Shown: positions 1 through 28,490 of the stretch, piece after piece
Layout: each line of letters starts with the position of its first letter
How positions within the stretch are numbered: position 1 is the stretch's first letter
Source: Candidatus Hodarchaeota archaeon
GTDB lineage: Archaea > Asgardarchaeota > Heimdallarchaeia > Hodarchaeales > Hodarchaeaceae
Assembly: GCA_016839815.1 (NCBI GenBank)
Contig: JAEOTM010000051.1
Span: forward strand, 1-28,490
Direction of reading: 5' to 3'
Length of the DNA: 28,490 nt
The notes under the pieces: model-generated
The model's input: the letters and a program-made list of their open reading frames with translations, nothing else
The model's database searches: none
Told to the model about the DNA's origin: nothing
Program-made: the position numbers and the translations under genes

Positions 1-1713
1 CTGACTGGTAAACAGACATACAAAGTAATAATTGAATTATTTGGTAATAAACCTAATTTTGTAGTAGTGGGTGACGAGAATAAAGTGATATTTGCTTCTT
101 GGTATAGAAAAATGAGGCATAGAGATGTATTACCAGGTAAAGAATTCGTATTACCTCCTAGTAGAGGAAAATCAATTCTTTCTATGTCATTTGAAGAAAT
201 TAAGAATGTTGTAGATACCGCTGACAATACAGAAGATGAGATTGTCAGGGTATTAGCTCGAGAAGCTGGCGGAGGAGGGGTATTGATGGAAGAAATCTTA
301 GCTAGAGCAATTATCCCGAAAATTAAATTATGTAAAGCAATAAATAATGAGGATATTACTAATATAGTTACCTCCATTCAAGAAATCAAACAAGAATTAG
401 AAACATTGGAACCTTCGGTATCTTTCGATTCACAGGAGCGTCCAATCGCCTTTCAACCGATTCAGTATAAATCAAATCCTAATTCAACAAAAAAATATGA
501 CTCTTTCTCAAAAGCATTAGATTTTTTTTATTCTTTCGATACTCCTTTGGTTTCACCAAGCTTGAGTAGAAATCAAAGAAAAAAAGAGAAACTTGAAAAA
601 GTCCTTCAATCACAGCAAGAGACTTTGAATCATCACACCGAAAGGCAAAAATTGTATAAAAATATAGGAGATGCAATATATCTGCATCTCAATGATATTA
701 ATGAGCTTCTTTCAACGATTTTAAATGCTCGAAAAAAGAATGTTTCGTGGGAGGATATTAATACTAAATTGGAACAAGCAAGGGAAAAAAATATTTCATC
801 TGTGCGGTTACTAGCAGGAATTAATACAAAACGGGGAACTATCAATATTATCTTGAATTCTGAGGTTATAGAGGTTGATTTCCGTAAGAATGCCGCAATA
901 ATTGCTAATGATTATTTTGAAAAGTCTAAAAAAGCAGGACGTAAGATAATTCCCGCTAAGGAAGCGATTTTAGATACTAAATCTAAGATTGAGGTGCTAG
1001 ATGAAGATATCGACGAGCAAGCTATGACTGAATCGATAATTTTGAAACGTCGAAAACGAAATTGGTATGAAAAATTTCATTGGACATTCTCCGAAAATGG
1101 CCTTCTAATAATTGGTGGTAAAGATATTTCGACGAACGAAGAGATTGCAAAAAGACGGATGAAGAAGGATGATTTATTCTTCCATGCTGATGTCCAAGGA
1201 GCTCCTTATACGGTAATTATGCGCGATAGTAGTGATGAGGAAGTAACCGATGTAGATATTCAACTAGCGGCTAGAATGGCAGCTAGTTTTTCAAGTGCTT
1301 GGAAAGCTGGATATTCAGCAATAGATGTATATCATGTAAAAGGAGAAAATGTTGGGTTTTCCGCTCCAAGTGGAGAATATCTACCTAAAGGAGGAATAAT
1401 GGTGAGAGGGAAGAGAAATTATATACGTGGGCAAAATTTAGAACTTGCCATTGGATACGAAGAGAATGAATTCAATATAAGAGTCATTTATGGATCTCCT
1501 ACTCAAATATCTAAATGTAGTTCAGTAACGGTTTTGATAAAACCTGGTAATGAATCTAAAGGAAAAATTGCTAAACAAATCCAAAAGATATTTATGAAAA
1601 AGGCCTCTACACCAGAACAGAAGGCAAAAATAAAAGCTCTTGATCTAAATGAGATAGTTCAGGCAATACCTCATAATTCCAAGATATTTAATGTTGATAA
1701 TCTTGTGACTTAA
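1..1713 (+). CDS. rqcH: Ribosome quality control factor Rqc2/NEMF (NFACT family, RqcH-like), 5'-truncated by the window edge
   Basis: Frame is open from base 1 (LTGKQTYKVIIELFGNKPNFVVV, an NFACT-N 'IELFG..N' motif), so the ORF-track start at 67 is internal. It has coiled coils and the NFACT-R motifs WYEKFHW, IGGKD..TNE, FHADVQGAP and SAPSGEYLPKGGIMVRGKRNY. Confidence 0.92.
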   Translation: MTGKQTYKVIIELFGNKPNFVVVGDENKVIFASWYRKMRHRDVLPGKEFVLPPSRGKSILSMSFEEIKNVVDTADNTEDEIVRVLAREAGGGGVLMEEILARAIIPKIKLCKAINNEDITNIVTSIQEIKQELETLEPSVSFDSQERPIAFQPIQYKSNPNSTKKYDSFSKALDFFYSFDTPLVSPSLSRNQRKKEKLEKVLQSQQETLNHHTERQKLYKNIGDAIYLHLNDINELLSTILNARKKNVSWEDINTKLEQAREKNISSVRLLAGINTKRGTINIILNSEVIEVDFRKNAAIIANDYFEKSKKAGRKIIPAKEAILDTKSKIEVLDEDIDEQAMTESIILKRRKRNWYEKFHWTFSENGLLIIGGKDISTNEEIAKRRMKKDDLFFHADVQGAPYTVIMRDSSDEEVTDVDIQLAARMAASFSSAWKAGYSAIDVYHVKGENVGFSAPSGEYLPKGGIMVRGKRNYIRGQNLELAIGYEENEFNIRVIYGSPTQISKCSSVTVLIKPGNESKGKIAKQIQKIFMKKASTPEQKAKIKALDLNEIVQAIPHNSKIFNVDNLVT

Positions 1714-1728
1714 TGATATTACGAATCC

Positions 1729-2337
1729 TCACATGATTTCGTCATCATCTATATGATCTTCTCGTGTTTGAATCCCCAGACATTGTGGACATAAGGTATA
1801 TCCGTTTGCTGTTGATAGGTTTACTGAATAATTGCCGCAATCATCACAAAATCCTTGTAGATGAGGGGGTGTTAGTTCAGAGTCTGGTTGTGATATGATG
1901 ATTTGTTGTTCACGACGAATTGCTAATAATTCAGGTGCAAAAGTGAGAAGGTCATTTGTCGAGACAATTCCTAATGGTTTTGACGAGTCCTGTGCATCGA
2001 CTACTAAAATACGCTCAATTTTCAGTTTTGACATCTGACGCATAGTACTTTCAAGAGTCTCATCCGAGGTAACAAAGGAAACTGGTTTACTCATGGCGTC
2101 TCCCGCTAGAATGATTCCAGGATCTAGTGCACGACCAAGAACACGTTGAATAATGTCACCTTTTGTTATAATCCCGATAATATCTTCATCTTTTATTATC
2201 ACTGACCCGATTTGATGATTCCTCATTAGTTTCGCGGCTTCAGTAACAGGAAGGTTACTTGGCATTGAAATTATTGGACTTTTGATTAACCCTCCAACTA
2301 AAACTTCTTCATGGTCATTATTCAATTTGAAGGTCAC
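1729..2337 (-). CDS. CBS-domain pair protein with C-terminal zinc ribbon
   Basis: Two CBS repeats (PVTEAAKLMRNHQIGSVII..IIGIITKGDI; MSKPV...IERILVVD...LGIVSTNDL) plus C-terminal GFCDDCG...LCPQC, a common archaeal architecture. GTG start is uncertain. Confidence 0.88.
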   Translation of the reverse strand: MTFKLNNDHEEVLVGGLIKSPIISMPSNLPVTEAAKLMRNHQIGSVIIKDEDIIGIITKGDIIQRVLGRALDPGIILAGDAMSKPVSFVTSDETLESTMRQMSKLKIERILVVDAQDSSKPLGIVSTNDLLTFAPELLAIRREQQIIISQPDSELTPPHLQGFCDDCGNYSVNLSTANGYTLCPQCLGIQTREDHIDDDEIM

Positions 2338-2489
2338 CTATAAACGTTATTATTCAGTCTCTCGCATTTTCCTATCGCAAATGAACGATGGACTCAAATT
2401 ATAGAAGAGTATCTACCTAAAAAAGGTTTTGCATAAAAACAATTTCCACTAAAACTCTCATCCCAAACCATATACGGATATATTTTTCC

Positions 2490-5400
2490 CTAAATTGAAT
2501 TATCAAAGATAAGGGTTGTTGGTTTTGGACCTACTTCAAATAAAAGTTTCTTATTCAGCTCAATGAACCTGATCCAAGATTTTGTGTATGGGGTTAAGTC
2601 CTTTGAATATTGCTCGGAGAGTTGATTTATAATCTGTAAGTATCTGAGAACCCACCCTTTCGATAATGTAAGTTCTAAGGTTTTATTCTTACAAGAAGGA
2701 CATCTATCTGATAATGGTGCTCTCCTATAAGTAGTTTTACAAAATTTACATCTAATAGGTTGTTGGAAAAATCGTGAAATTGACGTCGATACTTTTATTA
2801 AAAAGTCATTGACTAATAGATTATCTACATACTTACCTTCCTCTATTCCTCTTATATTCTCAAGACTTTCAAGAGCAATTTTGATACGTTCAAGTATTTT
2901 CTTATCAGTTAACTGATTCTCAAGTGGATTCCTAGATATATTGGTTGATGTGTGAATCGGGAAAGTTGAGGTTAATAGTAAGGAACTTTCTTGAGATATC
3001 AAGTCAGATTGTTCTGGATTGTTAGATAATTCTTGATAGAATATTTGATTCATAACCAGCGAAATTTGTTTGGAATAATTGAGTAAATCAGACCAATCAT
3101 CAACGAAATTGATAACAGAAGGAATATCTAACGCTCCTCCGTGATAACTTGGAATATATTCGCGAGAAAAATTCAATAGAACATCGAAAAGAAGAGTAAT
3201 TGAGTCATTAGCTCCATTACAAGAACGAGATTTAAGGAAATGCCAGATCGGATGTGCAAATAGCACATTATTAGTTGAATACCCAATTATTCTACCAATT
3301 ATTCCTACCTGCGTAATTGGTGAGATTCCTACGACTAATGAACCAGTTATTGATTTAAAGGATTGAAATCGATAATAAGGTGACAAATCATATTGGAAAC
3401 GTAATTCATCGTCTAAAAATTTGCTTTGAGCGAATAGGAATTTTGCCCCCTCCTCATTAACGATAAGATCATAAGGGAAAATTTCAATCAGCTGATCTTC
3501 TTGAGAAAGATTATCACCATGAATATCATGAGAATAGCCAAGACGGTGAAGTGTGTCAATTGAGGTATTAATCTCATTTGCTGAAAAAATTCTGATGGGA
3601 CTGTTGGTATAACTAAATCTGGAGGTTCCATCCTTAAAAACGTAGATCCCACGTTTAGCTCTTAATATTCCTTTCAATATCGTCTCTGGAACACCATATA
3701 TATTATCCAAATAGGATATTCCCTTTACCTTCTTAATATTTGTCGAACCGAGGCTTTTCATCCCTGAATTAAAGATACCGTAAATATTAACTGTTTTCAA
3801 CGATGTTGGATACGCTTTTTTCTCGCAGCTTGAGCATGTAGGTTTATCTGTGATATGACCCTCCCTACACATGTACTTTTGATCTGTTTTTTGTTTACAT
3901 TCAGGACAATAAACACTGAAGGACTCAATATCACAGGAATTACAATATCGATTCGCAACACGGATCTGAGTGGATGACTCTTGTGGGATTTTGAAAAAAT
4001 CCTTTTGAGGTCCTCCGTTCTTTCCCAAAGGAAAAAGGACGTGATGAGGAGGATTCGTAAATCTGGGCTCTGATTTTTCCATTCGAATAAGTTTAAATCC
4101 AATCCTCTTGTAACATAAGGATCGAACTGGTACATTGAGCATCGCTTGACATAGTACCTCAACGGTAATCGTATCTATATCTTTTTCTACAATCTCCATC
4201 AGATGCGAATATCTCTCTTTAAAGAGTGGAATAAATGAATTCAAGATTTCTGAATTGACTTTATTTTCGAAAATCTCAAAAGGAACTCCTAATTGCTTTA
4301 TTATTCTCAAAACTTCTTTATCCAAGGGAAGAAAAGATTCGGAATTAGTATTAATTCTCTGCATGAGTAAAATGAAGTCACTTAAAGCAAGCTCATTCCA
4401 ATTCAAAGAATATCTTGGATGAAGAGGGACCTCAAAGGCTTTTGATAATGAATATGCTTGTTCCCAAGAAGGATAGAAATTAATTGGATTTCGAAGTAAT
4501 TGGTATAAATCACCCTCAGAAATCTCTGGAACTAATGTATGTAAGCTTTTAAATTTCGTAGAGGAAATTTTTGCTTCTATTTCACGACTCCACCATTCTT
4601 CTGTCCAAGCGGAAAATATAATCGGTGTTGCTTCTGGAATATCTGAAATAGAAATTAGAATATCTCCCATTTCCCATATTTGTTTTACTTCAGACTTTAT
4701 TTTTTGTAATTCCCTCTGGGAATTGATCCTCTTCAGAGATCCATCTTCAAATTCCACAAGAGGCCCCATAATTGATGAAACTGGGTTAATTGCAAAAGTA
4801 TTCTCTGAAATATCTAATTGAACCGTACAACCTGGTGTGAGTATGCCTGTTAGGGCCATTGTGACAGGATGGATACCAATAGTGCCAAAACCAGTTATTC
4901 TCGATTCACCATACCGTAATCTAAATCCTCCCGATTTGTTTGATTGAGAAAGGAGTGGTTGTGTACTGCGGATATCCCCAGTTCCAAATGCTTTCTTCTG
5001 CTTTAGGATTGTAAATTGTAGTTTGTCTAGCCATTCCCATTCAGGAAGACCTGATTTGGTTTTTTGGATAATAATTTGAGTCAAATTGCGAAGAATATGA
5101 TCTAGGGTAACTGAAAGTCCCATTCGCAAGTGATTTGTTAATTTTGGTAAATTACGATATTTTTGTACTTCGATTCTTTCATAAGGGTCACTGGATAATT
5201 CTACTCCGATGTTCTGGATAAAAAGTTTCAAGTGTTCCTCATCATAATCTAAGGTTTGATCACTCAAGCTTAGGTAGAGCTCATATTCTTCTACATATCT
5301 TCCAATTATTTCTGGGCTTGAATGAAATCGATTTAGGTGTAAAATCCCTCGTAGATAATCTGCGATGAGAATTGCTAATCCAGTTATATTTCCTGGAACA

Positions 5401-5828
5401 TATCGAATCATATTTGTAAAAAATAAGGTGAGGTAATTCTGTTTGGGATCAATCCTTATTTTATGTACGTATTCTTCAGGTACTGAGCATTGGCCACGAC
5501 TGAGAATAACAAACGAACTCTGGATAGCTAGTAAGATCAGCCGTTCTCTATCCTTTTTTAGGAACCTACCGTTTACTATCTGCTTTGCTACGTCTGCAGC
5601 AAGCAATAAAAGGTTTTTATGTTGATTGATTCTTTCTGGCAGATATTTATCTAAGCCAGGAATTTGCAAGATTGCAAGAATAGTTTCAGTTGATGAATGT
5701 GTAATTACTGACTCGATTGAAGAAGAAGGGTCATGTTTGAGGTTTCTTGCTTTATTTGCGACTTCGATCTGTGCATTCACATTTTTTTTTAGCCGTTCAA
5801 CATATTCTTGAAATTTTAATTCAATCAT
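2490..5828 (-). CDS. polC: DNA polymerase D large subunit (DP2) homolog, full length but predicted catalytically inactive
   Basis: Colinear DP2 motifs: N-terminal KAR..HDP, GGFRLRYG, GP.V..EDGS, EEWW, PLHPRY, VLFPLG..GG, KG.LRAK.G.YVFKDGT.RF, G..GRIIGY, LLNFSR.Y.P, central Cys/His zinc modules and C-terminal CKFC..YRR.PL...CPSC. Catalytic KRRNCDGDED reads KSRSCNGAND (nt 3204-3233; C870-D875). Confidence 0.92.
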   Translation of the reverse strand: MIELKFQEYVERLKKNVNAQIEVANKARNLKHDPSSSIESVITHSSTETILAILQIPGLDKYLPERINQHKNLLLLAADVAKQIVNGRFLKKDRERLILLAIQSSFVILSRGQCSVPEEYVHKIRIDPKQNYLTLFFTNMIRYVPGNITGLAILIADYLRGILHLNRFHSSPEIIGRYVEEYELYLSLSDQTLDYDEEHLKLFIQNIGVELSSDPYERIEVQKYRNLPKLTNHLRMGLSVTLDHILRNLTQIIIQKTKSGLPEWEWLDKLQFTILKQKKAFGTGDIRSTQPLLSQSNKSGGFRLRYGESRITGFGTIGIHPVTMALTGILTPGCTVQLDISENTFAINPVSSIMGPLVEFEDGSLKRINSQRELQKIKSEVKQIWEMGDILISISDIPEATPIIFSAWTEEWWSREIEAKISSTKFKSLHTLVPEISEGDLYQLLRNPINFYPSWEQAYSLSKAFEVPLHPRYSLNWNELALSDFILLMQRINTNSESFLPLDKEVLRIIKQLGVPFEIFENKVNSEILNSFIPLFKERYSHLMEIVEKDIDTITVEVLCQAMLNVPVRSLCYKRIGFKLIRMEKSEPRFTNPPHHVLFPLGKNGGPQKDFFKIPQESSTQIRVANRYCNSCDIESFSVYCPECKQKTDQKYMCREGHITDKPTCSSCEKKAYPTSLKTVNIYGIFNSGMKSLGSTNIKKVKGISYLDNIYGVPETILKGILRAKRGIYVFKDGTSRFSYTNSPIRIFSANEINTSIDTLHRLGYSHDIHGDNLSQEDQLIEIFPYDLIVNEEGAKFLFAQSKFLDDELRFQYDLSPYYRFQSFKSITGSLVVGISPITQVGIIGRIIGYSTNNVLFAHPIWHFLKSRSCNGANDSITLLFDVLLNFSREYIPSYHGGALDIPSVINFVDDWSDLLNYSKQISLVMNQIFYQELSNNPEQSDLISQESSLLLTSTFPIHTSTNISRNPLENQLTDKKILERIKIALESLENIRGIEEGKYVDNLLVNDFLIKVSTSISRFFQQPIRCKFCKTTYRRAPLSDRCPSCKNKTLELTLSKGWVLRYLQIINQLSEQYSKDLTPYTKSWIRFIELNKKLLFEVGPKPTTLIFDNSI

Positions 5829-5835
5829 TTTAGTA

Positions 5836-6558
5836 TCACGAGTAGACTCGAACCCCGTTTGGAAAAGTAACGCTAAGAATCCCTAAATTGCCAATTGTTG
5901 ACAGTCCCACGAAATAATAATGACCAGTAGAGTTGGAGTACAGCGTTGGATACAGAGGAGAGCTACCATTTAATACATAAATCTGCGCGGCCGTTATATA
6001 TTCTTGATTTGAGGTTCTTGATTGTTGTACTAGTATTTGATTTGTGAAAACATTAACCTGAGCCATGTAAGAAATACTAAATTCTTCAGAAATAGTTGTA
6101 GTCGAGTAAAAACTTTTTAATTCAAGATTAAAACGAGTTTGAATTGTACTAGTATATGTGGTTGATACACTCACGTTTGAACCCGGAGTTATCAGCGCGT
6201 TCATTGTAAAAGAACCAGTTATAAGTTCTAAAGAGGTTAAAAATGATCGTGATGAGTCTACCGCTTCGATTGTTGACAAGAATAATTCTAGATCAATTTG
6301 GGCTGATGAAGTATTATAGATAGCCGAATTATTTGTATTAATATATTTAGCCAAAATTACCTCTAAAAACGATTGCAATTCTCTCTTTATGTTGGTATAT
6401 GGTTCACGCAAAGATTCATTGGTTGATTCGATCTGTTCCGTCCCGATGTTAAGAACAGTAGCACTTATAGCAACTATATATACAGCAATCAGCATTGTTG
6501 CGAGTATAAACATTTGACCTCTTCGTTTTTTGTGAAAAGTAGCTAATACTGATGGCAT
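5836..6558 (-). CDS. Type IV pilin-like protein with class III signal peptide
   Basis: N-terminus HKKRRG|QMFILATMLIAVYIVAISA: basic stretch, Gly-1/Gln+1, hydrophobic helix. Abuts the upstream pilin gene (0-nt gap). Confidence 0.8.
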   Translation of the reverse strand: MPSVLATFHKKRRGQMFILATMLIAVYIVAISATVLNIGTEQIESTNESLREPYTNIKRELQSFLEVILAKYINTNNSAIYNTSSAQIDLELFLSTIEAVDSSRSFLTSLELITGSFTMNALITPGSNVSVSTTYTSTIQTRFNLELKSFYSTTTISEEFSISYMAQVNVFTNQILVQQSRTSNQEYITAAQIYVLNGSSPLYPTLYSNSTGHYYFVGLSTIGNLGILSVTFPNGVRVYS

Positions 6559-7071
6559 CTAGAATTTCTCCCATAAATACAATTCTATCATGTAATGTGT
6601 GGTGAATTGGCCGTATTCTGAAGATGAAAAAGAACCCACGAAATACTTAGATTGAACACCATCTCCTCCTTCCTGTAGAGCACTTATACTTGCTTGGGAA
6701 CCAATTAGATATTTATAGGGACTAAGCGTTTCTTGTCCCTGAACTTCACTCATTCGTAGTACAAAACCAACCCCTTCTGGTAGGTTTAACAGTATAAAGT
6801 CGTTAAGAACATCAAGATGATGATTATACTCTGTGAGATACTCAGCTTGACCATTGAGATATATTACAGGACGTAAGAGATTTGCTTCATCAGCCGTGAG
6901 CAGTATGTCAGATGCAGTATTTTGTAAATTCTCTAGACCACTTTGAGACTTATTAACTTGATCTGCTGCATTGATTAGTAATAAAGCTAGAATTAACATA
7001 AGTGAAACTGATACTAAGGTTTCTGCAATCTGCAGTTGTCCTCTTCGAGTCTTCTTTAAGGTTTTTCTCAT
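6559..7071 (-). CDS. Type IV pilin-like protein with class III signal peptide
   Basis: KKTRRG|QLQIAETLVSVSLMLILALLLI; C-terminal beta strand 'IELYLW' typical of this minor-pilin class. Confidence 0.82.
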   Translation of the reverse strand: MRKTLKKTRRGQLQIAETLVSVSLMLILALLLINAADQVNKSQSGLENLQNTASDILLTADEANLLRPVIYLNGQAEYLTEYNHHLDVLNDFILLNLPEGVGFVLRMSEVQGQETLSPYKYLIGSQASISALQEGGDGVQSKYFVGSFSSSEYGQFTTHYMIELYLWEKF

Positions 7072-7072
7072 C

Positions 7073-8254
7073 TTATCTACTCCTCCACATAATTAATCTG
7101 CATTTCATTACTGTTCCTCGAATATAAACAGGATATGTCTTCGCAGATTTAGTAAATTCCCTTGAACCTTCATTTTTCCTACCGAAAACTTGGTAAAAAT
7201 TACCAGAAGCTAAATCGGAATCTAGTATTGCGGGATAGGATCCAATACCTACTTTAAATGTGTTTCCAACTTTTACTGAACTAAAACAGAATATTAAGCC
7301 CGAATTAGGCACAGCTAGTGATTCATTACCTTCAAATAATGAGGGTAAACTAATAGAGTCGTTCGTATAACTTCCGTGAGTGTTTTTGTAGATGTATGAC
7401 AAAAAATGATTTTCTGGGGTATCTTGTAAATCGTGTGTATCGGAAACAAGGATTGTTGAGGAATCTAAACCACCAATCCATATGGTGCCATTAGATTTTT
7501 GACCCAAAAGTACATTTTCATGAACAGTGGAAGGATGCTTCCAGTTCATGCCCCAAAGAGGACCTTTCTCCGCCACCACAATATTAACATGCTCTCCATC
7601 TTGAATATTAAAATGGGGATCATTGTAAATATGTGAGACTCGACCATTAGTATCAGTTATTTCTGTGCCATCAACACGGATGAATCCTGTGATTAAATCT
7701 AGAGTGAAGAAGTGTACCTGGCATTCTCTGAGTGGGAAATGAGATTCAGTATCGCTAACTATGACCGAGGATTCGAAAGTAGATTCAGTAGGTTGAGTAA
7801 TCGAAATATTGAGAGATAGATATGGTTCAAGAGAAATCTGAAAATCATGTTTTGAATCCATTCCTAAAATGGATTTTACTGAGGCATAATCGAACTGTTC
7901 AAATCCCGAAATAAGTGATGGTGGCGTTATTGTTCCCGATATAATTCTTGAAATTTTCGCTGGATCAAGAATTATTGAGGTAGATGAATCCGAGCGGGAT
8001 AATCCGAATGAACTAGGAAGGGATTGTTGATAACCCCAGAATTCTGTCCCTTCTTCTTGTAATAGAATCCTCCCGAATGTATCCAATTCTTCATAACTTA
8101 AATTTTCTCGCATCTGTGTATTTAATCCATTTTGAACATTGATTACGACCAAAATCAATTGTGATAACATTAAAAGGAATAATAATAAAGAAACGATAAA
8201 ATCGATCGCTCTTACTTGACCTCTTCTTCGCTTTTTAAAATTCAGATAGTACAT
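7073..8254 (-). CDS. Large type IV minor pilin/adhesin-like protein with class III signal peptide
   Basis: KKRRRG|QVRAIDFIVSLLLFLLML; 'G...W...P..FGL' and 'Y..VK..LG' segments; internal Ig-like insert (VSD...PL...V...TDTNG); C-terminal 'RLIMW'. Confidence 0.8.
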   Translation of the reverse strand: MYYLNFKKRRRGQVRAIDFIVSLLLFLLMLSQLILVVINVQNGLNTQMRENLSYEELDTFGRILLQEEGTEFWGYQQSLPSSFGLSRSDSSTSIILDPAKISRIISGTITPPSLISGFEQFDYASVKSILGMDSKHDFQISLEPYLSLNISITQPTESTFESSVIVSDTESHFPLRECQVHFFTLDLITGFIRVDGTEITDTNGRVSHIYNDPHFNIQDGEHVNIVVAEKGPLWGMNWKHPSTVHENVLLGQKSNGTIWIGGLDSSTILVSDTHDLQDTPENHFLSYIYKNTHGSYTNDSISLPSLFEGNESLAVPNSGLIFCFSSVKVGNTFKVGIGSYPAILDSDLASGNFYQVFGRKNEGSREFTKSAKTYPVYIRGTVMKCRLIMWRSR

Positions 8255-8297
8255 TTTAACCGCTCAAGATGAATAACTATCTAGTTGTTATTATCAC

Positions 8298-8777
8298 CTA
8301 ACTAATTTCTTCACTCTTTGGTGTACTTGCATTCGCAACTTCTAGTTGAATAGTAATCTCGTCCAGTCTATCTTTCAATTCTAACATCGTAGTTTCTAGC
8401 TCTGTTAATTGCAATCCTTTTTCTAAAAGGGTTGTAGCTTGTGAAATTAGTTCATCAGCTTTTTGAGATTTTTCACTGCTTAGAGTAGATACTAATTCAT
8501 TGATAGGCGAAAACTTTTCATTTATTTCAGCGATAGATTTTTCCATCTCACTAATTTTTTTCTCTAAAGGAGCTAGATCTACCTGAACAGGACTTGGAGT
8601 TGTCGTGGGATGACTTCCAGCTTGAGTTACTGGTGTAGGTGTTGTACCTGCCCCCATCGATTGAACAAATAGGAATTCCATATTGGTTAACTTATCTTCA
8701 AGAGCTGCGATTTTTTCCAAAACCTCAACCAACATTTTCTCTTCTTTTCCCAATTCTAAAACCTCAATATATATCAT
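8298..8777 (-). CDS. Hypothetical acidic coiled-coil protein within the pilus operon
   Basis: Heptad-rich E/K/L segments flank a Pro/Thr linker; no TM or signal peptide. ATG overlaps the upstream stop (ATGA, 8774-8777). Alternative starts at 8753 (TTG) or 8735. Confidence 0.7.
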   Translation of the reverse strand: MIYIEVLELGKEEKMLVEVLEKIAALEDKLTNMEFLFVQSMGAGTTPTPVTQAGSHPTTTPSPVQVDLAPLEKKISEMEKSIAEINEKFSPINELVSTLSSEKSQKADELISQATTLLEKGLQLTELETTMLELKDRLDEITIQLEVANASTPKSEEIS

Positions 8778-9742
8778 AGAAGAATTGCAATTTTAAAGAA
8801 TGCGTAACATATGACTAACAAGATACAGGAGTGCCGTAGGCCGATTTTTGCATTACCATCTCCCATTTTACCTGCAATTAGCCCAGCAAAAACAGCCTCA
8901 ATTACCATTAGGTGGAAAAAAATTAACTGCAGTCCTGCAACATTGAAAGGTAGTGCCGTAGTTGGATCTTCCTGACTACGAACTGCATCAACCATCTGAA
9001 CAGCAAGAGTTTGAAAGAAAGAATACAATAGTATTATCATTACAAGGGCAAATACAATAAACGACGCGTAAATGATCCATGTGTATGGTTTCATAGCTCC
9101 AAGTCGTTCACGTTTTAACCCTAGAACTTCAGAAACATGTTTATGGGCGGATTCAAATACTTCCTCAATTGCTCCACCAGATCTTTCTGCTTCAAGAATT
9201 AATAATGAAGTTCTCTTCATAAGTGGTGTATCTGCAGTCTCGGTAAGACTTCGCAATGTTGCACTAAAAGGAATTCCCCAGCTAATTTTTGAAGCCATTT
9301 TCTTTAATTCAGGAGTTAAAGCTCCATATTGGTGCTTTGACGCTTCCAAAATTGCTCTAGGTAAGGGAAGGCCTGTTTTTTGGGCATCAGAAATTTCTCG
9401 CAATAATGATGGTATATGGTCATCAATATCATCACGCCATTTCTGATCAGATTTGTACGCTAATGCAGGTATCAGTAATAACGCAAGTGCAGTAAATATT
9501 GTCACATCAATTATGTCGAAAAATCCTATTATTGGATCTTGATATATCTCACTGACAGAATACAGATACGGGTCACGGAGTGGAGCATCGACCCCTTCTA
9601 CTAACTCTGTTGGAGCTGAAACATCCAATACGTGTGTAATTACTGGAATGTAAAATACTGATGCTATTAATACAAACAATACAAATAATATAACTGAGAT
9701 TATCCAATAGTTTCTTTCTTTCTTTGCAGTTAGTTTTCCCAT
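8774..9742 (-). CDS. Type IV pilus/T2SS membrane platform protein (PilC/TadC/GspF family)
   Basis: IDDHIP.LLREISDAQKTGL.L..A, YGALT.EL, WG..F, EAERSGG, and C-terminal AGLIAGKMGDG....GL.H; multiple TM helices. Confidence 0.9.
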   Translation of the reverse strand: MGKLTAKKERNYWIISVILFVLFVLIASVFYIPVITHVLDVSAPTELVEGVDAPLRDPYLYSVSEIYQDPIIGFFDIIDVTIFTALALLLIPALAYKSDQKWRDDIDDHIPSLLREISDAQKTGLPLPRAILEASKHQYGALTPELKKMASKISWGIPFSATLRSLTETADTPLMKRTSLLILEAERSGGAIEEVFESAHKHVSEVLGLKRERLGAMKPYTWIIYASFIVFALVMIILLYSFFQTLAVQMVDAVRSQEDPTTALPFNVAGLQLIFFHLMVIEAVFAGLIAGKMGDGNAKIGLRHSCILLVICYAFFKIAILL

Positions 9743-9757
9743 TTTAGAGCCTCCGAA

Positions 9758-10666
9758 TCATACTTCACGCGACGCAGTACTTATTAATAGAATCATTATG
9801 GTCAATAGTATTGGCATTAGGAAGTATGTAAGTGTAAGCATGAATACACTCCCAATAGTGGTCTCTGGACTAATGACAGCAAGAATAGCTAGAATTACCA
9901 CAAAAAATAATGGAGCAACAACTCCTACTATCATAAAAATTTCAGCTAAAACACCTAATTGTTCAATAAATTCTTTTGTTTCTTCTTCTTTTAGTTTCAT
10001 TAGGGCCTTTGTCTCTGCAGTCAAATAATACGTCAAATCTCCTCCACTGGTGATTGTAGCAGACATACCGTCCAAGAACTTAGAAAATCTTTCAGAGGGT
10101 GAACGCTCACTTGCAGTGCGTAAAGCCTTTAGGATGTCGTACCCAAAAATCTCAATATCGCGAGTAATTCTCTTACATTCTTTTGAGATTTCTGGTGCAA
10201 CAGATTCCTCGCCTGCTAATGAGTAGAATAATCTATCAGGTGGAACTCCAGAGCTTGACATCGCCGAGAGATATGAAGCTGTTGAAGTTAAACCCGATTC
10301 CATAAGGATTTTACGATCTGCGGCTTTCATTTGTGGCCAGTATAAGAATGGAACATAAGTTACAACTGTACAGATTAAAGCAATAACTAACCCTATTCCA
10401 AGTGAGGTTATCAACCAAGATTCCGTTGTACTAGTTGAATCAACAGTCTGGAGCACAAGTATCGCTAATAGGGTAGTGACTATAAAACTGAGAATACCGA
10501 TAAGAAACGAACTAAAAATCGCACTTCCTAAGTAAGCTCGTACAGAAATATCCATCCCTGCTTTTTTTAAAGAAGTATTAAGTCGTTCAAACCGACCTTT
10601 TTCAATCCATGGCTCGATAAATCTACCGAATCTTAGATACCCTACTCTTCTTATTACTTTACTCAC
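9758..10666 (-). CDS. Type IV pilus/T2SS membrane platform protein (PilC/TadC/GspF family), second paralog
   Basis: L.KAGM.I...AY, YLSAMSSSGVPP, RDIEIFGYDI..AL...SERSPS..F..FL.G...TI.SGGDL..YL; TM helices. Confidence 0.9.
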   Translation of the reverse strand: MSKVIRRVGYLRFGRFIEPWIEKGRFERLNTSLKKAGMDISVRAYLGSAIFSSFLIGILSFIVTTLLAILVLQTVDSTSTTESWLITSLGIGLVIALICTVVTYVPFLYWPQMKAADRKILMESGLTSTASYLSAMSSSGVPPDRLFYSLAGEESVAPEISKECKRITRDIEIFGYDILKALRTASERSPSERFSKFLDGMSATITSGGDLTYYLTAETKALMKLKEEETKEFIEQLGVLAEIFMIVGVVAPLFFVVILAILAVISPETTIGSVFMLTLTYFLMPILLTIMILLISTASREV

Positions 10667-10691
10667 AGAATGTAACTCCTTATTCTTCTGT

Positions 10692-12200
10692 TTAAATTGA
10701 TTTTAGTTCTCTCTTTGCGCGATCTACTGTTTCAAGTGAATTCTGGTAATAACTGTTAATGACTTCAGAGACTTGCGAATAATGGGCAAATTTCTTCTTT
10801 ACCATCCACCTTAAAATAGTCTTCCTTCTTTCTAACTCGTCAAGAACTTGTGATTCCGTTAGCCCTTGCGCTTCCTGTATACCTTCTAACGCATACGATC
10901 TTCCATAATTTATATAGGCATCTTCACGGGCATTCCATCCAAAAACTTTATTTGTTATAATTTCGGTAGTAACTGGATAGATACACACAATTTCTGTGCA
11001 TTCTATGACTCTACGAACCTGTTTGTCTCCTCTTCGAACCTTTCGGAGTACCACTAAAAGGTTTAATGTTTGGATAAGTGTTCGGGGAATATTCATTGGT
11101 TCATTTTCTAATCTACGAATTGTACCTGTTACACTATCTCCGTGAATAGTTCCCATGCCAGTATGACCAGTGGCCATTGCTTGAAATAGGTTATAGGCTT
11201 CTGAACCTCGCACCTCTCCTACAAATAGATAATCTGGTCTTTGGCGTAAAGCTGCCCGTAAGAGGTCATACATTGATACTTCACCTCTCCTTGAACCATC
11301 AGCTTCTCGTCCACCGTAACCCTCGCGCGCTACTGAGGGAATCCAATTTTCATGAGGTAAATGCAATTCTGCAGTGTCTTCAATTGATACAATCTTCATT
11401 CCAGGTCTAATAAACATAGCTAAGCTATTTAGCAAAGAAGTTTTTCCCGCGGCAGTTCCACCTGCAATAACGATTGAATTACGATTTTCTAATGCATACC
11501 AAAGTAAAGCTGCAAGATCTTCATCTAAGGTATTATATGTTATCATGTCAGTAATTGTTAAGGGATCCGAACGGAATTTTCTTATTGTAAATGTACTTCC
11601 TCTTTGTGTTACTTCACGGCCGTAGGTTAATTGAAGACGACTTCCATCAGGTAAAGCTGCGTCAAGCAATGGACGAGCTACGCTAATATGTCTACCTGCA
11701 CGTTGGGCTAATTTAATAATAAAAGCATCTAAATCGGATTCTTCTTCAAATTTAATATTAGTTTGAATACTCTCAAACTTTCGATGCCATATATAGATCG
11801 GAATACCTACACCATCGCAGCTAATATCTTCTACAGCATGGTCACGTAAAATTGCATCTATCTGACCAAATCCTACAAAATCACGTGTAATATGGTAATT
11901 TATTTTGTCAAACGTTTTTTCATCCAATTTTAAACCATAATTTTTTGCTATGCCGATGACCTTCTGACGTAAATAATCTCGAGCCACCTCTGGAGATTTT
12001 AGAACATTAAAATCAACATCTAATTCCTCTTCAAGCACATTCTTAATCATATCAAGAATTTCTTTCTCCCTTGTACTCAGAGGAATTTCTACTACAGTAT
12101 ATTTAGTTTGTTTGGTGTCAGGATCAGTAGCAACTAATGCATAGCTGAAAGGTGGAATTAATGGATAGGTTTCACGAATCAAACTGCTAGAATCGGCCAT
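10692..12200 (-). CDS. Type IV pilus assembly ATPase (PilB/VirB11/FlaI family)
   Basis: Walker A GGTAAGKT, Asp box SIEDTAEL, Walker B LRQRPDYLFVGEVRG, His box AMATGH..GTIH; EDISCDG and GSTFTIRKF motifs. Confidence 0.96.
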   Translation of the reverse strand: MADSSSLIRETYPLIPPFSYALVATDPDTKQTKYTVVEIPLSTREKEILDMIKNVLEEELDVDFNVLKSPEVARDYLRQKVIGIAKNYGLKLDEKTFDKINYHITRDFVGFGQIDAILRDHAVEDISCDGVGIPIYIWHRKFESIQTNIKFEEESDLDAFIIKLAQRAGRHISVARPLLDAALPDGSRLQLTYGREVTQRGSTFTIRKFRSDPLTITDMITYNTLDEDLAALLWYALENRNSIVIAGGTAAGKTSLLNSLAMFIRPGMKIVSIEDTAELHLPHENWIPSVAREGYGGREADGSRRGEVSMYDLLRAALRQRPDYLFVGEVRGSEAYNLFQAMATGHTGMGTIHGDSVTGTIRRLENEPMNIPRTLIQTLNLLVVLRKVRRGDKQVRRVIECTEIVCIYPVTTEIITNKVFGWNAREDAYINYGRSYALEGIQEAQGLTESQVLDELERRKTILRWMVKKKFAHYSQVSEVINSYYQNSLETVDRAKRELKSI

Positions 12201-12307
12201 CTTTTCTTTCTCCTTGTAATTATTAGTATTCTTTTAAAAAATCAAAAAGTTTCTCCTTTTTAGTTTATTTCATTATTATAGTTACATCGAATTAATAGAA
12301 TTTTTTA

Positions 12308-12760
12308 TTATGACATATGAATAGTAATATTATTTCCGTTTTTATTAATGTTGAGTGATAATATTGGATAAATACTTGTGAAGTGTCCAGAAGCACGGAT
12401 TATATATCCTGAACTTATTGTAAAGTGGATTTGTTCTGATACCTCCGCATTAAAAGTCCTTCCAGCAATAAAGATCTTTCTCCCATCTGAAGAGTTAGTA
12501 ATGTCAAGAGTGTATCTAAAACCTTGGCCTAAAGTAGGAGGTAACTCCAAGTTCTGGGTAATTGATTGGTTTGCCTCGGTATGAATAAGCAAATTCTGCT
12601 GGATTTGGATCTTGATTTGATCTAATATTGCGTCTAATTCTACTTGGGCAATATTTTCACGGAATTGATCGTTCAGAGTTGAGAACATACCGTTAGTTAT
12701 GATTACTAAGCTTAAACCAAGAGTAAATATTACCATGAACGTAATATATTGTGAGGCCAT
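12308..12760 (-). CDS. Pilin-like protein (N-terminal hydrophobic helix, no basic leader)
   Basis: MASQYITFMVIFTLGLSLVII followed by an amphipathic helix and 'LELPPTLGQGFRYTLDI', resembling archaeal minor pilins. Lies between a pilin and the ATPase. Confidence 0.65.
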   Translation of the reverse strand: MASQYITFMVIFTLGLSLVIITNGMFSTLNDQFRENIAQVELDAILDQIKIQIQQNLLIHTEANQSITQNLELPPTLGQGFRYTLDITNSSDGRKIFIAGRTFNAEVSEQIHFTISSGYIIRASGHFTSIYPILSLNINKNGNNITIHMS

Positions 12761-12787
12761 AATAATCTACCTTAAGGTTCATATTAT

Positions 12788-13711
12788 CTATGTTGTTTTA
12801 AGATTTATTTCATATTGCAATAGTTGTACCACAATGTTAAAGACATTAAGGTTATCCAATCCATTCACCTCACTAGTACTCCATATTCGAGTGGAGGAAG
12901 GTGTACCTACATATGTCCTATTACTAACTAAATCTAGTTGCGAAACAGACGTTTCCAAAGATAAAGTGCTGGGAACGGAAATATTGTTTGTGACATGTAC
13001 AGTCATTTGTCTATATTGACTGTGAATCGAATCAAAATCTGTTGTAAGAGTTATTAAAAAGATCTGGAATCGTATTTCAGGAACTGGTTGAGTAGAAACT
13101 GTAAGATATACAGATGTACGGTAATCTAATGTGATATGATGTTTACGATCTGATTGATGACTCAATGTCAAGTTAGTTAAATCATGATTATCTGAAGATG
13201 CGAACATTCCAGTGATAAATACTTGCTCACGAGTTTTATATGGATCTGGTCCAGTCAAGTATTTCATTGTGCCTCGTGGTAAGATTTCACGTGGACTACT
13301 GTAGACCCAATCTAATATCCCAACCTTCTGAAAGTCTATTATTGAATGAACTAGATCTCCATCCTGATCATTCAAGTACAAAGAAAAATAGTAAGCAATA
13401 GGATTGAATTCAAGTGTTCCAGCTGGTTTGGTGAATAAGAGAGTCCTAAATCCTCCAGGGCTCCCACTTTCATGGATCAAAGTTTCAATTGTATCATCGA
13501 GATCGATAAAACTGTTTTTAACTGAACTAATTGTTTGTTCACTTTGAGCCTGCTCTATGAACGGGACTACCTGAATAAAAGTAACCATTACACCAGTAAT
13601 GATTAAACCGAAAATTATTACTGTTGCTAGAACAGGAGAAACTGCTCTCTTCTTTTTTCTCCATCTTCGCCAAATATCTCTTCTTGATCGATATATCAAT
13701 GTTTCCAACAA
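12788..13711 (-). CDS. Type IV pilin-like protein with class III signal peptide (archaeal Pilin_N type)
   Basis: RRWRKKKRA|VSPVLATVIIFGLIITGVMV matches the archaeal pilin/archaellin N-terminal consensus (K/R-A/G|VSPVIAT). First gene of the operon; TTG start. Confidence 0.85.
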   Translation of the reverse strand: MLETLIYRSRRDIWRRWRKKKRAVSPVLATVIIFGLIITGVMVTFIQVVPFIEQAQSEQTISSVKNSFIDLDDTIETLIHESGSPGGFRTLLFTKPAGTLEFNPIAYYFSLYLNDQDGDLVHSIIDFQKVGILDWVYSSPREILPRGTMKYLTGPDPYKTREQVFITGMFASSDNHDLTNLTLSHQSDRKHHITLDYRTSVYLTVSTQPVPEIRFQIFLITLTTDFDSIHSQYRQMTVHVTNNISVPSTLSLETSVSQLDLVSNRTYVGTPSSTRIWSTSEVNGLDNLNVFNIVVQLLQYEINLKTT

Positions 13712-13768
13712 GTTAGGTCACTTTAATGATTTTTGAGATGATGTTTAGTTTCACACGCAACTGCTTTA

Positions 13769-13785
13769 ACTATAAAATTTGTTGG
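13769..13785 (-). promoter_or_regulatory. Candidate BRE/TATA promoter of the pilus-DP2 operon
   Basis: Minus strand reads CCAACAAATTTTATAGT about 60 nt upstream of the 13711 start. AT-rich background limits specificity. Confidence 0.3.
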
Positions 13786-13962
13786 TTATTCTAGTGATTT
13801 AAGGATTTTTGTATTGTTTAGTATTTGGAAAGGGAGAATTATTATCGAAATATTCGATTAAGGAACATCAAGCTAAATTTCTTAATTATCAGCTTTAATT
13901 CCATTACACCCAACTACTATAATTACTCCACTTTTTCTAGTAAAAAGTAATTCTTCCAGACC

Positions 13963-13970
13963 TTTATATT
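13963..13970 (+). promoter_or_regulatory. Candidate TATA box for radA
   Basis: TTTATATT about 180 nt upstream of the radA ATG, just downstream of the palindrome ACTTTTT-N5-AAAAAGT (13930-13948). Confidence 0.3.
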
Positions 13971-14148
13971 GATAAGAAAATCTTGATAGATGTAAAGTTT
14001 CCCTAGGTTGAACGAAGGGTGAGTAATTTCTGGGTAATAAACTTGAACTGGAAAAAAGTGATAATCATATAGGGAAAACAATTATTCAAAGAATGTACTT
14101 ATCTTTAATCTACCCATAAACAATTATGAGGGCAGGTATGATCAAAAT

Positions 14149-15183
14149 ATGACACCAAAGAAAAAGGAAGCACAAACAGACTCATCAGAAGATATTAAGA
14201 GCACCAAAGCTAAAGAAAAGGCTACGTCTATCACAGACCTGCCTGGAATAGGGCCTTCAACTGCCGCTAAATTGGTAGAATCAGGTTATTCATCGTTGGA
14301 GTCAATAGCTACAGTCTCAGTAGGAGAATTATCATCACTAGCAGGGCTTGGAGAAAAAACAGTGCAGAAGATCATTGAAGCCGCCCGAGAGGCATTAGAT
14401 ATTGATTTTGAAACAGCTAAAGTCGTCCTAGAACGAAGAAAAGATTTAGCAAAAATTACCACGGGAAGTCAAAGATTAGATGAACTATTTGGAGGAGGTA
14501 TTGAAACTGGTGCTGCCACTGAATTGTATGGAGAGTTCAGAACAGGAAAGACCCAGATTGCACATCAACTATGTGTTACTACACAATTACCTATTGAACA
14601 AGGAGGGTTAAGGAAGGGTGACGAGTATCCAAAGGCAGTATATGTGGATACAGAAGGAACTTTTCGGCCAGAACGAATCATTGATATGGCGGAGCGTTGG
14701 AAAGACGATCTAGATATGGATATTGTACTAGAAAATATACTTCATGGTCGTGCCCATAATTCAGATCACCAGATGGTATTAGTTGAAAAAATGGCTAAAG
14801 AATATCTTCCAACTCAGAATGTAAAGCTCCTAGTTGTCGATTCCTTGATTTCCCACTTTCGTGCGGAATATGTTGGCCGGGGGACATTAGCTACCCGGCA
14901 ACAGAAGTTAAATCAACACATTCATGCAATTCTTCATGCTGCCGAGGTCTGGAATATTGCAGTAATCTTCACAAACCAGGTTCAAGCGAAACCAGACCAG
15001 TTTTTTGGAGATCCTACCACTGCAGTTGGTGGTCACATCGTAGCTCATGCAGCACAGACCCGTGTATACCTACGTAAGTCCAAGGGGGAAAGAAGGATCG
15101 CACGAATAGTGGATAGCCCATTATTACCAGAGAACGAAGCTATTTTTGGTGTAACAGCATCTGGAATCGTAGATGTAACGTAG
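14149..15183 (+). CDS. radA: DNA repair and recombination protein RadA (Rad51-like)
   Basis: N-terminal HhH (DLPGIGPSTA.KL), FxxA polymerisation motif FETA, Walker A GEFRTGKT, YVDTEGTFRPERI, Walker B LLVVDS, FRAEYVGRGTLA.RQQKL, GGH..AH, R.YLRKSKG..RIAR..DSP. Confidence 0.97.
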   Translation: MTPKKKEAQTDSSEDIKSTKAKEKATSITDLPGIGPSTAAKLVESGYSSLESIATVSVGELSSLAGLGEKTVQKIIEAAREALDIDFETAKVVLERRKDLAKITTGSQRLDELFGGGIETGAATELYGEFRTGKTQIAHQLCVTTQLPIEQGGLRKGDEYPKAVYVDTEGTFRPERIIDMAERWKDDLDMDIVLENILHGRAHNSDHQMVLVEKMAKEYLPTQNVKLLVVDSLISHFRAEYVGRGTLATRQQKLNQHIHAILHAAEVWNIAVIFTNQVQAKPDQFFGDPTTAVGGHIVAHAAQTRVYLRKSKGERRIARIVDSPLLPENEAIFGVTASGIVDVT

Positions 15184-15203
15184 GACGCATTTACAGCTTT
15201 TTT
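15169..15203 (+). terminator. Putative terminator: hairpin over radA stop codon plus T-tract
   Basis: GTAGATG(15169-15175)...CATTTAC(15188-15194) with one G.U pair encloses TAG, followed by CTTTTTT. Confidence 0.4.
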
Positions 15204-15224
15204 CTAGATATAGAGGCTGATAAA

Positions 15225-15899
15225 TTGAGTATAACAACAGATAAGCTACCACCTCTTATTATTGGTGAGCTTGCTTTAAGAATTCTAAGAAAGAGCTTTT
15301 TAACAAAACTTGGATTTCGACCAACTCTTTCGAAGGAGAAGATCGAAAAGACTTTAGGATCAATTGAATCATCCCTTATGATCTTAAAATATTCCTATCT
15401 CCCATTGCCTGAAATATTACTCCATGTCGAAGTGAAGAATCTAAATAGATATGGACTGAAATTGTCTGAATCTCTGAAGTCAGCTTATTCAACTCCATCT
15501 ACCAACCTACTATCACTGGCAACCTTAAGATGGGGCTTACAAATCATTCAACACCTTGAACGTCGGTTAAAAACTGCTGATTCCAATTTAGGATCTGGTG
15601 TCGATCTCAAAGTTGTGCATGTCAGAAATGTGCAGAAATTCGATAAATTCCTGCTTACTCGTGCTTATGATAACGAAAAAACATACACAATAATGACAAA
15701 TTTAGTAAATCTACGATCTAATCAGAATGTAGCCGCTGCTTTTCTTCCTCCAAGAGAAATTGGTGGAAAACTTTCAGAAGCCATGTATATTGGATCTGAA
15801 GAAAGGAAAGAGGATGCTGGAGTTGTGTTATCTCCTGAACAGGTTGATCTAACGGAAGTAAACGCAATTTTACATCAGCTTATCTCACAAAGAAGTTAA
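15225..15899 (+). CDS. Archaeal tRNA-binding protein with C-terminal EMAP/Trbp111-like OB fold (COG2517-like)
   Basis: Helical N-terminal part with 'LKYSYL'; C-terminal GVDLKV..V.NV, TIMTNL, VAAAFLPP..IGG..SEAMYIG matching the EMAP OB-fold signature. TTG start. Confidence 0.8.
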   Translation: MSITTDKLPPLIIGELALRILRKSFLTKLGFRPTLSKEKIEKTLGSIESSLMILKYSYLPLPEILLHVEVKNLNRYGLKLSESLKSAYSTPSTNLLSLATLRWGLQIIQHLERRLKTADSNLGSGVDLKVVHVRNVQKFDKFLLTRAYDNEKTYTIMTNLVNLRSNQNVAAAFLPPREIGGKLSEAMYIGSEERKEDAGVVLSPEQVDLTEVNAILHQLISQRS

Positions 15900-15902
15900 A
15901 AA

Positions 15903-16577
15903 CTACAAATCAAAAAATGTGATTATTTCTATAAGATTCTTAGATCGACAAATATAATCGGCACTTGCGGCTACTTTATCAGAGCTAGGTTCTATTGCAA
16001 TTGAAATCTGTGCTGATTTGAACATATCTATGTCAGCGCTTGCATCTCCAATAGCAATTGATTTCTGTTTAGGGATATCAAAGGTTTTCAGGAGGGAACG
16101 TAGAATTCTTCCTTTTTCATGTGCATCGACATTTATCACTACTTCACCTGTTATCCTGTCCTTTTTTCTGATTAATTCGTTAGCTACCCAGTAGTCAAAT
16201 TTGTATTTTTTAGCAAATTTATCTACTAAATCTCCCAAACCTTGGGAGATAATAACAAGAGTACAATCATTTTTCCTAAAAAAAGATAGAAGTTCATTAA
16301 TTCCTTCACGTAATTTGATTGTATCCAATGCTTTTTGATATTCAGATTCAGATTGATTGATCCACGGGTAAGCGTCAGCAATACAAAATTCTGTATAGTT
16401 GATTTCACCATCAAGGTATTGTTGTAGAGCCTTCTTACCATGGGTTGCCCAAGTACCAAAATATTCATGGACTGCCTGCCAAGAGGAACGATAGTCCGCG
16501 GTAGTCAAGGTTCCATCAAAATCAAATGTTATTAAGGAATTTTCAAGATTATCAATACGAATCTTAGACTTTTTCAT
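15903..16577 (-). CDS. HAD-superfamily phosphatase (phosphoserine phosphatase-like, subfamily IB)
   Basis: Motif I FDFDGTL, motif II IISQG, ANEL, motif III K (HEKG), motif IV IGDASADIDMF. Confidence 0.88.
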   Translation of the reverse strand: MKKSKIRIDNLENSLITFDFDGTLTTADYRSSWQAVHEYFGTWATHGKKALQQYLDGEINYTEFCIADAYPWINQSESEYQKALDTIKLREGINELLSFFRKNDCTLVIISQGLGDLVDKFAKKYKFDYWVANELIRKKDRITGEVVINVDAHEKGRILRSLLKTFDIPKQKSIAIGDASADIDMFKSAQISIAIEPSSDKVAASADYICRSKNLIEIITFFDL

Positions 16578-16742
16578 GAGATAATCGTTCTATGATCAAA
16601 TTCATGTACTTTTCGTTATACTCAGAGTAGCCAGAATAAAATTAATTAAAAGAATTCTAAAAAGTATTTAAAGAAATTAAAGCATGGATAATTCAAATTT
16701 AATCTTAAATCCTGTAATAAAGATGCAAAAAGGGACACACTA

Positions 16743-17771
16743 ATGCGAGTAATTATAAGTGGGATCAGTGGTTCAGGTAGATCTGACGCCATTAAAGATA
16801 TGGAAAAATACGTCAAAAAACATTATCCTAAGAAAAAGATAATTATGATGAATACTAACCGGATGATGTGGGAAACAGCTAAAGAATTACGAATGGATGT
16901 AAAACGAGAAAAAATGCTAGACCTCTCTCCTCCTACTTTACAGGCACTAAGATCAACAGTTTTTGAACGGATCCTCAGAGAAGTCGAGGAACATGAGAAA
17001 GGCCAAAAAGATGTCGCAATAATAATAAATACACATGCTACATTTCGTTGGAGGGAACATCTGATGCCTGGGTGGGATTTCTTCTATCTTACCAAACTTA
17101 AACCAGACATCTTCATTACAATCATCAATGTCATCAATGATATTTACGATACTCTGGAAGCGAATCCTTTGTGGGGAGGTATGAATAATCGATTACAGCT
17201 TGGTATATGGCAAGAGGAAGAAGCATTTACAACAAAACTAATGGCCGAGACAATGAAAAAACCCTTTTACATTGTTGCCCGACGACAGCCTCCTACCACT
17301 CTCTATAAATTGATTTTTGAACACGAAGTAAGTGAAAAAGTCTATCTTTCGTACCCAATGACGCATATAAAGGAAGAATCAAAAAAAAAAGAAATTGAGG
17401 GGTTGGGAAATAAGCTCAGAGAATTAGGGTTTGTAGTGTTTGATCCAGGCACAATGGAATTAGAGAAAGTACATGTAGATATTCCTGAGGATATTAGAGT
17501 ATTTGATTTTTATCAGACAGTGTATAGAGACTTTCAACTTATCGACCAAGGCACCATGGTAGTAATATTTTATCCTGAAATAGTTCATTCATCAGGAGTA
17601 GTAAATGAACAAGCTTATGGATTCCGAAATAACAAATATGTTTTTGCTGTGTTTCCAGCAGAAAATTATAGTCCTTTCACAAGCTTTTTCGCTGATAAAA
17701 CCTTTATCTCGGTGAACGATTTAATTAAATTCCTCAAAGAAGAATATCTTCCTTCAAAATCAAAAGCTTGA
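16743..17771 (+). CDS. Fusion of an archaeal adenylate-kinase-like P-loop domain and a nucleoside 2-deoxyribosyltransferase/N-glycosidase-like domain
   Basis: N-terminal IISGISGSGRS, IINTHATFRW...PG, PDIFITII (AdkA-like); C-terminal VYLSYPMT, VFDP, RDFQLIDQ, SSGVVNE..YG (NDT/Rcl fold with Tyr/Asp/Glu). Confidence 0.75.
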   Translation: MRVIISGISGSGRSDAIKDMEKYVKKHYPKKKIIMMNTNRMMWETAKELRMDVKREKMLDLSPPTLQALRSTVFERILREVEEHEKGQKDVAIIINTHATFRWREHLMPGWDFFYLTKLKPDIFITIINVINDIYDTLEANPLWGGMNNRLQLGIWQEEEAFTTKLMAETMKKPFYIVARRQPPTTLYKLIFEHEVSEKVYLSYPMTHIKEESKKKEIEGLGNKLRELGFVVFDPGTMELEKVHVDIPEDIRVFDFYQTVYRDFQLIDQGTMVVIFYPEIVHSSGVVNEQAYGFRNNKYVFAVFPAENYSPFTSFFADKTFISVNDLIKFLKEEYLPSKSKA

Positions 17772-17871
17772 TTAACACTTTTCCCAACGAAAGGTTTTTC
17801 TGGTCTAATCCACCCGAATCTCAATAAGCCTGCTCATGAACATTATGTAAAATTGAGCATTCTGCTTAATT

Positions 17872-17905
17872 ATTTTAAAGAATTCAGAGTAGAATTCTTA
17901 AAAAT
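17872..17905 (+). promoter_or_regulatory. Inverted repeat (14-bp arms, 1 mismatch) immediately before the RBS of the phosphoesterase gene; operator or 5'UTR hairpin
   Basis: ATTTTAAAGAATTC-AGAGTA-GAATTCTTAAAAAT, followed by GGTGG (SD-like) and ATG at 17917. Confidence 0.5.
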
Positions 17906-17916
17906 GGTGGATAATA

Positions 17917-19935
17917 ATGAGAATGAAAAAATACCTGTTAATTATAGTTTTAGGTATGGTTCTATTTCCAACAGTAAATGTAATCACCGTTTCAGGGGCT
18001 GCTGGAACCGTAACTTGGTCTCCCACGGAACCTGAACCAGATGACGTGGTTCTCATTGAGTACAACGCTGCTGGTGGACCTTTGGAAGGAATGTCTGACG
18101 TAGAAATGTGGTGGTACATGACAGTAGAAGGAACGAAAAACAATGCTGGAGGAATCCCACCGAGTCACTCGATGTGGCCAGCTGGAACAACCGCTCCAAG
18201 CCTGAGTACGAATTGGTTATATGCAAAAAGCCCCATGACTGAAACATTTACGAATAATTGGGAAGTTAACATTACATGGGATGATATTGCTGATTCAGTT
18301 GTTATTCAATTTAAATCAGGAGCTACTACTGATAATAATGATGGAGATAAGTGGGAAATAGATTCAGCACTGAAAGGTGAACAGATAGGATCCATTAATG
18401 CCGCTTTTTCATGTCCTATGTTTGCGGTACCAGGAGATACAAAGCATATTTTTGTGAATGCATCTCCTTCTGCTACTTCTTGGGATTTATTTGTAGAAGG
18501 AAAGCTAGACTCACCCTTAAGTTTGGCCCCGACAGCTACTTTTAACGCTGTAACTGGCTTATGGGATTTAGAGGTCACTATACCATCTGATCTTCATACA
18601 ATGTTATATGACCTAAGATATACTGCAACAATTAATGGAAATGCAAGGTTTAGGTCTGAATCTCATGCTTTGAAAGTTTTGGGTGAATACAAAACTGATT
18701 ATAATTTCGTGGTTCTTGCTGATCCTCAACATATTCGGGATGGAACCTATCCACCAAATCGGGATGCATCGACAGGAGATGGAAATCTCTCAAAGACCAT
18801 GACTGAAGTAAACCACATTAATCCTGAATTCGTTATTGTTTTAGGAGATATAACAGAGTGGACTGATGAGGTTGCAATGCATAATGCGAAAAAGTGGTAC
18901 ACTCAGTATCTGAATGTTCCCTTGTTCTTAGTACCTGGGAATCATGATGAGTTTGAGCTAACTGGTACTTCTGGCAGTGGAGAATATGGCAGTGGTTTGG
19001 GAGTATACCTAAGAATATTTGGAGGTCTACCCTATATGAAATTCAGTTATGGAACACATCACTTTGTATCTGGGTTTAGCGATGATCAACAAATGGATCC
19101 AAACGGTGCAAATCCTGGACCATATGCTCAGGCAGTGTGGGATCATATAACTGATTCACTGGCATCACCTCCCGCTGGAACGAGCTTGTCATTTTTCATG
19201 TTACATCATCCCCTCTCCCCAAATTATTATGGTAGTGGAGAAAGTGTGGATATGACTACAGAGCTTCTAAATCTTATGAACACCCACAATGTTGATTACT
19301 TCCTGCATGGACATCTACACCGTGATAGATATGATGTTTATGATGGTACAGTTCATATTGGAACAGATAATGCTGTTGGTCTCCCTTCAACTTCTGGTAT
19401 ACGAATTATTGAAATGTCTGGTGATACAATGACACGATTCTCCCATGGTCCAGTTCAACCAGGATTGTATAATGCAACATCCTATCCTCTACTCCAAATA
19501 AACGCTACATATGAGTCGTCCAATGATGGGACAGCCAGTTCAAACACTGCCTATCTTTCAAATGGATTCAATACTTCTTTACCAAATGCGAAAGTTACTT
19601 TTGCTATGGCACCTTCAGGAGCAATGATGCGGTATAAATCCGACGATGGGGCAATCTTAGATACTTGGGTGCAAGATGGGATACAATATGTTGAAGTTGG
19701 AGTTGAACTTAGTGCAATGACAAACATGAGTATCAATATTTTCCAACAACAGGTACCAACAACAGAAGAAACCACAACAACCACTACAAGTACAACTGAT
19801 GAAACAGTTATACCCACGACTGGCGATACTACAACTGAAGAAACCACTGATGACGGTGCACCTGCAGTACCATTAGGATTTATTCTCTCTGTGATTACAA
19901 CAGTAGTAGTAATTCGACGTTCTCGGAAGAAATAA
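17917..19935 (+). CDS. Secreted, surface-anchored calcineurin-like metallophosphoesterase with N-terminal CBM-like and Ig-like domains
   Basis: Signal peptide MRMKKYLLIIVLG; CBM25/53-like 'F.SG..TDNNDG.KW'; MPE motifs LADPQH, LGDITE, PGNHD, LHHP, HGHLH; Thr/Glu linker plus TM plus RRSRKK tail. Confidence 0.88.
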   Translation: MRMKKYLLIIVLGMVLFPTVNVITVSGAAGTVTWSPTEPEPDDVVLIEYNAAGGPLEGMSDVEMWWYMTVEGTKNNAGGIPPSHSMWPAGTTAPSLSTNWLYAKSPMTETFTNNWEVNITWDDIADSVVIQFKSGATTDNNDGDKWEIDSALKGEQIGSINAAFSCPMFAVPGDTKHIFVNASPSATSWDLFVEGKLDSPLSLAPTATFNAVTGLWDLEVTIPSDLHTMLYDLRYTATINGNARFRSESHALKVLGEYKTDYNFVVLADPQHIRDGTYPPNRDASTGDGNLSKTMTEVNHINPEFVIVLGDITEWTDEVAMHNAKKWYTQYLNVPLFLVPGNHDEFELTGTSGSGEYGSGLGVYLRIFGGLPYMKFSYGTHHFVSGFSDDQQMDPNGANPGPYAQAVWDHITDSLASPPAGTSLSFFMLHHPLSPNYYGSGESVDMTTELLNLMNTHNVDYFLHGHLHRDRYDVYDGTVHIGTDNAVGLPSTSGIRIIEMSGDTMTRFSHGPVQPGLYNATSYPLLQINATYESSNDGTASSNTAYLSNGFNTSLPNAKVTFAMAPSGAMMRYKSDDGAILDTWVQDGIQYVEVGVELSAMTNMSINIFQQQVPTTEETTTTTTSTTDETVIPTTGDTTTEETTDDGAPAVPLGFILSVITTVVVIRRSRKK

Positions 19936-19960
19936 AGTCTTCTTCCTCCCTCTCTTTTTC
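19925..19960 (+). terminator. Putative terminator: hairpin over stop codon plus pyrimidine tract
   Basis: GGAAGAA(19925-19931)-8 nt containing TAA-TTCTTCC(19940-19946), then TCCCTCTCTTTTTC. Confidence 0.5.
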
Positions 19961-20094
19961 TTCATATTTGAAGTTGTTCATCTTCTTTTGTTATGTAAAA
20001 TAAGTCTCAGTAGATCGTTAACTAGTTCTAATTTAATTTATCCACTTCAATAATCAATATTGAAAAGATAGATTCAAAGTAAAGATAGATTGTT

Positions 20095-20130
20095 TAAAAA
20101 AGAAAGAAGGGAAGGAATCCTTAGATTCCT
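20095..20130 (-). terminator. Putative terminator of the ABC operon: hairpin with stop codon in the loop plus pyrimidine tract
   Basis: Minus strand AGGAATC-TAAG-GATTCCT followed by TCCCTTCTTTCTTTTTT. Confidence 0.5.
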
Positions 20131-22499
20131 GTGATGGCTTCGGATCGACTCTTTAAGACTACATTCGTCATAAATATCGATGTTGCTTGGATAAACATCA
20201 ATAACACTCCAAGAACGGCAGCCATGGGATATCCTGCTCCACCAAAGGGATCGTTATAGATATTCCAAATTTCCCAAGTGGCTGTTCCATATTTCGCCCT
20301 ATCCAGTGTATAATCCAGAAGAATAATTGTTGTGGACACTTCTGACATACAGTAAACAAGAGAAATTAATCCTCCTGAGAATACACTGATCGCAATCATG
20401 GGTACAGTTACACTTCGCAATGTTTTGACTCGACTTGCTCCAAGATTGAATGCAGCTTCTTCTAATTGGACATCTACCTGTTGCATACCAGCAAATGCAG
20501 AGCGAATAGTGAATGTAAACTTCCGCACTGTGTAAGAAATGACTAACAATGGAACCGGATTATAGATAGGATCTAAAAGTCCAAAAAACTTAAAGTCCCC
20601 AATATAAAACAAGATGAAATATCCGAAACCTATGATAATCCCCGGTATTGCTAAGGGAAGAGTCACTATTGTATCTAAAATACTTTTACCAGGAAAATCT
20701 TTTCGAGCAAGAAGATACGCTGTTATTGTCGCCATAAATATAATGAGAAGAGTAGCCAAAATTGAATAAACAAACATATTAATGATTGACCCTAGGATCT
20801 CGTTTGCTTGATCTCTTTGAAGTTTATTCGGAGTTCCTCCTATATTGAAAAAAACCAAGAAGCTCCGGAGACCAGTGCCAGCTGGCGCGATATTTTTAAT
20901 ATACCAGTCAATAGCAACTAAAAAGCCTATTATTGTTGATAAAATACTCCCTATCATCACAGCAATACCTAACTGATGTATACTTTTTCTTCTATGCTGA
21001 TAGAGATAGTAAAATCCAAAACTAAAGGGAATTATCATTCCAAATAAAAGCAAAAATATAATTAAACCCTCCATTCCAAAAGCAAAGGTCATCGTTCCAA
21101 TATGGGGGATCAATGCGGAAGGAAGAAATACTATAAAAATTACCCATAGAATGAGAATAAGTTTCGGACCTGCAGGTTGTGTTCTAGGTTCTCCAACCCG
21201 TCCTTTGCTTATCATTGCATAATGTTTCAAAGAAACAAAACGTCTGATAAGAAGAAATCCAGCTACAGCTACGAATACAAGAAAAGCTGCTAACGCGGCA
21301 TATTTTCCAGCAACGACATATCCTTCTCCTCCCACAGTCGAAGTAATAACCTCACTAAATACTAAAGTTGGTAAAAAGTCAAATTTATCCCCTGTTTCTA
21401 ATGTATTGAAGATTAATGGAGTTCCTAGATCTTCAATCGCCAATATGAATGCTAGTATAGCTCCTGCAGCTAATCCAGGCATGGCTAAGGGAATTGTGAT
21501 TGACCGAATTAACTGCGATCCTTTTGCTCCGAGATTTTCAGCTGATTCTTCTAAGCTAGGATCAATATTGACAAGAGAGCTATAAACATTTAAGTATACA
21601 AGGGTATAAAAATGCAGGAACTGAACGAAGACAATTCCGACCGCACCACCCAAAATTATCTGCAAGTTGAAATTTTCAAATAGGAATCGATTTATGAGTC
21701 CTGCTGGATTTCCTGGAAGATAATACCCAAGGATCATTTGGAAACCAATAATCGAGACAAACGGAGGTATTATTAAGGGGAGTAAAATCAAGGGTCTGAA
21801 AAAGTTTTTTCCAGGGAATGTGTATCTTGCCATGATAAATGCAAATAGGATTCCGAAAACTGTTGAAAATAATGTTGTGGCCAACGCAACAATGATACTG
21901 TTCAATAATCCACCCATGTTAGGACCTTGAATAATCCATTTGGTTCCATTTGGACGGCCCTCAATCTGAATAGGAATTTCAACCGCTTTAATCATGTTGA
22001 GTTCATTCCAGAAAAAGCCCGTAAAAAATAAGAGCATAAACATAATTAGAGCAATTATTGTCCAACCCATATATTTTCCTTGAAAACTAATAGGAACGCT
22101 AGCACGCTTTTGAATTTTCCAGTAATAAAGGATGAGAAGGATAATGAGAAATACAAACGCCCACATCCATATAGCAGAGAGAGAGGCCTTAAGAGGATCT
22201 TGAGAAACCGCAATACCAAAATCTCCGCCCCAGATACGTGAATCCTGAAAAATATCAAGAAATGGTTTGAATAAAAAATCATCTACCTGTGTACCAGTAA
22301 AAATTTTCGGAATATTTGTTAAATCGGCAAGGATATCCCCGCTACTGGTAACTGACCAATAAAGAATGGTAATGATTGGAATTATTAAGAAAATAATGAA
22401 AAATCCAAAAATAAATAGCAGAAATACTGAGGATCCAAAGCCTAGCTCAAATTTAAGCTTCTCCCAATCTTCCCGTATCCGTTGCAGTGAAAAACCCAT
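20121..22499 (-). CDS. ABC transporter permease, fused double TMD (FbpB/ThiP/AfuB family)
   Basis: Two EAA loops (LEESAENLGA, LEEAAFNLGA), FPGK and PL..PPFV / LPLAIPGI motifs. Start revised to ATG 22499 (GGAG SD upstream) because the ORF-track start 22586 overlaps the upstream gene. Confidence 0.9.
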   Translation of the reverse strand: MGFSLQRIREDWEKLKFELGFGSSVFLLFIFGFFIIFLIIPIITILYWSVTSSGDILADLTNIPKIFTGTQVDDFLFKPFLDIFQDSRIWGGDFGIAVSQDPLKASLSAIWMWAFVFLIILLILYYWKIQKRASVPISFQGKYMGWTIIALIMFMLLFFTGFFWNELNMIKAVEIPIQIEGRPNGTKWIIQGPNMGGLLNSIIVALATTLFSTVFGILFAFIMARYTFPGKNFFRPLILLPLIIPPFVSIIGFQMILGYYLPGNPAGLINRFLFENFNLQIILGGAVGIVFVQFLHFYTLVYLNVYSSLVNIDPSLEESAENLGAKGSQLIRSITIPLAMPGLAAGAILAFILAIEDLGTPLIFNTLETGDKFDFLPTLVFSEVITSTVGGEGYVVAGKYAALAAFLVFVAVAGFLLIRRFVSLKHYAMISKGRVGEPRTQPAGPKLILILWVIFIVFLPSALIPHIGTMTFAFGMEGLIIFLLLFGMIIPFSFGFYYLYQHRRKSIHQLGIAVMIGSILSTIIGFLVAIDWYIKNIAPAGTGLRSFLVFFNIGGTPNKLQRDQANEILGSIINMFVYSILATLLIIFMATITAYLLARKDFPGKSILDTIVTLPLAIPGIIIGFGYFILFYIGDFKFFGLLDPIYNPVPLLVISYTVRKFTFTIRSAFAGMQQVDVQLEEAAFNLGASRVKTLRSVTVPMIAISVFSGGLISLVYCMSEVSTTIILLDYTLDRAKYGTATWEIWNIYNDPFGGAGYPMAAVLGVLLMFIQATSIFMTNVVLKSRSEAITGI

Positions 22500-22516
22500 G
22501 ATTGTTATCTCCATTG

Positions 22517-22550
22517 AAAAAAAAAGGTTAGAGGATGAAACTTCATCCTC
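22517..22550 (-). terminator. Intra-operon hairpin plus U9 tract between the binding-protein and permease genes
   Basis: Minus strand GAGGATGAA-GT-TTCATCCTC (perfect 9-bp inverted repeat containing the TGA stop), then TAACC and TTTTTTTTT. Confidence 0.6.
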
Positions 22551-24663
22551 GTCTTCGACTTGTGACACCATATCCTGCAAGAGCAATTAGACTTAAGACT
22601 AGGGCAAGACCTTCGAATCCGGGAGCGGGTTTCCATTCAGTTTCTTCTTTTTCATTTTTCACATGGATATTTATTTCGACTGTTTGGGTGTTCCCTGCGG
22701 TATATGTTACAACCATCCTAAGTATATACTCACCGTCAGAAATCAAAGACGTGTTGAATGTTGCTTCCATCAATGAAAAATCTGATGTAAAAGTCCATTC
22801 CGCAGTTGTTCCGACAATGGAGATAGTTACTGATGAAACGAAATAAGGGTCACTATCTTGGGCAAAAGCTGAAATGGATATTGTCTCATTTACTGTTGCA
22901 TTCAATAATGGCGTAGTAAACGCAGCTAGTGGTGGGGGAATATCTTTACCTACGTATATATTAAGTGTATCACTTACACTACGGCCTGTGAATTCATATG
23001 CATCTACTGAAACGGAGTGTGAACCATTTGTCGCAGTTGAAGTGTCCCACATGGTGGAAAAGGTCGATATACCATCAACAGTGGAAGATGGCATCATCTG
23101 AGTAGAAACTGGGGTTCCATCAACAGAGAAAGTGATGTTTTTTACCGAATATTCAAATGAATAATCACGATAATCGACCACTTCAGCTGTAATAGGGACC
23201 GTTCCTAAGAGTACTTCTTCTTCAGTTAAGCTAGTAATATCAATGGCAAATTCATTAAAGAAAATACCATCATTATTATCATCACCCTTTTCAGCATCAA
23301 CACTTGCACTAATTCCACTATAACGGCTTAGAGCAGCACTTCTAAACTGATTTAGAAGAGAATCCTTAATTGTGGGATCAGCCAAATATTCATCCTGTAA
23401 ATCTCTCGTTTCCTCTAAAGTTATTGATGGAGCAGCGAATTCTCGCGCCAGAGATCTAAACTCCTCTAAAGAAATTTCCTGATTGTCATACGCGCTTCCT
23501 AATGTTTCCCAAGCCGAGTAGAGTTGTGTAGTTGATTGTGTGAAACATGCATGGAAATAAAAAGTCACAATATCGTAAAGATCACCTGCCAATCCTTCGT
23601 CAAACTCAGTTCCAGAGGCATTCAGAGTTTTAAGGTAGCTTTGATAGAGTTGAGGCCTTTCATATCCATTAACTTCCAACGATTTATCAAATGCAGATGC
23701 AACCATAGGTAGACGATTAAATGCTTTATCAAGCCAAATAGCTTGCCCTTCGGGGGACATAACGAACTGAATAAATCGCTCTGTCGCTTCCTTTTCCTCA
23801 CCTTCGGAACCCTTAGCGATTGCGATAGGATCAGCATTTACAATAGTTTCAAATTCTGGGATAATGTATTCACAATCATCATTTTGTTCCTCTGCCTGAT
23901 ACCCATAGAAATCGATAGTCATAGCGATAGCTTGTGAACCAGTAATAACAGAATCTCGTGTGTTATCAGAAGAGTCGAAAATTTTAGAATTTCCAGCCAT
24001 ACGTGTTATTATGTCCCACCCAGCTTCCCAGCCGAATTTTTGAAGAATAATTTGATAGACTCGAGTATTGGAGGTTGTTTCGGGAGCGTCCCCCATTCCT
24101 ATTGCATGAGTATTCGTTCCAAGGAAGTAATCTGTTGATGCGAGTTCTTCCCACGAATGTGGTACTGAAAGACCGTACGCAGCAAGATTGGCATGGTTAA
24201 CAGTAAATCCGAATGAGGAAAGCGCGGCTCCAACCCATAAGAATTCATCAGTGGTTTCATTTCTCCTAAACATATCTCCTCCGGCAACAGTTTCACTGAT
24301 GTTCGCGTCTATGTAAGCAATCAATTCTGGATTTTCAAGAGGTAACATAAGACCAGCATCAGCAATAATATTAAATATCGTCGGTCCACCGCCCCACAAG
24401 AGATCGATGGAATAAGAGGGACTGTTTATTGCTGTTGCCCATCTAGTTTGATCGGAAATTTCTAGCCATTGGATGTCATCTACATCAGGGTTTCGGGCTA
24501 GAAAAGCAGTCTCAAAGGCACCATACATAGTCGCATTATGTCGAGTAATTCCTTGGAGGACGATACCTTGAGGTTTAGCGATAGCATTTTTCATACCAGC
24601 TTGAAGAACCAAAATAAGGAGGATGTTCAAAGCTATTATTGCAAAAATCTTCTTAGTTTTCAT
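22543..24663 (-). CDS. ABC transporter substrate-binding protein (FbpA/AfuA-like) with two Ig-like domains and a PGF-CTERM-like anchor
   Basis: Signal peptide; ITRH, D..WGGGPT.F, AALSSFGFTVN, P.SWEELAS, DAPETTSNTR, IDFYGY, NADPIAI, A..FI.FV.S.EGQ, NRLP; Big-like repeats (WDTSTATNGSHSVSVDAY; FNTSLISDGEY.L); PAPGFE-TM-RRRG. Confidence 0.88.
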   Translation of the reverse strand: MKTKKIFAIIALNILLILVLQAGMKNAIAKPQGIVLQGITRHNATMYGAFETAFLARNPDVDDIQWLEISDQTRWATAINSPSYSIDLLWGGGPTIFNIIADAGLMLPLENPELIAYIDANISETVAGGDMFRRNETTDEFLWVGAALSSFGFTVNHANLAAYGLSVPHSWEELASTDYFLGTNTHAIGMGDAPETTSNTRVYQIILQKFGWEAGWDIITRMAGNSKIFDSSDNTRDSVITGSQAIAMTIDFYGYQAEEQNDDCEYIIPEFETIVNADPIAIAKGSEGEEKEATERFIQFVMSPEGQAIWLDKAFNRLPMVASAFDKSLEVNGYERPQLYQSYLKTLNASGTEFDEGLAGDLYDIVTFYFHACFTQSTTQLYSAWETLGSAYDNQEISLEEFRSLAREFAAPSITLEETRDLQDEYLADPTIKDSLLNQFRSAALSRYSGISASVDAEKGDDNNDGIFFNEFAIDITSLTEEEVLLGTVPITAEVVDYRDYSFEYSVKNITFSVDGTPVSTQMMPSSTVDGISTFSTMWDTSTATNGSHSVSVDAYEFTGRSVSDTLNIYVGKDIPPPLAAFTTPLLNATVNETISISAFAQDSDPYFVSSVTISIVGTTAEWTFTSDFSLMEATFNTSLISDGEYILRMVVTYTAGNTQTVEINIHVKNEKEETEWKPAPGFEGLALVLSLIALAGYGVTSRRRG

Positions 24664-24694
24664 TTCTTTTTCACCTTTTTATAATTTTAAATTG

Positions 24695-25777
24695 CTAATA
24701 GGCATTCGGTCCAAAAGCAAAGACTTGAGAGGGTTCAACCTGAACAAATACATTTTGACCGACTTTTACAGGATCAGATAAGCCTTCTGATCTCTTGATA
24801 ATTATATCAACCCCACCGGCTAGACGGCAGGTAATTCTTTCATGATCTCCCATAAACATGACAGTTCGTATACGACCAGGCATTTGATTTTTTGTCAGAT
24901 CTTCTGTGAAGTCAACTTTGATTTTTTCTGGACGAAGAACAACTTTAGCTGGCTTTCCTTCTTCCAAATCAATAGTATATGAGGATTTCAAGGTTCGAGT
25001 TGAGTTTGGAATACTCAAAGTGCCTTGACCATTGGCTTTAGAAGCAACAGGTAGTTCTAGATGGTTGGCTTCCCCAATGAATGTTCCAACAAAAGCATTA
25101 GCAGGAGATTCCCAGATTGCCCTAGGTTTTCCTGTTTGACGAACCACACCTTGATCCATAACAATAATGAAATCGGAGATACTTAAAGCCTCTTCTTGAT
25201 CATGGGTTACATATAGAGCAGTTAAATCAAGATTTTTTACCAAATCTCTTATTTCTCGACGAGTTTCTACCCGAAGCTTAGCATCTAAGTTAGATAAAGG
25301 TTCATCCAGTAGTAAAACATCAGGATTCACTACTAATGATCGTGCAACAGCAATACGTTGTTGTTGGCCACCTGAAAGCTTGTTTGGCATACGATCGCCG
25401 AATTTGCCCATGTCTACCATCTCTAAAGCACTTTGGGCTCTCCTGTTTTGTTCTTCCTTGGGTACATTACGTAATTTCAATCCATATGTTACATTATTAT
25501 GGACAGACATATGAGGCCATAACGCATAATTCTGAAACACCATGGCAGTATTTCGTTCTTGTGGAGGCATGGTAGTTACATCTCTGTCACCAAAAAATAT
25601 TTTTCCTCCATCAGGATAATAAAAGCCTGCAATTGCACGAAGAGTAGTAGATTTACCGCAACCAGAGGGACCTAATAGAGTTAAAATCTCTCCTTCACGA
25701 ACCTCGAAAGAGACTTCTCTAACGGCAACAATTTCACCAAATTTCTTCATCACTTTTTCTAATCGAACTTCAACCAT
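24695..25777 (-). CDS. ABC transporter ATP-binding subunit (FbpC/PotA/MalK family, C-terminal TOBE)
   Basis: Walker A GPSGCGKST, Q-loop VFQNYALWPHM, LSGGQQQR, Walker B LLLDEPLSNLDAKLR, YVTHDQEEA. Confidence 0.96.
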   Translation of the reverse strand: MVEVRLEKVMKKFGEIVAVREVSFEVREGEILTLLGPSGCGKSTTLRAIAGFYYPDGGKIFFGDRDVTTMPPQERNTAMVFQNYALWPHMSVHNNVTYGLKLRNVPKEEQNRRAQSALEMVDMGKFGDRMPNKLSGGQQQRIAVARSLVVNPDVLLLDEPLSNLDAKLRVETRREIRDLVKNLDLTALYVTHDQEEALSISDFIIVMDQGVVRQTGKPRAIWESPANAFVGTFIGEANHLELPVASKANGQGTLSIPNSTRTLKSSYTIDLEEGKPAKVVLRPEKIKVDFTEDLTKNQMPGRIRTVMFMGDHERITCRLAGGVDIIIKRSEGLSDPVKVGQNVFVQVEPSQVFAFGPNAY

Positions 25778-25794
25778 TCGTATATACTCTCCAT

Positions 25795-26949
25795 TTATTT
25801 AGAATTATTTCTTCGTTTCTTATGTATAGTAAAGGGGACAACTAATGCTAATAAAGCCTGGATATAGTTTAGAAACGGCGTTGTTTCTTCATCAGTTGTT
25901 GTGGTAGTCGTTGTGGGTTCCTCTGATTCTTCAACTGTTGTAGTTGTTGTTGTAGTTGTTGTAGGTTCTTCTGTAGTAGTGGTAGTAGTAGTTGGTTCTA
26001 CTATCAGACCAGCATCGACAAAGGCCGTATACCAGACGTTTGCAGTTTCAAAACTCGCATTCACTAATCTTTGAGTATAGCTCCCATCCATACCTCCAGT
26101 TTTATTCCATACAGCGTCTATCCACTCAACTGTACCATATGTGTATCCATCAACATCCACAACTGAAAGTATTTCATCAGCGACAGCTTGTCCTGACTGA
26201 ATACCCCGTAAACTAGCCATATAAGGGACGACATACCTTGCAGACCCAGATATTGAATCTAATAATGTATGAACTTCGTCAGGGTAGCGTTGTTGAATAA
26301 GAGTATTCTCTACCATCCCATGAATTCCGCTTTGGCCACCTTGATAAAACATCCCAGCATCATCCCCCGAGGCTGGCACTCTTTGCCCATCATAATAACT
26401 TACTGCATGGAAAGGCATCCAAGAATCTTGGACATAATGGGCAAGCATACACATATCCATCAGAACTGTTTCTGAATCCCAAGCATAGGTTTGGAGGTCT
26501 TGGGTTAATTGAATTGACCAATTCTCCGCAGCCCAGCTAGCAACTCCTAATTGATAGTCACTATAATCTCTGGGATCTCCAGTATCCGGTCTTGGTCCCT
26601 GAAAAGGAGGTTGTGGATGATGGGTGGCGTTACCATATATATCAGGCCGAACATCAGCGTCAATAAAGTGTCTGGGCTCTTCCTTCGCATAGGCGATAGG
26701 GTCAGATTCCACTTGGCTTCTAATGGTATCTGGTTCCCGTGAATGGTCATAGAAGAATTGAAGTTTAGTCATCAAATCCGTACTCCATGGTTCAGGCATT
26801 AATCGAATTGCCACTTCTGAGATCCATCCATGAGTATTCCCACTCCAAGCTTTTACAGGTTTTGGATTCATTGCTGGGTTGTTAAGTAAAGATAACGAAC
26901 TAAACACAAGCATTACAAAAATAAAAACATATTTTTTCGAGAAAGACAT
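25795..26949 (-). CDS. Secreted, surface-anchored Zn-dependent phospholipase C / S1-P1 nuclease family protein
   Basis: Signal peptide ending KA|WSGNTH (Trp1 and His6 Zn ligands), EPD, HFIDAD, HYVQDSWMPFH, HGMVE; Thr-rich linker, TM helix, KKRR tail. Confidence 0.88.
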   Translation of the reverse strand: MSFSKKYVFIFVMLVFSSLSLLNNPAMNPKPVKAWSGNTHGWISEVAIRLMPEPWSTDLMTKLQFFYDHSREPDTIRSQVESDPIAYAKEEPRHFIDADVRPDIYGNATHHPQPPFQGPRPDTGDPRDYSDYQLGVASWAAENWSIQLTQDLQTYAWDSETVLMDMCMLAHYVQDSWMPFHAVSYYDGQRVPASGDDAGMFYQGGQSGIHGMVENTLIQQRYPDEVHTLLDSISGSARYVVPYMASLRGIQSGQAVADEILSVVDVDGYTYGTVEWIDAVWNKTGGMDGSYTQRLVNASFETANVWYTAFVDAGLIVEPTTTTTTTEEPTTTTTTTTTVEESEEPTTTTTTTDEETTPFLNYIQALLALVVPFTIHKKRRNNSK

Positions 26950-27033
26950 AATTACACTCTCGTTTTACTTTCTTATTAGGTTTCATGAGTGAGTTGAAAA
27001 ATATTTTCCCTGAAAGTTTATCCCAATCTTTTC

Positions 27034-27049
27034 TATTTATACTTTTTTT
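27034..27049 (-). promoter_or_regulatory. Candidate BRE-TATA promoter of the nuclease/ABC operon
   Basis: Minus strand AAAAAAAG-TATAAATA, about 85 nt upstream of the ATG at 26949. Confidence 0.45.
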
Positions 27050-27325
27050 GTAGTCTGCAATTAAAATTTGATTATCTTACAGATGAGATTTGAAAGTAAT
27101 TACAAGTTTACGACTAACAATTGTGAGAAGGTCAACATAAATTGGCTATACTTGAAGTTAGAATTTCAGATGATTATTCTTAGTGCTTTACACTAAAATA
27201 TTCACTAATTGATATGATTGAAAACAAAGCTAGGGTATTCAGAATAACCAAGAACTAAGAATGTAAGTAGTTCAACTGATACAATCAATAATTGAAATTA
27301 AAGGATCGATTATTATTGGTTTTTG

Positions 27326-27363
27326 TTAAAAAAAGAAAAAAGGGGAGAAGACTTAGCGTCTTC
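27326..27363 (-). terminator. Putative terminator: hairpin over stop codon plus long pyrimidine/U tract
   Basis: Minus strand GAAGAC-GCTAA-GTCTTC, then TCCCC followed by a T6 and a T7 run. Confidence 0.55.
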
Positions 27364-28490
27364 GTTTGCGGTAGTAGATACCAAGAGCAGCAGCAATAAA
27401 GAAGACTGCAAATTCGAAACCAGGTCCACCATCATCAGTGGGTTCATCAGTTGTGGTGGGTTCATCAGTTGTGGTTGGTTCTACATCTGTTGTGGTTGTT
27501 GTGGTTGGTTCTGCTTCAACGGTATAGCTGACTTCTGTGGAAGTAACCTCATTACCAGCTACATCAGTAGCAACAAAGCGAACATCAACAGTCGTACCAG
27601 CGGTCATTGCTGGAATAATTGCCTCATAAGCTCCAGTTGTAGCAACATCAGTCCAAGTTGCACCAGCATCAGTCGAATATTGACATACAACAGTAGCAAT
27701 ACCGGAGACGATTTCATCTACACCAGCAACATCAGTTACGGTGGCAGAAGCGGTGACTGTATCAGTTGGATAGACAGTGGTCAGATCAACAGCAACATCA
27801 GTAATTTCAGGACCTACAGAGTCAGAATAAGTAACGCTGAAGCTCATAGTAGTACTCATGTAAGTATACCCAGCAGCATCAGTGGCAACTAGATAATAGT
27901 CAACACTAGAACCTGCGGTAAATGGACCAATTTCAACTTCAAACGAGGCAAAATCGAGTTGAGTTGCAGAAGCACTCATTTCGGTACCACTATCAACTTC
28001 GTAGAATGCAACAAGAGAAGCAATTCCATTCAAAGAGTGGCCATAGTCGAAAACACTGGCAGAAATGGTCACAACTTCATTGTCTAAAGCAGTAGTTGTA
28101 GCTGATGCTTCAACATCCACAATCATTGGTGGAGTCAAATCAGTATCCGTGATGTAATCATGGTAGACAGTTGCGCTTGGTTCAGCCCATTCAAAGAGAT
28201 TTTGGGTAACCACTATGTTTTGAAGACCTGTATCATTGGTATAACGGGCTGCATCACTGAACATGTTCTTGTATTCAGAGAAGATGCTTTCACCAGTCCA
28301 GATAGCCTGGGAGTTTCCAGTTGGACCAGCACTCCATTCAACGGCACCCATAGTCCAGCTACCATTAGTTAATAATGGATAACCTTCCCAGATATTGTCG
28401 TCATCGAAGTCTTGGTCTTGGATATTTCCAGTATCAGAGCTGTTAATGAACCAGGTAGCAGTAGCTAAGCTATCCCATGTAGGCATGGTA
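27353..28490 (-). CDS. Cell-surface protein (5'-truncated) with two Ig-like repeats, Thr-rich linker and PGF-CTERM-like sorting signal
   Basis: Frame open to the window end. Repeats D..PP/GP.I.DV...VT.SA.V.D...GIA.....Y..D.G...AG..VD...VATD.AG; PTTTDE repeats; GGPGFEFAVFFIAAALGIYYRKRRR. Confidence 0.85.
   Translation of the reverse strand, partial: TMPTWDSLATATWFINSSDTGNIQDQDFDDDNIWEGYPLLTNGSWTMGAVEWSAGPTGNSQAIWTGESIFSEYKNMFSDAARYTNDTGLQNIVVTQNLFEWAEPSATVYHDYITDTDLTPPMIVDVEASATTTALDNEVVTISASVFDYGHSLNGIASLVAFYEVDSGTEMSASATQLDFASFEVEIGPFTAGSSVDYYLVATDAAGYTYMSTTMSFSVTYSDSVGPEITDVAVDLTTVYPTDTVTASATVTDVAGVDEIVSGIATVVCQYSTDAGATWTDVATTGAYEAIIPAMTAGTTVDVRFVATDVAGNEVTSTEVSYTVEAEPTTTTTTDVEPTTTDEPTTTDEPTDDGGPGFEFAVFFIAAALGIYYRKRRR
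27441..27481 (-). repeat. 18-bp coding tandem repeat (PTTTDE units)
   Basis: GGTTCATCAGTTGTGGTG / GGTTCATCAGTTGTGGTT / GGTTC, in frame within the Thr-rich linker. Confidence 0.7.

Follow-up and report, generated by a model that had tools for sequence, protein, structure and literature searches.

A full-length, predicted polymerase-dead large subunit of DNA polymerase D in Hodarchaeales

The DP2 gene and its neighbours

The window (the whole stretch of DNA analysed, 28,490 nucleotides of a Candidatus Hodarchaeota archaeon contig) carries on its minus strand a gene for a homologue of DP2, the large subunit of DNA polymerase D (PolD), between a CBS-domain gene and a pilin-like gene. The features considered are as follows.

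1729-2337 (-): CBS-domain protein (Pfam CBS) with a C-terminal cysteine cluster, conserved downstream neighbour of DP2
2490-5828 (-): DP2 homologue, full-length PolD large subunit of 1112 aa, predicted to be polymerase-dead (Pfam, PDB and AF2/Foldseek matches)
2493-2876 (-): C-terminal domain (CTD) of DP2, residues 985-1112, with Zn-III and the putative DP1-binding helical bundle (conservation, C-terminal alignment, complex model)
3204-3233 (-): remnant of the DPBB-2 catalytic loop, KSRSCNGAND, with N871 and A873 at the places of P. abyssi D956 and D958
3291-3335 (-): remnant of the APHTSAG motif, SPITQVG (alignments)
3825-3944 (-): Zn-I and Zn-II cysteine clusters, kept (conservation in alignment A1)
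4062-4103 (-): remnant of the RMGRPEK motif, KLIRMEK (alignments)
4794-4835 (-): remnant of the DPBB-1 loop, PGCTVQLDISENTF, with Q, I and N for P. abyssi K386, R389 and K392 (alignments)
5379-5423 (-): remnant of the KH-like domain motif, NMIRYVPGN for GPIRSAGGT (alignments)
5836-6558 (-): pilin-like protein with a class III signal peptide, conserved upstream neighbour, separated by 7 nt from the DP2 start

The DP2 reading frame begins with ATG and has no internal stop, and its 1112-aa product is homologous to DP2 over the full length, as the original prediction of an intact frame had stated. The N-terminal, central and catalytic DP2 domains of Pfam (PolC_DP2_N, central and cat; PF03833, PF24844 and PF24846) are matched with E values of 1.1e-36, 4.7e-66 and 4.2e-68, respectively, all far above the gathering cut-offs, and a phmmer search against the PDB matches P. 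abyssi DP2 (6hms_B) with an E value of 1.3e-142. The scores against the two NCBIfam equivalogs, NF003103 (728.4; cut-off 1269) and TIGR00354 (618.3; cut-off 702.15), are below both cut-offs. The protein is an unambiguous full-length DP2 homologue with specific substitutions at invariant positions, for which chance is not an issue. Scans of the window for tRNA genes and Rfam families gave no matches. A search for RNA sequencing runs containing the gene gave none, an outcome that has no bearing on whether it is expressed.

Within the genus of the window, the pilin-like gene lies directly upstream of DP2 in 18 loci (tblastn), and the CBS gene lies downstream of it in 18 loci. The pilin-like gene closes a type-IV-pilus-like cluster, which holds a T2SSE ATPase and two T2SSF proteins.

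Replaced motifs and retained structure

The loop KSRSCNGAND comprises residues 866-875, the codons of N871 and A873 being at 3216-3218 and 3210-3212, respectively. Its counterpart in P. abyssi DP2 (phmmer alignment with 6hms_B) is 'krrnCDGDEDavmll', so that the replacement of KRRNCDGDED with Asn871 and Ala873, as first claimed from the letters of the window, is matched exactly both by mapping and by the alignment. D956 and D958 are the sole strictly conserved aspartates of DP2 and are needed for activity (PMC4996933, PMC6355029). Five further motif replacements had been claimed, and every one of them is present in the same alignment: GPIRSSGGT is replaced by NMIRYVPGN, GGRP by STQP, GTQLKTERPGKG by GCTVQLDISENT, RMGRPEK by KLIRMEK, and APHTSAG by SPITQVG. 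The first of these lies in the KH-like domain, an N-terminal domain that guides the DNA template (Raia 2019, PMC6355029). At the positions taken as criteria of a functional polymerase, the window DP2 reads NGA for DGD (871-873), and Q, I and N for the DPBB-1 basic residues, the role of which is taken from Sauguet 2016 (PMC4996933). The polymerase activity of this protein has probably been lost, judging from these residues.

The AF2 model of the window DP2 is of moderate confidence (pLDDT 68.7, with 80-94 in the catalytic domain; pTM 0.51). In a Foldseek search with this model, P. abyssi DP2 chains are on top, the best being 9f29_B (E value 2.6e-65). The overall TM score against solved DP2 is just 0.42, because the packing of the domains is uncertain in the model. 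The fold with two double-psi beta-barrels thus appears to be retained in the modelled protein. The zinc modules are also kept: alignment A1 shows no change at C629, C641, C644, C654, C665 and C668 and almost none at C632, and the Zn-III cysteines (C1027, C1030, C1043 and C1046) vary little or not at all.

The C-terminus has a different ending. The window protein terminates in ...GPKPTTLIFDNSI, with a clade-specific GP[KR]PTTL motif at the end, whereas canonical Heimdall DP2 proteins terminate in ...L[TS][ED][FY]F (e.g., ...LTEFFG or ...LSDYF). The canonical C-terminal PIP peptide, which has a role in binding PCNA and primase (PMC7101311), is absent from the window DP2 in the C-terminal alignment against canonical Heimdall DP2. 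The simple model of a replisome tether via PCNA or primase is weakened by this loss.

In comparison with canonical P. abyssi DP2 (5IJL, 6HMS, 6T8H), the window DP2 is therefore alike in length class, in the three Pfam domains, in Zn-I, Zn-II and Zn-III and, as far as models indicate, in the two-barrel fold and the putative DP1-pairing CTD. It differs in the changes of D956 to N, D958 to A, and K386, R389 and K392 to Q, I and N, in the replaced GPIRSAGG (KH-like), GRP, RMGRPEK and APHTSAG motifs, and in having no linker, no C-terminal PIP peptide and no intein.

Distribution, selection and co-resident proteins

The DP2 alignment consists of 19 Hodarchaeales sequences, 17 from the genus of the window and two from a second family, and the catalytic motif is non-canonical in all 19. 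It reads CNGDIDS in most of them and CNG[AV]xDS in the subclade of the window; CDGDED is kept in the three other Heimdallarchaeia families searched. That most Hodarchaeales keep the second Asp and the D960 equivalent (NGDID) over a long divergence hints that the site may still be under some constraint. Members of the genus share 46-73% identity in DP2 with one another and 21-27% with the second family, and nearly all of the sequences are intact ORFs of ~1100 aa. In the DP2 tree, the inactive forms are all found on one side of a branch with an SH-aLRT value of 100. No acceleration is claimed from the branch lengths, because the outgroups of this tree are limited to Heimdallarchaeia.

A second, canonical DP2 was not found in any genome searched. 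The genome of the window has a single located DP2, and the genus genomes, including the single-contig G009, have one DP2 each, or one gene in two pieces on separate contigs. An overlooked canonical paralogue is therefore rejected as far as these data go. A sequencing or assembly error, which had been discounted from the start, is also rejected, since like changes recur in the orthologues of about 20 genomes; indeed, substitutions of the same kind are found in every DP2 examined in the order.

In saturated pairs, the dN/dS (NG86) of DP2 is 0.10, and in a pair of 96% identity it is 0.27. For the Pol-epsilon-like PolB of the same genome pairs the values are 0.07 and 0.19. The range for the DP2 orthologues (0.10-0.27) is near the values of the co-resident PolB and indicates purifying selection. 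GGFRLRYG, KDGTxRF and the CTD are strongly conserved. Between the same paired genomes, DP2 and DP1 show lower identity than RadA and PolB do. It had been proposed that the protein is a pseudoenzyme under selection and not a gene in decay; the order-wide substitutions, mostly intact ORFs, low dN/dS, and conserved zinc cysteines and DP1-binding CTD bear this out, with the inactivity being predicted from sequence. These data support the conclusion that the dead-motif DP2 of Hodarchaeales is maintained by selection, and is neither an error nor a pseudogene.

The putative partner, DP1, is encoded on another contig (C30:26955-28511; 518 aa) in the genome of the window, and was located in 19 of the 21 genus relatives as well; it was not found in the two second-family genomes, which are 85% and 80% complete. 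Motifs I, II, IV and V of DP1 are intact, and the ligands D260, H262, D304, H351, D352, H397, H460 and H462 are invariant or nearly so among 23 sequences. Motif III is GEHD in every DP1 of the genus, and this change of Asn to Glu makes the nuclease activity uncertain. A model of DP1 with the DP2 CTD scores 0.86 versus 0.04 for the best control, a score that may show likeness and not binding by the window copy, since a like DP1-DP2 complex has already been solved. The runs agree in at least 75% of the contacts and the partner pLDDT is at least 78; 58 of 80 solved complexes reach the mark set for such models, as do 2 of 110 mismatched pairs. The window DP2 is predicted to bind DP1.

The same genome encodes a PolB of 1467 aa (contig C176) with a structure match to Pol epsilon (E value 1.6e-60). 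Its exonuclease and polymerase motifs appear intact from their residues (ExoI, YDIET; Motif A, DVTSMYPS; Motif B, KVPLNSIYG; Motif C, ELDTDG), and its Cys-rich C-terminus ends in CSQC...CVYC. Besides the genome of the window, 22 of 23 Hodarchaeales relatives have this Pol-epsilon-like PolB, and it was found in none of 17 other Heimdallarchaeia.

Interpretation

A 'Heimdall_B3/LC3-like' group without active DP2 and with a divergent DP1 was described by Kazlauskas et al. (2020, NAR 48:10142, PMC7544198), in which a PolEpsilonN-like PolB of group B10 with a Zn-binding CTD co-occurs. Heimdall LC3/B3 and the window are of the same lineage, both being Hodarchaeales, and a 71%-identical orthologue of the window DP2 is found in a Candidatus Hodarchaeota MAG. 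With its predicted-inactive DP2 and its PolEpsilonN-like PolB with a Cys-rich C-terminal domain, the genome of the window fits the published combination of inactive PolD and PolB B10. Judged by its residues, the window DP2 is a more eroded member of this published case. The core fact has been public since 2020, for two MAGs with the alignment in a supplementary figure; the present analysis, with 19 DP2 of two families, adds the order-wide breadth, one origin, purifying selection, the missing PIP peptide and an erosion in two steps. Beyond the earlier report are the loss of the second Asp and of the DPBB-1 basic residues in the window's subclade, the lost PIP peptide, and the GEHD of DP1.

Two metagenome clusters, P0084 ('CGGEVDS') and P0151 ('MEGNTDN'), also consist of DP2 proteins of full length (1146-1152 aa) in which the catalytic Asp and the other motifs are replaced. 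They have other substitution patterns and ~27-30% identity to the window DP2, and they keep a PIP-like C-terminal peptide, KKQT[ST][IL]..Y; possibly they are the Nitrososphaeria-like group of Kazlauskas 2020.

The best explanation, which is considered fairly probable, is that DP2 is polymerase-dead and yet selectively kept as a DNA-binding or scaffold partner in a DP1-DP2 remnant, while PolB enzymes replicate the genome. A single inactivation event would have taken place in the ancestor of Hodarchaeales. In this ancestral step, the first catalytic Asp would have changed to Asn and the next Glu to Ile, and the GRP, RMGRPEK and APHTS motifs would have been altered; in a later step, the second Asp and whatever basic residues were left in the DPBB-1 loop would have disappeared from the subclade of the window. 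Replication would be carried out by B-family polymerases, with the Hodarchaeales-specific Pol-epsilon-like PolB as the main candidate. The dead DP2 would have kept its fold, the three zinc modules and the DP1-binding CTD, and would most likely still form the DP1-DP2 heterodimer. As a non-catalytic DNA-binding or scaffold subunit, it may position the Mre11-like nuclease of DP1 or tether parts of the replisome; its role as a scaffold or nuclease platform is inferred.

Rather unlikely, but the strongest of the alternatives, is a structural relic in which DP2 and DP1 are both catalytically dead and form a tether between the CMG helicase and the PolB replicase, by analogy with Dpb2 and the C-terminal, inactive half of Pol epsilon. 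Here DP1 would be dead because of the Asn-to-Glu change in motif III. The GEHD in every genus DP1, the judgement of the LC3 DP1 as inactive by Kazlauskas 2020 (PMC7544198), and the bridging of primase and a CMG-like helicase by Thermococcus PolD (PMC8096248) are in its favour. However, the remaining metal ligands of DP1 are invariant or nearly so in the 23 sequences, whereas ligands have decayed in the purely structural B-subunits of eukaryotes; metal ligation is still possible with Glu; and the CTD of the Hodarchaeal Pol-epsilon-like PolB showed no interaction with DP1 in a yeast two-hybrid assay (PMC12680538). The likeness to eukaryotic Pol epsilon, with its inactive C-terminal PolB module and Dpb2, is a functional analogy only, in that a dead polymerase-fold module and a DP1-family partner would stand alongside an active Pol-epsilon-type enzyme. 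The dead module of Pol epsilon is Klenow-like and fused, whereas the window DP2 is two-barrelled and a separate gene, and Dpb2 has lost its nuclease ligands, whereas the Hodarchaeales DP1 keeps most of them.

Neofunctionalisation outside replication, with the DNA-binding dead polymerase co-opted by the type-IV-pilus-like operon (e.g., for DNA uptake or export), is highly improbable. The 7-nt spacing on the same strand, the adjacency in 18 genus loci, and the T2SSE and T2SSF genes would agree with it, but synteny in a single genus is weak evidence of a functional link, RadA and the CBS gene are just as syntenic, DP1 is encoded elsewhere, and the adjacency is not seen at the two second-family loci, the flanks of which are short. 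Still more improbable is a working polymerase with an unconventional active site, built for instance on D875 together with other acidic residues. Both D882 and D875, which corresponds to D960, are indeed nearly invariant, and the surroundings of the loop are among the best-conserved segments in the genus; nevertheless, the two essential Asp, the basic trio of the DPBB-1 loop and another four invariant motifs are gone, residue 873 is A or V and the next is N, T or S in the subclade, unlike a catalytic site, and the scores are under all equivalog cut-offs. Least probable is that the gene is turning into a pseudogene, as a relic free of constraint in which stops have simply yet to come: despite an in-frame TGA at codon 239 of one orthologue (G015), the extreme divergence of the second-family DP2 (branch lengths 2.3-3.3) and an evolution faster than that of RadA and PolB of the same genomes, this reading is largely refuted by the intact ~1100-aa ORFs in about 20 species down to 46% identity, the low dN/dS, the conserved cysteines, GGFRLRYG, KDGTxRF and CTD, and the conserved synteny.

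Most archaea have PolD as their essential replicase, of which eukaryotes retain only pieces, namely the DP1-like B-subunits and a DP2-like CTD. Hodarchaeales belong to those archaea that are placed nearest eukaryotes. A wider reading, offered tentatively, is that Hodarchaeales may be living at an intermediate stage of the switch from the archaeal to the eukaryotic replicase, in which a polymerase-dead, nuclease-competent DP1-DP2 would act in trans beside the Pol-epsilon-like PolB as a platform for 3'-end processing or proofreading, or as a helicase tether. If true, the order would represent a step between replication by PolD and the eukaryotic state, in which DP2 is lost and DP1 is kept as a B-subunit, and in the subclade of the window the active site would have eroded further in a second, later step. 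A DP2 that is dead and yet under selection, beside a Pol-epsilon-like enzyme, offers a concrete test system for the handover of replication between polymerase families, and the same system could reveal what a polymerase scaffold does after catalysis is lost.

Catalytic residues and fold of DP2

The DP2 gene and the codons of its catalytic loop are positioned as follows.

Window 2490-5828, minus strand: DP2 ORF, 1112 aa (ORF reading, Pfam, phmmer)
Window 3204-3233, minus strand: KSRSCNGAND, residues 866-875 (codon mapping)
Window 3216-3218, minus strand: N871 codon (codon mapping)
Window 3210-3212, minus strand: A873 codon (codon mapping)

The original prediction held that both catalytic aspartates are replaced in this loop, and the codon mapping agrees with it exactly. 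It also took the protein for a full-length DP2, and alignment to P. abyssi DP2 and to the domain HMMs bears this out: all three Pfam DP2 models match, spread along the whole protein, and phmmer against the PDB matches P. abyssi and T. kodakarensis DP2 (E ~1e-142). The protein is under every cut-off of the NCBIfam DP2 equivalog models. In the phmmer alignment, KSRSCNGAND lies opposite P. abyssi 'krrnCDGDEDavmll', and the five further motif replacements that had been predicted are all visible: GPIRSSGGT of P. abyssi is NMIRYVPGN in the window DP2, GGRP is STQP, GTQLKTERPGKG is GCTVQLDISENT, RMGRPEK is KLIRMEK, and APHTSAG is SPITQVG.

PolD has only two strictly conserved aspartates, which in P. 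abyssi DP2 are D956 and D958, and both are needed for polymerisation (PMC4996933; PMC6355029). The conserved basic motif of the loop of the first double-psi beta-barrel (DPBB-1), K386, R389 and K392 in P. abyssi DP2 (PMC4996933), is Q, I and N in the window DP2 when aligned with relatives. That the window DP2 is a still-active enzyme has a low probability; at the sequence level its catalytic loop contains no new acidic residue, only D875 (equivalent to D960) being left. The AlphaFold2 model (21-sequence alignment) has a mean pLDDT of 68.7, mostly 80-94 in the catalytic domain, and Foldseek ranks chains of P. abyssi DP2 as its top matches (E 2.6e-65), in line with the preserved fold that had been proposed.

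Distribution and constraint in Heimdallarchaeia

DP2 was searched for in 40 relatives and the matches were aligned. Throughout the window's genus, where the matches comprise 17 full-length DP2 sequences and several partial ones (46-73% identical to the window protein), the first catalytic position is always Asn. The motif is CNGDIDS in most species of the genus, and CNGA[NT]DS or CNGV[ST]DS in the window's subclade, which spans four GTDB species, the window's genome among them. In the second Hodarchaeales family, it is TANGDIDS in one genome and fully degenerate in the other, while three other Heimdallarchaeia families have CDGDED and all the other motifs intact. The two second-family sequences (L045 in G022, L046 in G023) are far more divergent (21-27% identity, branch lengths 2.3-3.3), and one of them has lost every acidic loop residue. 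An intein that interrupts the catalytic loop immediately behind RRNC is frequent in other-family DP2 (L027-L031, L047, L048) and is found in none of the 19 aligned Hodarchaeales sequences. No second, canonical DP2 was found in any of the genomes searched, including the single-contig genome G009.

In the ML tree, the inactive forms all lie on one side of a single branch (SH-aLRT 100) and can be explained by a single change of state; nested among them is the window's subclade, with a stem of length 0.64. Since the K386 and K392 positions are still basic in most of the genus but not in this subclade, the erosion looks stepwise, with a first hit in the ancestor of the order, followed in the subclade by another that affected the second Asp and the basic residues of the DPBB-1 loop. 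Two further full-length metagenomic DP2 clusters, P0084 (CGGEVDS) and P0151 (MEGNTDN), have a destroyed catalytic motif and eroded companion motifs with a PIP-like (PCNA-interacting) C-terminus retained, and may be independent inactivations.

The claim that the gene is kept under selection stands. By Nei-Gojobori, dN/dS of DP2 is 0.10 in saturated pairs (dS ~1.8-2.6), which is an upper bound because of the saturation, and 0.27 in a close pair (96% identical; 43 non-synonymous versus 43 synonymous differences). The Pol-epsilon-like PolB in the same genome pairs gives 0.07, likewise an upper bound, and 0.19, respectively. Conservation within the genus covers the entire DP2, including the dead catalytic-domain segment and the C-terminal domain (CTD), and its zinc-finger cysteines vary little or not at all. 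Compared with PolB and RadA from the same genomes, DP2 and DP1 diverge faster.

Identity to the window's protein, within the subclade and in the rest of the genus
RadA: 92-94%; 78-83%
Pol-epsilon-like PolB: 78-83%; 52-59%
DP2: ~71-73%; 46-50%
DP1: 68-71%; 42-48%

DP2 is a constrained gene, and its being a pseudogene has a low probability; the constraint is weaker than that on the presumed replicase. In one orthologue (L008, G015:C1:2667763-2671077), codon 239 is an in-frame TGA in place of the consensus Gly (GGA), leaving 238-aa and 868-aa frames; either a genuine lesion or an error in the assembly could account for it.

DP1 and the B-family polymerases

DP1 was detected in the window's own genome and in 19 of its 21 relatives within the genus; the search of the two second-family genomes, both of which are fragmented, found none.

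G000:C30:26955-28511 (L040, window's genome): DP1; genus orthologues L054-L071

In the genus, phosphoesterase motifs I (DxH), II (GD), IV (H) and V (GHxH) are retained, and motif III is GEHD rather than GNHD in all members, barring one GERD. The retained ligands speak for a putatively nuclease-competent complex rather than one with a purely structural role, though the Asn-to-Glu change in motif III tempers this. The model of DP1(118-518) with DP2(985-1112) scored 0.86 against 0.04 for the best control, a mark that 58 of 80 solved complexes attained, as did 2 of 110 mismatched pairs, with at least 75% of contacts in agreement between runs and partner pLDDT of at least 78. Because P. abyssi PolD is already solved, the model shows a predicted interface that is still DP1/DP2-like, not binding by these copies. 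Hodarchaeales DP2 ends in a conserved ...LLFDxGPRPTTL motif. In contrast to canonical Heimdall DP2, it has neither the linker nor the C-terminal PIP peptide, which in P. abyssi binds PCNA and primase (PMC7101311).

The window's genome (4.24 Mb, 206 contigs, 89.5% complete) encodes a single DP2, a single DP1 and four B-family polymerases. Two of these look active, with Motif A DFASLYPS or DFRSLYPN and Motif C YGDTDS. The third (L042, G000:C12:9284-11518; 744 aa) has Motif A DFLSMYPS, lacks the DTD Motif C and recognisable exonuclease motifs in its sequence, and is probably inactive. The fourth (1467 aa) matches eukaryotic Pol epsilon catalytic subunits (E 1.6e-60), with ExoI YDIET, Motif A DVTSMYPS, Motif B KVPLNSIYG, Pol-epsilon-type Motif C ELDTDG and a C-terminal CxxC...CxxC. 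Besides the window's own genome, 22 of the 23 Hodarchaeales relatives searched gave a match to this Pol-epsilon-like PolB, against 0 of 17 genomes from the rest of the Heimdallarchaeia (E <= 1e-20), the same split as that between inactive and canonical DP2.

Neighbourhood and possible role

The DP2 start is separated by 7 nt from the last gene of a type-IV-pilus-like cluster (window 5836-13711, minus strand), and the order pilin-like, DP2, CBS is kept in 18 genus loci.

Window 10692-12200, minus strand: T2SSE ATPase
Window 8774-9742 and 9758-10666, minus strand: two T2SSF membrane proteins

Also encoded in the cluster are several small proteins whose N-termini resemble class III signal peptides (KKRRGQ...). 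A RadA/Rad51 gene (window 14149-15183, plus strand) lies ~8 kb from DP2, an arrangement syntenic in relatives such as G009; it is one of four Rad51-family matches in the genome, the others being on contigs C185, C9 and C135. An NFACT/Rqc2-like protein (NFACT_N and NFACT-R_1; window 1-1713, plus strand) runs off the window start. A new role of DP2 tied to the adjacent pilus-like operon is given a low probability.

A 'Heimdall_B3/LC3-like' group without active DP2 (Kazlauskas et al. 2020, Fig. S16; PMC7544198) has been described, with a divergent, possibly inactive DP1 and with PolB group B10 (PolEpsilonN-like, with a Zn-binding CTD), whose acquisition was proposed to have permitted DP2 inactivation. 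The window case is therefore a further member of a known phenomenon. A 2025 study of the Asgard replisome, in which the CTD of the Hodarchaeal Pol-epsilon-like PolB did not bind DP1 in yeast two-hybrid, leaves DP2 inactivation unmentioned (PMC12680538). Added here are the order-wide distribution with one origin, the purifying selection, the stepwise erosion in the window's subclade, the loss of the C-terminal PIP peptide, the GEHD in DP1, and the conserved synteny.

The best-supported reading of the sequences is that the window DP2 would be a polymerase-dead PolD remnant. It would still fold and probably still pair with DP1, and may be retained for a non-polymerising role, in which it would either bind DNA and serve the DP1 nuclease as a platform or act as a scaffold of the replisome, while the genome would be replicated by PolB enzymes, above all the Pol-epsilon-like PolB.
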